DNA of 64,000 bases from Bacilli bacterium (GCA_017460745.1 JAFUAL010000042.1:14983-78982), one strand, 5' to 3'; shown: positions 1-64,000, counted from the first letter of the stretch. Notes: generated from the letters alone by a model not told the origin. A program made the numbers and translations.

Positions 1-1433
1 AAGTAATGCTTACTGAAGTAGGTGATAAAATAATTGAATATGAATCAACAAGATATAAAGAACAAAGATTAGTAGCATTTTCTAATTGGCCAACGACTGA
101 TCCTTTTGATTATAGTGAGAATATTACAAATTATTTTAAAAAAATGGCCAAGGTTGATGTTGAACATATTAAAGCAACTGATAAATTTTTATCAGGTCAA
201 TTTGTATCATATCATATTTATCCATATTATCCTGATTATTTAAACTATGAAAAAGAATATAATGATTATAAGGATCAAAATGGTGTAAAAAATACATATC
301 AAGCTTATTTAAAAAAAATAAATGATTACCACACTATGCCTGTTGTGATAAGCGAGTTTGGAGTACCATCTTCTCGTGGAATGGCTCAAAAAGATCAAAA
401 TACAATGAGAAATCAAGGTGGAATGAGTGAAGATGAACAAGGAGAAGCAATTGTTAAATGTTATCAAGATATGTTAAGTGTTGGAATAGAAAATGCAATT
501 ATCTTTACATGGCAAGATGAATGGTTTAAAAGAACTTGGAATACAATGCAAAATGTGAATTTACAGAGAACTCCTTATTGGAGTGATTATCAAACTAATG
601 AACAATATTTTGGTTTATTATCTTTTGATTCGGGTAATAACACAAGTATTAGTTACAATGATGGAAATGTTTCTGAATGGAAAAATAGTGATGTGATATC
701 TAAAACAGACAATGCATCACTTTCAGTAAAATATGATGAAAAATATGTCTATTTTTATATTAATAAAAATAATTATCAAGGAGAAAAAATATATATTGCA
801 ATTGATACAACGCCTAAAAGTGGAGCCTATTCGAGTGATAGTTATAATATTAAATTTAATAGACCAACCGATTTTTTAATTGTAATTGATGGAAAGAGTA
901 ATAGTCATATTCTCGTGCAAGAAAGATACAACACTTTGTTTGCTTTATATGGTTATGAAATTAATGAAGTAAATAGCTATTTAAATCCACCAGCAAGTGA
1001 TAGTTCTAAATTTCAAAAAATTAACTTAATGCTACAAACTGCAACCCCTCTTTTAACCAATAATAAAAGTGAGCATGCTGAAGTGTATGAAACCGGTAAA
1101 TTAAAATATGGAAATGGAAATCCAGAAAGTGATGAGTTTATTTCAAATTCAGATTTTTATATAAATGGAGATTTTATTGAAATAAGACTTCCTTGGGAAT
1201 TACTTAATTTTTCTGATCCATCTTTAATGACTATTCATGATGATTACTATGAAAACTTTGGAGTAGAAAATATTAATATTGATAAAATGTATGTTGGAAT
1301 TGGAGTAGATGGTGATACAATTGAAATGAACCCTTTAAAATTGAATAAATGGTATAACACTGTAACTTATCATGAAAGATTAAAAAAATCCTACTATATC
1401 GTTCAAAATATGTGGGTAGGAAGTGATAAATAA
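1..1433 (+). CDS. Glycoside-hydrolase-like (TIM-barrel type) protein of an exopolysaccharide locus; N-terminus lies upstream of the window
   Basis: The frame is open from nt 1 (no stop before the ATG at 6), so the gene is 5'-partial. VVISEFGVPSS resembles the nucleophile-Glu strand of clan GH-A hydrolases. The stop overlaps the next ATG (TAATG at 1431-1435), so it is co-transcribed with the HEAT-repeat and GT2 genes. Family assignment is from motif memory only. Confidence 0.45.
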   Translation, partial: VMLTEVGDKIIEYESTRYKEQRLVAFSNWPTTDPFDYSENITNYFKKMAKVDVEHIKATDKFLSGQFVSYHIYPYYPDYLNYEKEYNDYKDQNGVKNTYQAYLKKINDYHTMPVVISEFGVPSSRGMAQKDQNTMRNQGGMSEDEQGEAIVKCYQDMLSVGIENAIIFTWQDEWFKRTWNTMQNVNLQRTPYWSDYQTNEQYFGLLSFDSGNNTSISYNDGNVSEWKNSDVISKTDNASLSVKYDEKYVYFYINKNNYQGEKIYIAIDTTPKSGAYSSDSYNIKFNRPTDFLIVIDGKSNSHILVQERYNTLFALYGYEINEVNSYLNPPASDSSKFQKINLMLQTATPLLTNNKSEHAEVYETGKLKYGNGNPESDEFISNSDFYINGDFIEIRLPWELLNFSDPSLMTIHDDYYENFGVENINIDKMYVGIGVDGDTIEMNPLKLNKWYNTVTYHERLKKSYYIVQNMWVGSDK

Positions 1434-2512
1434 TGCTTAGAATAATAAATGTAATTTATATTTATTTAGCTATAATAATTTTATTAATACTATTTAATTT
1501 AGGTTATATTATTTATGAAAAAATAATTAATAAAAAAATTAGTAATAATACTTCAAAATATAAAAAAATAATTCTTAATGACTTAAAACATAAAAAAATT
1601 AATCAAAATAGTATTGATTATTTTTCTCGTAAATTAAAAAATATTAATAATTTAAGAGCTTATAATTCTGTTATAACAGAATTAATAAAAACTAAAAGTA
1701 AAAAAATGGATGAATATTTTAATAAGTATGCTGTTATATTTAATAGACTTTCTTATCATTATATTAAATATGAATCAATGAAGAAAGCTTATTTTGCTTA
1801 TGTAATTAGAACGTGTTATTTTAAAAAAGAAGTTGCAAGTGGACAGGTAATTGATTTTATTTTTAGTATTATTAAGGATAAATCAATTTATGCAAGAGAG
1901 AATGCCATGTTATTTTTATACACTAATGGATGCGAAGAATTGGTAGTAGATGCTTTGAAAATTATATGTAAGAATAATTTATATTATAATCAAATTCTTT
2001 TAGCAAATGATTTATTAAAATTTCGTGGTAATGAAAAAAGATTAAAAGATAAATTATTACTAAACTATGATAATTTTAGTGATGAATTTAAAATATCAAT
2101 TATTAACTATTTTAGATTCTCAAAAAGTAATGATTATTTGCAATTTTTTCTAACTAAACTTGAAAATAGAAACATAAATAAAGAAGTTTATTTAGCACTT
2201 CTTAGATTATTTGGTAAATACAAAGAAGAAAATGCTCTTAAATATTTACTTGAATCACTTAATTTAAAGGGCGACGAATTATTTGAATATAGGTTAGTTT
2301 CTGCATCATCTCTTAAAATTTATCAAAGTGATGTTGTAAAAAACGCCCTTATTAATGCATTAAAAGATAAAAATTGGTTTGTTAGAAAAAATGCTGCTTT
2401 ATCTCTTGCTAATTTTGAATTAAGTGATGATGATTTAAGAGAAATTAATAGTGATAGATATGCCAAAGAAATGTTGGATTTTATAATGGAAGAAAAAGAG
2501 GTAGTAAAATGA
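1433..2512 (+). CDS. Membrane-anchored HEAT-repeat protein of the EPS locus
   Basis: N-terminal TM helix (IINVIYIYLAIIILLILFNLGYIIY). C-terminal helical repeats include NWFVRKNAALSLANF, typical of HEAT/PBS-lyase repeats. ATGA start/stop overlap with the GT2 gene at 2509-2512. Confidence 0.55.
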   Translation: MLRIINVIYIYLAIIILLILFNLGYIIYEKIINKKISNNTSKYKKIILNDLKHKKINQNSIDYFSRKLKNINNLRAYNSVITELIKTKSKKMDEYFNKYAVIFNRLSYHYIKYESMKKAYFAYVIRTCYFKKEVASGQVIDFIFSIIKDKSIYARENAMLFLYTNGCEELVVDALKIICKNNLYYNQILLANDLLKFRGNEKRLKDKLLLNYDNFSDEFKISIINYFRFSKSNDYLQFFLTKLENRNINKEVYLALLRLFGKYKEENALKYLLESLNLKGDELFEYRLVSASSLKIYQSDVVKNALINALKDKNWFVRKNAALSLANFELSDDDLREINSDRYAKEMLDFIMEEKEVVK

Positions 2513-3918
2513 ATATAGTCGATCTTCTGAAAAGTATTTTATTTGTTTTTAATTCATTTTTTCTAGTTTATTTGATAGTATATTCTACTTTTTTATTCCT
2601 TTCATCTATTATTGGAAGTTTAATATTATATAGAAATAGTAATTATCGAAAACTTCGAAATGAATTAAAAGACGATTATTATGTTCCTGTTAGTATAATT
2701 GTGCCTGCATATAACGAAGAATTAACAATTATTGAAACAGTTAAATCACTTCTGAATTTACATTACAAATTATTTGAAATAGTAGTAGTTGATGATGGCA
2801 GTCGTGATGATACCTCAAAAAAATTAATCGATTATTATTCTATGATAGAAATAAAAATACCAATAAAAAAGGAAATAGAATGTAAAAATATTTTAAAAGT
2901 TTATGAAAAAATAGTAAATAATATAAAAATAGTATTGATAATTAAGGAAAATGGTGGCAAGGCAGATTCTTTAAATGCTGGAATAAATATTGCAAGTTAT
3001 CCTTATTTTACGTGCATGGATGCAGATTCTATGTTACAAGTAGATGCTTTAGAAAAAATTGTTAAACCAGTTTTAGAAGATTCTAATGTAATTGCTTGTG
3101 GTGGAAATGTACGTATTTCTAATGGAGTAAAACTGAAAAATGGAAAAGTCGTTGATTATCATCTTCCAAATAAGATACTTGATAGTATGCAAGTGCTTGA
3201 ATATGATAGATCATTCCTTGCCTCAAGAATATTATTTGACCAATTTAATGGAAATTTAATAATATCAGGTGCTTTTGGTCTGTTTAAGAAAAATATAGTT
3301 ATAGCTGCAGGTGGATATGATGCAAGCACAGTGGGTGAAGATTTTGAATTAGTAATTAAACTACATGTGTTTTGCAGAATGCATAAGATAAAATATAGTA
3401 TTAAGTATGTGTCAGATGCTGTTTGTTGGTCTCAAGCGCCCGATTCATTTGCTAATCTTTTTAGACAAAGAAAAAGGTGGAATAAAGGTTTATTACAAGG
3501 AATGATAAAATACAAAGAATTATTTTTAAATCCAAAATATGGAATGGTTAGTTTTGTTTCTTTTTTATATTTTTTAGTATATGAACTTTTTTCACCATTT
3601 ATTGAATTGATTGGAATAATTACAGTTATCATATCATTCTTATTAAATCTTTTAAATATTAAATTTATGCTTATGTTTATGGGAATATATATTGTATTTA
3701 ATAGTTTCTTATCGTTCTCTATTTTCTTATCAAGATTACATGTTGAAAATATTAAATTATCTGTTTATGATTTTTGGAAAGCACTCTTATTATCAATATT
3801 TGAAATAACAATTTTACGTTTTATTATCTTAACAGCAAGATTTTCAGCTTTTATCGGCTATAATAAACAAAAATATGTTTGGGATAGGGTAGAGAGAAAA
3901 AAAATTGAATATAAATAA
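2509..3918 (+). CDS. Family-2 processive glycosyltransferase (PgaC/IcaA/BcsA-like polysaccharide synthase)
   Basis: Motifs IIVPAYNEE, VVDDGSRDDT, CMDADS, GEDFEL and QRKRWNKG (QxxRW). TM helices at the N-terminus and several at the C-terminus. Confidence 0.88.
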   Translation: MNIVDLLKSILFVFNSFFLVYLIVYSTFLFLSSIIGSLILYRNSNYRKLRNELKDDYYVPVSIIVPAYNEELTIIETVKSLLNLHYKLFEIVVVDDGSRDDTSKKLIDYYSMIEIKIPIKKEIECKNILKVYEKIVNNIKIVLIIKENGGKADSLNAGINIASYPYFTCMDADSMLQVDALEKIVKPVLEDSNVIACGGNVRISNGVKLKNGKVVDYHLPNKILDSMQVLEYDRSFLASRILFDQFNGNLIISGAFGLFKKNIVIAAGGYDASTVGEDFELVIKLHVFCRMHKIKYSIKYVSDAVCWSQAPDSFANLFRQRKRWNKGLLQGMIKYKELFLNPKYGMVSFVSFLYFLVYELFSPFIELIGIITVIISFLLNLLNIKFMLMFMGIYIVFNSFLSFSIFLSRLHVENIKLSVYDFWKALLLSIFEITILRFIILTARFSAFIGYNKQKYVWDRVERKKIEYK

Positions 3919-3920
3919 AG

Positions 3921-3950
3921 AAGATATAGTTACATTAGCTATATCTTTTA
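3921..3950. terminator. Bidirectional hairpin between convergent GT2 and GGDEF genes
   Basis: AAGATATAG (3921-3929) pairs perfectly with CTATATCTT (3939-3947), with T/A runs on both sides. It lies in the 40-nt gap between two convergent stops. Confidence 0.6.
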
Positions 3951-3958
3951 ATATATAA

Positions 3959-4957
3959 TTATTTTCTTCTTTCGATACCAAGTTTCTTATACAATCTTTT
4001 TTTATCTTGTTGGAGTAATTTATCAGCTATAATATATAAATCTCTAATGGTTTCATTATTTTTGTGGTGAGATACGCCATAATTAATAAATAAGGGGATA
4101 TGATTATTTGCATCTAGAACAATTGCTTGAACTTCTTCTTTGATAAGTTTAAGTGTGGATTCAATTTTTTCTATATTTTGACTTTTAGTAATTAGAACAA
4201 ATTCATCTCCTCCTATACGATATATATTACTTGTGGGAAAATATTTTGATAGAATTTTAGCTACTTCTATGATATATCTATCACCATGATCATGACTAAA
4301 ATTATCATTTACATATTTTAATCTAAATAAATCGAACAATATATAATAAAATTGCTTGTTTGATTTATTTAATTTTTTAATGTAACTTTCATATGAATCA
4401 CGATTTTTCAGTCCAGTTAATCTATCAGTTGTACTTAATTTTTTTATATGTTCGACTTGATCGATTTTTTTTAGAATAATACAAATAGTATCTTTTATAA
4501 TATCTAAATATCGGCTGTTATAAGTATTAAATTCCTTTGGTAGATTAACCAGTGCAATTATATATTTTGTGTTTTTTTCTTTAATATAAATAAATGTTAC
4601 TTTGTTTAGATTTTTATTATCCAAATATTCCATGTTGAGAATTTTTTCATGTTCAATTAATTTTTTGTTATTCTTTATAAGAATTGATAAATTTTTGTTT
4701 TTTATATGTGAATTGTAATTTATGTAATCGTGATTTTTGGTACTTTTAAATAAAAATACATTACTGCATTTAAGGGATTTTTTTATTATTTCAAGTGATT
4801 TATTTAAGCCATTATAAATATCAAAAGATTTAATAGCATCAGCTAGAATATTATATGCAATATAGTACATATTATTATTTAAATTTTCTTTAGAACATTC
4901 TTTATTAATTACCTTCATTATTGCCAATTTATCACCTCTTTTAAAATAAATATTCAT
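3959..4957 (-). CDS. Diguanylate cyclase (GGDEF domain) with an uncharacterised N-terminal sensor region
   Basis: C-terminal half has RLTGLKNRDSY...FDLFRLKYVNDNFSHDHGDRYI...YRIGGDEFVLI, an intact GGDEF active site. No RxxD I-site is seen 5 residues upstream. Confidence 0.88.
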   Translation of the reverse strand: MNIYFKRGDKLAIMKVINKECSKENLNNNMYYIAYNILADAIKSFDIYNGLNKSLEIIKKSLKCSNVFLFKSTKNHDYINYNSHIKNKNLSILIKNNKKLIEHEKILNMEYLDNKNLNKVTFIYIKEKNTKYIIALVNLPKEFNTYNSRYLDIIKDTICIILKKIDQVEHIKKLSTTDRLTGLKNRDSYESYIKKLNKSNKQFYYILFDLFRLKYVNDNFSHDHGDRYIIEVAKILSKYFPTSNIYRIGGDEFVLITKSQNIEKIESTLKLIKEEVQAIVLDANNHIPLFINYGVSHHKNNETIRDLYIIADKLLQQDKKRLYKKLGIERRK

Positions 4958-5161
4958 GTATATTATATCACATACACTATAAAACTTAGAAGCAAAATAG
5001 ATAGTGAAATTATTATCTTTTTATAGCTTACTTGTTTGAAAATTAATGTTGTTGTTATATAGTCTAGTTTACTTAAAATTGAAAATTAGTTATCCTAGTC
5101 TTGTGAGGTGATTGCTATGGAAAGAATACATTTTTTATCTTTTTTGTGACCTCTGTGTATA

Positions 5162-5190
5162 TTTACTTTTTGACCATTTTGTGGTATAAT
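5162..5190 (+). promoter_or_regulatory. Sigma-A-type promoter of the 5.2-9.7 kb operon
   Basis: -35 TTTACT (5162-5167), 17-nt spacer, extended -10 TGgTATAAT (5182-5190). RBS AAGGAGAG precedes the ATG at 5214. Confidence 0.5.
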
Positions 5191-5213
5191 AAGTCTCAAA
5201 TTAAGGAGAGAAT

Positions 5214-6503
5214 ATGCAACTTAAAACAATGAATGACAACTTGAGAAAAATAGAAAAATTAAAAAATATTACGTTTATTAAATTTGTGGATTTATCGTCA
5301 ACAAATAATGATAAGTATACAATTATTCCCGGATTTATGGTTTTTTATAACGGACTTGACTATCTATTTTTAACCTCTAAAGATGAATACTTTTTAGAAT
5401 TTGTGAAAAAATTAAGAGAAGTATATTTAAAAGAAAAAGATAATATCGTGAAAAAAGATTTCTTTGGAAATAAATATTCAATCGAAATAGATGATATTAC
5501 TAAAAAACTTTTGCTTGAAGGCGAATTAGATAAAATTGAAGAAATGTATTCATTCTTGAGTGAAAAAGAAGGATACAATGAATCTTTGTTTTTTAAAGAA
5601 GAGGAAGTAAAAGGAATATTGCCGATTGTAAAATATCATTTGGAAAATACTTTGTCTTTATTTTCTATTTCACTTGAAGTAGAAAACTCACCTAAAGGAT
5701 ATCAAGGATTATATTATTTAAAAGGAAGAAAAAACGGAATTCCTTGTTTTATACCTATGTTTTATTTAAAAAATGATTACAATACTTATTATTTAGAAAT
5801 TGGTGGATTATTTGATAAAAGTATGCCAATTAGTATGAATATATCTTTTAAAGAAAAAGAAGTAGTGGTGGATACTAAAATAGAAGATTTAGCATTTTCT
5901 AATCATGAAAGTTATAAGTTTTCAGACAATAAAGTTATAGCTAAAAGGACAGTTTATTTAAACCAAGATATGAAGATATTTAAAAGTGAAGAATTAAAAC
6001 CAACTCTAGCACCTAAAAATGATTTGATGTATTTAAATGGTACTGAAACTCATTGGTATTTACTTCCTTGGAATGCTTATTATGGTGGGAAGAAAGAAGA
6101 AATTCAAATTACAGAAGATGAAAAAATTAATTCTTATCAAACAATTTATTTTGATATAGAACCAAAGATGTTTTTTATAAAAGAAAACTATTCAAAACAG
6201 TATCAAAAAAGTTCGCCGGTTGTGATTGATAATAAAAGATTTATTTTAGACAATATGGAATCAACATCAATTGGCTATGAACAAGATAAAGTTACATATA
6301 TAGAAACAAGTTTTAACAAATTAGGAACACTTGGATATTTTAAACAGCATTTAGCTGGAAAATATTTTTATCATATTGCAAATAAAGAATTAAAAAGTGT
6401 CTCTAAAAATGATTTTATAGCACTTAATCAAATGAATGGAATATATGATAAAACCGATTTACTAAGAACAGAAAAAATAAAAAAATTGATAAAGGAGAAA
6501 TAA
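5214..6503 (+). CDS. Hypothetical protein (429 aa), first gene of the AAA_5/vWA-like triad
   Basis: Long ORF with RBS AAGGAGAG 5 nt upstream and a 7-nt gap to the next gene. I recognise no motif. Confidence 0.7.
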   Translation: MQLKTMNDNLRKIEKLKNITFIKFVDLSSTNNDKYTIIPGFMVFYNGLDYLFLTSKDEYFLEFVKKLREVYLKEKDNIVKKDFFGNKYSIEIDDITKKLLLEGELDKIEEMYSFLSEKEGYNESLFFKEEEVKGILPIVKYHLENTLSLFSISLEVENSPKGYQGLYYLKGRKNGIPCFIPMFYLKNDYNTYYLEIGGLFDKSMPISMNISFKEKEVVVDTKIEDLAFSNHESYKFSDNKVIAKRTVYLNQDMKIFKSEELKPTLAPKNDLMYLNGTETHWYLLPWNAYYGGKKEEIQITEDEKINSYQTIYFDIEPKMFFIKENYSKQYQKSSPVVIDNKRFILDNMESTSIGYEQDKVTYIETSFNKLGTLGYFKQHLAGKYFYHIANKELKSVSKNDFIALNQMNGIYDKTDLLRTEKIKKLIKEK

Positions 6504-6510
6504 TAAATAA

Positions 6511-8766
6511 ATGAAATTTTTTGATAAAACAGAAGAAGAAAAGAAAAGGGAAGAAGAGAAAAAACAATTAACAACATTAGAGAAAGCAATAATTTATTCA
6601 GATATTTTAAAAGAAGATGCTTATAAAGTATTAACTAGTTATATTATGGAAGTAAAAAGTAATAAAAGAAAAAATGATTTTTTTGAATTAGATTTTTTAG
6701 TAAGAGTCTTTTTACAATTAATTGATCAAGAATTTGGTACAGAAGAGAAAATGCAAAATCAATTAGATAAAATTATTCTTATTATTCGAGATTTATTACC
6801 AGCTGGAATAAAAACTTCTAATTATACATTTATAAAAGAAATGATTATTAATAACTTTGTATCTAAAGATGGATATCTTGCTTATAATTTATTTGATATG
6901 AATTTTTATTCATTATTTGATAATAAAACACTTTATTTAAATTGTATGAATATTATTTTAAATAGCAAAAAGTTAAGAAATCAAATGTCTTTAATTATTA
7001 AATATGCATGTAAAGTTAGTCGTTATTCTATAACTAAAGATATGTTTTATAGTGATATGATTGCTTTTTTAGCTGGAATGGAAGATGTTGTTAACAATGA
7101 ATATGTAGCATATGCAAATGCTTGTTTAGAGATTGCAAAAAAAAGAGTAGGCGTTTATGCAATTGATGAAAAAAAACTGGCTCTTTGTAATTCTAATGTG
7201 GAAAGAGTAGAAGGCTATTTAGACCAAATGAAAGTATATGAGGAGTCTTTAGAAAATACTAAAACTTCTATTGGGGAAATGCTTCGAAGTGAAAAAGAAG
7301 AAATAAAAAAGATGAGAGCGTCATCAATTCAAATTTTTAGAAAAGAAATTCAAAAAGAAAAAGAAGAATTATTAAAGAAGTTAGATGAATATTTATTAGA
7401 TTTGGAAGTCTCATTAAAAGAAAAAAGTGATGATGTTTTTAAAGAAATACTTGCTAATTACCAAAAACAAATTCGTGAAATGCATACAATGTTCCAAGGG
7501 TATTCACGTGCAACAAGTGAGGATTTAATAAGAATACAAAAAGCAGCAGAAGATTCTTTACAAGAGTTGAAAAATTATGTTCAAAACGATGATCATTTGA
7601 AAGAAGTATTAACTAAAGCAAATGAAAGTAATGAAGTACGAGAAAAAATAGTTCAATTAGTAGAACAAGAAAAAAAATTGGTTACTTCTAATGAATCTGG
7701 TCTAATTCCAGGAATGGAGAAAGTTATAGTACCAGCAACACCTCAAGTTATTATTCCGCAATCACAACAAAGTCAGAGAATTTTAAGTGCTTTTGATGAA
7801 AAAATACCTTTTTCTCTTCGTTTAGATAGAATTTTAGCATTAAAAGAAGCTAATGAAAAAAAAGGAAAAATTTATCATGAAAAAACGATTCAAATTGTAA
7901 AATGTCTTATGGAAGGAGATTGGCCTTATTTATTAGGACCAAGTGGTTGTGGAAAAAGTTATTTGATGAGTCAAGTTGCAGAACTTCTAGGAATTGAACT
8001 TGTTAAAAGTGGAAAAATTACAGAACCTTATACAGTTATGGGATATACAGACCCTCAAGGTAAGTTTAGAGCAACTCAAACTTATATTGCTCTTGTATAT
8101 GGAAAATTACTTGGATATGATGAATTTGATAATGGAAATCCCGATACTCATGTTGTAATAAATGAAATATATTCTAAATTATTAGATAAATTGGATGACA
8201 TAAAAGGAAAACATTATGTAACTTTTGCCGAAGATGTACCAGCTGAAATAAATCCAAATTTTCGAATGATAAGTGCTGGTAATACAACGGGTGGTGGTGA
8301 AAATGCTTTGTTCTCATCACGTGGAAAATTAGATGAATCAGTTCAAGAGAGAATGACACCTATTCGAGTTGGATATGATAATCGTGTCGAAGAACAAATC
8401 TTTGGTCAACATAAAAATTGGTATAATTTCTTTGTTAAGTTCCGTGAAGCCTGTGATAACTATGCTTTAAATAATAATATGGAGTCTGCTCAAGGGATTG
8501 GAACAACAAGAGATGCAGCTGCTATTGTAAAATATATAAAACATGATAGTAAAACATTAGATGAATTATTAGAAGAAAAATTTACTCAGACTAAAGATAT
8601 GGATTATTTATCATCACTTGCAAAGTTTATTGGTCGTTCATATGACATTAATGTAAGTGAAGTTAAAAATCCAAATACCAATAATCATACTTTAGAGTCA
8701 TTTTCTGAACAAACGATTGCTAAAAAATTCATTTATAAGTGTAAAAGTAAAAAAGGAAATATCTAA
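6511..8766 (+). CDS. Coiled-coil N-terminal region fused to an AAA_5 (MoxR/CbbQ/McrB-type) ATPase
   Basis: Walker A GPSGCGKS (nt 7936-7959), Walker B LLGYDEFDN, and PNFRMISAGNT typical of AAA_5. About 470 residues of K/E-rich helical sequence precede the P-loop. Confidence 0.75.
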   Translation: MKFFDKTEEEKKREEEKKQLTTLEKAIIYSDILKEDAYKVLTSYIMEVKSNKRKNDFFELDFLVRVFLQLIDQEFGTEEKMQNQLDKIILIIRDLLPAGIKTSNYTFIKEMIINNFVSKDGYLAYNLFDMNFYSLFDNKTLYLNCMNIILNSKKLRNQMSLIIKYACKVSRYSITKDMFYSDMIAFLAGMEDVVNNEYVAYANACLEIAKKRVGVYAIDEKKLALCNSNVERVEGYLDQMKVYEESLENTKTSIGEMLRSEKEEIKKMRASSIQIFRKEIQKEKEELLKKLDEYLLDLEVSLKEKSDDVFKEILANYQKQIREMHTMFQGYSRATSEDLIRIQKAAEDSLQELKNYVQNDDHLKEVLTKANESNEVREKIVQLVEQEKKLVTSNESGLIPGMEKVIVPATPQVIIPQSQQSQRILSAFDEKIPFSLRLDRILALKEANEKKGKIYHEKTIQIVKCLMEGDWPYLLGPSGCGKSYLMSQVAELLGIELVKSGKITEPYTVMGYTDPQGKFRATQTYIALVYGKLLGYDEFDNGNPDTHVVINEIYSKLLDKLDDIKGKHYVTFAEDVPAEINPNFRMISAGNTTGGGENALFSSRGKLDESVQERMTPIRVGYDNRVEEQIFGQHKNWYNFFVKFREACDNYALNNNMESAQGIGTTRDAAAIVKYIKHDSKTLDELLEEKFTQTKDMDYLSSLAKFIGRSYDINVSEVKNPNTNNHTLESFSEQTIAKKFIYKCKSKKGNI

Positions 8767-9734
8767 TGAAATATATTACAAATAACCATGAAAGATTTCC
8801 AGAGAATGTTTTAGAAATACAAGTTATAAATGTTGATGATAATAAATACATAGTTTATCCTTTTCGTTTTCGTGGATTATATGATTTATATAATTATCTA
8901 AATTCCAATCCTAAAATAAATTATGAAGTATGGAGTAAAAATAATTTAGCAAGCATTAATGGTGAATTTAGTTTTGCAGGTGATGCATATGAAGATGCTT
9001 TAAAATCTTTGCTTGGAGATGTTGATCCTGGTTATCAAGAATTTCTGAAAGTAGAAAATAAAGTCAATGCTAATCTTGGAAGAGTTCATAAGTATGAAAA
9101 GATAAGAACAGTTGCCGGAGGTCATGTTAATGTTCCTTTGTACGCGTCAGGAAGTCCTTTTATATATGAAGCAAGTCGAGTAATTAATAAACCAAAATTT
9201 ATAACAGTAAATATTGCTTTATCTTATTTTTGGGGAACTTCTAAAAGTCAAGTATTTAATCGTGCAATCATAATTACTAATATTGTCAAGGCTTTAGAAA
9301 AAGCAGGTTATAGTGTTAATATAAATGCTTTTGAATTAAGTAGTGAATCTAATGAGTTATTTAAAATGATTTTTGAAATAAAACATTTTGGAGAAAAGAT
9401 AAATTATCAAGCCATGTATAAATCATTATGTAGAGTAGAATTTTTAAGAAGACTATGTTTTAGAGTACTAGAAACTTCGGATGTAAAAGAAGATTGGGAA
9501 CATGGGTATGGTTCTACATGTGGCAGAAATTTTACTAAAAAAGTTTTAAAATTAAAAAAAGATGATTTATATTTTGATCAACCAAGAGAAATGGATATAT
9601 ATGGAAGAAATTTAGTTGAAGATTTTGAAAATGCTGCTGATTATTTAAAATTAAGTAATATAATTGACGTTGAAAGAGAAAAAAATAAGTTTAAAGAAAA
9701 TGTAAAAGTGCTTAAAAAAAATTTAAAAAATTAA
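8766..9734 (+). CDS. Hypothetical partner protein with a vWA-like alpha/beta core (MIDAS motif absent)
   Basis: The ATG overlaps the upstream stop by 1 nt. KFITVNIALSYFWGTSKSQVFNRAIIITNIVKALEKAGYSVNINAF has the strand-loop-helix-strand layout of a vWA/Rossmann-like fold but no DxSxS. The fold call is inference. Confidence 0.5.
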   Translation: MKYITNNHERFPENVLEIQVINVDDNKYIVYPFRFRGLYDLYNYLNSNPKINYEVWSKNNLASINGEFSFAGDAYEDALKSLLGDVDPGYQEFLKVENKVNANLGRVHKYEKIRTVAGGHVNVPLYASGSPFIYEASRVINKPKFITVNIALSYFWGTSKSQVFNRAIIITNIVKALEKAGYSVNINAFELSSESNELFKMIFEIKHFGEKINYQAMYKSLCRVEFLRRLCFRVLETSDVKEDWEHGYGSTCGRNFTKKVLKLKKDDLYFDQPREMDIYGRNLVEDFENAADYLKLSNIIDVEREKNKFKENVKVLKKNLKN

Positions 9735-9807
9735 TTTACACACTTACTAAATTATGTTAGAATTGTTTTACAATTAAGTTATTATTTGGTTTCAAAAGGA
9801 GAATAAG

Positions 9808-10188
9808 ATGCATAAAAATTTTAAGATTATATTTATTTTAATTATTTGTTTGACATTATTTGGATGTGGAAAAAATAAAAATGATGGTTATAAATTTAAT
9901 TTTAGTACTGGGTTTCCTAATTCAGAACTTGTCGAGAATGTTCCTGAACCAGAATTTGGTGATAGTTCTTATTATGATTATTATGATGGTTCAATTTATA
10001 TTACTGTTAAAAATATAACCGAAGAGCAAGCTAAAGCATATATTAGTTCTTTAACTGAACATGGATGGAATGTTGATTTAGGTGAAGATAATAATGAATT
10101 AAGGTTTAATGCCTATGACGCATCTGGTAAGTATATTTTAGCAACATATGAAGATGAGAAATTACAAATAGAAGTTGATGGCAATTAA
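9808..10188 (+). CDS. Small lipoprotein
   Basis: Signal peptide with lipobox LTLFGCGK. RBS AAAGGAGAA upstream. Confidence 0.75.
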   Translation: MHKNFKIIFILIICLTLFGCGKNKNDGYKFNFSTGFPNSELVENVPEPEFGDSSYYDYYDGSIYITVKNITEEQAKAYISSLTEHGWNVDLGEDNNELRFNAYDASGKYILATYEDEKLQIEVDGN

Positions 10189-10200
10189 TTTTATAAACTA

Positions 10201-10226
10201 ATAGATAGAAATATCTATTTTTTTCT
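10201..10226 (+). terminator. Rho-independent terminator after the lipoprotein gene
   Basis: ATAGATA-gaa-TATCTAT hairpin followed by a T-run. Confidence 0.55.
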
Positions 10227-10324
10227 TTAATTTTTAGTTGACATTTTTTTACAAAATGCTTGATTTGACATTTTACTTATTAATATTTTTTTGGTATACT
10301 TATTCTAAAGTAGAGGTGTTAAAA

Positions 10325-13300
10325 ATGAAAAGATATTTTGTAATATTCAATTTATTATTCTTTTTATTAATAATTGACACTCATGCTTTAACTTATAATG
10401 AAATAAAATCAAGAACCACTTGTGCAAATTTTGAACTTGCAGAGGCTAGAAGTGATAAAAGTTTAAATCATAAACAATGTTTTAATACCTATGATGAAGC
10501 TAAAAATGCCATGAATAGTACTAATAATGATGATTTAGTAATTCTTGAAAGAAGTAATAACGTAACAAGAATAATAGATGCTAAATATGCTTTAGTTTAT
10601 ATGGATATTGGAGAAGAGTTAACATACTATTATAGTTATAATAATTTAACTGGTTATATAACGTATATGAATCATTCAGCAAACTATGGTGCAACAGATG
10701 GAGTATTTTTAGAACTTAATTATTCAAATCATGCTATTAAAGTTAAAATAAATGGAGTTGTTGGATGGACTAGAGATGGTAATTATAAAATTGTACCCCT
10801 TAATTTTTTAGGTACAACGTCATATTATCAAGTAACAGATGATAGTCTAAATCATTTTTATGCCAAAGATATTCAAACAACTTATTCCAGTTATTCAAGA
10901 AGTCTTGATAAAAAGCCAAGTATGTTAAATACTGGAAAATATTATAGTTATGATGGAATTTACTTTTATTCAGATTTAAAAAAATTAATAACTGATTATA
11001 AAAATGGTAATTACAATAATAGTAGTAATAAAGATAATCCATATTATAATTATTATATGTATTTACCTCATAGAGGAAGAAGTAATTATACAGCTGATGA
11101 TATTGATGCTTATTTAAAAAATACCAAGAATTTAATTGGTACCATCTATGGAAGACAGTATGTTAGTAGATATTCTAATATGTGGGCTAGTGGAATATTC
11201 TTTAAGTCAAGTGAAACATTGTATGGTGGAAATGCTATTTTGATGATGTCTTTAGCAACAAATGAAAGTGCTCTTGGGCAAAGTCGAATTGCAATAGATA
11301 AAAATAATTTATTTGGTCATGCAGCTTATGATTCAAGTGCCTATGATTCAGCAACTGGTTATTTAAATCCTTATCAAAGTATTTTAGGACATGCAAAAAG
11401 TTATATTAATTGTGGCTATGCAAATCCTAATGATTCAAGATATCGTGGTTCTAATATGGGTGATAAATCAAGTGGTATGAATATTATGTACGCAAGTGAT
11501 CCATATTGGGGAGAAAAAGCTGCTAATTATTACTATTTATTTGATAAAGATAATGGCTTTTTAGATTATAATTATTATCAACTTGGAATTACAAATATTG
11601 ATAGTGTTAATGTTCGAAGCGAACCAAATTTAACCAGTAGTATCCCATTTAATTTAAAATATAAAAATGTTCCAGTTATAATACTTGGAGAGGTCAATGG
11701 AACAAATGTTAATGGAAGTACTAAATGGTATAAAATAGTAAGTGATGCTAATTTAACAGTTGATAGAACAAGTATTCAATCATGTAGTTATACAAATTAC
11801 TATAACTATAATTCATATGTTTATGTTCATTCGTCATTTATTAATAAAATAAACACCTCTAGTAATGGACAATATAACACAAATAGTAATTTAAATGATA
11901 AAGATATTAAATATCAGGAATATTCAAGTGGAGCAGTTTATAAACCTAAAACAGCTTTGATAAATAAAAGTACAGAAGTATATGATACAGCAACTTTAAG
12001 TGTTAAAACTGGAATTACTGCAAAAGAAAATGTTTTAGTTCCTGTATTTATGGAAGCAAGTCTTGATGGAAGGGTAGTTGCTTATTTAATTGAAACAGAT
12101 TTTAGTAAAAATCAAAAAGGTTGGGTTGAAGCAAGTTCTTTAACGTTTAAAGAAAAAGATTTATTAAAAGTAAATGTAACTAATATTGGTTCATCAATAA
12201 GTACATTTAATACACCTGGTGGAAGTAGTGTTGGAAGTTTATATGATCAAACATATGCCGTTATTATAGATTCTAAAACATATAATAATGAATTGTGGAT
12301 TCAAATTGATTATTCTTTAAGTAATAATAAAACTTGGGTTAATACTAATGTTTCAACATCGGTTGGTTCATTAGAATATACTCTAAATAATATAGGAGAT
12401 AAAGAGCCCGTTATTAATGCATCAGATATTACTTTACTTATAAATTCGGAATTTAATCCTGTAGAAAATGTCAAAGCAAATGATGAAGAAGATGGAGATA
12501 TAACATCTAATGTAAAAGTTATTAGCAATAATGTGAATACATCTAAAATTGGAACATATGAAGTAACATATCAAGTAACTGATTCTAAAAATCATAATAT
12601 TTCCAAAACTATAAAAGTATATGTTGTTGATTTTAATTATGGAGACCCTTTATTCTACTTTGAATCATTAAAGCATGTAAGTGACACTAAATTTGAAGTT
12701 AAAGGATTTATTGGTGTTAAAGGAATGAATAATACAAATACATATCATACGATTGCCTTCATTAATGAACAAGATATAACTGATATATATGAATTTGAAT
12801 TAGAAGATTACTCTGATTATCCATTTGAAATGTCTAGTTTAGATGATACAACAAAATATAATTACTCTAAGGGGTGGTTTAAAGGTACAGTCGATTTAAA
12901 CAAAGAAAATATTCCTGAAGGAAATTATTATGTTTTTGTAAGTGCCTATGATTTTGATACTGGTTATTTTACAATAGATAACTTTACTAATATTGCCTAT
13001 ATTGATATGCCAAGAAGAGTAAAAGCAAATACAAGAGGAATATCATTTGATATCGATTATAGTACGTCTGGCAGTCCAATGCTTGTAAGTATTCGTGATA
13101 GAGGTTTAATTAGTTATACTGAACCAACTTCATTTGATCCAACTTATAATTTCTTTAATGAATTAAGTTTGGATAATAATAACTTAAGTATTACAGGAAC
13201 AAGTCACAGTGCTTATGTTAGTTATTCTAAAAATGACGATATAAAACGTGAACTAATATTTGAAAATACAGATAATTTTGAAAGAATAAGTTATGATTTA

Positions 13301-13573
13301 TCTTATATAGAAGATGGACCATATAAAGTAGAATTACCTGTAAGTGATGGTAAAGATAAAACAAGAGCATGGTTTAAAAAGACAATTGATTTATCAAATC
13401 TTACACCAGGTAACTATGCACTTTATATTAAAACAACATCTAATAATAAAACATATTATGGAGAACTTGTAGATGTTGCTTATACTGATTTTTCTAAAAT
13501 AAATACTAGTAAATATATATTCAATAGAGCTGATGATAGTAGGTTAAGAGTAGAACTTACTGTAAAAGAATGA
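10325..13573 (+). CDS. Large secreted cell-wall hydrolase: GH73 N-acetylglucosaminidase + SH3b-like + Ig-like (DUF5011-type) domains
   Basis: Start moved to ATG 10325 (RBS AGAGGTG; signal peptide MKRYFVIFNLLFFLLIIDTHA). LATNESALGQSRIAIDKNNLFGHAAYD is the GH73 glucosaminidase signature. EPVINASDITL...NDEEDGDITSNVKV...GTYEVTYQVTDSKNH is DUF5011/Ig-like. Confidence 0.85.
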   Translation: MKRYFVIFNLLFFLLIIDTHALTYNEIKSRTTCANFELAEARSDKSLNHKQCFNTYDEAKNAMNSTNNDDLVILERSNNVTRIIDAKYALVYMDIGEELTYYYSYNNLTGYITYMNHSANYGATDGVFLELNYSNHAIKVKINGVVGWTRDGNYKIVPLNFLGTTSYYQVTDDSLNHFYAKDIQTTYSSYSRSLDKKPSMLNTGKYYSYDGIYFYSDLKKLITDYKNGNYNNSSNKDNPYYNYYMYLPHRGRSNYTADDIDAYLKNTKNLIGTIYGRQYVSRYSNMWASGIFFKSSETLYGGNAILMMSLATNESALGQSRIAIDKNNLFGHAAYDSSAYDSATGYLNPYQSILGHAKSYINCGYANPNDSRYRGSNMGDKSSGMNIMYASDPYWGEKAANYYYLFDKDNGFLDYNYYQLGITNIDSVNVRSEPNLTSSIPFNLKYKNVPVIILGEVNGTNVNGSTKWYKIVSDANLTVDRTSIQSCSYTNYYNYNSYVYVHSSFINKINTSSNGQYNTNSNLNDKDIKYQEYSSGAVYKPKTALINKSTEVYDTATLSVKTGITAKENVLVPVFMEASLDGRVVAYLIETDFSKNQKGWVEASSLTFKEKDLLKVNVTNIGSSISTFNTPGGSSVGSLYDQTYAVIIDSKTYNNELWIQIDYSLSNNKTWVNTNVSTSVGSLEYTLNNIGDKEPVINASDITLLINSEFNPVENVKANDEEDGDITSNVKVISNNVNTSKIGTYEVTYQVTDSKNHNISKTIKVYVVDFNYGDPLFYFESLKHVSDTKFEVKGFIGVKGMNNTNTYHTIAFINEQDITDIYEFELEDYSDYPFEMSSLDDTTKYNYSKGWFKGTVDLNKENIPEGNYYVFVSAYDFDTGYFTIDNFTNIAYIDMPRRVKANTRGISFDIDYSTSGSPMLVSIRDRGLISYTEPTSFDPTYNFFNELSLDNNNLSITGTSHSAYVSYSKNDDIKRELIFENTDNFERISYDLSYIEDGPYKVELPVSDGKDKTRAWFKKTIDLSNLTPGNYALYIKTTSNNKTYYGELVDVAYTDFSKINTSKYIFNRADDSRLRVELTVKE

Positions 13574-13709
13574 AATAAGAGTTATTGATTAATTTCAATA
13601 GCTTTTTCTTGTATTAAAATTAAATAATTAATTTACTTATGTTCTTGTTTTTGATAAAATTAAATTGTGAATAACTTTAAAAAAATATAATTGAAAGAAT
13701 GGTGATTAA

Positions 13710-14666
13710 ATGAAAGATTTAAAAGTTGTATTTATGGGAACACCTGATTTTAGTATACCTATTTTGGAAGTTTTAATAGAAAATTGCAATGTAATTGGAG
13801 TTGTTACTCAACCTGATAAAATAGTCGGAAGAGATAAAAGTATTAGCTTTACACCTATTAAAAAAGTTGCAATGGAACATAATATATTAGTTTTACAACC
13901 AAACCAGATTAAAGTAGAGTATCAAGAAGTAATTGATTTAAAACCTGATATGATAGTTACCTGTGCTTATGGTCAAATTATACCTCAAGTATTACTTGAT
14001 TTTCCTAAGTATAAATGTATAAATGTTCATGCATCACTTCTTCCAAATTTAAGGGGAGGAGCACCTATTCATCATGCTTTAATAGATGGTTACACGAAAA
14101 CTGGAGTTACTATTATGTATATGGATAAGGGTATGGACTCTGGAGATATAATTAGTACTATGGAAACGAAAATAGAAGAATCAGATAATTTAGAAACTCT
14201 TCATGATAGATTAAGTAGAATGGGAGCAGAGTTACTTATAAAAACACTTCCTAGTATAATAGATGGAACGAATAAAAGAATAAAACAAGATGAAAAATTA
14301 GTTACATACGGCTTTAACATTAAAAGGGAAGAAGAACTAATTGATTTTTCTAAAAATAAAAGAGAAATATTTAATAAGATAAGAGGATTAAATCCTGTGC
14401 CTGGTGCTTATGCTATTTTAAATAATAAAACAATTAAATTTTATGAAACTAAAACTCTTGATGATATGTCATATTCTGATAAAGAAAATGGTACAATTGT
14501 AAAACTTAATAAAGATGGATTGTTTATAAAAGTTAAAGATGGAATAATAGTTGCAATAGAAATAAAACTTGAAGGTAAAAAGAAAATGAAAGTTAAAGAT
14601 TTTATAAATGGAAACAAAGAAGATTTAGTTGGAATAGTACTTAATAAAGGAGAAAATCGTGAGTAA
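13710..14666 (+). CDS. fmt: Methionyl-tRNA formyltransferase
   Basis: VVFMGTPDFSIPIL, VVTQPDK, NVHASLLPNLRGGAPIHHALI. Confidence 0.95.
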   Translation: MKDLKVVFMGTPDFSIPILEVLIENCNVIGVVTQPDKIVGRDKSISFTPIKKVAMEHNILVLQPNQIKVEYQEVIDLKPDMIVTCAYGQIIPQVLLDFPKYKCINVHASLLPNLRGGAPIHHALIDGYTKTGVTIMYMDKGMDSGDIISTMETKIEESDNLETLHDRLSRMGAELLIKTLPSIIDGTNKRIKQDEKLVTYGFNIKREEELIDFSKNKREIFNKIRGLNPVPGAYAILNNKTIKFYETKTLDDMSYSDKENGTIVKLNKDGLFIKVKDGIIVAIEIKLEGKKKMKVKDFINGNKEDLVGIVLNKGENRE

Positions 14667-15339
14667 GAATAATAAGAAAAATAATGATTTAAATATTAAA
14701 ACAATCTGGAAAATGCTTCGTTCTGAAAAAGGTAGAAGATATTCATTTATAATTTTTTATATATTTTTCTTTGGATTTTTATTTATATTTATTAATGCCA
14801 ATCATTTAAATAGTACTGTTGAAACTACTAGTGGTGAAGAATATAGTTTACCATTTAATACCAAGCTTTTAGAACAAAATAGTTATAATTTTAAATACAT
14901 AGTTAAGTCTAATTTAGATGAGTTACTATATAAAGGAATTAAAAATAGTAATTCTATTACAATAATAGATGATGCTGGAGAGCATTTATTTAGTTATAAA
15001 AATGGAGTGCTTATAGGGGATTATAATATTTTATATAAAGAATTATTTGATATATATGAGATAAAAAGAATAATTAAATCAGGAAAACTTATATCGGAAA
15101 CTAAATTAAGTGAGACTGGTGAAATTATTTATAATTATGATATAACCAATAGTAATTTAGATAATATTTTAAATAATAGTATTACGAGTTTAGAACTTAT
15201 TAATAAAATAACTGTTAAAACAAATAGTAAAAAAGAATTTATAGAAATTAATTATGATTTAATAAATTATGAAAAAGATATAAATCCTCTTTTATCAGAA
15301 TTTAAAGTAACTTTAGAAATAGGAGATATAGATGGATAA
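14659..15339 (+). CDS. Membrane-anchored hypothetical protein, translationally coupled between fmt and polA
   Basis: GTG start with RBS AAAGGAGAA. One TM helix (YSFIIFYIFFFGFLFIFI). Overlaps the fmt stop and the polA start. Confidence 0.6.
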   Translation: MSKNNKKNNDLNIKTIWKMLRSEKGRRYSFIIFYIFFFGFLFIFINANHLNSTVETTSGEEYSLPFNTKLLEQNSYNFKYIVKSNLDELLYKGIKNSNSITIIDDAGEHLFSYKNGVLIGDYNILYKELFDIYEIKRIIKSGKLISETKLSETGEIIYNYDITNSNLDNILNNSITSLELINKITVKTNSKKEFIEINYDLINYEKDINPLLSEFKVTLEIGDIDG

Positions 15340-17929
15340 AATAATATTAATAGATGGAAATAACTTAGTATTTAGAAGTTATTATGCAACTGCTTATAGT
15401 GGTAGTTTGATGAAAAATTCTAAAGGATATCCAACTAATGCTTTATATGGTCTTATTAATATGTTAAATAAAATAATTAAAGAGGAAAATCCTACTCATA
15501 TGATGATAGCCTTTGATAAAGGGAAGACTTTTAGACATGATAGTTATCCAGAATATAAAGCTGGAAGAAGTGAGACACCGGATGAACTTAAAATGCAATT
15601 TAGTAAGGCTAAAGAATTAGTAACTGCTATGGGTATTAATTATATGGAAATAGATAATTATGAAGCAGATGATATTATAGGAACATTTGCAAATTATATA
15701 GATAATACTCCTGATTTAGAAGGATTAATTGTTAGTAGTGATAAAGATTTAATTCAATTAATAAGTGATAAAGTAATAATGAAATTACTAAAAAGTAATG
15801 ATTATATCATGATGGATAAGGATAAATTTAAAGAAGTATATGGAATAGATGATCCTAAAAAGATGATTGATTTAAAGGCTTTGATGGGAGATGCGAGTGA
15901 TAATATTCCAGGTGTTAAGGGAATAGGTGAGAAAATAGCTATTTCTTTAATCGGAAAGTATGGTAGTCTTGATTTAGTCTATGAAAACATTGATTCTGTG
16001 TCCCCAGGTGTTGCAAAAAAATTAATTCAAGATAAAGAAAATGCCTATATGAGTTATAATCTAGCAACTATTTATAAAGAAGTACCAATTGAACTTGATA
16101 TAGAAAAACTAAAATATAAAGGACCAAATTTAAGTCAATATAAAGAAATGTTAGAAGAATTAGAATTCTTTTCTCTTTTAAAAAAATTAGAATCTGATAT
16201 ACCAGAAAGTCATGATGTAACTTATACTAAAATAAATGACTTAAGCGAATTAAAACTTGATGATACTTATAGTATTTATGTTGAAACACTTGGATATAAT
16301 TATCATAATGACGAAGTACTTGGAGTGAGTATTACAGATAAGTTTGGAAGTTATTATATAGATTTTGAAATGCTTAAAAACTCAAACATATTTGTTGATA
16401 ATAAGAAAAAGTATACTTATGATTTGAAAAAACTTTTATATGTGTTTAGGAAGTATAATGTTGGAATAGATAAAAATATAGATGACGTGATGTTAGTATC
16501 TTACCTACTTAATAAAAATATAAAAAATGATATAGCCCATCTTGCTAATACATTTCTTTATGGTATAAGATTTTATGAAAAAATATATGGAACTGAGATT
16601 ACCCTTAAAATGCCAAAGGATTCTGAATATATTAAAGATATTATTTTAAAATCACAGTTTTTATTTAATGAGTATCAAAGTTTCTTTGATGAACTTGATA
16701 AAGAAGAAATGAAAGATTTGTATTATAATATAGAACTTCCCTTAACTTATGTGTTAGTTAAGATGGAAGAAAATGGATTTTTAATTGATGTAGACTATTT
16801 AAATCATTTTGGAAGTGAGTTGGATGTTAAATTAAAAGAATTAGAGAAAAATATTTATAATTTAGCAGGTTGTGAGTTTAGTATATTATCACCTAAGCAG
16901 TTATCACATGTCTTGTTTGAAGAACTAAATATTCCATATCCAAAAAGAAATAAGAAAGATATGTCAACTAGTAAAGATATTTTAATGAAATTAAAGGATC
17001 GATATGAGATAGTTAATTTAATTTTAGATTACAGAGCAGTTTCGAAGATGAAATCTAATTATGTTGTAGGATTAATAAATGAAGTAGGAGAAGATTCTAA
17101 AATACGAACAATTTACAATCAAACATTAACGAAAACAGGAAGACTTTCTAGTGAAAGACCAAATTTACAAAATATACCTATAAGAGATGAACTTGGTAAA
17201 CTAATAAGAAAAGCCTTTATTCCGGAGAAGAAGGAAAATAAAATAGCATCTTTTGATTACTCTCAAATTGAACTACGAGTATTTGCATCGATGGCGGGTG
17301 CAACTGATATGATTGATGCATTTACTCATGGAGTTGATATACATACTAAAACAGCTAGTCAAATTTTTCATGTTCCGCTTACAGAAGTAACTAAAGATAT
17401 GAGACGTCGTGCTAAAGCAGTTAACTTTGGAATAATATATGGAATATCAAGTTTTGGGTTATCAGAAGATTTAAGAATAGATATAAATGAAGCTAAAAAC
17501 TTTATTGATTCTTATTTAAATTCTTTTCCAGGTATCAGTGAATATATGAATTCGATTGTTAATAATGCTTATAAAAATGGTTATGTTAAAACTTTAATGA
17601 ACAGAAAAAGAGTAATTGATGAAATATATAATAAAAATTATATTATAAGGCAAAGTGGAGAAAGAATGGCTCTTAATACTCCAATTCAAGGAACCGCTGC
17701 TGATATTTTAAAGAAAGCTATGGTTGAAATAGATTTAAATATGGAACAGATGAAATTAAAAAGTAAATTACTTGTTCAAGTTCACGATGAATTGATATTT
17801 GAAGTGGAAAGTGGAGAAGAAGATAAGTTAAAAGAAATGGTTGAACGAGTAATGAAAAATACTTATAAATTAAATGTTCCTCTTGACGTATCCTATGAAA
17901 TAGGAGATAATTGGTATGATGCAAAGTAA
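15332..17929 (+). CDS. polA: DNA polymerase I
   Basis: 5'-nuclease N-terminus (ILIDGNNLVFRSYYA). Pol motifs DYSQIELRV, RRRAKAVNFGIIYG and QVHDELIFEV. Confidence 0.97.
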   Translation: MDKIILIDGNNLVFRSYYATAYSGSLMKNSKGYPTNALYGLINMLNKIIKEENPTHMMIAFDKGKTFRHDSYPEYKAGRSETPDELKMQFSKAKELVTAMGINYMEIDNYEADDIIGTFANYIDNTPDLEGLIVSSDKDLIQLISDKVIMKLLKSNDYIMMDKDKFKEVYGIDDPKKMIDLKALMGDASDNIPGVKGIGEKIAISLIGKYGSLDLVYENIDSVSPGVAKKLIQDKENAYMSYNLATIYKEVPIELDIEKLKYKGPNLSQYKEMLEELEFFSLLKKLESDIPESHDVTYTKINDLSELKLDDTYSIYVETLGYNYHNDEVLGVSITDKFGSYYIDFEMLKNSNIFVDNKKKYTYDLKKLLYVFRKYNVGIDKNIDDVMLVSYLLNKNIKNDIAHLANTFLYGIRFYEKIYGTEITLKMPKDSEYIKDIILKSQFLFNEYQSFFDELDKEEMKDLYYNIELPLTYVLVKMEENGFLIDVDYLNHFGSELDVKLKELEKNIYNLAGCEFSILSPKQLSHVLFEELNIPYPKRNKKDMSTSKDILMKLKDRYEIVNLILDYRAVSKMKSNYVVGLINEVGEDSKIRTIYNQTLTKTGRLSSERPNLQNIPIRDELGKLIRKAFIPEKKENKIASFDYSQIELRVFASMAGATDMIDAFTHGVDIHTKTASQIFHVPLTEVTKDMRRRAKAVNFGIIYGISSFGLSEDLRIDINEAKNFIDSYLNSFPGISEYMNSIVNNAYKNGYVKTLMNRKRVIDEIYNKNYIIRQSGERMALNTPIQGTAADILKKAMVEIDLNMEQMKLKSKLLVQVHDELIFEVESGEEDKLKEMVERVMKNTYKLNVPLDVSYEIGDNWYDAK

Positions 17930-17940
17930 GTGAGGTATAT

Positions 17941-18366
17941 ATGGATAATAAAAAAAGATTAGAAGATATTTTGAAAATAAGAGAATTAAGAAGTAATTTA
18001 GATAATTTAAATTTAACAGGCGCAGAAAAAGAAGTTTTAAGAAGAAGTTTTAACTATTATGAAAATTTACTTAATTTAGATATTGTAAGAACTAACTTAA
18101 ATAAAGAAGAACTTGATAGTATGGATATTAAAAATGATATTGAAGTTGTTTCTGTTCCAGTTGAAAATAGTTCAAATAAATACACAGAGTATGCAAGTGT
18201 TTCTGAAAGTGAAGTAATTTCTATTATTAATAAATTATGTAATGAACTTGATGAAAAAGTAACTTTAACATCTTTAAAGGAATATTGTAATTATTTGATG
18301 CAAGTAAAATTATTACAAAAAAGTAATCAAGAATTATATGATGATATTTTTAATAAAAGTAAGTAA
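17941..18366 (+). CDS. Hypothetical small helical protein
   Basis: ORF with RBS GAGGT, directly after polA. No motif recognised. Confidence 0.5.
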   Translation: MDNKKRLEDILKIRELRSNLDNLNLTGAEKEVLRRSFNYYENLLNLDIVRTNLNKEELDSMDIKNDIEVVSVPVENSSNKYTEYASVSESEVISIINKLCNELDEKVTLTSLKEYCNYLMQVKLLQKSNQELYDDIFNKSK

Positions 18367-18431
18367 GAATTAAAGTTTATAAATAAGGTACTTGAAAAAG
18401 TATCTTTTTCATATTTTGGATTATATTATTA

Positions 18432-18475
18432 TTGACTTTTAAAAATTGTTTTGGTACAATTAGTTTGTATACAAA
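18432..18475 (+). promoter_or_regulatory. Promoter plus palindromic MarR/OhrR-type operator of the gpx-ohrR-trxA-trxB operon
   Basis: -35 TTGACT (18432-18437), 17-nt spacer, -10 TACAAT (18455-18460). The perfect 12-bp palindrome TTTGTATACAAA (18464-18475) follows immediately, embedded in AT-rich TACAATT/AATTAAA half-site-like sequence reminiscent of B. subtilis OhrR boxes. Confidence 0.55.
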
Positions 18476-18500
18476 TTAAATTAAAAGGAGGAATAATTTT

Positions 18501-19040
18501 ATGAGTATTTATGATTTAAAAGTTAAAACAAGAGGGGGAGAAGAATTTGATTTAAGTTCTTTGAAAGGAAAAGTTTCATTAGTAGTTAATACAGCAACAG
18601 GATGTGGATTTACACCTCAATATGAAGCAATCGAGAATCTTTATGAGAAATATCATGATAAGGGTTTTGAAGTATTAGATTTTCCATGCGACCAATTTGG
18701 ACATCAAGCACCTGGAAGTAATGATGAAATACATGAATTTTGTACAGCTAAGTATAAAACTCAGTTTGACCAATTTGCTAAAATAGATGTAAACGGAGAA
18801 AATGAAAGTCCTGTATTTACTGCTTTAAAAGAACAACAACCTGAAGAAACGGTAGTTGGTATGAAAAATAAAATATCAATGAAGGCAATTAAAAAAATAA
18901 GTACAACTTGCACTAAAAAGGGTGATATTGTTTGGAATTTTACAAAGTTTTTAGTTGATAAAGATGGAAATGCTGTTAAAAGATATGATCCAACATTTAA
19001 TCCAAGTGAAATAGAAAAAGATTTAATAGAACTTTTATAA
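18501..19040 (+). CDS. Glutathione-peroxidase-family thiol peroxidase
   Basis: NTATGCGFTPQY (catalytic Cys) and WNFTKFLVDKDG. Confidence 0.92.
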   Translation: MSIYDLKVKTRGGEEFDLSSLKGKVSLVVNTATGCGFTPQYEAIENLYEKYHDKGFEVLDFPCDQFGHQAPGSNDEIHEFCTAKYKTQFDQFAKIDVNGENESPVFTALKEQQPEETVVGMKNKISMKAIKKISTTCTKKGDIVWNFTKFLVDKDGNAVKRYDPTFNPSEIEKDLIELL

Positions 19041-19053
19041 GGAGGGATAATAA

Positions 19054-19500
19054 ATGGAATCTAAATATGATTCTTTAACTTTAAAAAATCAATTATGTTT
19101 TCCAATTTATTTATGTTCTAAAGAAATTATTCGGAAATATACACCTATTTTAAACGAACTTAATTTAACATATACTCAGTATATAGTAATGATGTATCTT
19201 TGGGAAAAGAAAACAGGTAATGTTAAAGATATAGGTAAAGTTTTATTACTTGATTCTAGTACTTTAACACCCCTTTTAAAAAAGTTGGAAGTTAAAGGGT
19301 ACATAACGAGAGTAAGATCAACTCTTGATGAAAGAAATTTAGATATAACAATTACTGATAAAGGTTTAAAATTAAGAGATAAGGCTTTAAGTGTTCCTAC
19401 CCAAATGTCACATTGTATAAATTTAGAAGAAAAAGAAATAGAGATGTTATATTCTCTTATTTATAAAGTTTTAATTAATATTGAAAAGGAGGAAAATTAA
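19054..19500 (+). CDS. ohrR: MarR-family organic-hydroperoxide sensor/repressor (OhrR-like)
   Basis: N-terminal LKNQLCFPIYLCSKE matches the OhrR sensing-Cys region (QLCF). A winged-helix MarR core follows (LTYTQYIVMMYLWE...LDSSTLTPLLKKLE). Confidence 0.75.
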   Translation: MESKYDSLTLKNQLCFPIYLCSKEIIRKYTPILNELNLTYTQYIVMMYLWEKKTGNVKDIGKVLLLDSSTLTPLLKKLEVKGYITRVRSTLDERNLDITITDKGLKLRDKALSVPTQMSHCINLEEKEIEMLYSLIYKVLINIEKEEN

Positions 19501-19815
19501 ATGGCACTTGTAGAAATAAATAAAGATAATTTTGATTCTAAAGTATTAAAAAGTGAAAGTATGGTTTTAGCTGATTTTAATGCTGATTGGTGTGGACCTT
19601 GTAAGATGTTAAAACCTATTTTAGAAAGTATTTCAAATGAAAATAAAGATATTAAAGTTGTATCTATTAATATTGACTCGGAAGATGAACTGGCTGAGGC
19701 GTACAATGTTTCATCTATTCCATGTTTAGTTTTATTTGATAAAGGAATGGAAGTAAAAAGAAGTATCGGTTTAGTATCAAAAGATGCAATTAATGATATG
19801 ATTGGAGGAAAATAA
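19501..19815 (+). CDS. trxA: Thioredoxin
   Basis: WCGPCK active site, 104 aa. Confidence 0.95.
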   Translation: MALVEINKDNFDSKVLKSESMVLADFNADWCGPCKMLKPILESISNENKDIKVVSINIDSEDELAEAYNVSSIPCLVLFDKGMEVKRSIGLVSKDAINDMIGGK

Positions 19816-20723
19816 TGTACGACATTATAATTGTTGGAGCAGGGCCAGCAGGACTTACTGCAGCTATTTATGCACGTCGTGCTTCAAAGAAAGTATTAGT
19901 ACTGGAAGCTAAAAGTTATGGTGGACAAATTATTAATACTTTAGATATAGCAAATTATCCAGTTGAAGCTCACATATCAGGTTTTGAATTTGCAACTAAA
20001 CTTTATAATCAAGCTAAAGACTTAGGTACGGAATTTATTTTTGAAAAAGTAACTAATATAAATGATAAAGAACATGAAAAAGAGGTTGTAACGACTAAGA
20101 ATACTTATAAAGCAAAAGCTGTTATCTTAGCAACCGGAGCAGATAATAGAAAACTAGGACTTGATAATGAAGAGGAACTAGTTGGAAAAGGTGTTTCTTA
20201 TTGTGCTACTTGTGATGGAGCATTTTATAAAAATAAAAATGTTGCCGTTGTAGGTGGTGGTAATACTGCACTTGAGGATGCTTTATATTTAACTGATATT
20301 GCATCTAAAGTATACTTGATTCATAGAAGAGACGAATTTCGAGGAGAAGATACAACTGTAAGTCTTTTAAAAGAAAAAGATAATATTGAATTTATTTATA
20401 ATAGCAATGTTACTAAATTAAATGCAAATGATAGACTAGAAAGTATTGAAGTAACTGATAAAGATGGAAAAACTAAAACAATAGAAGTATCAGGAATATT
20501 TGTTGCAGTTGGAAGAATTCCTGAAAACGAAAACTTCCGCAGGTTAATTAATTTAGATGATAAAGGATATGTTATTGCTGAAGAAGATTGTAATACAAAC
20601 GTAGAAGGAATATTTGTTGCAGGTGATAATAGAAAAAAAGAAGTAAGACAATTAGTTACTGCAACAAGTGATGGAGCAGTTGCTGCTACCAATGCAATTA
20701 AATATATCAACAACCTTAAATAA
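19815..20723 (+). CDS. trxB: Thioredoxin-disulfide reductase
   Basis: GAGPAGLTAAIYA, CATCDG redox centre, GGGNTALEDA. Confidence 0.95.
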   Translation: MYDIIIVGAGPAGLTAAIYARRASKKVLVLEAKSYGGQIINTLDIANYPVEAHISGFEFATKLYNQAKDLGTEFIFEKVTNINDKEHEKEVVTTKNTYKAKAVILATGADNRKLGLDNEEELVGKGVSYCATCDGAFYKNKNVAVVGGGNTALEDALYLTDIASKVYLIHRRDEFRGEDTTVSLLKEKDNIEFIYNSNVTKLNANDRLESIEVTDKDGKTKTIEVSGIFVAVGRIPENENFRRLINLDDKGYVIAEEDCNTNVEGIFVAGDNRKKEVRQLVTATSDGAVAATNAIKYINNLK

Positions 20724-20736
20724 TTTTGTTAAACTT

Positions 20737-20765
20737 AGACTATAAATATAGTCTTTTCTATTTTA
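20737..20765 (+). terminator. Rho-independent terminator after trxB
   Basis: AGACTATA-aa-TATAGTCT perfect hairpin followed by TTTTCTATTTT. Confidence 0.7.
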
Positions 20766-20828
20766 ATAAAATAAATAAAACATATAATTAATTGTTGAAA
20801 ATATTTAATTTATGTAAAGGAGGCATTA

Positions 20829-21782
20829 ATGGATGTAGTAAAAAATATTTCAGTAATATTTATATCTATTTTTTTTGAGAGTTTACCATTTTTACTTTTA
20901 GGATCGTTTTTATCTGCATGTATTGAAACATATGTATCTAATGAAACAATTGCCAAAATTATACCTAAAAATAAAATATTAGGTTCTATCGTTGGTGTAT
21001 TTTTAGGATTTTTCTTGCCTGCTTGCGATTGTGCAGTTATTCCTGTTTCTAAAAGATTATTAAAGAAGGAGGTTCCTATAAACGTTGCAATTTCATTTAT
21101 GTTAGCCTCTCCAATTATTAATCCTGTTGTTTTACTTTCAACTTATAATGCATTTTATAGAACAAGTCCTGAAATATTTTGGTATCGAATGCTTTTTGGT
21201 ATTATAATTTCACTTTTAGTAGGTATTGTTATGGGAATAATTTTTGGTAAGAAAGAAGTTATAATTAATAGATTAATAGATGATGAAGATGAATGTTCAC
21301 ATTGTAACAATCATGAAGAAAATAGTAGTATAAAACATTGTCAATGTAATCATGAGCATAAAAAACATTCTAGCTTTAAGCATAATATTTTATCTATTTG
21401 TAAGCATACAGCTATTGATACATTTGAAGTAGTTAAGTACTTAATGTTTGGAGCTTTAATAGCAAGTTTTGTTCAAGTTTTATTACCAAGAAGTGTATTA
21501 ACAGTTTTTAACAATAATGAAGTTTTATCTATAATTACTTTAATGTTATTTGCCTATTTAATTTCACTTTGTTCAACATCAGATTCTTTTGTTGGAAAAT
21601 CTCTTTTAAAAACATTTAGTAAAAGTTCAATTATTGCCTATTTATTATTAGGCCCAATGATTGATATTAAAAATACTGTTGTATTACTAGGTAATTATAA
21701 AAAGAATTTTGTGTGGACTTTAATATTTTTAATTTTTGTAGTTATTTTTGTATTTAGTTTATTGGTGGTGAAAATACTATGA
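20829..21782 (+). CDS. DUF318-type permease (two-component membrane permease, large subunit) with a His/Cys-rich loop
   Basis: Polytopic membrane protein with PACDCAVIPV. The central loop is CSHCNNHEENSSIKHCQCNHEHKKH. Confidence 0.75.
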   Translation: MDVVKNISVIFISIFFESLPFLLLGSFLSACIETYVSNETIAKIIPKNKILGSIVGVFLGFFLPACDCAVIPVSKRLLKKEVPINVAISFMLASPIINPVVLLSTYNAFYRTSPEIFWYRMLFGIIISLLVGIVMGIIFGKKEVIINRLIDDEDECSHCNNHEENSSIKHCQCNHEHKKHSSFKHNILSICKHTAIDTFEVVKYLMFGALIASFVQVLLPRSVLTVFNNNEVLSIITLMLFAYLISLCSTSDSFVGKSLLKTFSKSSIIAYLLLGPMIDIKNTVVLLGNYKKNFVWTLIFLIFVVIFVFSLLVVKIL

Positions 21783-22609
21783 AAAAAAGATTTTTAGGAA
21801 TAGTTGCTATAGTTTATTCATGTATAATTCTTTATGTTTGGATATTCGATATACTTAAAAACTTTTTAGCACCAAGTATGCAAATTTACATTAAGTTATC
21901 ATTGATACCGATGTTTTTAATTAGTTTAGTAATGTTATTTAATAATAAAGTTAATTATAAATTTAAAATAAGTGACTTAGTTTTAATATTACCACTTGTA
22001 TTATTAATATTAGCAGGGGATGGTAGATTAACATCTAGTTTTGCAAGTAATAGAACAACTAATTTTAATACTGAAAATAGAATTAAAAATGAAAATGATA
22101 ATGTAGTAGTAAGTAATGAAAATGAAGACAATTTACAAGAATTAAATATAGAAGGAGTAAGTGAGGAGCATGATTTCTCAAGTCCATATTTTAATATAGT
22201 TGATGCCAATTATAATGAATTATCAAATTATATAACTTTTTCACCTAAAGCCGATAAGTATAAAGGAAAAACAATAAAAGTACGAGGATTTGCTTTAACA
22301 AAAGCATCATTTATAACAGATGATTATTTTTTAATTGGAAAATATGCTATTAGTTGTTGTGCAGCGGATGCAGGATTTACTGGATTTGTTGTAAAACATA
22401 ATGATAATAAAATTTTAAATGATAAGTGGTATGAAATAGAAGGTATTTTAGAAAAGGGTAAAGATAAAGATGGATATGACATTATGTATATTGAAGTTAT
22501 AAATCTAAAAGAGATTGATAGCAAAGATGAAGAGCAATATGTATATCCATGTTATTCCTATGATGATGGTACATGTGAGGCCATATCAGTGTATGATTTG
22601 GAATATTAG
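21779..22609 (+). CDS. TIGR03943-like partner subunit of the two-component permease
   Basis: ATGA overlap with the permease gene. Three N-terminal TM helices and a C-terminal soluble domain with CCAADAGF, as in YcgQ-type partners. Confidence 0.65.
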   Translation: MKKRFLGIVAIVYSCIILYVWIFDILKNFLAPSMQIYIKLSLIPMFLISLVMLFNNKVNYKFKISDLVLILPLVLLILAGDGRLTSSFASNRTTNFNTENRIKNENDNVVVSNENEDNLQELNIEGVSEEHDFSSPYFNIVDANYNELSNYITFSPKADKYKGKTIKVRGFALTKASFITDDYFLIGKYAISCCAADAGFTGFVVKHNDNKILNDKWYEIEGILEKGKDKDGYDIMYIEVINLKEIDSKDEEQYVYPCYSYDDGTCEAISVYDLEY

Positions 22610-22626
22610 TAATTTATAAATATGGG

Positions 22627-22650
22627 GATACTTTTTTAAGTATCTTTTTT
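22627..22650 (+). terminator. Rho-independent terminator at the left edge of the accessory island
   Basis: GATACTT-tttt-AAGTATC followed by T6. Confidence 0.7.
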
Positions 22651-22693
22651 ATGAAAAAAACAAGTTTAGTAGTATAATGTTTTTGGTGATATT

Positions 22694-23421
22694 ATGTGGG
22701 AACTTTTAGAAAAATTTAATTACATGTTATTAACGAGTCCTATATACTGGACATTAATTATTGTATGTATTATTATAATATTTGTAGGTACCAAATATTA
22801 TAATGAAATAATTGGCTGGTTTGGAGAAAAATGGACACGTAAAGAACTTAATAAATTAGATAAAAGTAAATATGTAATTTTAAACGATATGATGATTTTA
22901 GTAAAAATAAAACATACCAAATAGATCATATTGTATTATTAAAATATGGAATTTTTGTTATTGAAACCAAACAGTTTAATGGTTATATTACAGGTGAAAA
23001 GTATGATAATAAGTGGGTAAGACATTTAAAAGGAAATAAAAAAATTTATTATAGCAATCCTATAAGACAAAATTATGGTCATGTTAAAGCAATATGTGAA
23101 TTATTAAATATTAATGAAGATAAAGTATTTAATATTGTATGCATAACTAGTAATGCTAAATTAAATATTAAACATGATGGAGAAATAATATTAATAAAAA
23201 AATAATTTATTATTGAATTAAAAAATAAAATAATTATTAACAACATAGTCGATAAAAATAAAAGAAAAGAACCTGTTGAAGTGATAAATAAAACAAAAAT
23301 GAAATATGATATTAATACTTGTCCTAAATGTGGTGGTATTTTAGTAGAAAGAAAAAGTGAATATGGTAAATTTATTGGTTGCAATAATTATCTTAAAATG
23401 TAAATATACTAGAAAAATATA
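22694..23421 (+). pseudogene. NERD-domain nuclease with C-terminal topoisomerase-type zinc ribbon, inactivated by three lesions
   Basis: Frame 2 gives the TM helix plus GEKWTRKELNKL...YVILNDMMILVK, then a stop at 22922. Frame 1 continues KTYQIDHIVLLKYGIFVIETKQFNGYITG...NPIRQNYGHVKAI (NERD core). There is an in-frame TAA at 23203. CPKCGGILVERKSEYGKFIGCNNYLK then breaks at an A-run; removing one A restores ...YLKCKYT. Confidence 0.8.
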
Positions 23422-23711
23422 ATTGTGGTAAATTAATAAAAATAATTTATAACAATTATTATCATATATATAATGAAAATGAAATAATATTTTATTACTA
23501 TTACTTCGTGTCTTTGAGTTGCTTTTTTAATGTAATCTCATACGATTTATAAAGAAATGAATTTGTTGATTAACCTTTGAAATAACATAATAATTGAAAA
23601 AAATTAGTCAAATTATTGCAATATTTGGTAAAATATTACTATAAGTACTATTCAAAATGTTATATTATATGATATACTGTCTATATAGGATAGGTGTAAT
23701 GGTGATTAATT

Positions 23712-24827
23712 ATGAATAAAATACGAGTTTTTGAAACATTCTCAGGAATTGGTGCCCAAAACAAGGCATTGAGAAATATTGGAATTGATTATGAAATAGT
23801 TGCAACAAGTGATTGGTTTGTTGATGCTATTTTGGCATATGATGCAATACATTGTAAAGGTACAAAAATTAATGTACCATCATATAAAAAACAAATAGAA
23901 TATTTATCAAAATTTACATTCAGTTGTGATTCTGTAAAGCCATATCGTAATTTAGCAAAAAAAGGTGCAGAAGAAATTAAAAAATTATATATTGCAAATA
24001 AACGAACAAAGAATCTTGGGTCAATAACAGAAATTAAAGCGAAAGATATACCTGATCATGATTTGTTAACATATAGCTTTCCTTGTCAAGATTTATCTAC
24101 TGGTGGAAAAACAAGAGGGATGAGCAAGGGCTCAGGGACTAGATCAGGATTGTTATGGGAAATAGAAAGAATATTAACTGAATTAAATGAAGAGAATAGA
24201 TTGCCTAAGTATTTGTTAATGGAAAATGTTAAAGCTATTCTTGCTGAATCCAATAAAAAAGATTTTAAAATGTGGCAAGATTTTTTAGAAAATTTGGGAT
24301 ATAAAAATGAAGTTATGGTTTTATCAGGAAAATATTTTGGGGTACCTCAGGATAGGGCAAGATGTTTTATGGTTAGTGAATTAGGAAGACAACCAGAAAT
24401 AGAATCAAGACTGAAACTTTCATTATACCCAGAAGAGGATATAAGTAAATTTTTAAGAACTGATTATACTGACCCAGTATATAAACAGGAGGCAGATGAT
24501 GCACAATTACGTAAAACCGATTCGAGAGAAAGAATGTGGAAAGTTAATCAAAGAGATATCAAAAATTTAAAGTATTTTAATACTATAACGTGCAACATGG
24601 ATAGACAAAACAATGCAGGTATGATATTATATGATGGACCCAAAGGGAAGTCTTATCGTTTATTGACAGCACGTGAAGCATTTTTGCTGATGGGATTTTC
24701 TGAAGAAGACTTTGAAAATGTAAAAAAACTTGGATTAAGTTATAGAAAAATGATTAAATTAGCAGGTAATTCAATTGTTGTGCCTGTTTTAGAAGCAATA
24801 TTTAAGGTAATGTTTGAGGAGAAATAA
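23712..24827 (+). CDS. dcm: DNA (cytosine-5)-methyltransferase
   Basis: Motif I FETFSGIGA, motif IV FPCQDLS, motif VI ENVKAIL, QDRARCF, GNSIVVPV. Confidence 0.95.
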   Translation: MNKIRVFETFSGIGAQNKALRNIGIDYEIVATSDWFVDAILAYDAIHCKGTKINVPSYKKQIEYLSKFTFSCDSVKPYRNLAKKGAEEIKKLYIANKRTKNLGSITEIKAKDIPDHDLLTYSFPCQDLSTGGKTRGMSKGSGTRSGLLWEIERILTELNEENRLPKYLLMENVKAILAESNKKDFKMWQDFLENLGYKNEVMVLSGKYFGVPQDRARCFMVSELGRQPEIESRLKLSLYPEEDISKFLRTDYTDPVYKQEADDAQLRKTDSRERMWKVNQRDIKNLKYFNTITCNMDRQNNAGMILYDGPKGKSYRLLTAREAFLLMGFSEEDFENVKKLGLSYRKMIKLAGNSIVVPVLEAIFKVMFEEK

Positions 24828-24828
24828 G

Positions 24829-25857
24829 ATGAATAGAGTAGTTCTGCCAATTGATAAAAAATCTTTATTTTTGAATATATTTAATGATAATGAATATGGG
24901 CATACTGCAACTGTATCAACTCCAATTAAGCAAGGGAATTCTACAAATGAAAAATTAGCTCAAATATTCAAAGTTCCAAAACAAATAGATTTTAATGCAA
25001 AACCATTATTAGTTGATGAATTAATAAAAAACTCTAAATCTAAAATAAAAATTAATAATGTATTTTTGTTTGATAAAATTGCTGTAAATGGTGAACTAAT
25101 CGAAACTGGGAAAATTTTATATTGCATGTACATTAAGGAAGAAGTAGATTCTTCCAAAGCACAATATGGAAGGATTAAACTTCATTACCCATTAGGATTA
25201 AAATATGAAGATAGTGACATTGATATAGACAATAAATATATTATTAATCTTATTTCAAAGAAAGTATTTAATTATGCTTTTATAGTAAATAGTTTTGAAT
25301 ATGACTTTGATAATGATATATTGAATTTTAATATAACAATTATTGGGGAAAACAAAATACCATACTCAAAAGTTTTTATCAATAATAAAGGAACAGGAAA
25401 CAAATTTAATAGTATTTTTAATGAATTCGCTGAATCTTATGATATGGAAATTATCTCATTAAGACAAAAATTTGGACAAGAAATCGGTCCTGATAATTAT
25501 TTAGAATACATGGAGATAGCAAAAGATAAAGCAATGGCCGAAGTGGAACTATATGCTAGAAAAAAGTATAAAAATGATGTGACTAATATATCGTTACCAT
25601 ATCCTTATTCGTTATATGATTTTGAATGTAGAGAAGGATATACCACTAAATATTATTTAGTATTTTATACTACATCTAATAATGAATACTTTAATATATC
25701 GTCAAAAAAACTTAAATTTATTAATGATTTTAAAAATAATGTAGAAATATTAGTAATGACAAACATTTTGAACGAGCCAAAAATATCAAAGTATAACGTA
25801 GAGCAAATATTGACATTTTCAAAAAGTATAAATTCAGTAATGCTTAGAAAGGAGTAA
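24829..25857 (+). CDS. Hypothetical protein (343 aa) between Dcm and the GHKL ATPase; possible MzaA-equivalent
   Basis: Start set at ATG 24829 (RBS GAGGAG 8 nt upstream, 1 nt after the dcm stop). No clear motif. The C-terminal YDFECREGYTTKYYLVFYTT...FNISSKKLKF is weakly reminiscent of a PD-(D/E)XK/DUF3883-type core. Confidence 0.6.
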   Translation: MNRVVLPIDKKSLFLNIFNDNEYGHTATVSTPIKQGNSTNEKLAQIFKVPKQIDFNAKPLLVDELIKNSKSKIKINNVFLFDKIAVNGELIETGKILYCMYIKEEVDSSKAQYGRIKLHYPLGLKYEDSDIDIDNKYIINLISKKVFNYAFIVNSFEYDFDNDILNFNITIIGENKIPYSKVFINNKGTGNKFNSIFNEFAESYDMEIISLRQKFGQEIGPDNYLEYMEIAKDKAMAEVELYARKKYKNDVTNISLPYPYSLYDFECREGYTTKYYLVFYTTSNNEYFNISSKKLKFINDFKNNVEILVMTNILNEPKISKYNVEQILTFSKSINSVMLRKE

Positions 25858-25860
25858 TCT

Positions 25861-27315
25861 ATGGGAAAGTATATTACACAAATTCCACCAGCTAAATCAT
25901 TAATTAGTGGAATAAGATCAATTGGATATAGTTTTGCATCTTCTGTTGCAGATATTATAGATAATAGTATCACAGCAAAGGCTTCTGAAATAAATGTATA
26001 TGCTGATCCGTTAGATGAACCATATTTTGTGATCTTGGACAATGGGCTAGGAATGAATTATGATGAATTAAAAAACGCAATGACATTTGGATCAGACAGA
26101 AGTAACAAGATAGATAATGAACTAGATTTGGGAAGATTTGGTCTTGGATTAAAGTCAGCATCTTTATCACAATGTCGAAAAATGATGGTTATTAGTAAAG
26201 AAAAAGATAGTATAAATGGTATGTGTTATGATTTAGAAATAATTGAAGCTCAAAATGATTGGGTGCTTGAAGTACTAGACGAAGATGAAATTAAAAGAAT
26301 GCCGTGTTTTGAACAATTAAATAAATATGAGACTGGAACATTAGTTATTTGGCAGAATTTTGATAAATTAGATGCATTAGCCACTAATTTTGTAACCTCT
26401 TTTAGAAATGCAGTTGCTGATGCAAAAAAACATGTTGAGTTAGTATTTCACTATTATTATGATTCAGTTAGTATTTATTTTAATAATGATAGGATTGAAA
26501 AAAGAGATCCATTTTTAATTAATTCAGCTCCTAGACAGCAAACCGGTAGGACAGACCCTATAATAATGAATGGTTCAATTATTACAATTACACCTTATAC
26601 GCTACCTTTTGCCAATACATTAACACAAGAAGAAAAAAAATTATTAGGAAATACAAATATATATGATGAACAGGGCTTTTATATTTATAGAAATAAAAGA
26701 CTTATAATTTGGGGAAGTTGGCTCCATATGAATGTTAGAAGTGAGTTAAGCAAATTAGCTCGTGTTAAAATAGAGATACCTTCTACATTAGATAAAGAAT
26801 GGAGCCTAGATGTAAAAAAATCAACTGCAAAAATCCCAGACAAAATAAAAGATCAAATAAAAGCTTCTCTTGAGGACTCAATACACAGAAGTAAAAGAAC
26901 AACAAGATTCAAAGGGGTAAAAGAGCAGCAATTTGAAGACAAGGTGTGGAATAGAATAAATTTAAGAGATGGTTTTGTTAAATATGAATTGAATAAGGAA
27001 AATCCATTATACAAGTTGTTATCAGAAAATCTTTCAGAAACAGATAAAAGATTATTGGATTCCTTTATATTTCAAATTGAGACTGGGTTACCAAAGTATT
27101 CAATACAAAACGACACTCTAGATGATTTGAAAATTATAAATGATAGTGATAGTAATACACCAGAAGAATTAGTTGAGAGAGTATGCAAAGATTTGGAATG
27201 CGTACCGAGCTCCAAAAAAGAAGCAATATTGGATGAATTACTTAAAACAGATGTATATAAGAGTATTTCTGATAAAAGAGATTTAATAATTGAGAGGATT
27301 GGTGTTTATGTCTGA
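25861..27315 (+). CDS. GHKL-superfamily ATPase (HATPase_c_3; MORC/MutL-like)
   Basis: Bergerat-fold motifs: N-box ADIIDNSITAKA, G1 LDNGLGM, G2 LGRFGLGLKSAS. Confidence 0.85.
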   Translation: MGKYITQIPPAKSLISGIRSIGYSFASSVADIIDNSITAKASEINVYADPLDEPYFVILDNGLGMNYDELKNAMTFGSDRSNKIDNELDLGRFGLGLKSASLSQCRKMMVISKEKDSINGMCYDLEIIEAQNDWVLEVLDEDEIKRMPCFEQLNKYETGTLVIWQNFDKLDALATNFVTSFRNAVADAKKHVELVFHYYYDSVSIYFNNDRIEKRDPFLINSAPRQQTGRTDPIIMNGSIITITPYTLPFANTLTQEEKKLLGNTNIYDEQGFYIYRNKRLIIWGSWLHMNVRSELSKLARVKIEIPSTLDKEWSLDVKKSTAKIPDKIKDQIKASLEDSIHRSKRTTRFKGVKEQQFEDKVWNRINLRDGFVKYELNKENPLYKLLSENLSETDKRLLDSFIFQIETGLPKYSIQNDTLDDLKIINDSDSNTPEELVERVCKDLECVPSSKKEAILDELLKTDVYKSISDKRDLIIERIGVYV

Positions 27316-30088
27316 TTTAGAAACAAAAGCATATAGAATGTTAAAAGAATTTTTAAGAGGAGAAAACAAGTCTATAGAAAAAATAAGGGAGGCTATTGAT
27401 ACAATATTAGAAATGAGTATTTTCAAAGAATCAAATATAGAAGATATCAAAAATACTATATATGATGAATATATAACTAATATTGGAATTGTAAATCCTG
27501 ATGCAGAATTTCTTGTTAAAGATAAAGATTTCAATAATTGGATGAAATTATCCAATGCTTCTACAAATTGCTTTGATAGATATATGGACTATTTAAGGGA
27601 CATGGATTTTCCGGAAGCCTCAATTGAAAAAATGACTAAGGCAACAAACGATATACTAGCTAGATGTGCCGATCCAAATAATTTAAATGACCATAAGAAC
27701 TCTAAGAAAAAAGGCTTGGTAATGGGAGATATTCAATCTGGAAAAACTGCAAATTACACTGCTTTAATAAATTTGGCTGCTGATTATGGATACAAAGTGA
27801 TAGTACTACTAGCTGGTATGACAGATTCTTTGAGAGAACAAACACAAAAACGTATTGATTCAGGATTTATTGGTGCCAAGAGTGATACCATAAGTAGTTC
27901 AATAATAAATTTTGTAGGCGTAGGAAAAGAAGAAAACAAGTATTATGCCATCCCTTTAACTAATGTTAATTCAGATTTTGGTAAAGTGGTAAGAGAAAAT
28001 CAGAATACCAATTCTAGCGATTTTAATAAACCACTAATATTGGTTATTAAGAAAAATAAAAGTGTATTAAAGCAGGTTAAAGATTATTTAAAACCAGGAA
28101 TTCATGGAATCACTTCAGAAAATATTTTAATTATTGATGATGAGGCTGATAATGCATCTGTTAATACCAAAAATAATGATGATCCATCAATTATTAATAA
28201 GCTAATTCGAGATTTATTCAATAATTTTACTATTGCTTCGTACGTTGGATTTACAGCAACGCCTTTTGCAAATATATTTATAAATCCATATGATGATGAT
28301 TTTAATAAAGATTTATTTCCATCAGACTTTATCGTTCAATTAAGGGAACCTTCATCATATTTTGGAGCAAATAAGGTTTTTAATAATCTTGGAAGTATAG
28401 ATGAGCCTAAATATAAGCATATAGAAATACTAGATCCGCATGAAAAAAACTTTTTACTATTAACACATAAAAAAGATGATGAAATATTTCCTGTTCTACC
28501 TAATAGTTTGAAAAAAGCAATAAATGATTTCATAATTGTAAATGTTATTAGAACATTAAGAGGGAAAGAATTTAAACATAGGACCATGATGATTAATATT
28601 TCTCGTTTTAATGCAATCCAATATAAAATATATGATAAAATCAATGATTATATTGATTTGATGAAAAATACTATATCACAAACTTATAAATCGGATTTTA
28701 ATAGTTTTATTAGAGATCCTTACATGAATGATTTATATGAAGAATATAATGATGAATTTTTCTCTGAAATAAGAGAAGAATTTACATGGGATCAAATTCA
28801 AGAAGGTTTAAATAGTGAGATTCAACAATTTATAGTTACAGTAGTAAATAATAACAATAAGAAAAATAGATTTAATTATGATAATTATGAAAAAGAAGGA
28901 GCTAGAGTAATCGCTATTGGAGGATTTATTCTATCAAGAGGTCTTACTTTAGAGGGATTAATGATAAGCTACTTCAATAGAAAAGCCAATGCTTATGACA
29001 CAGTATTACAGATGTGCAGATGGTTTGGATACAGACCAGGATACGAAGATTTATGCAGAATATATATGACTCAAGAAAATATTGATAATTTTGAGGATGT
29101 CATAGATGCCGTATCAAATTTAAAAGAGCAATTTAAACAAATGGATGTAGAAAATAAAACACCTGAGGATTTTGGATTAATGGTAAAACAATCGCCAGCA
29201 AGACTAAATATGCAAATGTTTATTTCGAGTGGAGAAGAGCTTGAAAAATTTGAAAAGATGGGCATTACTGCTAAAAACAAAATGAGAAGCACCGAGGAAA
29301 AAATAATAACACTGAACTATAGTGGAATTGCTACGGATACATCCAAGTTATTTAATGATAAAGTAAAAAATGAAGAAAACAAAAATACAATCGACTTATT
29401 ATTTAATAGTTTAAAAGATAAAGAATTAAATTTAGAGTATGTTGGTGGGAGATTAATGGTTCAAAGAATACCAAAAGGCATTATTTCTGATTTTATTAGC
29501 AAATTTAAATTACCATTTCTAAATAAGAATTTTGATACAGAGAGTTTATCAGAATATATCAAGAATTCTGTTTTCATGCAAGAATGGGATTTAGTTATAG
29601 CAACGGGTTCTAAGAATGATAATGATTATTGGAACTTTGAAGGCTATAATATACCAGTTATAACTCGTTCATTTGACATGAATTATTCAGATAACATAAT
29701 ACGAATTTCTGGAAATAAAAACAGATTGTATGAACCTGGTATTTTTAATAGTGGTTTGAATGATAAACAATTGTCACAGGCAAATATGAACATGGTTTAT
29801 CATGAAAGAAAAAATCTTATTGCAGAAGACTATTTAAATATTCAAAGGCGTCCATTATTAGTAATATACCCAATTAGGTTAAAAAAGAAAAAGAATTCAC
29901 CAGTCAATGATTCTGAAATGAAAGCAATTAATAATTTTAATAATGGAACCCCATTGTTCGGAATTGCTTTAGGTTTTCCTGGTATTAAAACAAATGAAAG
30001 AGTTAGCTACAGACTAAATAAAGTTAAGATTGAGCAATTATCTCTTGATTTTGAGTATGAGGAGGAATATGATCCTAATGAAGATTAA
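27308..30088 (+). CDS. Z1-domain protein (SF2 helicase-like P-loop NTPase)
   Basis: Start at ATG 27308, overlapping the GHKL stop by 8 nt. Walker A GDIQSGKTANYT, DExx box IIDDEADNAS, GFTATPFAN. Z1 signature RGLTLEGLMISYFNRKANAYDTVLQMCRWFGYRPGYEDLCRIY. Confidence 0.85.
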   Translation: MSDLETKAYRMLKEFLRGENKSIEKIREAIDTILEMSIFKESNIEDIKNTIYDEYITNIGIVNPDAEFLVKDKDFNNWMKLSNASTNCFDRYMDYLRDMDFPEASIEKMTKATNDILARCADPNNLNDHKNSKKKGLVMGDIQSGKTANYTALINLAADYGYKVIVLLAGMTDSLREQTQKRIDSGFIGAKSDTISSSIINFVGVGKEENKYYAIPLTNVNSDFGKVVRENQNTNSSDFNKPLILVIKKNKSVLKQVKDYLKPGIHGITSENILIIDDEADNASVNTKNNDDPSIINKLIRDLFNNFTIASYVGFTATPFANIFINPYDDDFNKDLFPSDFIVQLREPSSYFGANKVFNNLGSIDEPKYKHIEILDPHEKNFLLLTHKKDDEIFPVLPNSLKKAINDFIIVNVIRTLRGKEFKHRTMMINISRFNAIQYKIYDKINDYIDLMKNTISQTYKSDFNSFIRDPYMNDLYEEYNDEFFSEIREEFTWDQIQEGLNSEIQQFIVTVVNNNNKKNRFNYDNYEKEGARVIAIGGFILSRGLTLEGLMISYFNRKANAYDTVLQMCRWFGYRPGYEDLCRIYMTQENIDNFEDVIDAVSNLKEQFKQMDVENKTPEDFGLMVKQSPARLNMQMFISSGEELEKFEKMGITAKNKMRSTEEKIITLNYSGIATDTSKLFNDKVKNEENKNTIDLLFNSLKDKELNLEYVGGRLMVQRIPKGIISDFISKFKLPFLNKNFDTESLSEYIKNSVFMQEWDLVIATGSKNDNDYWNFEGYNIPVITRSFDMNYSDNIIRISGNKNRLYEPGIFNSGLNDKQLSQANMNMVYHERKNLIAEDYLNIQRRPLLVIYPIRLKKKKNSPVNDSEMKAINNFNNGTPLFGIALGFPGIKTNERVSYRLNKVKIEQLSLDFEYEEEYDPNED

Positions 30089-31016
30089 TTTTGAAGATAA
30101 ATTTAAAGAACTAAGTGCAATTAGCGATATATTAAAAAAGGTTGATAGTAATAATAAAGTAAAGATTTTTTATGGTTTATCAAAAGAAGGCAAAAAAAGA
30201 TTAGCATTTTTATCAACAATTGTTCCTAGTCAAATAGAATCTACAAAAATGATAAGTGTTAGTTATTATAAAGATAATGAAAATTCAAATTGGTTAAGTT
30301 TTGATCTAGAAAATAATAACTATTCCAATCTATTCTATACTTTCTGTACAGATATGGTTAATTCATTGAATGGATTAAATGATGAAAAAGAAGAATTAGA
30401 ATATTTAAAACAAAGATTTTATAATTGGAAAAAGATGTTTCAAAATATATCTACTAAAGAATTATCAGAGGAAAAAGAGCAAGGAATATATGGAGAATTG
30501 TATTTTTTATACAAGTATATGATTCCAAAATATGGTGTAGAGAAATCGATTTTATCATGGGCTGGACCACATAAGTTTAACAAAGACTTTTCAATTGACG
30601 AAAATTGGTACGAAATTAAAACATCAAGTGTTAATGCTACTACAATTGAAATAAGATCAATTAATCAATTAGATTCAGATGTTGATGGTTTTCTTGCTGT
30701 AGTTAAGGTTGAAAAAATGTCTACGGAATATAGAGGGGAATTGTCATCTATTTTTGAATTAATTCAAGCTATCATGAGTGAAATTACAAGTATTCAAATT
30801 CAAGACGATTTTCTTAATAAACTAATTGAGTTAGGGGTTGGACCTGAAAATAATTTTGGCTCACGCCGCTATGATACAAAAAATATATTATTATATAATG
30901 TGTCAGATAAATTTCCTAGGCTTACAAGAAAAAATATAGCATTCGCTGAAATAGAAAATGTTACTTATACTATTAATCTTTCTCAAATTGATAAATTTAA
31001 GTTGGAGGAATTATGA
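30078..31016 (+). CDS. PD-(D/E)XK-motif protein (DUF4420-like)
   Basis: Start at ATG 30078 (or 30069) after RBS GAGGAGGA, overlapping the Z1 3' end. GIYGELYFL...GPHKFNKDFS...WYEIKTSS gives an E...D...ExK pattern. Confidence 0.7.
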   Translation: MKINFEDKFKELSAISDILKKVDSNNKVKIFYGLSKEGKKRLAFLSTIVPSQIESTKMISVSYYKDNENSNWLSFDLENNNYSNLFYTFCTDMVNSLNGLNDEKEELEYLKQRFYNWKKMFQNISTKELSEEKEQGIYGELYFLYKYMIPKYGVEKSILSWAGPHKFNKDFSIDENWYEIKTSSVNATTIEIRSINQLDSDVDGFLAVVKVEKMSTEYRGELSSIFELIQAIMSEITSIQIQDDFLNKLIELGVGPENNFGSRRYDTKNILLYNVSDKFPRLTRKNIAFAEIENVTYTINLSQIDKFKLEEL

Positions 31017-33106
31017 TAAGTTTAGAAGAATTTAGAGAGGATTATATAAATGAAATCAATTTAACAGCTATCGAAAATAGTGAGCATCAACCAGATGCTT
31101 TCATTGATGAAATGTCTGAAACACTTATAGAAGACTTTTCCATAATTAATGGTTTGGACAGATGTTTTTATTCATTTAATAAAGGAACTAAGGCCTTCAA
31201 AAATATGCAAATAGATGGTGGCTATTTAGATCTTCCAGCAAATGTTATTGATTTACTAATTGCAGATTATAATCCCGGAGATGTAACAACAATAACTAAT
31301 GAATTTATTAATTCAAAGTCACAATTGATGATTAATTATTTTGAAAATGTGCTAAAAGGCTATTTTACAAATGCAGAATATAGTAATGAAGCGGTTCAAC
31401 TAGCGTATAGTATTTTAAATAATTTGGATTCTATAAATAAAATTCACCTGGTTATTATATCTACTAATAAACTGAGTACAAGAGTTAAAACAATAGATTT
31501 TCCTGACTTTATTTATAATAATAGAAAATTTAAAGTTGAATTAGATGTTATTGATATTCAAATGATATATAATTCCAGATTAAAAGATTTTAAAAAAGAG
31601 CCAGTTGTTATAAATACTGCTGATTTTGGATTAAATGGTATTCAATGTATAAAAGCTGATATTGGTACCAACGATTATGAAGCCTACTTAGCAATTGTAC
31701 CTGGTAAGTTTTTATGTGATATATATGAAAAGTATGGTCCTAGATTATTGGAGTCAAATGTTAGATCATTTTTAAATGCAAAGGGAACAGTTAATAAAGG
31801 TATTCGTGGTACAATATTAAACGAGAGAAACAAATTTTTTACATATAATAACGGAATTTCTACAGTCGCAAAAGATATTAAGACTAAAATCATTCCTAAT
31901 GAAGGATTATATATAACTGAATTTAATGATTTTCAAATAATTAATGGTGGGCAAACAACAGCATCCTTAGCATCGGCTGATATTAGAGATAAAGCTCCGT
32001 TAGATAATATTTATGTTCAAATGAAATTAACTATTGTTAAAGAGGATGCTCCTGAATTTGTACATAATATTTCAAAATATGCTAACAGCCAAAATAAAGT
32101 AACTGCGGCAGATCTTAACTCCAATCATCCATTCTATATAAAAATGGAAGAATTTTCTAGAAAAACATTTGCGCCACCTGTTAATAATCAACCATACCAG
32201 ACACTATGGTTCTTTGAAAGAGCTCGTGGACAATATGATCAGCCAAAAATGAGTATGACTAAAGCAGAACGTGAAAAATATACTAAGCTAAATCCAAATA
32301 ATCAAAAATTTACTAAAACTGATTTAGCAAAATATTTAAATTCAGCTGCTATGAAGCCATATGCTGTTTCAAAGGGTGCACAATTGAATTTAATTGATTT
32401 TCAAACCGATTTAGAAGCACAGTGGAATAAAGATAAACTTTCATTTAATGAATTGTTCTATAAAGATTTAATTTCTAAGGCAATCTTATTTAAAACAATA
32501 GAGAAAGTTATTTCTGAACAGAATTGGTATATAGAGAATAAAGCATATAGGGCTCAATTGGTAACATATTCATTTTCAAAATTAATTTATGAAGTTAAAA
32601 AAAATGGTAATATGGAATTGGACTATAAAACAATATGGGATAAGCAAAGTGTACCAGACTATATTATTGATGAAATAATTAACATTTCAAAACTATGTTT
32701 TGATGCATTTAACGATCCTAATAGAACATTTAATAATATTGGTGAATATACAAAAAGAAAAGATTGCTGGACTATTATAAAAGACAAGAATTATACATTA
32801 TCTGAAGATACTATAGATTCACTAGTATCAAAAGAAGAGAAAAAAATAGAAGCTATTAGTGCAAAAAAAGATGAAAAATTAAATAATTCTGTTATGCAAG
32901 AAGTTGAAATATTTCAACTTGGTATAGATTATTGGAATAGAGTTAAGCAACTAGGCATTGAACAAAATATTTTGAATGGTAGAGATATAGAATTTATAGA
33001 TTATGCAATTAAATATTGCAATGGATTAGTAATGGGTATGTCACCTGCACAAACTAAAATTATTTTTGAGATAAAAGACAAATTAGAACAGCATGGTATT
33101 AAATAA
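31013..33106 (+). CDS. AIPR (abortive-infection phage-resistance) family protein
   Basis: ATGA overlap with the upstream gene. About 700 aa with NVRSFLNAKGTVNKGIRGTI...FFTYNNGIST...IINGGQTTASL, which matches my memory of the AIPR core. Confidence 0.7.
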   Translation: MISLEEFREDYINEINLTAIENSEHQPDAFIDEMSETLIEDFSIINGLDRCFYSFNKGTKAFKNMQIDGGYLDLPANVIDLLIADYNPGDVTTITNEFINSKSQLMINYFENVLKGYFTNAEYSNEAVQLAYSILNNLDSINKIHLVIISTNKLSTRVKTIDFPDFIYNNRKFKVELDVIDIQMIYNSRLKDFKKEPVVINTADFGLNGIQCIKADIGTNDYEAYLAIVPGKFLCDIYEKYGPRLLESNVRSFLNAKGTVNKGIRGTILNERNKFFTYNNGISTVAKDIKTKIIPNEGLYITEFNDFQIINGGQTTASLASADIRDKAPLDNIYVQMKLTIVKEDAPEFVHNISKYANSQNKVTAADLNSNHPFYIKMEEFSRKTFAPPVNNQPYQTLWFFERARGQYDQPKMSMTKAEREKYTKLNPNNQKFTKTDLAKYLNSAAMKPYAVSKGAQLNLIDFQTDLEAQWNKDKLSFNELFYKDLISKAILFKTIEKVISEQNWYIENKAYRAQLVTYSFSKLIYEVKKNGNMELDYKTIWDKQSVPDYIIDEIINISKLCFDAFNDPNRTFNNIGEYTKRKDCWTIIKDKNYTLSEDTIDSLVSKEEKKIEAISAKKDEKLNNSVMQEVEIFQLGIDYWNRVKQLGIEQNILNGRDIEFIDYAIKYCNGLVMGMSPAQTKIIFEIKDKLEQHGIK

Positions 33107-33134
33107 AAAAGGAAAATCTTCGATTTCCTTTTTT
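33107..33134. terminator. Bidirectional terminator between AIPR and the convergent restriction gene
   Basis: AAGGAAAATC-ttc-GATTTCCTT hairpin (one bulge), flanked by an A-run and a T-run. Confidence 0.65.
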
Positions 33135-34410
33135 ATTTATATATAATATCATCAGGCCTTATGTTGCTTTTATAATTATTATATTGTTCATCCAGATTGT
33201 TTAAGTACTTTTCTAATTTATTTAAGTCCTTTGAACTATCTAGTATATATTTATTTGTTAGTTGAGCAATTTTGCTTCCATTAATCATAATTAGTGGATA
33301 TTGATCTTCCAGAATCTCTTCTTGTGTTTGTTGCGAAAAAGTGGAGTTTGTAACAAACACACCTACATAATTCCTTTTTAATTTTGCAATTGTTCTTGCT
33401 ATATCTTTACTATTTATGGTTTCATTTTGACATTTTGCTTGTCCTATTACTACCATTTTTATTCCTGCTAAATCTTGACCAATATCAATTCTTGTTATAA
33501 AATCTATTCCTTTGTCTCCAGAACCTTTAGTTATGTAGCCTTCTAAATATTTAGTATTATTTTCCATAAAGAAAAATTGGGTAATTTGTAAAGCAAATAG
33601 TTCAAATTGTAATTTTTTATTTTTATAATGTTCTTCAATAATTCCGATTATTTTATCTTCAAACGAACTACTATTTGCTTTTTGATCTTTTTCTTTAATT
33701 ATTCTTGATTTTAATACATGACGTCTGACTTTTTCAATATTATCATTGCCGTTTTTAACCCAATATTTCCATGATAAAGGTGCATTTTTATTTGCTTCTT
33801 GGATTGATAATCTATTATTACATCTATCAGATATCCATTCCCAATCTAATTGATTATTTTCATTTGATAAGTCTAAAATACAAAATTCAAATTCGAAATT
33901 TGTAAATTCATTATTATCGGCTTTTTGTGTTATTAGGCTAACTTTTTCAATTACTCCAAATCCATGAAATTGTAGATATCCTTTTTTTATTCTTTCAAAA
34001 AAAACTATTGGAACTGCTTTTTCTCTTTCTTTTATATCATTTGAGCTATGTTTTTTCCATTCGTCCATTAGGATTTTATTTCCACTTGCAGTTGATGGAT
34101 TAATACTATTACTTTTGCAATCACCATAATATATTACAATACCATTATCTGGATCATATCTATCTTTCCATGGCGTGTTTTCTGTTCCAGCTTTATGTGG
34201 CGAACTTGAAATAATTATAATTGGATCTCGATCACCATCAACGGCTTTAATATTTTTTGCTTTATGTATTCCTCGTTCAAATCTAAATGTTGAATCTAAA
34301 TTTTTTGATTTTGTATAATAAATAAAGTTTTTAGTATTATCGATAAATTCTTGAGCATTTGTGCTATAATCATTAGATAATCTAAATATATCGCCAATTC
34401 TTAATTTCAT
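33133..34410 (-). CDS. Putative modification-dependent (type IV) restriction endonuclease: SRA/YDG-like N-domain + Mrr-type PD-(D/E)XK C-domain
   Basis: C-terminus GDKGIDFITRI...MVVIGQAKCQ matches the Mrr_cat D...(Q/E)xK motif. N-terminus GIHKAKNIKAV...PIIIISSS...DRYDPDNGIVIYYGD...SGNKIL parallels the SRA pattern (GIH...SLVLSGGY.DD.D.G..F.YTG...N.AL). Confidence 0.65.
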   Translation of the reverse strand: MKLRIGDIFRLSNDYSTNAQEFIDNTKNFIYYTKSKNLDSTFRFERGIHKAKNIKAVDGDRDPIIIISSSPHKAGTENTPWKDRYDPDNGIVIYYGDCKSNSINPSTASGNKILMDEWKKHSSNDIKEREKAVPIVFFERIKKGYLQFHGFGVIEKVSLITQKADNNEFTNFEFEFCILDLSNENNQLDWEWISDRCNNRLSIQEANKNAPLSWKYWVKNGNDNIEKVRRHVLKSRIIKEKDQKANSSSFEDKIIGIIEEHYKNKKLQFELFALQITQFFFMENNTKYLEGYITKGSGDKGIDFITRIDIGQDLAGIKMVVIGQAKCQNETINSKDIARTIAKLKRNYVGVFVTNSTFSQQTQEEILEDQYPLIMINGSKIAQLTNKYILDSSKDLNKLEKYLNNLDEQYNNYKSNIRPDDIIYK

Positions 34411-34640
34411 AGTATCATACCTCTATAAATATTATACTATAAAACCAATCCATTTTTTGTATTTTTTCACTTTTACATTTCCTATTATATAAACTTTGAT
34501 AAACTATGATAAATTATTAATGTCCACAAAACCTTATTTTATAAGGAATCTAAATTTTCGTATAAGTAATAATTCGTGCGGGGGGTGGCCCCTCTGAAGA
34601 GAGCAAAATAATTTTTCAACAATTATTTTGTTATGCATAC

Positions 34641-34704
34641 AATAATATGGGTGAATTAATTATATATGAATAATGGATACAGAATAGTTGTTGATGCGGG
34701 ACAC
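34641..34704 (+). repeat. Direct repeat copy 1: non-functional duplicate of the amidase gene 5' end
   Basis: AATAATATGGGTGAATTAATTATATATGAATAATGGATACAGAATAGTTGTTGATGCGGGACA matches 37389-37451 with 1 indel and 2-3 substitutions. The indel creates a stop (MGELIIYE*). Confidence 0.9.
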
Positions 34705-34760
34705 CTAAATACGAAGTTCCCCAAATTAAAGATATAACAAATATTAAGTCTATAAATGTA

Positions 34761-34789
34761 AAGATACTTGGGAGAGTATCTTTTTTTTT
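34761..34789 (+). terminator. Hairpin + T9 run just inside the left repeat
   Basis: AAGATACT-tgggag-AGTATCTT followed by TTTTTTTTT. No intact gene lies upstream on this strand, so it is probably a relic. Confidence 0.55.
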
Positions 34790-34815
34790 GTATAATAATT
34801 TTGGAGTTGATTAGT

Positions 34816-35661
34816 ATGAAATTGAATTATCGATTAATAAAAATAAGTTGTATAGTAATGGTGATAACGTTGTGTATTACTTCTATATTAACTTTTGCCT
34901 GTACTCAAAATAGAGTTATTATTTATATTAGTAATATTCTTTTGAATATTTTTGCTGGTGCTGTTATTTTGTTTATAACATCACTTGTTGAATATTTTGC
35001 TAGTAGAAAAAAAGATTTGGAAACTCTTATGAAATTTATTCTTGATTACCGAAATAAATTTTCTAAAATTAAATATTTGGAGGAAGTTAAATTATTAAAT
35101 CATGATGAATACAAGAAAAAATTTAATAAGGACGATAGTAATGTAGAATTACTTTTGAAAGTAGGTAATGAGTGTGATGAATATAATAAAGGATTAATAA
35201 AAAACTTTGATAAGACTATAGATGCATATATAGATATTTCAAAAATAAATTTTAATGATTTTTGGGATATTTATGCAGATTTACGTTTTATATTTAATAA
35301 TAAAAAAAATAATTTAAAACTTTATAATGAAATTTTTAAATATATATATGATGAAGCAAATTTAATTAGAGAATTATCTTACCATTTAAACATCTACAAA
35401 ACATCTGATGTTAATCCTATTGTTATGTATGATAAAATAAGAAAATATCAAAATCATATTTTTTATGAAAAAGAATTAATGCCCGGAGAGAAATTGAATA
35501 AAAAGAATATGGAATTGATTAAAAGCGGAATTTCTTATCAAACAACATGGCGAAAAGACAAAAGTTCATTTTTTGTATACAATAAAATGACAAAATATTT
35601 AGATGAACAGTATGATAATGTTGGAAAGATAGCATATTTTAATAACGATTATAAAAATTAA
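34816..35661 (+). CDS. Hypothetical membrane protein (2 N-terminal TM helices + helical soluble domain)
   Basis: Start at ATG 34816 (RBS GGAG at 34803; the track TTG start at 34768 was rejected). TM helices IKISCIVMVITLCITSILTFA and IIYISNILLNIFAGAVILFITSLV. No motif recognised. Confidence 0.65.
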   Translation: MKLNYRLIKISCIVMVITLCITSILTFACTQNRVIIYISNILLNIFAGAVILFITSLVEYFASRKKDLETLMKFILDYRNKFSKIKYLEEVKLLNHDEYKKKFNKDDSNVELLLKVGNECDEYNKGLIKNFDKTIDAYIDISKINFNDFWDIYADLRFIFNNKKNNLKLYNEIFKYIYDEANLIRELSYHLNIYKTSDVNPIVMYDKIRKYQNHIFYEKELMPGEKLNKKNMELIKSGISYQTTWRKDKSSFFVYNKMTKYLDEQYDNVGKIAYFNNDYKN

Positions 35662-35709
35662 TTAAATAATTTTGTAAAAAAATATGGTGATATAATTTGA
35701 GGTGTAATA

Positions 35710-36744
35710 ATGAATTTAACTGAATTAAATACAATTTTGGTGGCATCAGAATTAAAGTCGCTTTACAGTATTACAAAAGGAATTATTAATTGTGAAAATA
35801 ATTCTATAGTAAGCTTAGGATTTTTCAATTATGTAATCTTATTATCAGTAGAGATATGTGATTATGCAAATGAAACATATGGTGATAAGTTAACTTATAA
35901 ATATAAAAGAAAAATAAAAGAATGTAGAGCTAGAATTAAAGAATATAATATTGAATCTAGTGAAATATTAGCATTAATTGAAAAGACAAATGTGGAATCA
36001 ATAGATTATTTTTATAAAGATTTATCTAAATTAGTTCAAATGATATTTGGCTCTTTGATAACTAATTTAGGAATCTATAAATATAACGATAAAATTATTT
36101 CTAATACTTTTTTAATATCAAAGGACTTAAAACCTATTATTTATAATGATAGAAAAATTGATAAAAAAAGAATAAAAGAAGTATCAACTTCGTTAGGAAT
36201 GTTATTAAATACTTTATATTTAATTTTTTATAAAGATGTTCAAGTTCAAGCAAATGTTAATATTAAGTATAATTTTGTTTTAGAAGATTACAATGTTAGA
36301 AAAAAAAATAATTTACTTAATCCAAAAATAAATAATAATGAAGCATTATTTTTTTTAGATATATTGTCAATTTTAAATTTCTGTAAAGAAATTATATATT
36401 ATTTTGAAATATGTGATGAATTGAAATATCGAATTTTTTATTTGGCATTTTATAGAACGTATCATAATACCATTAAACTCGTTGAAAAAGATGATAAATA
36501 TCTGAATATAAATAATATATTAAAAAAATACTATAACTTGGATAATAAAGTATTTAGAAATGCAATGTTTCATTATAATATAACAGATAAAATTAATAGT
36601 AATGAAATTAAATTTGATCAAATGTATTATGGAATAATTTTTAAGTATTTAAAAATGAGTGATATTGAATATAAAAAAAGTATAATAAATTATTTTACAG
36701 AGCTTTCCTCAGCTATATCGAATATAATTTTATTCAAAAAGTAA
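35710..36744 (+). CDS. Predicted HEPN-type (Rx4H) helical protein, Abi-like
   Basis: All-helical 344-aa protein with FRNAMFHYN near the C-terminus (R283-x4-H288, nt 36556-36573), the RNxxxH form of the HEPN RNase motif as in the Abi_2/AbiD-F families. RBS GAGGTG upstream. Confidence 0.55.
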   Translation: MNLTELNTILVASELKSLYSITKGIINCENNSIVSLGFFNYVILLSVEICDYANETYGDKLTYKYKRKIKECRARIKEYNIESSEILALIEKTNVESIDYFYKDLSKLVQMIFGSLITNLGIYKYNDKIISNTFLISKDLKPIIYNDRKIDKKRIKEVSTSLGMLLNTLYLIFYKDVQVQANVNIKYNFVLEDYNVRKKNNLLNPKINNNEALFFLDILSILNFCKEIIYYFEICDELKYRIFYLAFYRTYHNTIKLVEKDDKYLNINNILKKYYNLDNKVFRNAMFHYNITDKINSNEIKFDQMYYGIIFKYLKMSDIEYKKSIINYFTELSSAISNIILFKK

Positions 36745-36936
36745 ATAAAATTATAACTTTTTTACCAAAAATATAAATTATATTTTTGTAATAGCAAGCA
36801 CTGAATTTGTACACGCACAAAATTCGCTTGATGGGACTTGAATTTAAATAATAATCAAGTTACTACAGGGTCGCTTTAATTATAAATACGAAAAGTTGTT
36901 TCTTTGAATTTCTATTAGTAATATTTATATAAGTAA

Positions 36937-36999
36937 AAAAGACTATCATTTTTATTGAACCAATATTTCAATAAAGTTGATAGTCTTTTAATTTTTTTA
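36937..36999. terminator. Long compound hairpin (12 bp + 8 bp stems), bidirectional terminator
   Basis: AAAAGACTATCA (36937-36948) pairs with TGATAGTCTTTT (36978-36989). The inner stem is TTATTGAA (36952-36959) with TTCAATAA (36967-36974). T-runs are present on both strands. It overlaps the stop of the minus-strand ORF. Confidence 0.65.
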
Positions 37000-37309
37000 T
37001 TTGTTCATCTTTTAATATATGTTCTTCAATACTTGGATCATATTCTAGTTTTAAATATCCAAGTAATTCATTTATATTTTTAATTAATTTTTTTGATGTT
37101 TCATCTAATTTATTATTCTTTTTTAAATGTTTTTCTAAATCATCAACATAATCTTGTAAATCTATATCAAGATGTCTTCTTTTATCAACTTCATGTAATA
37201 CTATTTTGTTAGCATATTCATGATCTTGAACTTTTTTATAATATCTTTTATAATTTACAATTACATTATTATCACTATGTTCAACTAAATCTTCTGAGTA
37301 TCCAACCAT
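36968..37309 (-). CDS. Small acidic/basic helical ORF (113 aa), possibly a gene fragment
   Basis: ORF only; no convincing RBS upstream (…AAACTGGCTAAAATG). Its 5' end abuts the right direct repeat at 37389. Confidence 0.3.
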   Translation of the reverse strand: MVGYSEDLVEHSDNNVIVNYKRYYKKVQDHEYANKIVLHEVDKRRHLDIDLQDYVDDLEKHLKKNNKLDETSKKLIKNINELLGYLKLEYDPSIEEHILKDEQIKKLKDYQLY

Positions 37310-37388
37310 TTTAGCCAGTTTTTTTAAAATCTAAATTTAGATATTTTTTGAACGATTTTAAAGTAACTTTTATTAAACTAACTCATAA

Positions 37389-37451
37389 AATAATATGGGT
37401 GAATTAATTAATATGAATAATGGATATAGAATAGTTGTTGATGCTGGACAT
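37389..37451 (+). repeat. Direct repeat copy 2 (functional 5' end of the amidase gene)
   Basis: See copy 1 at 34641-34704. Homology starts at AATAATATGGG and ends at GGACA. Flanks are unrelated. Confidence 0.9.
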
Positions 37452-38807
37452 GGAGGAAGTGATCCTGGGGCAGTATCTGGAAATTTAAGAGAAAAGGATT
37501 TTACTTTAAAAGCTGCTAATTATATGTATAATAGATTTAGAGAATTAGGAGTTCCTGTTGCTATTACAAGAAATACGGATGAAACATTAAGCAGAACTGA
37601 AAGACTTAATACTATGAGAAATACATTTGGAAATGATTCTAAAGTAATAGTATTATCAAATCACATAAATGCAGGAGGAGGCGAGGGTGCAGAAGTAGTA
37701 TACCCACTTCGTACTTCTTCAACACTTCCGTCAATGATTTTAGAAGAAATTGGTAATCGTGGTCAAATAAAAAGAAAGTATTATCAAAGAGTACTTCCAG
37801 AAAATCCAAGTAAGGATTATTATTACATCATGCGTGAAACACCAAATACAACAGCTTTATTAATTGAATATGGGTTCATTGATAATCCAAATGACCAAAG
37901 AAAATTACAAAATAATTTACTTGAATATGTAGAAGGGGTAGTTGAAGCTGTATCAGATTATATTGGAATTAACTACACACCACCTGGCTCTTCTGTACCT
38001 GATACTGACGGACTTTATACGGTTAAAAGAGGAGATACACTTTATTCCATTGCAAGAGAATATAATATAACTGTCAATGAATTAAAAAGTTTAAATGGTT
38101 TAACCAGTAATAACTTAAGCATTGGTCAAACACTTAAAGTACCAAATTTAGAAATACCAGAAGAAATAGAACAAGATGAATACATTGTAAAACAAGGTGA
38201 TACATTATCATCAATTGCAAGAGAGTTTAATACAACTGTAAATGATTTAATAACTTATAATGATCTTCCTACAACAATACTAAGTGTTGGTCAAATTTTA
38301 AGAATTCCAGGAAATCCTTCAAGTGATTTAATTTATATAGTACAACCAGGTGATACTTTATATGCTATTGCTAATAACTATGGTGTAAGTGTCGATGCTA
38401 TAAAGGAGTTAAATAACTTAACAAATAATACTTTAAGTATAGGACAAAATTTGTATATACCAAAAGGAACAACTATAGAAGAAACAGATTATGTTGTTTA
38501 TCAAGTAGAACCAAGTGATACTTTATATAGTATTGCAAGACGTTATAATACAAGTGTTGATGCTATTAAAGACTATAATAATTTAACAAGTAATGTTTTA
38601 ACAATCGGACAGAATCTTCAAATACCTGTTCAAAAAGTACAAACAGAAAATATAACCTATGTAGTAAAAAGAGGCGATACATTATATAAAATAGCAAATG
38701 ACTATGGTGTAACTGTTTTAGATATCATGAATTTGAATAACATGGATTCTACATTACTAAGCATTGGAGAAACTATTTTAATACCAAATCAAAAAGGTGA
38801 TTTTTAA
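37395..38807 (+). CDS. N-acetylmuramoyl-L-alanine amidase (Amidase_3) with five C-terminal LysM repeats
   Basis: VVDAGHGGSDPGAV and LSNHINAGGGEGAEV. Five Y.V..GDTLY.IA LysM units. No signal peptide, so endolysin/CwlC-like. The start could also be ATG 37413. Confidence 0.9.
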   Translation: MGELINMNNGYRIVVDAGHGGSDPGAVSGNLREKDFTLKAANYMYNRFRELGVPVAITRNTDETLSRTERLNTMRNTFGNDSKVIVLSNHINAGGGEGAEVVYPLRTSSTLPSMILEEIGNRGQIKRKYYQRVLPENPSKDYYYIMRETPNTTALLIEYGFIDNPNDQRKLQNNLLEYVEGVVEAVSDYIGINYTPPGSSVPDTDGLYTVKRGDTLYSIAREYNITVNELKSLNGLTSNNLSIGQTLKVPNLEIPEEIEQDEYIVKQGDTLSSIAREFNTTVNDLITYNDLPTTILSVGQILRIPGNPSSDLIYIVQPGDTLYAIANNYGVSVDAIKELNNLTNNTLSIGQNLYIPKGTTIEETDYVVYQVEPSDTLYSIARRYNTSVDAIKDYNNLTSNVLTIGQNLQIPVQKVQTENITYVVKRGDTLYKIANDYGVTVLDIMNLNNMDSTLLSIGETILIPNQKGDF

Positions 38808-38821
38808 TAAGTCACTTTTTT
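38780..38821 (+). repeat. Amidase 3' end + terminator, copy A of a thrice-repeated element
   Basis: AATACCAAATCAAAAAGGTGATTTTTAATAAGTCACTTTTTT. The core AAGGTGATTTTTAATAAGTCAC (38794-38815) recurs at 42409-42430 and 43585-43606. Confidence 0.9.
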
Positions 38822-38934
38822 AATATTGACATATTTATTTAAATAATATATATTGCTATTAACAAGTGGATGATATTCGATAAGTTATTCGAATATGCTA
38901 ATAAAAATATTGTATGAATTAGGTGGTGAATAAG

Positions 38935-39367
38935 ATGGATCAAGATAAAATGCATTTGGTAAATAAATTATTTAATAGTGAAACAATTAGAACAATTTGG
39001 AATAAAGAGCAAGAAAAATATTTTATAAGTATTGTGGATTTAGTTGGATTATTATCAGAAAGTAAAAACAAACATGCATATTGGAGAAAGTTAAAACAGC
39101 GTTTAAAAGAAGAAGGAAATGAAACCATGACAATTTGTCACGCTTTGAAACTAAAAGCGCAAGATGGTAAATATCGTATGACTGATGTAGTTGACATTAA
39201 GGGGAAGTTTAGAATTATTGAATCTGTTCCTAGTAAGAATGCGGAGGTAAAATTGCAGGTAATGCAATAAAAAAATTAGAAAATGAACTTGGTGAAAGCA
39301 TAATTACTAGCGATAATGCACTTAATTATGAGTATGTAGATGAATTAGAAATTGAAATGGAAAAATA
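38935..39367 (+). pseudogene. Bro-N-domain protein, internally deleted and frameshifted
   Basis: FNSETIRTIWNKEQEKYFISIVDLVGLLSES...YWRKLKQRLKEEGNE...LKLKAQDGKYRMTDV is the widespread Bro-N family. The ORF stops at 39270, right after SKNAEVKLQ. The -1 frame continues GNAIKKLENELGESIITSDNAL... (typical C-terminal tail) to 39367. Confidence 0.6.
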
Positions 39368-39410
39368 ACTATATAATTAACAATAATTATATTTATAGGA
39401 GGTATAACAT

Positions 39411-39677
39411 ATGGAAAAAAATATTGAAGAAATAACATTATTATTAATGTATTTAACATCTTGGGAAGAAGATGGATATGTAGCTGATGAGAATGATATG
39501 CCAAAAGAAGCAAAAATTAAAACTTGTTGGAAAGGATATTCATTTGATATTATTAATAAATTAACTGATGATAATTATCTTTATTTTAGTAAATGTAAAA
39601 ACAAATCTATTTCTTTAACTCCAAAAGGAGAAGAATTAGCTAAAAAATTAATCGATAAATATATAAAAAATAAATAG
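39411..39677 (+). CDS. Small DUF6429-like (winged-helix-like) protein
   Basis: ITLLLMYLTSWEE...CWKGYSFDIINKL...SISLTPKGEELAKKLIDKY matches my memory of the DUF6429 family pattern. Confidence 0.55.
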   Translation: MEKNIEEITLLLMYLTSWEEDGYVADENDMPKEAKIKTCWKGYSFDIINKLTDDNYLYFSKCKNKSISLTPKGEELAKKLIDKYIKNK

Positions 39678-39690
39678 GAGGTGACTCAAA

Positions 39691-40890
39691 ATGACTGCAC
39701 CAAAATTAGATTTTTTATTAGAGATATTGGATAATAGAAATAATAATCCTGAAAGTTATGATACTAAGGTAAAAGAAAAAATAAATGAGTTGTATGATTT
39801 GTTAGATAAAATAAAGCCATTATCTGATGATGAATATAAAGTTTTATATTTTAGTGTAGAAAAGGGAAATATTGAAGAATATGGTAATTATGAAGAGTTA
39901 AAAGTAGATGGTGAAGTTGATAGCTACGAAGAATTTAAAACTAGATTTAATGAAGACTACGCAGATGAAATAATGTGGTATAAAATGACTTCTACTAAGT
40001 ATAAAAATTATCGTATGATATCAATTAATTCCAAAACTATAATATATGCTGATATGAATAATGAAAATACAAATTTTGAAGATTATCAATTGCAAGAATT
40101 ATTAGATTTTCTTATAATCAAAGTGAAAGATTGTATTCAAAAACTTGAAGACGAAACTTACAATGATTATATATCAAATAATTATTCTTATAAAAATAGA
40201 TTCGGCGTAATAAAAAGAAATGTGTATTGGAATATATATCCAGATACTAAGAAAAAACTATTAAATGAAATATCACAAGAAGAAATGAACTATTTCATTG
40301 AAAATGCAAGCGATAAAACTAATAATAGAATAAAAAATATGACATCTAGAAAGTATTTTGAATGTGTCGGATTAGTATATGAAAATATAGGTTATGAAAT
40401 AAGTAATTTAACAGATAAAGAACTATATTTAAAATATGCTGATGGTAGAGATGAAGGCTTAAGTAAAATTGATGAGAATAGTAGTCAAGAATTTGATAAA
40501 TGGTATAATGATTATAGCAAGTTTGGAGGACATCCTTGGGAAATTATAAGAGGTCATTCGTTTACTAGAGTTAATTTACAAGTTCACAATGATGATAATG
40601 GATATTATTTATCGCTTGATGGTAATATAATCTTAAGAAAAATTGAAATAGCTAAAATATTTATTGCACTAAATAAAAATAATATACCAGTACAAATATA
40701 TAATGTAAATATAATAAAGAATGCATTTAAGGGTATTGATTATATTGGCATTGTTCCTAATGATATTATGCCAATTGAATGTGGTGGTTATTTTAAAAAA
40801 TACAAACCAACTGAATTTATACATATGGAAGATAATAAAATATTTAAGTACATTGAGTGGGAATTATTAGAAAATATAGAATTAAAATAG
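39691..40890 (+). CDS. Hypothetical protein (399 aa)
   Basis: RBS GGAGGTG upstream, 13-nt gap after the previous gene. No motif recognised. Confidence 0.6.
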   Translation: MTAPKLDFLLEILDNRNNNPESYDTKVKEKINELYDLLDKIKPLSDDEYKVLYFSVEKGNIEEYGNYEELKVDGEVDSYEEFKTRFNEDYADEIMWYKMTSTKYKNYRMISINSKTIIYADMNNENTNFEDYQLQELLDFLIIKVKDCIQKLEDETYNDYISNNYSYKNRFGVIKRNVYWNIYPDTKKKLLNEISQEEMNYFIENASDKTNNRIKNMTSRKYFECVGLVYENIGYEISNLTDKELYLKYADGRDEGLSKIDENSSQEFDKWYNDYSKFGGHPWEIIRGHSFTRVNLQVHNDDNGYYLSLDGNIILRKIEIAKIFIALNKNNIPVQIYNVNIIKNAFKGIDYIGIVPNDIMPIECGGYFKKYKPTEFIHMEDNKIFKYIEWELLENIELK

Positions 40891-40901
40891 AGGAGAAAAA
40901 T

Positions 40902-42341
40902 ATGAAGTATGAAAAGTATTTAATAAAAAAGGGCAAATTAGATTTGTTATCATCTTTAAAATCTTTAGATAAAAATTTACTTAATAAAACATTAAAAGAA
41001 TCTGGAATGAGTAGCCTTGAAGAATTAAAGAATGCAATTATCGAAGAATTTGAAATGAGTTTAGATATGTCAAAAGATGATCAATTTACAAGAATGTATT
41101 TTGAAAGATTACTTAATCATGAAAATTCAGAATGGATGTCAGCATATCAACAAGATATTGAGAATTTTTTAGTTTTTGTGTATGAAAATGGAGATTATTA
41201 TTCTTATTATATTCCAATTGAGATAAAAGAAATAATTAATAGATTACTAGGTAGCATGACTCCAGAAGAAAAATTTAATTTAGAAAATGCTGCTAATACA
41301 CCAATAGTAAAAGATTTAAAAGGACTATTGGATACATTAAGTGTTAGTGACTTGAAACATATCGGTGGATTATTACATGTTAATAGACTAAGTAACAAAC
41401 CTAAAAAAGAACTAGTTAAAATTATTTATAGTGCTCTTACAGATAAGGATAAATTGATAGATGTAATTGAAAGATTTATAGATAAAGAATTTGATTTATT
41501 AAAAGATTTGATGATTAACAAAGGTACTATTCAAAATAATAACATCAATATGGAAACATATCATTTCTTATATATGGTCGGTATAGTTTTCCTATTTAGA
41601 AGAGATAATAAATTTTACGTTTCTATGACTGATGATGTTTACAATACTATGAAAAAAGTAAATTTAAATAGTGTTCAAAAAATAGTAGATGAAAACACAA
41701 AGGTATATAATCTTGTTAGAGCAATGGTTGAATTATATGGTGTATTTTCATATAGTTATTTAGATTATTATTATAGTTTATATTATGGTAACGGTGAAGA
41801 ATTAGATACGCCAAATAATGCATTATTATTTTGTGAGAGAGCAGATAACATAGATATAATTCATACAGAACATAATATGTATTTTATTAATAGAATACTT
41901 GGACAAAAGGAATTTGAACCGTTATTAGATGATATTATCTCAAGACAAGAAAGTATTAAAAGAAAACCAATTAAATTAGAAAAATTACTTAAATACTCAA
42001 ATTATGATTATTACGAAGAAACAGAATCTAAAAATAAATTCAAAAAATATTTAAAAAGAAAAAACATTCCATCTGATACTATTGAAATAATTATAAAAAT
42101 AATTTCTGATATGTATAGACTTGGAAATAATTATATTAGTGCATCAATTGAAATGCTTCAAGATTATGGAGTAGAAGTAACGGAAAATAATATGCAAGAA
42201 ATAATAAAATATTTAATGGATATATATAATAATTCAAGAATTTGGTCTAATAATGGATGGACACCTATTGAAATGAGAAAAAATTATGAAGATATTTTTT
42301 TAAACGAAAATAGTGATAATGTAGATAGTTGTGAGTCGTAA
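40902..42341 (+). CDS. Hypothetical protein (479 aa)
   Basis: Start at ATG 40902 (RBS AGAGGAGAA; the upstream track start at 40857 overlaps the previous gene and was rejected). No motif recognised. Confidence 0.6.
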   Translation: MKYEKYLIKKGKLDLLSSLKSLDKNLLNKTLKESGMSSLEELKNAIIEEFEMSLDMSKDDQFTRMYFERLLNHENSEWMSAYQQDIENFLVFVYENGDYYSYYIPIEIKEIINRLLGSMTPEEKFNLENAANTPIVKDLKGLLDTLSVSDLKHIGGLLHVNRLSNKPKKELVKIIYSALTDKDKLIDVIERFIDKEFDLLKDLMINKGTIQNNNINMETYHFLYMVGIVFLFRRDNKFYVSMTDDVYNTMKKVNLNSVQKIVDENTKVYNLVRAMVELYGVFSYSYLDYYYSLYYGNGEELDTPNNALLFCERADNIDIIHTEHNMYFINRILGQKEFEPLLDDIISRQESIKRKPIKLEKLLKYSNYDYYEETESKNKFKKYLKRKNIPSDTIEIIIKIISDMYRLGNNYISASIEMLQDYGVEVTENNMQEIIKYLMDIYNNSRIWSNNGWTPIEMRKNYEDIFLNENSDNVDSCES

Positions 42342-42378
42342 AAGAAAATATATAGTATATAGTAGCAGGTGTTCTTAT

Positions 42379-42437
42379 GAATATCATGAAATTTAATACC
42401 AAATCAAGAAGGTGATTTTTAATAAGTCACTTTTTTT
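42379..42437 (+). repeat. Copy B: remnant of the amidase 3' end with an internal deletion + terminator
   Basis: GAATATCATGAAATTTAATACCAAATCAAGAAGGTGATTTTTAATAAGTCACTTTTTTT aligns to amidase nt ~38722-38731 joined to ~38777-38821. Confidence 0.85.
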
Positions 42438-42469
42438 ATGTTTAAATTAATAAATTCCTTATATGCATA

Positions 42470-42498
42470 TTGAAACCAAAATAAATGTTTGGTATAAT
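42470..42498 (+). promoter_or_regulatory. Sigma-A-type promoter of the 42.6-43.5 kb single-gene cassette
   Basis: TTGAAA (42470-42475), 17-nt spacer, TATAAT (42493-42498). Confidence 0.6.
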
Positions 42499-42565
42499 AC
42501 TCGTCAAACGAAGTAGCTTATTATTAGAAGTGAAAAACATTTATCAAATAAAGTGGAGAAGTAAT

Positions 42566-43504
42566 ATGGAAAATAGTAAAAATAATAAAAAAATAATTAT
42601 ATTTTTAATGATATTCATTGCATGTTTAATTATAATTAATTTTATTTGCGCATATCCTAAATATGAAATAACTGTAGAGATAATTGTTTGTTTAAGTTTA
42701 TTAACAATTTTGTCATTATCAGAGATGTTTGATGATCTCAGCATACCAAAGGTAATATCATTATCTAAAAATGTAAAAGAGATAAAGAAAGAAAATAATG
42801 ATTTAAAAGATACAAATATAAAATTATTGACACAAATTGCAAGCATTAAGAATTCTAATAGTCAAAATATTTTTCTGCCTAATTCTTTTAGTACTGTTAG
42901 TTCTTCGAATATAGATGATATAAATAAAAATGATGATAAAATTGAATCAGAAGAAAGTGATGTCCAAAGTAATTTAGAAAATAAGGATTATAAGGATTAT
43001 AGAACGCGTCATAAATATAGAAATAATTTAGACGTATTTATGTTAAAAAAAGTATTAGAGTTTAGTAACGATATTCCAAATTGTGATATTCGATATGATG
43101 TTAAGTTAATTAATGACAAAATTAGAGATGATAACATTATGAATAATGAGGTAAGGTTTGATGCATTAAAGTCAACTCCAAATGAAAACATTTTTTATGA
43201 AGTTAAAATTATACCATATCTATTTGATTTTTCTTATCAACTTCATTATATGTTAAGAACAATCGAATTATATAAAGATTATAGTAAAATTCCTTGCAAA
43301 TTGGTTTTAGTTTTACCTAAATTTGAAAAAGAATTAGAAAAAATATTATTTAATACAAGTAGAGATAGATTTTCTATGATTAAAGATAGGATATCAAATA
43401 GATTTGATCCCGCTATAAAAAATCATTTGTTAGAAATAGTGGAAGTAGATGTTTCTAAAGAAGAATTAGACAATTATATTAAAGAAAAAGAAGAATCAAA
43501 GTAA
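42566..43504 (+). CDS. Membrane-anchored coiled-coil protein with a C-terminal PD-(D/E)XK-like motif
   Basis: Start at ATG 42566 (RBS AAGTGGAGA), downstream of the predicted promoter. Two TM helices, then a coiled coil (KEIKKENNDLKDTNIKLLTQIASIKN). The C-terminal VRFDALKSTPNENIFYEVKI gives D-x12-E-x-K. Confidence 0.55.
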   Translation: MENSKNNKKIIIFLMIFIACLIIINFICAYPKYEITVEIIVCLSLLTILSLSEMFDDLSIPKVISLSKNVKEIKKENNDLKDTNIKLLTQIASIKNSNSQNIFLPNSFSTVSSSNIDDINKNDDKIESEESDVQSNLENKDYKDYRTRHKYRNNLDVFMLKKVLEFSNDIPNCDIRYDVKLINDKIRDDNIMNNEVRFDALKSTPNENIFYEVKIIPYLFDFSYQLHYMLRTIELYKDYSKIPCKLVLVLPKFEKELEKILFNTSRDRFSMIKDRISNRFDPAIKNHLLEIVEVDVSKEELDNYIKEKEESK

Positions 43505-43584
43505 TTTAGTTTTCATTTGTATTTTTAATATTTAAGAAAATGAATTTAGAAAATATTATAATTATAATTAAATAAAAACAAAAT

Positions 43585-43612
43585 AAGGTGATTTTTAATA
43601 AGTCACCTTTTT
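43585..43612 (+). terminator. Copy C of the repeated terminator core; right edge of the island
   Basis: AAGGTGA-tttttaataag-TCACCTT perfect 7-bp stem followed by TTTT. Shares the 22-nt core with copies A and B. Confidence 0.65.
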
Positions 43613-43689
43613 AAATACATAAAATGACGTAAAGAAATTGAAAAAAAATATATTTAATGCTATAATCACTATAGAAGGAAGGAATTAAG

Positions 43690-44229
43690 ATGAAAAAAGA
43701 AGAAAACAAGAAAAATAAAAAAAATGATGAAGTTGAAATAAGCTTTAAATTCAATAAGAAAAAATTAGTTCAAGGACTTGGTATTGCTTTAGTTGTAGTA
43801 GCTGTATTAGGACTTGCATTTGCAGTTTCAAATACAACGAGCAAGGATACTAAAGCGTTTGAATTTGTTGACATTACAGTTGATGATTATCTAGAAAAAA
43901 TGAAAGAAAGTGAAAAGTCAGTTATATACGTTGCACGTCCAGGTTGTTCTTGGTGTCAAAAAGAATCACCTATCATAAAAGCACTTGGAGCTCAATATGA
44001 TTTAACAATTTACTATTTAAATACAGATCCATTCTGGGATAGTGAAAATGAAACTTATACAGAAGCAGGACAAAAATTCATGGCATCAGCTGAACAATAT
44101 AAAGATGGATGGGGAACACCTAATACAATCATTGTTCAAAACGGAGAAATAGTTGATGGTGAATTCAGTTACGTTGAAAAAAGTGCATTAAAAGATTTAT
44201 TTAAGAGAAATGGATTTATAAATGGATAA
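43690..44229 (+). CDS. Membrane-anchored thioredoxin-fold protein (CxxC)
   Basis: TM helix GLGIALVVVAVLGLAFAV. Active-site-like RPGCSWCQKESP. Confidence 0.75.
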   Translation: MKKEENKKNKKNDEVEISFKFNKKKLVQGLGIALVVVAVLGLAFAVSNTTSKDTKAFEFVDITVDDYLEKMKESEKSVIYVARPGCSWCQKESPIIKALGAQYDLTIYYLNTDPFWDSENETYTEAGQKFMASAEQYKDGWGTPNTIIVQNGEIVDGEFSYVEKSALKDLFKRNGFING

Positions 44230-44671
44230 TAAAGTGTATAATTTAGCAAGACGTTTTCAAAATAAATATTTTGGAACAATTGCTTTTAGAATAAGAGCAC
44301 ATAGTAATGTTGTAGCAGATCATATTAATAAAGATGAAAAGGTATTATATGTTTTCTGTGGTCAAAAGGGTGGTTCTAACAGAGAAATATTTTCTAGCTG
44401 TGTAGTTGCTTTAACTAATCAAAGAATAATAATTGGAACTAAAAGAGTACTATGGGGCTATTTTTTAACAACAATAACACCAGACCTTTTCAATGATTTA
44501 AAGGTTCAATCAGGGCTATTATTTGGAAGAATTCTAATTGATACAGCAAAGGAAAAAGTTGCTATTTCAAATCTTGCTAAATCTTCACTTAAAGAAGTTG
44601 AAACAGCAATATCAACTTACATAAGTAAATATAAAACTAATAAAAAAAGTGAAAAAGAAGAATCAAAATAG
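44222..44671 (+). CDS. Hypothetical protein, bacterial PH-domain-like (YokE-like)
   Basis: Overlaps the upstream gene. The pattern VVALTNQRIIIGTKR...GRILIDTAKEKVAISNL resembles bacterial PH domains (weak). Confidence 0.4.
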   Translation: MDNKVYNLARRFQNKYFGTIAFRIRAHSNVVADHINKDEKVLYVFCGQKGGSNREIFSSCVVALTNQRIIIGTKRVLWGYFLTTITPDLFNDLKVQSGLLFGRILIDTAKEKVAISNLAKSSLKEVETAISTYISKYKTNKKSEKEESK

Positions 44672-44764
44672 ATTCTTTTTTTCTAAATAAATCATAATAA
44701 ATATACAAAATAATTTTGTTTTGCTATAATAATATTATGAATTTACTAAAAAATGGAGGTAGTT

Positions 44765-47632
44765 ATGTATATACCACTTTTAAATAAGACAACCTACACA
44801 TTCTTATCAAGTTTACTGGAAGTAGATGATTTAATTGAGATAGCTAAAAGTAATAACTTGAATACAATAGCCATCTGTGATGATAACATGTATGGAACGA
44901 TGGAATTTATTAAAAAATGTGAATTAAATAATCTAAAACCCATAGTTGGAGTAGATTTTAAATCACGACTTTTATTTGCCAAGAATTATGATGGTTACTC
45001 AAATTTATTAAAACTAATTAATTTACAAAGTGAAAAAGAATTAACGGAAGAAGATTATAATTTATATAAATCAAATCTCGTTTGTATTCCTTTAACTGAA
45101 ATCACAACAATATACGAAGATACATTCTATCCAGTAAAGAATGAAAATAAAGATCAAGATAACATTATTTTCATAAATCCATTACTTTATAAAGAAGCAA
45201 GTGACTTTGAAATCTTAAAATATTTAGAATTACTACGTGATAACAAAACTATTACAGATGAATATATTGAAAAAAAAGGATGTTACTATCAAAAACAAAA
45301 TAAAGAAGAAGTAGCTTGTAAAAATACTTTTAAACTCGCAGATATGTGTAATTTAACTCTTCCAAAATATGAATTAAACCTTCCAATTTATAGTAAGGAA
45401 GTTGAACCAGCAAGTTTTCTAACCAACTTAGCTTTAAAAGGACTTGAAAAAAGATTAAATGGAGACGTAGGCAATGAATACAAAAAACGTTTAAAGTACG
45501 AACTTGATATTATAAATAAAATGGGATTTGCAAACTATTTTCTAGTTGTCTATGACTTTATTAAATATGCTAAGACTAATAAAATTTTAGTAGGCCCTGG
45601 AAGAGGAAGTGCAGCAGGTTCTTTAGTTGCTTATACTTTAGGAATAACTGAAATAGATCCTTTAAAATATAATTTATTATTTGAAAGATTTTTAAATCCA
45701 GAACGTATTACTATGCCCGATATAGATACAGATTTTCCTGATATTTATCGTGACCAAGTAATTAATTATGTTAAAGAAAAGTATGGTAAAAAAAATGTAG
45801 CTAATATTGTAACATTCAATACCATGGGAGCTAAACTTTGTATTCGTGATATTGGAAGAGTCATGAATGTATCTTTAAGTCTTGTGGATAAAATAACAAA
45901 AATTATAGGAAGTAACAAAGAAAAATTAAGTGTAATTGCTGAAGATACCCGACTAAAAAAATTAATTGAAGAAGATATTAAAGTAAAAAAACTAATTGAA
46001 GTTGCTATTAAACTTGAAGGAATTAAAAGAAATACATCCATTCATGCAGCAGGAGTTATTATTTCAAATAACACACTTGATTCGATTGTTCCTTTAATAT
46101 ACGATAAGACCATAGATTCTTATATTTCAGGGTATGAAGCAAGTTATCTAGAAGACTTAGGATTATTAAAGATGGATTTTCTGGGAATAAAAAATTTAAC
46201 GACAATCATGGAAGTACAAGACTTAATATTAAAAAATGAAAATGTTGAAGTAGACTTTAAAGATATACCACTTGATGACGAGAAAACATATAACTTATTT
46301 CAAAATGGAGATACAAATGGTATATTTCAATTTGAATCAACTGGTATGAAAAACTTTTTAAGAGAATTAAAACCAGTTAACTTCAGTGAATTAAAAGATG
46401 CAATTGCTTTATTTAGACCAGGACCATCTGCTTCCATTCCAACTTATATTAAAAGAAGAAATAAAGAAGTAGAAGTTGATTATTTTACAAAAGAATTAAA
46501 ACCAATTTTAGAAGAGACATATGGTATTATTATCTATCAGGAACAAATCATGAAACTTGCAAATGTTATAGCAGGATACACATTAGGAGAAGCTGATATT
46601 TTAAGACGAGCAATCTCTAAAAAGAAAAAAGAAATACTCGATCAAGAAGAAAGTAAATTTATTAGTAAAGGAATAGAAAACGGATATTCAAAAGAACTAT
46701 CTGAAACTATTTACTCTTTAATACTTAAATTTGCTTCATATGGATTTAATAAAAGTCACAGTATTGCTTACACCATGATTTCCTATAAGATGGCCTACTT
46801 AAAAGCCCATTTTCAAAAGTATTTCTATGTAAGTTTACTTAATAGTGTAATCTCAGATACCGAAAAAACAAGAGAATACTTATATGAAATGAAAAAATAC
46901 AACCTAAATATTTTAAAACCAGATATTAGATATAGTACCAACACTTATTTAATCAAAGAAAAAGAAATACTTGCACCATTTAATTTAATAAAAGGAATAA
47001 GTAACATAGTAAGTAGCAAAATAATAAGTGAAAGAAATAAATATGACACGATATATGATATATTTAGTAGTTTAAATTTAACTAAAAGCAACTATGAAAT
47101 GCTAATAAAGAGTGGATGTTTTGATTCTTATTACAATCGAAAAACTTTAATTGAAAACTTAGATTCTTTACTAAACTATGCATCTCTTTGTAAAGACTTA
47201 GATAAAGAATTTGTGTTAATTCCTGAAATAATTGAATGTGAAGAATATTCAAGTGCTGAATTAATTGAAATGGAAAAAGAATTATATGGCTTCTTCTTAT
47301 CGAATCATCCAGTAGCAAACTATAAGGCTCGCGAAAGTAAAGATAGTATTATTGACTTAAAAGATATAGATAAATATTTTAATGAATTTAAAACGATGAT
47401 TGTGCTAGTTGAAAGTACTCATGAAATTACAACTAAAAAAGGAGATAAAATGTTATTCTTTAAGGGAAGTGATGAAGAAAGAGTAATTGATTTTACAGTA
47501 TTTCCAGATACTTACGAAAAATATTTTAATATTAGAAAAAATTATATTTTAAAAGTATATGGAAAAATTGAAAAAAGAAATGGGGAGTTTCAAATAATTG
47601 TTTCTAAAATAGATAATTTGGAGGAATATTAA
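44765..47632 (+). CDS. dnaE: DNA polymerase III alpha subunit (DnaE type)
   Basis: Start at ATG 44765 (RBS GGAGG). GPGRGSAAGSLVAY, MPDIDTDFPD catalytic aspartates, HAAGVIIS, C-terminal OB fold. Confidence 0.95.
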   Translation: MYIPLLNKTTYTFLSSLLEVDDLIEIAKSNNLNTIAICDDNMYGTMEFIKKCELNNLKPIVGVDFKSRLLFAKNYDGYSNLLKLINLQSEKELTEEDYNLYKSNLVCIPLTEITTIYEDTFYPVKNENKDQDNIIFINPLLYKEASDFEILKYLELLRDNKTITDEYIEKKGCYYQKQNKEEVACKNTFKLADMCNLTLPKYELNLPIYSKEVEPASFLTNLALKGLEKRLNGDVGNEYKKRLKYELDIINKMGFANYFLVVYDFIKYAKTNKILVGPGRGSAAGSLVAYTLGITEIDPLKYNLLFERFLNPERITMPDIDTDFPDIYRDQVINYVKEKYGKKNVANIVTFNTMGAKLCIRDIGRVMNVSLSLVDKITKIIGSNKEKLSVIAEDTRLKKLIEEDIKVKKLIEVAIKLEGIKRNTSIHAAGVIISNNTLDSIVPLIYDKTIDSYISGYEASYLEDLGLLKMDFLGIKNLTTIMEVQDLILKNENVEVDFKDIPLDDEKTYNLFQNGDTNGIFQFESTGMKNFLRELKPVNFSELKDAIALFRPGPSASIPTYIKRRNKEVEVDYFTKELKPILEETYGIIIYQEQIMKLANVIAGYTLGEADILRRAISKKKKEILDQEESKFISKGIENGYSKELSETIYSLILKFASYGFNKSHSIAYTMISYKMAYLKAHFQKYFYVSLLNSVISDTEKTREYLYEMKKYNLNILKPDIRYSTNTYLIKEKEILAPFNLIKGISNIVSSKIISERNKYDTIYDIFSSLNLTKSNYEMLIKSGCFDSYYNRKTLIENLDSLLNYASLCKDLDKEFVLIPEIIECEEYSSAELIEMEKELYGFFLSNHPVANYKARESKDSIIDLKDIDKYFNEFKTMIVLVESTHEITTKKGDKMLFFKGSDEERVIDFTVFPDTYEKYFNIRKNYILKVYGKIEKRNGEFQIIVSKIDNLEEY

Positions 47633-47634
47633 TA

Positions 47635-49053
47635 ATGAAAAAAACGAAAATAATTGGAACTATTGGTGATAAAAATAATGATGTTAAAACGCTTGAAGAG
47701 ATGATTAATCTTGGAGTTGATGTCTTTCGAATCAATTTAAGTTATATTGACCTTGATTTATGTGATACTTTAATTAAAAATATAAGACTTGCATCTAAAA
47801 ATGTAAAAAAAATAGTTGGTATCATGTTAGATTTAGATGGACCAAGTATTAGAATTGATAAATTAATAGAAAATGAGGCTTATTTAGAACTTGGAGATAC
47901 CATTAGAATTTATAACTATCATGTAGTATGTAATAATACTCAAATATCAACTAATTGCAATAACTTAGTAGAATTAGTAAACAAATCTGATATTATTATT
48001 ATTGGTCATGGTGATGTTAAATTAAAGGTAGAAGAAATTAACTCTGATAACTTTGTTTGCGAGGTAGTAGATGCTGGATTTATTAAAAGTAATCAAGTAG
48101 TTCATATTAAATCATCTTATATGGATTTATCATTTATTAGTTCAAAAGATAAAGAAAGCATAATGTATGCTATAAAACAGGATGTTGATTTTCTTGCTTT
48201 ATCATATGTTCGAGATGAACAAGATGTTTTAAGTGTCATTGATATGTTAATTGAAAATGAAAACGATCATATTGGAATAATTTCTAAAATTGAAACAGAA
48301 GATGCTTTTTTAAATATAGATGAAATATTAAAAGTAAGTGATGGAGTCATGGTATCAAGAGGTGATTTGGGTATTAATACTGAAATCGAAAAACTTCCAT
48401 ATTTACAAAAAGAAATTTTAAAGAAAGCCAATAGTTATCAAAAAATTGGACTAGTCTCAACCAACTTCTTAAAAAGTATGGTTAAAGAAAAAATTCCTTC
48501 TCGAGGTGAAGTTACAGATATCTATAATGCTGTTTTTGATAAAGCGGATGGTCTTGTTTTAACTGATGAAACAACTATTGGAGAACATTCTTTAGAGTCA
48601 ATTACCCTTATGAGTAAAATACTAAGTGAAGCTGAACTGCACTTTGATTATAAAGAAAATTTAGAAGATACTTTAAAACATGGGAAATTAGATGTTACCT
48701 CAACTATTTCTTATTCAGTAGTTGACTCTGGAATACTTTTAAATGCTAGTTGTATTCTTGCTAATACCATAAGTGGTTATACAGCCAGAAAGATTAGTTA
48801 CTTTAGACCAATGAGCCCAATTCTTGGTTTAAGCCCTGATAAAAAAACACTTAGGTCTTTAACTTTAAACTATGGAGTAACACCAGTTTTAATCAAAAAA
48901 TATGATGACTCTGAAAGTATAGTAACCGAATGTGTTAATAAATATAAAGAAATAACTGATTATAAAATAGGTGATATAGTAATAATTACAGGTGGTCTTC
49001 CAATTAGTACTAAGAATACAGACTTCATGAAAATAGAAAAAATTGTTGATTAA
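47635..49053 (+). CDS. pyk: Pyruvate kinase
   Basis: KIIGTIG, NLSY, ISKIETEDA, VSRGDLG. Confidence 0.93.
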   Translation: MKKTKIIGTIGDKNNDVKTLEEMINLGVDVFRINLSYIDLDLCDTLIKNIRLASKNVKKIVGIMLDLDGPSIRIDKLIENEAYLELGDTIRIYNYHVVCNNTQISTNCNNLVELVNKSDIIIIGHGDVKLKVEEINSDNFVCEVVDAGFIKSNQVVHIKSSYMDLSFISSKDKESIMYAIKQDVDFLALSYVRDEQDVLSVIDMLIENENDHIGIISKIETEDAFLNIDEILKVSDGVMVSRGDLGINTEIEKLPYLQKEILKKANSYQKIGLVSTNFLKSMVKEKIPSRGEVTDIYNAVFDKADGLVLTDETTIGEHSLESITLMSKILSEAELHFDYKENLEDTLKHGKLDVTSTISYSVVDSGILLNASCILANTISGYTARKISYFRPMSPILGLSPDKKTLRSLTLNYGVTPVLIKKYDDSESIVTECVNKYKEITDYKIGDIVIITGGLPISTKNTDFMKIEKIVD

Positions 49054-49068
49054 GAGATTTAAAAAATC

Positions 49069-49204
49069 TTGACAAAAATTAAAAAAACAAGTAAAATTAT
49101 CGAGTCGCATAAATTGACGTCTGTGGGAAAGACATATACCTTGATATATTTTATATAAACTTTATATAAGGCTAGAATTCCTAAATTCTATTCCTTATTT
49201 TTTT
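49069..49204 (+). promoter_or_regulatory. Promoter plus ~100-nt leader ending in a terminator-like hairpin upstream of the MATE fusion gene
   Basis: TTGACA (49069-49074), 17-nt spacer, TAAAAT (49092-49097). The leader ends with AAGGctAGAATT...AATTCTattCCTT plus a T-run (49168-49204), directly before the RBS. No riboswitch class recognised. Confidence 0.4.
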
Positions 49205-49245
49205 ATGCTTTAAATAAGGAAGAAAATGAAAGGAGAATAAAAAGT

Positions 49246-51255
49246 ATGAAAAATGAAAAGATTTATTTAACCGAAGCACCTATTAAAAAATTACTTATGA
49301 AGTTTTCAATTCCCTGTATTTTATCACTTCTTATTAGTGCTTTATATAATATTGTTGATCAAATTTTTATAGGTAATAGTTTAAGTGGTACAGCAGGAAT
49401 TATGGCAACTACTATTGTATTTCCATTTACAGTTGTTGCTCTTTCTATTGCTTTAATGGTAGGAGATGGTGCCAGTGCTCTTTTTAGTATATCAATGGGA
49501 GGAAAAGAAAAAGAAGTAAGTCAAAAATGTATTGGTAATTCTTTAACTTTAATGATTATTTTTAAATTATTATTAACAATAATAGGCTTTATCTTTCAAA
49601 CACCTATACTTAATGTCCTTGGAATAAATGGATATAGTTTAGACTGTAGATTATATGCTAAAACATATTATACTATTATTTTAATGGGATTTCCTTTCTA
49701 TATTTTTACAGCTTACTTAAGTTCTTTAATTAGAGCCGATGGAAGTCCTATATATGCTATGATTGCAACAGTAGTTGGAGCAGTTATTAATTTAATATTT
49801 GATCCTATCTTAATATTTGTTTTTAATATGGGAGTAAGGGGAGCTGCTATTGCAACAATTGCTGGTCAAATTATCTCAGCCTTAATATCCATTATCTATT
49901 TTAAAAAGCCTAAACTAATGAATATAACAAAAGATACTTTAAAACTTGATAAGCATATTAGTAAAAAAATATTACAACTTGGAATATCTAGTTTTATAAC
50001 TCAAATATCAATTGCAATTATTACAGTTGTTGCAAACAATGTAGTTGGTACGATAGGGGGTAATCATGCAACTGATGCCGGTGGTGCACTTGGAATAGTT
50101 TTCAAAGTATTTGCCATTGTAATATCATTTTCAATTGGTGTATCAGTTGGAGGACAACCTATAATTGGATTTAATTATGGAGCTAAACGATATGATAGAG
50201 TAATTGAAACTTATAAAAAAATATTATTTGTTAACATCATTATTGGTCTTATTGTAACCATTTTATTTCAATTTTTTCCAAAACAAATTGTTTCTTTATT
50301 TGGTGGTAATGCTAGTGATTTCATCTTTTATCAAAACTATGCTGTAAAAGCTTTCAGATTATATTTAGGTGGAATACTTTTCTGTTGTATTCAAAAATCA
50401 AGTTGTATTTTCTTACAATCAATTGATAAACCTTATAAATCAATGATATTATCTTTAACAAGAGATGTTATTTTATTAGTACCTGGTGTTTTAATCTTTG
50501 GACTTCTTGGTAATTTAGATACTATGTTATATGCTGGAATAATTGCAGATATTGGTTCATTTATAATTACGGTAATATTTATTTCCATTGAATATAATAA
50601 TATAAAAGATTATAAAGTAGTAGATACTAAAAAGAATAATAGTAGCCATTTTGTCATTACAATCGGAAGAGAGTTTGGAAGTGGTGGAAAATATATTGGA
50701 GAATGTTTAGCTAAAAAATTTAATATTAACTGTTATGATAAAGAATTACTTGAGTTAACTGCTAAAGATTATAATTTAGATTTAAAAACTTTAGAAAATG
50801 TTGACGAACAAGAAAAAAACACTTTTTGGTATGGATTTGCCAGTAAATATCTTGATTCTAAAAATGAAGTTTTACCAATAAGTGCCAAAGACGCTTTATT
50901 CTTAAAAATTTCTAAAGTAATAGAAGATTTATATCATAAAGAAGATTGTATAATAATTGGAAGATGTTCTAATTATATTTTAAAAGATTATGATAATGTT
51001 TTTAAAATCTTTATTTATGCAAGTGATATGGATTTTAAAATTGAAAGAAAAGAAAAATTTAATAACTTAACGAAAAAAGAAGCTATAAAAGAAATTAACA
51101 AAATAGATAAGTTAAGAAAAAATCATTATGAATATTTTACTGGTGTAGCTTGGAAAGATATAAATAACTATGATTTATGTATAGATACTTCAAGTGTTGG
51201 AATTGATGATGCTATTAATATAATCGAATCTTATGTAAAAAATAAAATTAACTAA
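49246..51255 (+). CDS. MATE-family efflux transporter fused to a C-terminal cytidylate-kinase-like domain
   Basis: About 450 aa of 12-TM MATE sequence, then ITIGREFGSGGKYIGECLAKKFNINCYDKELL... typical of the cytidylate-kinase-like (AAA_28/CMK-like) family. One uninterrupted ORF. Confidence 0.8.
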   Translation: MKNEKIYLTEAPIKKLLMKFSIPCILSLLISALYNIVDQIFIGNSLSGTAGIMATTIVFPFTVVALSIALMVGDGASALFSISMGGKEKEVSQKCIGNSLTLMIIFKLLLTIIGFIFQTPILNVLGINGYSLDCRLYAKTYYTIILMGFPFYIFTAYLSSLIRADGSPIYAMIATVVGAVINLIFDPILIFVFNMGVRGAAIATIAGQIISALISIIYFKKPKLMNITKDTLKLDKHISKKILQLGISSFITQISIAIITVVANNVVGTIGGNHATDAGGALGIVFKVFAIVISFSIGVSVGGQPIIGFNYGAKRYDRVIETYKKILFVNIIIGLIVTILFQFFPKQIVSLFGGNASDFIFYQNYAVKAFRLYLGGILFCCIQKSSCIFLQSIDKPYKSMILSLTRDVILLVPGVLIFGLLGNLDTMLYAGIIADIGSFIITVIFISIEYNNIKDYKVVDTKKNNSSHFVITIGREFGSGGKYIGECLAKKFNINCYDKELLELTAKDYNLDLKTLENVDEQEKNTFWYGFASKYLDSKNEVLPISAKDALFLKISKVIEDLYHKEDCIIIGRCSNYILKDYDNVFKIFIYASDMDFKIERKEKFNNLTKKEAIKEINKIDKLRKNHYEYFTGVAWKDINNYDLCIDTSSVGIDDAINIIESYVKNKIN

Positions 51256-51256
51256 G

Positions 51257-51277
51257 AGCACTTTTAGTGCTTTTTTT
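51257..51277 (+). terminator. Rho-independent terminator
   Basis: AGCACT-ttt-AGTGCT followed by T7. Confidence 0.7.
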
Positions 51278-51327
51278 GACTTATAATATAAAATATGATA
51301 TAATATGCAACTAAGAAAAGGTGTTTT

Positions 51328-52560
51328 ATGAAAAATATTCGAAAAAGATTTCTAAGTGGAGTAGTTGCCGGTATTTTTATTTTACTTCCAGGTATGAGTG
51401 GAAAAGTTAAAGCTGAGGAATTTAAGGAAACAGAAGATGAAGTAATTAGTCAAAGTGAAACTTTGATGTATAATGGAGATAATTTAAATAGTAATGCAAT
51501 TACAAATATAAAAATAAATGAAGAATTATTTAGATTATTAGAAATTGACGATTTTGATTTAATAAACTATGATGAAGTAAATAAGATAGGTGTTACTTTA
51601 AGTGAAGTAAATTTTAGATTAGGAGCCGGTACAAATTACAAAAGCCTTAGAACTATTAAAAGTGGAGAAATAGTTGATATTTTATATCAAAGTAGTAATG
51701 GTTGGTATTTAGTAAATTATCAAGGAACATATGGTTTTATATCTATGGATTATTCTAAAATAATAGATTTTGATTTATTAGAACAGCAAATAAGTGAACT
51801 TCCTCAAGTAGTAAAAAAAGTTGAAGCAACAACGGATGTTAATATTAGAGAATTGCCAAGTACAGAAAGTAATGTATTAGGATTACTAAAAAAAGGAAAA
51901 AGATTAAACTATGTGTGTGAAGTTAGTGATAAGTGGATAGAAGTAACCAATGGAACTAATGTTGGATATATTAAAAAAGACTATCTTAAACCAGTATTTG
52001 CAATAGATTCAGAATATTATAAAAATATTTGTATGACTCATGATACTAAAGTATATGATTATCCATATGCGAATATTGTAAGTACATTACCTAAATATGA
52101 GACAGCTTTTGTCTACGGTGAGACTGATGATTTTTATTTAATTGATTCAGAAGGTACAGTTGGATATGTGAGAAAAATAGATACATATGAATTGAATGGT
52201 ACTTATGTGGTTGTTGATATATCTGATCAAAAGGTAAGACTTTATAATGATGCTTTAGAAATACTTTCAGATAATGTTGTAACTGGTAAAGATGAAACTC
52301 CAAGTCATTTAGGTTATACTAAAGTAAAATCGAAACAAAAGAATAGATATCTTAAAAAATTTGATGTCACTGTAGATTATTGGATAGGTTTCAATGATTA
52401 TGGAGAAGGATTACATGATGCACGTTGGAGACATGGTAAATTTGGTGGAGAAATATATCATAAAAAAGGAAGCCATGGTTGTATTAATACACCAAATGAT
52501 GCTATAAAACAAATATATGATGAAGTATCAATCGGAGATAAAGTCTTAATAAAAAGATAA
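51328..52560 (+). CDS. L,D-transpeptidase (YkuD domain) with SH3b-like repeats
   Basis: Signal peptide, two SH3b-like segments, and C-terminal GSHGCINTP catalytic motif. Confidence 0.85.
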   Translation: MKNIRKRFLSGVVAGIFILLPGMSGKVKAEEFKETEDEVISQSETLMYNGDNLNSNAITNIKINEELFRLLEIDDFDLINYDEVNKIGVTLSEVNFRLGAGTNYKSLRTIKSGEIVDILYQSSNGWYLVNYQGTYGFISMDYSKIIDFDLLEQQISELPQVVKKVEATTDVNIRELPSTESNVLGLLKKGKRLNYVCEVSDKWIEVTNGTNVGYIKKDYLKPVFAIDSEYYKNICMTHDTKVYDYPYANIVSTLPKYETAFVYGETDDFYLIDSEGTVGYVRKIDTYELNGTYVVVDISDQKVRLYNDALEILSDNVVTGKDETPSHLGYTKVKSKQKNRYLKKFDVTVDYWIGFNDYGEGLHDARWRHGKFGGEIYHKKGSHGCINTPNDAIKQIYDEVSIGDKVLIKR

Positions 52561-52651
52561 AATTTTGAAATTATATTTCAAGATTTTTTTCTTTTAAATA
52601 GATAAATATTATAGTATAATAAATATGAATTAAACATATTGGAGAAAGTTT

Positions 52652-53161
52652 ATGATTAGAAAAATATTTATTCCTAAAAAGTACGTTAAAGATATTTTTA
52701 ATATTGACTATGAAAAGTTAAAAAGAGATGGCTATAAAATATTAATATTTGATTTAGATAATACTATAGGAAGTATTAAAGAAAATACATGTGATAAAGA
52801 AACAAGTGATTTTTTAAATTCCTTAAATAAAGATTTTAAAGTAATAATTGCAAGTAATAGTAGAAAAAAAAGAGTTAACGAATTTTGTTCTAATTTAAAT
52901 GTTTATAAAATGCATCTTAGTTTAAAACCTCTTGGAATAATACTTTGGAAAATAAAAAAGAAATATAACATAAACTATAAAGAAATGGTAATTATAGGTG
53001 ATCAGTTAATGACAGATATATTTTTAGGAAATAGATATAAATTATTAACTATTCTTGTAGATAAAAAAGGGGAAAATGATTTAAATATTACTAAATTTAA
53101 TAGAGCATTAGAAAATAGAATAAAAAAGAAATATAATATGAAAGTTGGTGAATATTTCTAG
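52652..53161 (+). CDS. yqeG: YqeG-family HAD phosphatase
   Basis: ILIFDLDNTI (DxD) and IIGDQLMTDI. Synteny with yqeH. Confidence 0.85.
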   Translation: MIRKIFIPKKYVKDIFNIDYEKLKRDGYKILIFDLDNTIGSIKENTCDKETSDFLNSLNKDFKVIIASNSRKKRVNEFCSNLNVYKMHLSLKPLGIILWKIKKKYNINYKEMVIIGDQLMTDIFLGNRYKLLTILVDKKGENDLNITKFNRALENRIKKKYNMKVGEYF

Positions 53162-54153
53162 TGAAAAAATGTATGGGATGTGGAGTAGTTTTACAAAATG
53201 AAAATATCTTAAATATTGGATTTACTCCTAATTTAGAAATGGATTTATGTATGAGATGTTTTAAAGTAAAAAACTATGGAGAAACATCAAGTGTTGCTAA
53301 AAACAATGAAGATTATATTAATATTTTAAAAAACATTAGTAGTACTAACGATTTAGTTTTATATATTGTTGATATTTTAAATATAAAAGAAGATTTAAAC
53401 GAAATAAGAGAATATTTAAGAAATAATATAATACTTGTATTAAATAAAAAGGATATATTACCAAAAAGTGTTAAAGATGAAAAAATCATAAGTTACATAA
53501 AAGAAAGATATGATTTTTTAGATGTAATTATAGTAAGTAGCTTGAATAATTATAATTTAGATTTATTAATGTCTAAAATAAATAGATGTAAAACAGGAAA
53601 GAATGTTTATTTTGTTGGAGAAACAAATGCTGGTAAAAGTAGCTTAATTAATAAAATTATTAATAACTACAGTGATACTCAAGTAGATTTAACTGTTTCT
53701 AGTATGCCTGAAACAACACTTGAAAAAATAAAAATCAAAGTAAGAGATGATTTATATATTATAGATACACCAGGAATTGTCGATAAAGAAAATATAATTA
53801 ATTATTTAGATAAAAAATATTATAAAATATTAAACACTAATAAAGAAATTAAACCTAAAACATTTCAAATTTATAGAAATCAAAGTTTATTAATAGGTGA
53901 CTTTTTAAGAATAGATTATATAGAAGGAGATAAAAATAGTTTTACCTTATATATTCCAAATGGAATTAAAGTAAAGAAAGTGAATTCTAGACATAACTCT
54001 TTAAAAGAATTATCTTATAAAGAATATGATCTTAATTTTCATAATGATTTAGTAATATATGGACTTGGTTTTATAAAAATAGTAATAAATGGGCGTATTG
54101 GAATTTATTTAGATAAAGATGTTAAAACTTTTTTGAGAAAAAATATGATTTAA
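53161..54153 (+). CDS. yqeH: Ribosome-biogenesis GTPase YqeH (circularly permuted)
   Basis: GTG start overlapping the yqeG stop. N-terminal Zn finger CMGCG...CMRC. G4 LNKKD precedes G1 GETNAGKSSLIN. Confidence 0.88.
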   Translation: MKKCMGCGVVLQNENILNIGFTPNLEMDLCMRCFKVKNYGETSSVAKNNEDYINILKNISSTNDLVLYIVDILNIKEDLNEIREYLRNNIILVLNKKDILPKSVKDEKIISYIKERYDFLDVIIVSSLNNYNLDLLMSKINRCKTGKNVYFVGETNAGKSSLINKIINNYSDTQVDLTVSSMPETTLEKIKIKVRDDLYIIDTPGIVDKENIINYLDKKYYKILNTNKEIKPKTFQIYRNQSLLIGDFLRIDYIEGDKNSFTLYIPNGIKVKKVNSRHNSLKELSYKEYDLNFHNDLVIYGLGFIKIVINGRIGIYLDKDVKTFLRKNMI

Positions 54154-54321
54154 CTTGAAAAGAAATCTACCACAATTACGTTAACTTTAGATGATGTGTT
54201 AAGGTAGAAAAAATAAAATAATAAAAAGAAAAAAGAAGAGTTTACAAACTGAGATAATAGTGATATTATATCAAGTATGACTTAACATAAATCCAAAAAT
54301 AGACATAAATATTTACTATAA

Positions 54322-54587
54322 TTTCATATTATATTTGTATGTAAATATAGAAAGCCATTACTATCAAATAAGCAAATATTTGATTATATAAAAATATTAT
54401 CAAGAAAAATTTGTTATAAAAATAATATAATTATTGAATATATGGAAATAGATAAAAATCATATTCACTATATGATAGAAGCAAATCCTACGTTATCAAT
54501 TAGTAAAATAGTAAAACTTTTAAAAAGTTATACAACATATCATATATGAAAAAAATATTAAAAGAATATATAGAAAATCAAGGATAA
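54322..54587 (+). pseudogene. tnpA: IS200-type Y1 transposase (tnpA) remnant
   Basis: FHIIFVCKYRKPLL...DKNHIHYMIEANPTLSISKIVKLLKSYTTYHI matches the HUH/Y1 TnpA core. It lacks a start, has a TAA just upstream and stops at 54547. The C-terminal LKEYIENQG is in another frame, so there is an internal deletion. Confidence 0.75.
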
Positions 54588-54598
54588 GGTGGTAGTTA

Positions 54599-55711
54599 GT
54601 GTTAAAAGCATTTAAGTATAGAATATATCCAAATAAGGAACAAATAGACCAAATAAATAAAACCTTTGGAAGTGTAAGATTTGTCTTTAATAAAATGTTA
54701 CAGTTTAAAAAAGACTTATATGATCAAATAGAATTATCATATTCTAAAATAGATTGTAATAACTGGTGTAATAAAGTATTAAAAGATGAATATCCTTGGT
54801 TAAAAGAAATAGATAAGTTTGCTCTTACTAATGCTATACATAATATGGATAATGCTTATCAAAAATTTTTTAAAGAACATTCAGGATTTCCTAAATATAA
54901 AAGTAAAAAAAATAATAATAACTCTTATACTACAAATTATACGAATAATAATATAAAAGTAGATTTTAATAATAATATAATTAAATTACCTAAACTAACT
55001 AATATGAAAATAAAATTACATAGAAAATTTGAAGGAATTATTAAAAGTGCAACTATAAGTAGAACACCAACTAATAAATATTATGTTTCAGTATTAGTAG
55101 AAACTAATATAAAACCATTACCAAAAGTAAATAGTAATGTAGGAATAGATTTAGGAATTAAAGACTTATGTATAACATCTGATGGAAAGAAATATGAAAA
55201 TCCTAAAATATTATCAAAATATAAAAAGAAATTAGTTAAATTACAAAGACAAATGTCTAAGAAAGTTATAGGAAGTAATAACTTTAATAAAATAAAAAAA
55301 CAAATAGCACTAAATCATGAGAAAATAAAAAATATAAGACTTAATCATTTACATAAAGTAAGTAATGAAATAATAAACGAAAACCAAGTAATTATTTCTG
55401 AAGACTTACAAATAAAGAATATGGTTAAGAATCATAAATTAGCATCAAGTATTACAGATGCATCTTGGTATGAGCTAACAAGACAATTAGAGTATAAAGC
55501 CAACTGGTATGGAAGAACTTATGTAAAAATAGATAAGTTTTATCCTAGCAGTCAAATATGTTCGAGTTGTGGATATCAAAACAAGGATACAAAAAAATTA
55601 AGTATTAGAGAATGGAAATGTCCTAATTGTAATACTCATCATGATAGAGATATTAATGCTGCATGCAATATATTGAGAGGAGGAATAAAAAAACTACAGA
55701 TGGCAATATAA
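54599..55711 (+). CDS. tnpB: TnpB (IS605 OrfB) RNA-guided endonuclease
   Basis: [13 protein letters not shown]-terminus, RuvC motifs VGIDLGIKD and [10 protein letters not shown], Zn ribbon CSSCGY...[21 protein letters not shown] start with RBS AAGGTGG. Confidence 0.92.
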
Positions 55712-55813
55712 ACGATATAGGGATGGAACAGCCCTAATTTACGCTTGTGGAGATTTTATTTAGTGAGGTCTATGAAACAAGAAACCTATAACTTTAGATT
55801 ATGGGTAGTTCAC
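55640..55813 (+). ncRNA. Predicted TnpB omega-RNA (reRNA) scaffold spanning the tnpB 3' end to the IS right end
   Basis: Position inferred from the known TnpB/omega-RNA arrangement. The 55720-55813 segment is relatively GC-rich and hairpin-rich (GGGATGGAACAGCCC; CCTATAA...TTATGGG). The exact 5' end is unknown. Confidence 0.35.
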
Positions 55814-55857
55814 TTATTAGGTAAAACATTATAAAATGAATTTAGAAAGAGGAATTT

Positions 55858-56403
55858 ATGGAAACTGAAATATTAAATGAATTAGAAGAAAATTTAAAAA
55901 AGAGTATTGAATCCCTTGAAGGAAGATTAAAAAAAATAAGTGCTGGACGTGCTAATCCTGCAATACTTGATGGAGTTATGGTTGATTATTATGGTAGTCT
56001 AACACCACTTAAAAGTTTAGTAACAATTTCAATACCAGAGGCAAGAGTTTTAATGTTAAAACCATTTGATAAATCAAGTTTGAGTGGAATTGAAAAGGCA
56101 ATTTTTGAAGCAAATATAGGTTATACTCCTAATAATGATGGAGAATGTATTAGAATAATTGTTCCTGAGTTAACTGAGGATAGACGTCGTGAACTTGTAA
56201 AACAGGCTAAAGGAATATGTGAAGAGGCTAAAGTATCAATTAGAAATAATAGACGTGATGCAGTTGATATGTTAAAAGTTGCCGAACTTCCTGAAGATAC
56301 TGAAAAAAGAAGCGAAGAAAGAGTTCAAGAACTAGTAAATAAATATAATAAAATAGTAGATGATAAACTAGAAGAAAAGTCTAAAGATTTGATGACAGTT
56401 TAG
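55858..56403 (+). CDS. frr: Ribosome recycling factor
   Basis: ISAGRANPAILDGVMVDYYG...LKPFD...IRNNRRDA. Confidence 0.95.
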   Translation: METEILNELEENLKKSIESLEGRLKKISAGRANPAILDGVMVDYYGSLTPLKSLVTISIPEARVLMLKPFDKSSLSGIEKAIFEANIGYTPNNDGECIRIIVPELTEDRRRELVKQAKGICEEAKVSIRNNRRDAVDMLKVAELPEDTEKRSEERVQELVNKYNKIVDDKLEEKSKDLMTV

Positions 56404-56521
56404 AATATTTTTGAATTGAAGAAAGTAGCATATAAATATAGGATAAAAATACATTTTATTCTATATTTTTTTATATAATTTTGAAAACCTTACAAAATGG
56501 CTAAAAAAGTGAAAAAAGTAC

Positions 56522-56550
56522 TTGATTTTCATATTTTTGTGTGTTAGAAT
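56522..56550 (+). promoter_or_regulatory. Strong sigma-A promoter of the S10 operon
   Basis: TTGATT (56522-27), 17-nt spacer, extended -10 TGtTAGAAT (56542-50). Confidence 0.65.
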
Positions 56551-56660
56551 ATACATCGTGTTTGATTGCTTAGATGTGCAAGGTTGTCGATACACGTGGA
56601 CACGTTGTTCGGGTTATTTGCACGGAGCAAGCCTATACCAGATATAGACGAAGGGAGTGA
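56551..56660 (+). promoter_or_regulatory. Structured, locally GC-rich 5' leader of the S10 operon (candidate r-protein autoregulatory leader)
   Basis: Nested pairings: GTGCAA (about 56576)/TTGCAC (about 56618) enclosing ACGTG-ga-CACGT. Ends at RBS AAGGGAG. Confidence 0.4.
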
Positions 56661-56665
56661 CGATC

Positions 56666-56980
56666 ATGTCAAAACAAGTAGTTCGCATTAGATTAAAAGC
56701 GTATGATCATCGTATACTTGATAATGCTTGTACTAAAATTGTTGAAACTGTAAAAAGAGCAGGAGGAGAAATTAGTGGACCAGTACCACTTCCAACTGAA
56801 ATTGAAAAGTTTACAATTTTAAGAGCTGTTCATAAATACAAAGACTCACGTGAACAATTTGAAATGAGAACACATAAAAGACTTATCGATATCAAAAATC
56901 CTAAAAAGGAAATCATTGATGCACTAACACATCTTGATTTACCAAGTGGTGTAGATATTGATATTAAACAAGGAAAGTAA
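56666..56980 (+). CDS. rpsJ: 30S ribosomal protein S10
   Basis: [22 protein letters not shown] 56666 follows RBS AAGGGAG; the track GTG start at 56657 was rejected. Confidence 0.97.
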
Positions 56981-57001
56981 TAAGAAAGAGAGGAATTAGA
57001 A

Positions 57002-57775
57002 ATGAAAGGAATCTTAGGTAGAAAGATTGGAATGACTCAAGTATTTTCTAAGAGTGGTAAATTAATTCCTGTAACTGTAGTAGAAGTTGAACCTAACGTT
57101 GTTAGTCAAATTAAAACTATAGAAACAGACGGGTATGAAGCAATTCAACTTGCTGCATTTACTGCTAAAGAAAAAAATACAAGTAAGCCAAAAATGGGTC
57201 ATCTAAAAAAAGCAGGAGCTGAACCTAAGCGCTTCTTAAAAGAAATAAGAGGGGTAAATATTAGTGATTATACATTAGGCGGGGTAGTTGATGCTAGTGT
57301 ATTTACAGAAGGAGAAATGGTTGATGTATCAGGTATTTCAAAAGGTAAAGGATACCAAGGTGTAATCAAACGTTTCAATCAAACAAGAGGACCAATGGGA
57401 CATGGTAGTCAATATCATCGTGGTGTTGGTTCAATGGGAACACTTCTTCCAATGCATGTATTAAAAGGAAAGAAGTTACCAGGTCATATGGGACATGAAC
57501 TTGTTACAGTTCAAAATCTTGAAATAGTTAAAATTGATTTAGAAAATAATATTGTTTTAATTAAAGGAAACGTTCCAGGACCAAAGAAATCTTTAGTTGT
57601 TATTAAAACAGCTGTAAAAAATCCTGATAAAGTAAATGAGAAAGTTGATTTAGTATTTTATGAAGTAGAAAGTGAAGAGACTACAAACGAAGAAACTACT
57701 ACAGAAACAAATGAAGTAACTGAAGAAGTTGAAACAGAAAATACTGAATCCGGAGAGGTACCATCTCAAGAATAA
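57002..57775 (+). CDS. rplC: 50S ribosomal protein L3 with an acidic C-terminal extension
   Basis: [15 protein letters not shown]. About 45 extra E/T-rich residues at the C-terminus. Confidence 0.97.
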
Positions 57776-57798
57776 TTTCTTGATGAAAGGAGGATATT

Positions 57799-58395
57799 AT
57801 GGAAAAAGTTAATGACATTAAATTAAAGAAAGAAATATTTGATATAGAACCAAACGATAACGTTGTTAGAGATGCAATTCAAGTTGCAATGTCTGGTCTT
57901 CGTCAAGGAACTTATAAAGTAAAAACAAGAAGTGAAGTATCAGGTGGAGGAAGAAAACCTTGGAGACAAAAAGGTACAGGACGTGCTCGTCAAGGATCAA
58001 TTCGTGCACCACAATGGCGTGGTGGTGGAGTAGCACTTGGACCAGTACCACGTGATTATTCACTTAAAATGAATCGTAAAGAAAGAAAGTTAGCATTAAA
58101 GAGTGCTTTAACATACAAAGCACGTGATAAAGAAATCATAGTTGTTGATGAGTTATCACTTGATGTTCCAAAAACAAAAGAAATGCTTAAGTTATTAGAA
58201 AGTTTAGAACTTAATAATAAAAAAGTATTAATAGTAATGCATGAGTTAAATGAAAATATTATTCTTGCAGGACGTAATTTACAAAATATATTCATGATGG
58301 AACCATTCGAACTTAATGTACTTGACATTATAAATGCTGACTATATATTAGCGGATGTCGCTGCAATTAAGGATATCGAGGAGGCATTAAAATAA
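57799..58395 (+). CDS. rplD: 50S ribosomal protein L4
   Basis: GGGRKPWRQKGTGRARQGS. Confidence 0.97.
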   Translation: MEKVNDIKLKKEIFDIEPNDNVVRDAIQVAMSGLRQGTYKVKTRSEVSGGGRKPWRQKGTGRARQGSIRAPQWRGGGVALGPVPRDYSLKMNRKERKLALKSALTYKARDKEIIVVDELSLDVPKTKEMLKLLESLELNNKKVLIVMHELNENIILAGRNLQNIFMMEPFELNVLDIINADYILADVAAIKDIEEALK

Positions 58396-58396
58396 T

Positions 58397-58678
58397 ATGG
58401 ATACAAAGTATTTAGAAATTATTAAAGCTCCTTTAATTACTGAAAAAAGCCGTGACCGTGAAGCGTTAAACCAATACAGTTTCAAAGTTTCACCAAAGGC
58501 CTCAAAAATAGAAATTAAAGAAGCTGTTGAAAAAATATTTAAGGTTGATGTTTTAGAAGTTAGAACTTCAAACATGCCTGTTAAGAAAAAAAGAGTAGGT
58601 CGTTATGCTGGTCTTAGTAATAGATGCAAAAAAGCAATCGTTACTTTAAAACCTGGACAAACGATTGAAATGCAATAG
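58397..58678 (+). CDS. rplW: 50S ribosomal protein L23
   Basis: [11 protein letters not shown]...[10 protein letters not shown]. Confidence 0.96.
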
Positions 58679-58686
58679 GAGGTCTT

Positions 58687-59517
58687 ATGGCAATTAAGAA
58701 TTTTAAACCCACAACTAATGCAAGACGTAAGATGAGTACACTTGTAAATGAAGATATAACAAAGAGTACTCCTGAAAAAAGTCTTACAGTAACTCTTAAA
58801 AAGAATGGTGGACGTAATAATCAAGGACGTATTACAGTAAGACACCATGGTGGTGGAGAAAAAAGAAAATATCGTATAATTGATTTTAAAAGAAATAAAT
58901 TTGATATCGAAGGACGTGTTGCAAGTGTTGAATACGATCCAAACCGTTCTGCAAATATTGCTTTAATTAATTATAAAGATGGTGAAAAAAGATATATCAT
59001 AGCACCAAAGGATATTCATGTAGGAGATATAGTTGTAAGTGGAGAAAACGTTGATATTAAAGTAGGAAACGCTCTTCCAATTATGAATATACCAGTTGGT
59101 ACAGTAATTCATAATATAGAACTTCGTCCTAAAAAAGGTGGAGCTTTAGCTAGATCAGCAGGATCAAGTGCTCAAATACTTGGACGTGAAGGTAAATATG
59201 TTATGATTAGACTTTCAAGTGGAGAACAAAGAAAAATACTTGGAACTTGTATGGCAACTATCGGTGAAGTTGGAAATGCTGATTATGAACTTGTTCATTT
59301 AGGTAAAGCTGGAAGAAGTCGTCATATGGGAATTCGTCCAACAGTACGTGGATCTGTAATGAACCCTAACGATCACCCACATGGTGGTGGTGAAGGTCGT
59401 GCACCAGTTGGTCGTAAAGGACCTGTTACTCCTTGGGGAAAACCTGCACTTGGATATAAAACTCGTAAAAAGAAAACTAGCGACAAATTAATCGTACGTC
59501 GTAGAAATGGTAAATAA
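58687..59517 (+). CDS. rplB: 50S ribosomal protein L2
   Basis: [15 protein letters not shown]; [13 protein letters not shown]. Confidence 0.98.
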
Positions 59518-59528
59518 GGAGATATAAT

Positions 59529-59798
59529 ATGGCAAGAAGTTTAAAGAAAGGACCTTATGTATTCGATAGATTACTAAAAAAGGTTCAAGGATTAAATGAA
59601 TCTGGAAAGAAAGAAGTTATTAAGACTTGGTCTCGTCGTTCAACAATTTATCCTGAGTTTATTGGACATACATTTGCTGTACATAATGGAAAAGAATTTA
59701 TTCCAGTTTATGTAACAGAAGATATGGTTGGTCATAAATTAGGAGAATTTTCACTAACTCGTAAGTTTGGTGGACACGGCGAAAACAAAACTAAATAA
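59529..59798 (+). CDS. rpsS: 30S ribosomal protein S19
   Basis: [11 protein letters not shown]...[23 protein letters not shown]. Confidence 0.98.
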
Positions 59799-59818
59799 TA
59801 TACGGAGGGAAATTAAGT

Positions 59819-60151
59819 ATGGAATCATATGCAATTGCTAAAATGCAAAGAATTTCACCAATTAAAGCAAGACTTGTTATTGATTTAATTCGTGGAAAAA
59901 ATGTAAATGACGCTAAAACCATATTAGTAAATTATAATACTAAAGCTTCTAAATTAATACTTAATGTACTAAATTCTGCTACTGCTAATGCAGTTAACAA
60001 CGAAGGTGCAGATGAGAGTAAATTATTTGTAAGTGAAGCAAGAGTAGATGCTGGTCCTGTTATGAAAAGAATTATGTTTGATTCAAGAGGATATATAGGA
60101 CATAAGGATAAAAGAACTAGTCATATAGTAGTTCGTGTTAAGGAAAGATAG
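59819..60151 (+). CDS. rplV: 50S ribosomal protein L22
   Basis: [18 protein letters not shown]; operon position. Confidence 0.96.
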
Positions 60152-60159
60152 GAGATATT

Positions 60160-60807
60160 ATGGGACAAAAAGTAAGTCCAATTGGACAAAGAATAGGTAT
60201 AAATAAAGACTGGGAATCTAAATGGTATGCTCCTAAAAAGGACTTTGCTAAAGTTTTAAAAGAAGATATGGAAATACGTAAATATCTTGAAAAAAGTTTA
60301 GTAGATAAAGGTGTTGCAAAAATTGAAATTGAAAGAAGTAAGAAAAAATGTGAAGTTACAATTCATTCTGCAAAACCTGGTGTATTAATTGGAAAAGGTG
60401 GAGAAGAAATTGATAAGTTAAAGAAAACTCTATCAAATCTTGTTAATCATCCAGTACAAGTATCAGTTGTTGATGTTAAAAAAGCAGATATGAATGCTCA
60501 ACTTGTTGCTGATTCAATTGCAAAACAAATATCAAATAGAGCATCATTTAGAATGGCTCAAAAACGTGCAATTAAAAATGCTATGAAAGCTGGAGCTAAA
60601 GGAATTAAAACTAGTGTTTCAGGACGATTAGGCGGAGCTGACATGGCAAGAAGTGAAGGATATAAAGAAGGTACAATTCCACTTCATACTTTTAGAGCAG
60701 ATATTGATTATGCAGGGAGTGAAGCAGACACTACATTTGGAAAAATTGGTGTAAAAGTATGGATTTATAAAGGAGAAATTCTTCCTTCAAAGAATGGAGG
60801 TAAGTAA
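60160..60807 (+). CDS. rpsC: 30S ribosomal protein S3
   Basis: [13 protein letters not shown]...[13 protein letters not shown] (KH domain). Confidence 0.98.
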
Positions 60808-60809
60808 TT

Positions 60810-61250
60810 ATGGCTTTAATTCCAGCAAGAGTTAAATACAGAAGAGTACATAGATTACCATATGAAGGACGTGCAAAAGGAAATACAACACTTTCATTTG
60901 GTGAATATGGACTAATGGCAAAAGAAGGTGCTTGGATTACAACTAATCAAATCGAAGCAGCTCGTGTTGCTATGACAAGATATATGAAACGTGGTGGAAA
61001 AGTATGGATTAATATATTTCCACATATGCCAGTAACAAGCAAACCACTTGGAACTCGTCAAGGAAAAGGAAAAGGTGCAGTTGATAAGTGGGTAGCTGTT
61101 GTTAAAGAAGGCAAAATTATGTTTGAAATTGGTGGAGTAACAGAAGATGTTGCCAGAGAAGCATTTAGACTAGCTAGTCATAAATTACCAATTAAAACAA
61201 AATTTGTAACAAAAGAAATGGAAAATGGTGGTGATACTAATGAAGGTTAA
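60810..61250 (+). CDS. rplP: 50S ribosomal protein L16
   Basis: [12 protein letters not shown]...RQGKGKG. Confidence 0.97.
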
Positions 61251-61440
61251 TGATATAAGAAAAATGACCACTGAGGAAATAAACAAGAAAGTGGTTGATG
61301 CAAAGCAAGAATTATTTAATTTACGTTTTTCATCATCACTAGGAAATCTTGAGAAGCCTTCAAGAATCAAAGAATTAAGACATGATGTTGCAAGATGCAA
61401 AACAGTTCTTAGAGAACGTGAGATGGAGGAGAGAGTATAA
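61240..61440 (+). CDS. rpmC: 50S ribosomal protein L29
   Basis: Start at ATG 61240 ([10 protein letters not shown]), overlapping the rplP end. ELFNLRF motif. Confidence 0.95.
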
Positions 61441-61694
61441 TGGAGAGACGTAAAGAGTTAGTTGGAAAAGTTGTAAGTAGTGTAAATGATAAAACTATTA
61501 CAGTTTTAGTTGAAACTTATAAAAAAGATCCATTATATGGTAAAAGAGTAAAATATTCTAAAAAGTATGCAGTACATGATGAAAAGAATATAGCATCAGT
61601 TGGAGATACAGTTAGAATAGTTGAAACAAGACCATTATCTAAAACAAAATATTTCTATTTAAAAGAAATAGTAGAAAAAGCAGTTATTCTATAG
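61440..61694 (+). CDS. rpsQ: 30S ribosomal protein S17
   Basis: [18 protein letters not shown]...YAVHDE. Confidence 0.96.
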
Positions 61695-61716
61695 GATAAC
61701 TTGATAAGGAGGAAAA

Positions 61717-62088
61717 ATGATTCAACAAGAAAGTCGTCTTAAAGTTGCTGATAACTCAGGAGCACGTGAATTATTAGTTATTCGTGTTCTTGGAGGAAGT
61801 AAAGTTAAGACTGGAAATATTGGTGATATCGTTGTTGGAACTGTAAAAAATGCTATTCCAAACGGTACTGTCAAAAAAAGCAAAGTTGTAAAAGCAGTTA
61901 TTGTTCGTTCTAAATTTGGTGTAAGAAGAGATGATGGTTCTTATATTAAGTTTGATGATAATGCCTGCGTAATTATAAAAGATGATAAGAGTCCAGTGGG
62001 AACACGTATTTTTGGACCAGTAGCAAGAGAACTTCGTGATGATAAAGATTTTATGAAGATTGTATCCCTTGCTAAGGAAGTACTATAG
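61717..62088 (+). CDS. rplN: 50S ribosomal protein L14
   Basis: [18 protein letters not shown]. Confidence 0.98.
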
Positions 62089-62098
62089 AGGTGTTGAT

Positions 62099-62410
62099 AT
62101 GAGATTAAAAACAGGAGATAAAGTTATAGTAATTACTGGCGCAAGTAAAGGACAAGAAGGTACTATTAAAAAAGTATTACGCAATGAAAATAAAGTAATA
62201 GTTGAAGGCGTTAATATTGTTAAAAAACATCAAAAGGGAAATGGTCAAGAATCAGGTGGAATACTTGAAATTGAAGCACCTATTAATGCATCAAATGTAA
62301 TGTTAATTGACCCAAAAACTAAGAAACCTACTAGAGTAGGAGTTACTGTTAACGAAAAAACTAATAAGAAAGTAAGAGTTTCAAAAAAATCAAACGAAAA
62401 GTTTGATTAA
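62099..62410 (+). CDS. rplX: 50S ribosomal protein L24
   Basis: Start at ATG 62099 ([26 protein letters not shown] motif). Confidence 0.96.
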
Positions 62411-62427
62411 AGAAGGAGGAATTATTG

Positions 62428-62967
62428 ATGAACCGCCTAAAAGAAAAATACTTGAATGAAGTTGTTCCAAGTTTAAAAGAAAAATATAGTTATAAATCAG
62501 TTATGGAAGTTCCAAAACTATCAAAGATTGTTGTTAATATTGGAGTTGGAGATGCAACAACTAATTCTAAATTACTTGATGCAGCTGTTAACGATCTAAC
62601 AGCAATTACTGGACAAAAACCAGTTATAACAAAAGCTAAAAAGAGTATAGCAGGATTCCATGTAAGAGAAGGACAAGCAATTGGTTGTAAAGTAACACTT
62701 AGGGGAGATGCAATGTATAATTTTATGGATAAATTAATTAGTATTGGTCTTCCTCGTGTTAGAGATTTTCGTGGAATTAGTCCAAAAGCATTTGATGGTC
62801 GCGGAAATTATACTTTAGGTATCAAAGAACAATTAATTTTTTCTGAAATTGAATACGATAATGTCGTTAAAGTTCGTGGAATGGATATTGTATTTGTAAC
62901 AACTGCTAAATCTAACGAAGAAGCATTCGATTTATTAAATGAACTTGGAATGCCATTTAGAAAGTAA
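62428..62967 (+). CDS. rplE: 50S ribosomal protein L5
   Basis: [16 protein letters not shown]...[11 protein letters not shown]. Confidence 0.97.
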
Positions 62968-62979
62968 TTGGAGGAAATT

Positions 62980-63165
62980 ATGGCTAAGAAAAGTATGATA
63001 AATAAAGCTAACAGAAAACAAAAATTTAAAGTTCGTGAATATACAAGATGTGAGCGTTGTGGTAGACCTCATGCAGTAATGAGTAAATTTGGAATTTGTA
63101 GAATATGTTTTCGTGAACTAGCTTATAAAGGACAAATACCAGGTGTTAAAAAATCTAGTTGGTAA
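62980..63165 (+). CDS. rpsN: 30S ribosomal protein S14, type Z (zinc-binding)
   Basis: 61 aa; [10 protein letters not shown]...CRICFRE (CxxC...CxxC). Start at ATG 62980 after RBS GGAGGA. Confidence 0.96.
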
Positions 63166-63195
63166 TACTGGTATAATAAAGGAGGATAAAATAAT

Positions 63196-63594
63196 ATGGT
63201 AGTAACAGATGCTATTGCAGATATGCTAACGAGAATTCGTAATGCAAATCAATTACGCTATCAAGAAGTATTGGTACCATCTTCAAAAATGAAAATAGAA
63301 ATTGCTAAAATATTAAAAGATGAAGGTTTCATTGAAGATTATAAAGTATCAAAAGATGATGTTCAAGGAACGATTGTTTTAACATTAAAATATGGACCAA
63401 ATAAAGAAAGAGTTATTACTGGACTTAAGAGAATATCAAAACCAGGCTTAAGAGTGTATGCAAAATGTGAAGACATTCCTAAGGTATTAAATGGACTTGG
63501 TATAGCAATTATTTCTACGAGCAAAGGTTTAATGACTGATAAAGAAGCACGTAAAAATAACTTAGGTGGAGAAGTACTTGCTTATATTTGGTAA
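63196..63594 (+). CDS. rpsH: 30S ribosomal protein S8
   Basis: [14 protein letters not shown]...GGEVLAYIW. Confidence 0.98.
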
Positions 63595-63608
63595 GAAAGG
63601 ATAAAATT

Positions 63609-64000
63609 ATGAGCCGTATAGGAAATAGAAAAATTATTATTCCTGAAGGTGTTAGTGTAGAATTAAATGAAAATGTAGTTACTGTTAAAGGTAAACTTGG
63701 TGAATTAAGTTTAGAACTTCCAAGCGTTATAACTATGGAAATAGATGGTAACGAAATTACTCTAAAAAGAAGTAATGAACAAAAATTTACTAAAGCATTA
63801 CATGGAACAGCTAACGCAAATATTACTAACATGATTAAAGGAGTAGTTGAAGGTTATAAAAAGAATTTGGAAATTGTTGGTGTTGGATATCGTTTTAATA
63901 TGAAAGGAAACACTCTTGTTATTTCAGCAGGATATTCTCATCCAGTTGAAATTGCAGTACCAGAGGGTATTAAAGTAGAACTAGTTAGTAATACAGAAAT
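63609..64000 (+). CDS. rplF: 50S ribosomal protein L6 (3' end beyond the window)
   Basis: Not in the ORF track because it runs off the window. ATG 63609 gives MSRIGNRKIIIPEGVSVELNENVVTVKGKLGELS...EIVGVGYRF. Confidence 0.93.
   Translation, partial: MSRIGNRKIIIPEGVSVELNENVVTVKGKLGELSLELPSVITMEIDGNEITLKRSNEQKFTKALHGTANANITNMIKGVVEGYKKNLEIVGVGYRFNMKGNTLVISAGYSHPVEIAVPEGIKVELVSNTE

Follow-up and report, generated by a model that had tools for sequence, protein, structure and literature searches.

Orphaned amidase gene ends flank accessory cassettes in a Bacilli genome: a likely stack of fossils at a landing pad of large serine recombinase islands

The elements skin in sigK, SPbeta in spsM and gin in gerE are gene-intervening elements of Firmicutes that carry a large serine recombinase (LSR). 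In each case an LSR island occupies a fixed codon of a chromosomal gene, with a short crossover core. Integron arrays consist of small stacked cassettes, each of which ends in a hairpin-forming repeat. Their cassettes, mostly devoid of promoters, terminate in attC sites with GTTRRRY cores, and the gene for the IntI tyrosine recombinase lies beside attI and a common promoter. In the Dehalococcoides ssrA islands (DsiB), in SCCmec and pseudo-SCC at rlmH, and in cis-mobilizable accretion, it is 3′-end repeats that delimit successive cassettes; some of the tandem islands are devoid of an integration module, and the recombinase is of the serine type (PMC3146451). Finally, Rhs/CDI C-terminal displacement and the orphan immunity arrays of the Vibrio cholerae T6SS use a conserved gene as homology anchor: incoming DNA is joined illegitimately at the opposite end and displaces what was there before, which ends up downstream as a string of orphans (PMC5361080). 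We compared an amidase locus of a Bacilli bacterium with these systems. It is most likely a variant of known processes, not an integron-like system.

The locus lies in a window of 64,000 nt (the whole stretch of DNA analysed, GCA_017460745.1 JAFUAL010000042.1:14983-78982). A full-length N-acetylmuramoyl-L-alanine amidase gene (37395–38807, + strand) encodes an Amidase_3 and five LysM domains (Pfam). On the far side of the cassettes, the conserved right anchor of the hotspot (43613–44229, + strand) is formed by native spacer and a thioredoxin-like gene (PedC-like), whose promoter (43638–43666) lies within this spacer; bPH and dnaE follow. The amidase gene directly adjoins the thioredoxin-like gene in G011, G002 and G003, lies within about 0.9 kb of it in G010, and the thioredoxin-like gene is likewise adjacent in contigs carrying an 80%-identical amidase. 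Because four related species have the two genes next to each other, this arrangement is the ancestral state, and 4.76 kb is inserted here. An earlier reading of the sequence alone (the sequence-only reading) had taken the interval for an accessory-gene hotspot, and the absence of the insert from related species bears this out. In G010 and L046 a radical SAM gene occupies the amidase/thioredoxin-like spacer, without any repeat. We also considered a prophage endolysin followed by accessory genes and rejected it: there are no phage structural genes, and the amidase is a chromosomal ortholog whose neighbours are conserved in the genus.

The interval is punctuated by three copies of the 22-mer AAGGTGATTTTTAATAAGTCAC, all on the + strand, at 38794–38815, 42409–42430 and 43585–43606, as the sequence-only reading had located them. 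When up to two mismatches were allowed, the whole 1.47-Mb genome gave a count of three, all at the amidase locus. Window shuffles gave zero matches, the 22-mer is absent from 22 other species of the genus, and an exact scan of metagenome, genome and viral collections returned no match. This distribution, checked genome-wide and in related genomes, sets the core apart from a common terminator. Copy A (38777–38821, + strand) is the live end of the amidase gene, terminator-like, with a 13-bp hairpin and a T-run. Copy B (42392–42436, + strand) is an orphaned amidase end, identical to A at 44 of 45 positions (38777–38821 against 42392–42436), and the block common to the two takes in ten terminal amidase codons with the stop codon, as well as the hairpin and the T-run; B is thus a duplicated gene end and not merely a terminator, as had been proposed. 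Copy C (43585–43612, + strand) is the most reduced amidase end: it retains three or four terminal codons besides the hairpin and T-run, and matches the other copies over 28 nt only. A weak likeness over a further 17–21 nt or so upstream of C (10/17 or 13/21 by hand count) is not clearly above chance. The copies form a graded series: at A the gene is intact, at B 45 nt are left and at C 28 nt.

Predicted folding energies are −11.4 kcal/mol for A (z-score −5.9), −11.3 for B and −11.1 kcal/mol for C. Each copy is a stable hairpin with a T-run, and a near-consensus promoter is found 5–50 nt beyond. The 22-nt core is an imperfect palindrome whose loop, too, is identical in all three copies. On the right, A and B both stop precisely where the T-run ends. 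C is still attached to native downstream flank and is the only copy so joined; this flank (43613–43689) aligns with the amidase/thioredoxin-like spacer of G011, G003 and G002. Further upstream amidase sequence ('ATATCATGAA...') with an internal deletion of ~45 bp, earlier attributed to B, could not be retained, the homology not exceeding chance: for the 50 nt left of B against the amidase region, 122 of 500 shuffles scored at least as high as the real sequence, and the best alignment fell at a different place. An origin of B as an amidase gene with a large internal deletion joining the ribosome-binding site and start codon to the 3′ end was rejected on the same ground.

Between A and B lies cassette 1 (38822–42391, + strand), whose contents, like those of cassette 2, agree with the earlier description. 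It carries a promoter (38826–38854, promoter scan), the relic of a Bro-N gene of PDC-S13 type with an internal deletion (38935–39368), a DUF6429 gene (39411–39677) and two unknown genes of 399 aa (39691–40890) and 479 aa (40902–42341); the annotation draws on Pfam, PHROGs and PADLOC. Cassette 2 (42437–43584, + strand), between B and C, consists of a promoter region (about 42444–42498, TTGAAA-17-TATAAT) and a gene for a 312-aa membrane protein (c2, 42566–43504). The promoter of each cassette matches 11 of 12 consensus positions, and that of cassette 2 aligns with the post-recombinase promoter of LSR islands (L056, L087). A GCAGGTG at 42365–42371 may be the remnant of an attR core, a weak and only suggestive assignment for a motif that is rare in the window (5 sites against about 1 expected). 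A lenient tblastn search of cassettes 1 and 2 for relics of LSR or other island genes gave nothing convincing; alignment of the sequences following the 479-aa gene and the cassette 2 gene with the LSR attR motif was likewise unconvincing and revealed no clear attR.

With integron arrays the locus has in common the small stacked cassettes and the hairpin-forming repeat at the end of each. In contrast to them, it has no IntI, attI or common promoter, each cassette carrying its own, and the repeats copy the end of a coding gene and are absent elsewhere in the genome. No integrase domain was found in the ORFs scanned between 20.8 and 44.7 kb, the array beginning at the amidase gene, and direct reading of the 22-nt core reveals no GTTRRRY. 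The integron-like stacking suggested by the sequence-only reading is not supported, for lack of an integrase and of GTTRRRY, and given a promoter in every cassette.

What strikes this gene in relatives is of another kind. The amidase gene is split near codon 95 by inserts of 7–13 kb in G003, G005, G007, G019 and G087, and in G017 both amidase pieces are present on separate contigs. The codon-95 inserts encode a protein of 510–550 aa with Resolvase, Recombinase and Zn_ribbon_recom domains. A second LSR family is found 34 bp ahead of an amidase gene that is cut short at about codon 17; in G017, G019 and L040–L047 the LSR gene abuts an amidase truncated at the codon where the 5′ duplicate described below breaks. 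There are two fixed insertion sites, the DAGHGG codons (about codon 17) and the SNHxNAGGG codons (about codon 95), and every LSR island found is located at or close to one of these two codons, or else upstream of the amidase gene. In L095 the common core of attL and attR is the 11-nt GGTGGCGATGG, and attP has the inverted arms GTTACACATTGA and TCATTGTGTAAC. Among the 131 genomes of the family with a match, from different genera, dozens of the listed amidase fragments break at codons 86–102.

Islands inserted in the amidase gene bear defence-type cargo in many genera, and in G017 and G019 a DUF6429 gene lies inside LSR islands. The recombination agents in relatives are plainly LSRs, which insert inside the amidase gene and not at its ends. 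The absence of a visible recombinase, as previously stated, thus applies to this genome but not to its relatives, where the LSR islands carry recombinase genes. In the full-length amidase gene studied here both LSR target sites are vacant (site 1, ~37440–37455; site 2, ~37664–37700, as placed via the attL/attR junctions of L095, L009, L005, L008, L083, L085 and L075).

The 5′ duplication of the gene at 34.6 kb, already noticed in the sequence-only reading, is real: 34636–34703 is about 94–95% identical to 37384–37450. This orphaned amidase start (+ strand) comprises the ribosome-binding site and codons 1–19 and breaks at the DAGH codons, and its upstream flank is homologous to the amidase upstream region of G003. 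It represents the chromosome side of the left junction (attL) of an LSR island inserted at site 1. The two ends of the amidase gene are, as proposed, reiterated recombination points. Cassette 0 follows (34704–37366, + strand). Its first part (34714–34799) is 95% identical to the left end of the L046 island; two cargo genes come next (34816–35661 and 35710–36744), then a truncated HTH_3 repressor gene (36989–37366, − strand), 90% identical to the 3′ two-thirds of the HTH_3 gene of the L046 island, its protein relic showing 79% identity over 113 aa. An LSR relic was searched for in cassette 0 and none was detected.

The right end of cassette 0 was defined by a three-way comparison of G000, L046 and L004 (G011). 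At 37360–37366 (+ strand) the microhomology AAAGTAA joins the repressor-gene relic to the amidase upstream region in an illegitimate junction: homology to L046 stops where homology to the amidase upstream region of G011 starts. The full-length copy, with its upstream region, resembles a different allele, that of G011. These homologies indicate that cassette 0 is a decayed LSR island, deprived of its recombinase module, with a microhomology junction to a restored amidase gene. The likeness to the skin group is seen in relatives, at the two amidase sites, and cassette 0 is the remnant of such an island. In contrast to skin-type elements, no recombinase is left here. The amidase gene is uninterrupted, and stranded cargo and orphaned gene ends survive as the aftermath.

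The genes of the 3′ cassettes can also be followed in other lineages. Homologs of the cassette 1 genes are found elsewhere beside LysM amidase genes or LSR islands, and the c2 homolog is the last cargo gene before amidase sequence in the G087 and L087 islands. The order in G087 is an amidase N-terminal fragment, the island [..HTH_36, LSR, p248, Bro-N, c2 homolog] and the amidase C-terminal part, 12 nt away from the c2 homolog. L087, whose LSR gene is frameshifted, has the same cargo; an attR relic comes after it, and then a full-length amidase gene. The amidase gene of L056 and G312 is full-length too, and downstream of it come the post-recombinase promoter, Bro-N and the c2 homolog, then an attR relic. 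This shared gene content indicates that the cassette genes originate from LSR islands. L062 offers a parallel. There, the amidase gene is full-length, and 95 nt past its stop codon lie the last 24 codons of an LSR gene. Farther on come AbiE genes, what is left of the 399-aa gene, a gene homologous to the 479-aa one, another of 143 aa and, finally, a duplicate amidase 3′ end. The duplicate is that of its own lineage (209 nt at 94.7%, about 215–240 nt in alignment); it is longer than B and C and presumably younger. L062 is an independent lineage with a cassette bracketed by its own amidase 3′ end.

The reading that we hold to be somewhat better than even is that the cassettes are stranded island cargo and the repeats orphaned amidase ends trimmed to their terminator, the locus being a stack of fossils at a landing pad of LSR islands. 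LSR islands with defence-type cargo repeatedly strike the LysM amidase gene in this bacterial family, and in this lineage several interruptions would have occurred. After every one of them the full-length gene would be regained through recombination with an uninterrupted allele, by a homologous crossover within the amidase on one side and an illegitimate microhomology join within the island on the other (homology-facilitated illegitimate recombination). Restoration would delete the recombinase module, strand the terminal cargo beside the new gene and leave the old gene end redundant. Later deletions would pare away functionless DNA until they reached elements with a function: to the left the terminator hairpin, to the right the promoter of the next cassette. 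This would give the arrangement seen, with amidase-A / cassette 1 / B / cassette 2 / C / thioredoxin-like gene to the 3′ side, and the orphaned start at 34.6 kb followed by cassette 0 to the 5′ side; from oldest to newest, the ends would rank C, B, A.

The data show the LSR hotspot, the nature of cassette 0 as a decayed island, the microhomology junction, the descent of the cassette genes from islands and the native flank of copy C; restoration and subsequent deletion as the source of the 3′ repeats, and the order of events, are inferred. As in displacement arrays, a conserved gene would be the homology anchor, and the order A, B, C and the junction at 37360–37366 fit the pattern. The 5′ side has amidase homology on one side and the AAAGTAA junction on the other; at the 3′ junctions only T-runs and AT-rich sequence are available as possible microhomology. 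Orphaned fragments of the anchor gene are present, graded A, B, C, and the repeats are bounded by functional elements (terminator, promoter). The differences from displacement arrays are that the units are cargo of serine recombinase islands and not toxin tips with immunity genes, that the orphans are reduced to a terminator and 4–10 codons, and that the trigger would be interruption by an island, not toxin-type competition. Near-identical contigs from at least five samples all share the final architecture, an invariance that counts against active mobility. At 43941 the tail of L035 departs from the window sequence into unrelated DNA that is richer in G+C; it was discarded as a probable assembly chimera, not a strain variant.

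Some features sit less well with restoration. Cassettes 1 and 2 yielded neither an LSR relic nor a clear attR, and neither an uninterrupted donor strain of the species nor an intermediate state was observed. The coinciding right-hand boundaries of A and B, the shortness of B and C (45 and 28 nt) and the core identical in all three copies resemble a specific site more than random decay; such sharp repeats would require deletional trimming together with recent or selected conservation. If the islands normally excise to rebuild the gene, as sporulation-gene intervening elements do, a selective need for restoration would be less obvious. Copying from a transcript was also considered, the restored unit (37360–38821) running from about promoter to terminator, and deletional trimming was judged the better explanation.

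We regard as unlikely a tandem accretion of site-specific type, with the amidase 3′ end or terminator as attachment site, in which elements bearing a replacement gene end would have inserted twice, each time displaced the prior end and later lost their recombinase modules. It would account for three direct 3′-end repeats with an identical core, one at each boundary of the two recombinase-less cassettes, for the native flank on the last copy only, for right-hand boundaries at the same nucleotide in all copies and for the imperfect palindrome; LSRs clearly favour the amidase gene, and a 20-bp gene 3′-end repeat bounding tandem islands, with a CcrB-family serine recombinase, is a precedent (PMC3146451). 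However, no recombinase-bearing element sits at the amidase 3′ end in any locus examined. None of the 12 genus loci has a duplicated 3′ end or an element that uses this end as attachment site, and the duplication is equally absent from the contigs with the thioredoxin-like gene and from L056, L066 and L070. The radical SAM gene of G010 and L046 lies in the same spacer without a repeat, and the cassette genes were traced to islands attaching at codon 95, not at the terminator. The repeats are unequal (45 and 28 nt, about 215–240 nt in L062), which is unexpected for one attachment site; the 22-mer was found nowhere else, and near-identical contigs displayed no structural variants. In this the locus departs from the ssrA and SCC-type islands: its repeats are unequal, the search turned up no recombinase-bearing island at the amidase 3′ end, and the LSRs use sites inside the gene near codons 17 and 95.

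Just as doubtful is duplication by general recombination, free of any recombinase, through a Campbell-type circle carrying a short amidase 3′ end, or through unequal crossing-over or template switching at the hairpin during capture of foreign DNA. Integration of a circle by a single crossover leaves the homologous segment in duplicate, one copy flanking each side of the insert, as observed, and AT-rich hairpins and T-runs supply microhomology. The repeats are lineage-specific in G000 and L062, so they would have been made in place from resident sequence. But the 28–45 nt on offer equal or fall short of the least length that RecA-dependent recombination usually needs to be efficient. This route leaves the source of the first terminator-bearing circle unexplained and accounts neither for LSR-island cargo specifically nor for the LSR relic at the L062 junction.

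Less probable still is that the amidase terminator hairpin and last codons form a working recombination site, so that cassettes bounded by the 28–45-nt direct repeats would leave and re-enter the locus in trans, moved by a serine recombinase encoded elsewhere in the genome or with no dedicated recombinase; a dedicated attachment site at the terminator is conceivable but not supported. If true, the site would be an accretion system for promoter-bearing defence cassettes in reduced-genome gut Bacilli, and the conserved 22 nt, including the loop, would be under selection and not a recent scar. That the copies are a common terminator of unrelated genes, or a chance match, is refuted, although all three fold as a hairpin with a T-run ending transcription units, because the three genome copies lie at one locus, shuffles gave no match and A and B share ten codons.

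Read as restoration of an LSR-interrupted gene, the locus would show a heavily used serine recombinase landing pad after island decay. Defence-type genes would stay fixed beside the restored host gene, separated by short orphaned copies of the gene end, which would be one route to defence hotspots without visible mobility genes. Duplicated gene ends trimmed to a promoter or terminator would offer a practical signature for such graveyards and a means to date their layers. The position of the target sites, on codons for catalytic motifs conserved in the amidase domain, may explain the hits across many genera.

The gene whose end is repeated, in a small genome of ~25% G+C, codes for an amidase with one Amidase_3 and five LysM domains. 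The 22-mer AAGGTGATTTTTAATAAGTCAC was found at 38794 (copy A, end of the live gene), 42409 (copy B) and 43585 (copy C), all on the + strand, and no match was obtained in the shuffled window. This confirmed the three copies noticed in the sequence-only reading. When the whole genome (1.47 Mb) was searched with up to two mismatches, the 22-mer was confined to these three copies at one locus. It was absent from 22 other species of the genus and from metagenome, genome and viral collections; a common terminator is therefore rejected.

Copies A and B (38777-38821 and 42392-42436) are identical at 44 of 45 positions, the block comprising the final ten codons of the amidase, its stop codon, a hairpin and a T-run. 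Copy C has 28 nt in common with them (43585-43612). Each copy folds as a 10-13-bp hairpin (~-11 kcal/mol, z-scores -4 to -6) with a T-run after it, and 5-50 nt further on lies a promoter that agrees with the consensus at 11 of 12 positions. The additional claim that B carries ATATCATGAA across a 45-bp deletion did not hold: 122 of 500 shuffles scored equally well and the best alignment lay elsewhere.

In relatives G011, G002 and G003, the amidase gene is directly followed by a PedC-like thioredoxin-like gene, a bPH gene and dnaE, which are also the downstream neighbours here; in G010 a single radical SAM gene separates amidase and thioredoxin-like gene. Both arrangements recur in contigs whose amidase is 80% identical. 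To the right of C, the flanking sequence aligns with the amidase-thioredoxin-like spacer of G011, G003 and G002, so 38822-43584 (4.76 kb) is inserted material and C occupies the original terminator position. The architecture is fixed in all near-identical contigs, from at least five samples; the strain is present in ERZ27256836, ERZ27256833, SRR12529324, SRR12529329, ERZ28019087 and ERZ28655243. One contig (L035, 16548-17159) departs from the window at 43941, in the thioredoxin-like gene, into unrelated DNA of higher G+C, and this tail is probably an assembly chimera. Upstream, a Dcm methylase guards a Mza-type operon, and an AspBHI/Mrr-type endonuclease is also encoded. Between a DUF1980 gene and the Mza operon lies a gene with frameshifts and stop codons (22694-23400), resembling by eye a NERD-type domain with a zinc-ribbon tail after it.

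The same gene is interrupted in relatives by islands carrying a large serine recombinase (LSR). In five genomes (G003, G005, G007, G019, G087) 7-13 kb separate an N-terminal fragment, ending at about residue 96-101, from the remainder of the gene, which starts at about residue 87-95; in G017 the two pieces are on separate contigs. The inserts have in common a 510-550-aa LSR with Resolvase, Recombinase and Zn_ribbon_recom domains, and their cargo is of defence type (AspBHI-, Z1- and Dcm-like genes, Schlafen-type helicase, Fic, DUF4238). The G087 junctions read ...AATGCAGGGGGTGGCGATGG joined to TCATTGTGTAAC... at attL and ...GTTACACATTGATTATCGGCAGG joined to TGGCGATGGCGCTGAGG... at attR; they have an 11-nt core in common, and the island-derived arms form inverted repeats. 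The attR motif can be written as GTTACACATTGA..CAGGTGG. This target, site 2, falls on the SNHINAGGG codons (window 37664-37700). LSRs of another family (530 aa, DUF4368 domain) lie 34 bp 5′ of an amidase gene whose truncation is at about codon 17; their target, site 1, falls on the DAGHGG codons (window 37440-37455). Site 1 is occupied in L040-L047 and, together with site 2, in G017 and G019. In a catalytic-domain survey of 151 genomes of the family, nearly all of different genera, 131 matched, and dozens of fragments among the matches listed end or start at codons 86-102.

Both sites fall on conserved Amidase_3 motif codons, DAGHGG and SNHxNAGGG (junctions of L095, L083, L085 and L075), a location that may account for insertion into this one gene in many genera. 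Loci L083 and L085 carry identical flanking genes and the same amidase N-terminal fragment, but different site-2 islands beyond it (after ~10830), which shows island turnover at site 2 in apparently one lineage. The genome studied has other LSR genes, on contigs C11 (25704-27293), C22 (48713-50302) and C64 (4-1419); two of them are ~60% identical, over a 175-residue stretch, to the site-1 LSR of G017 and G019, and one is ~42% identical to the site-2 family.

The duplication noted at 34.6 kb, 5′ of the amidase, is also real (34636-34703 versus 37384-37450), and the orphaned start stops exactly at site 1. The site-1 island of L046 matches the next 86 nt (34714-34799) with its left end, at 95% identity, and 36989-37366 with the 3′ two-thirds of its HTH_3 repressor gene, at 90%. 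The HTH_36 and LSR genes of that island are missing from the decayed one left here (cassette 0). The repressor relic is joined to the region upstream of the full-length amidase at 37360-37366, through the microhomology AAAGTAA. This upstream region resembles the G011 allele, and the flank of the orphaned start that of G003. Such a layout would be expected from a homologous crossover within the gene together with an illegitimate join in the island: an intact amidase allele would have been imported, the recombinase module lost and two cargo genes stranded. The same pattern is seen in G009 (N-terminal fragment, insert without a site-2 LSR homolog, full-length gene) and in L087 (frameshifted LSR, attR relic, full-length gene).

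Upstream of the two amidase starts lie CATAAAATA and CATACAATA (37383-37391 and 34653-34661), with AC ~17 nt further upstream, resembling a sigma-K-type mother-cell promoter; the putative -35 element coincides with the start of the restored amidase unit. Just 5′ of the orphaned start, 34567-34600 is G+C-rich (GTGCGGGGGGTGGCCCCTCTGAAGAGAGC) relative to the genome, and part of it resembles the G003 upstream region.

On the 3′ side, the cassette genes have relatives in the LSR islands. The Bro-N relic of cassette 1 (between A and B) matches the PADLOC candidate defence gene PDC-S13, and its homolog adjoins a homolog of the 312-aa membrane protein gene of cassette 2 (between B and C; hereafter c2) in three further contexts. 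G087 has LSR, p248, Bro-N, c2 homolog, 12 nt and the amidase C-terminal part in succession, the pair being terminal cargo of a site-2 island. In L087 the pair is followed by the attR relic and then the full-length amidase; in L056 and G312 the full-length amidase precedes Bro-N, c2 homolog and attR relic, and the spacer just 3′ of the amidase has its homolog in the L087 promoter region that follows the LSR gene. The cassette 2 promoter itself aligns with this post-recombinase promoter. As for the other cassette 1 genes, the DUF6429 gene occurs inside the site-2 islands of G017 and G019. The 479-aa gene is rare (10 of 301 genomes of the family, often fragmentary) and adjoins amidase sequence in most loci examined: 3′ of a full-length gene in L062 and L063, 3′ of contig-start amidase sequence in L070 and, in reverse orientation, G041, and immediately 5′ of a site-2-interrupted amidase in L075-L086. 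No LSR or attR relic is detectable in cassettes 1 and 2; GCAGGTG at 42365, the position expected for the attR core, hints at a trace of attR, this heptamer having 5 sites in the window versus ~1 expected. That the repeats arose by general recombination, as duplications made without any recombinase, seems improbable to us.

The Bro-N and c2 homologs are always adjacent (L056 6139-7942, L087 6139-7942, L095 14487-16278), 10 nt apart in L056 and L087, and because of this PDC-S13 may really be a two-gene unit; the pair is broken in the genome studied. The amidase preceding the stranded pair in L056 (4838-6022; also G312 and L096) is devoid of HxNAGGG at site 2, reading ...ITNGLSSSSVSGVEIIYALR...; it is either an inactive enzyme or an eroded target that would block further insertion.

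An independent parallel is provided by L062, whose full-length amidase is 52% identical to ours. An LSR gene end of 24 codons (IDFVLIDKDRNFEIFYKFSLLNN*) lies 95 nt past the amidase stop codon and is followed by AbiEi, AbiEii, a relic of the 399-aa cassette 1 gene, a 479-aa gene homolog and a 143-aa gene. The array ends in a second copy of L062's own amidase 3′ end (209 nt, 94.7% identity), which spans the final LysM domain, the stop codon and ~105 nt. A cassette bracketed by resident amidase ends has therefore arisen at least twice, and L062, apparently the younger case, has an LSR relic at its junction. The 450-nt non-coding stretch between LSR relic and AbiEi contains a (TATATATTTA)n tandem repeat (~1650-1750).

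Site-specific accretion at a true attachment site in the amidase terminator is unlikely. Two features would also fit such a site: A and B have exactly the same right-hand end point, and none of the 22 core positions differs among the three copies, even in the loop, from which L039, the closest other strain (92% nucleotide identity), has lost 1 nt. This reading has precedents in the ssrA islands of Dehalococcoides and in SCC composites, where serine-recombinase-moved tandem islands are bounded by 3′-end gene repeats (PMC3146451), much as such repeats delimit tandem units here. However, the repeats are unequal in length, the loci examined have no recombinase-bearing element at the amidase terminator, duplicated 3′ ends are lacking in relatives (12 loci of the genus), and the cargo traces to islands using codon 95.

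Stranded cargo of LSR islands, separated by orphaned amidase ends, is the best-supported explanation and, on balance, a probable one. An LSR island would first interrupt the amidase gene. The full-length gene would then be restored from an uninterrupted allele, through a homologous crossover in its N-terminal part and an illegitimate join in the island, right of the recombinase gene. Downstream would remain the terminal cargo and the old C-terminal part with its terminator. Two rounds would give amidase-A, cassette 1, B, cassette 2, C and native flank, the oldest layer being farthest from the gene, and a mirror-image event at site 1 would give the orphaned start and cassette 0. Deletions in a reduced genome would strip non-functional DNA between each terminator and the next promoter, which would explain the sharp boundaries, the survival of 45 and 28 nt, and the longer copy in L062. 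Hotspot-like stacking, as originally proposed, is thus right in spirit, while the analogy with integrons is unsupported. The locus is new as a variant, and the processes underlying it are known.
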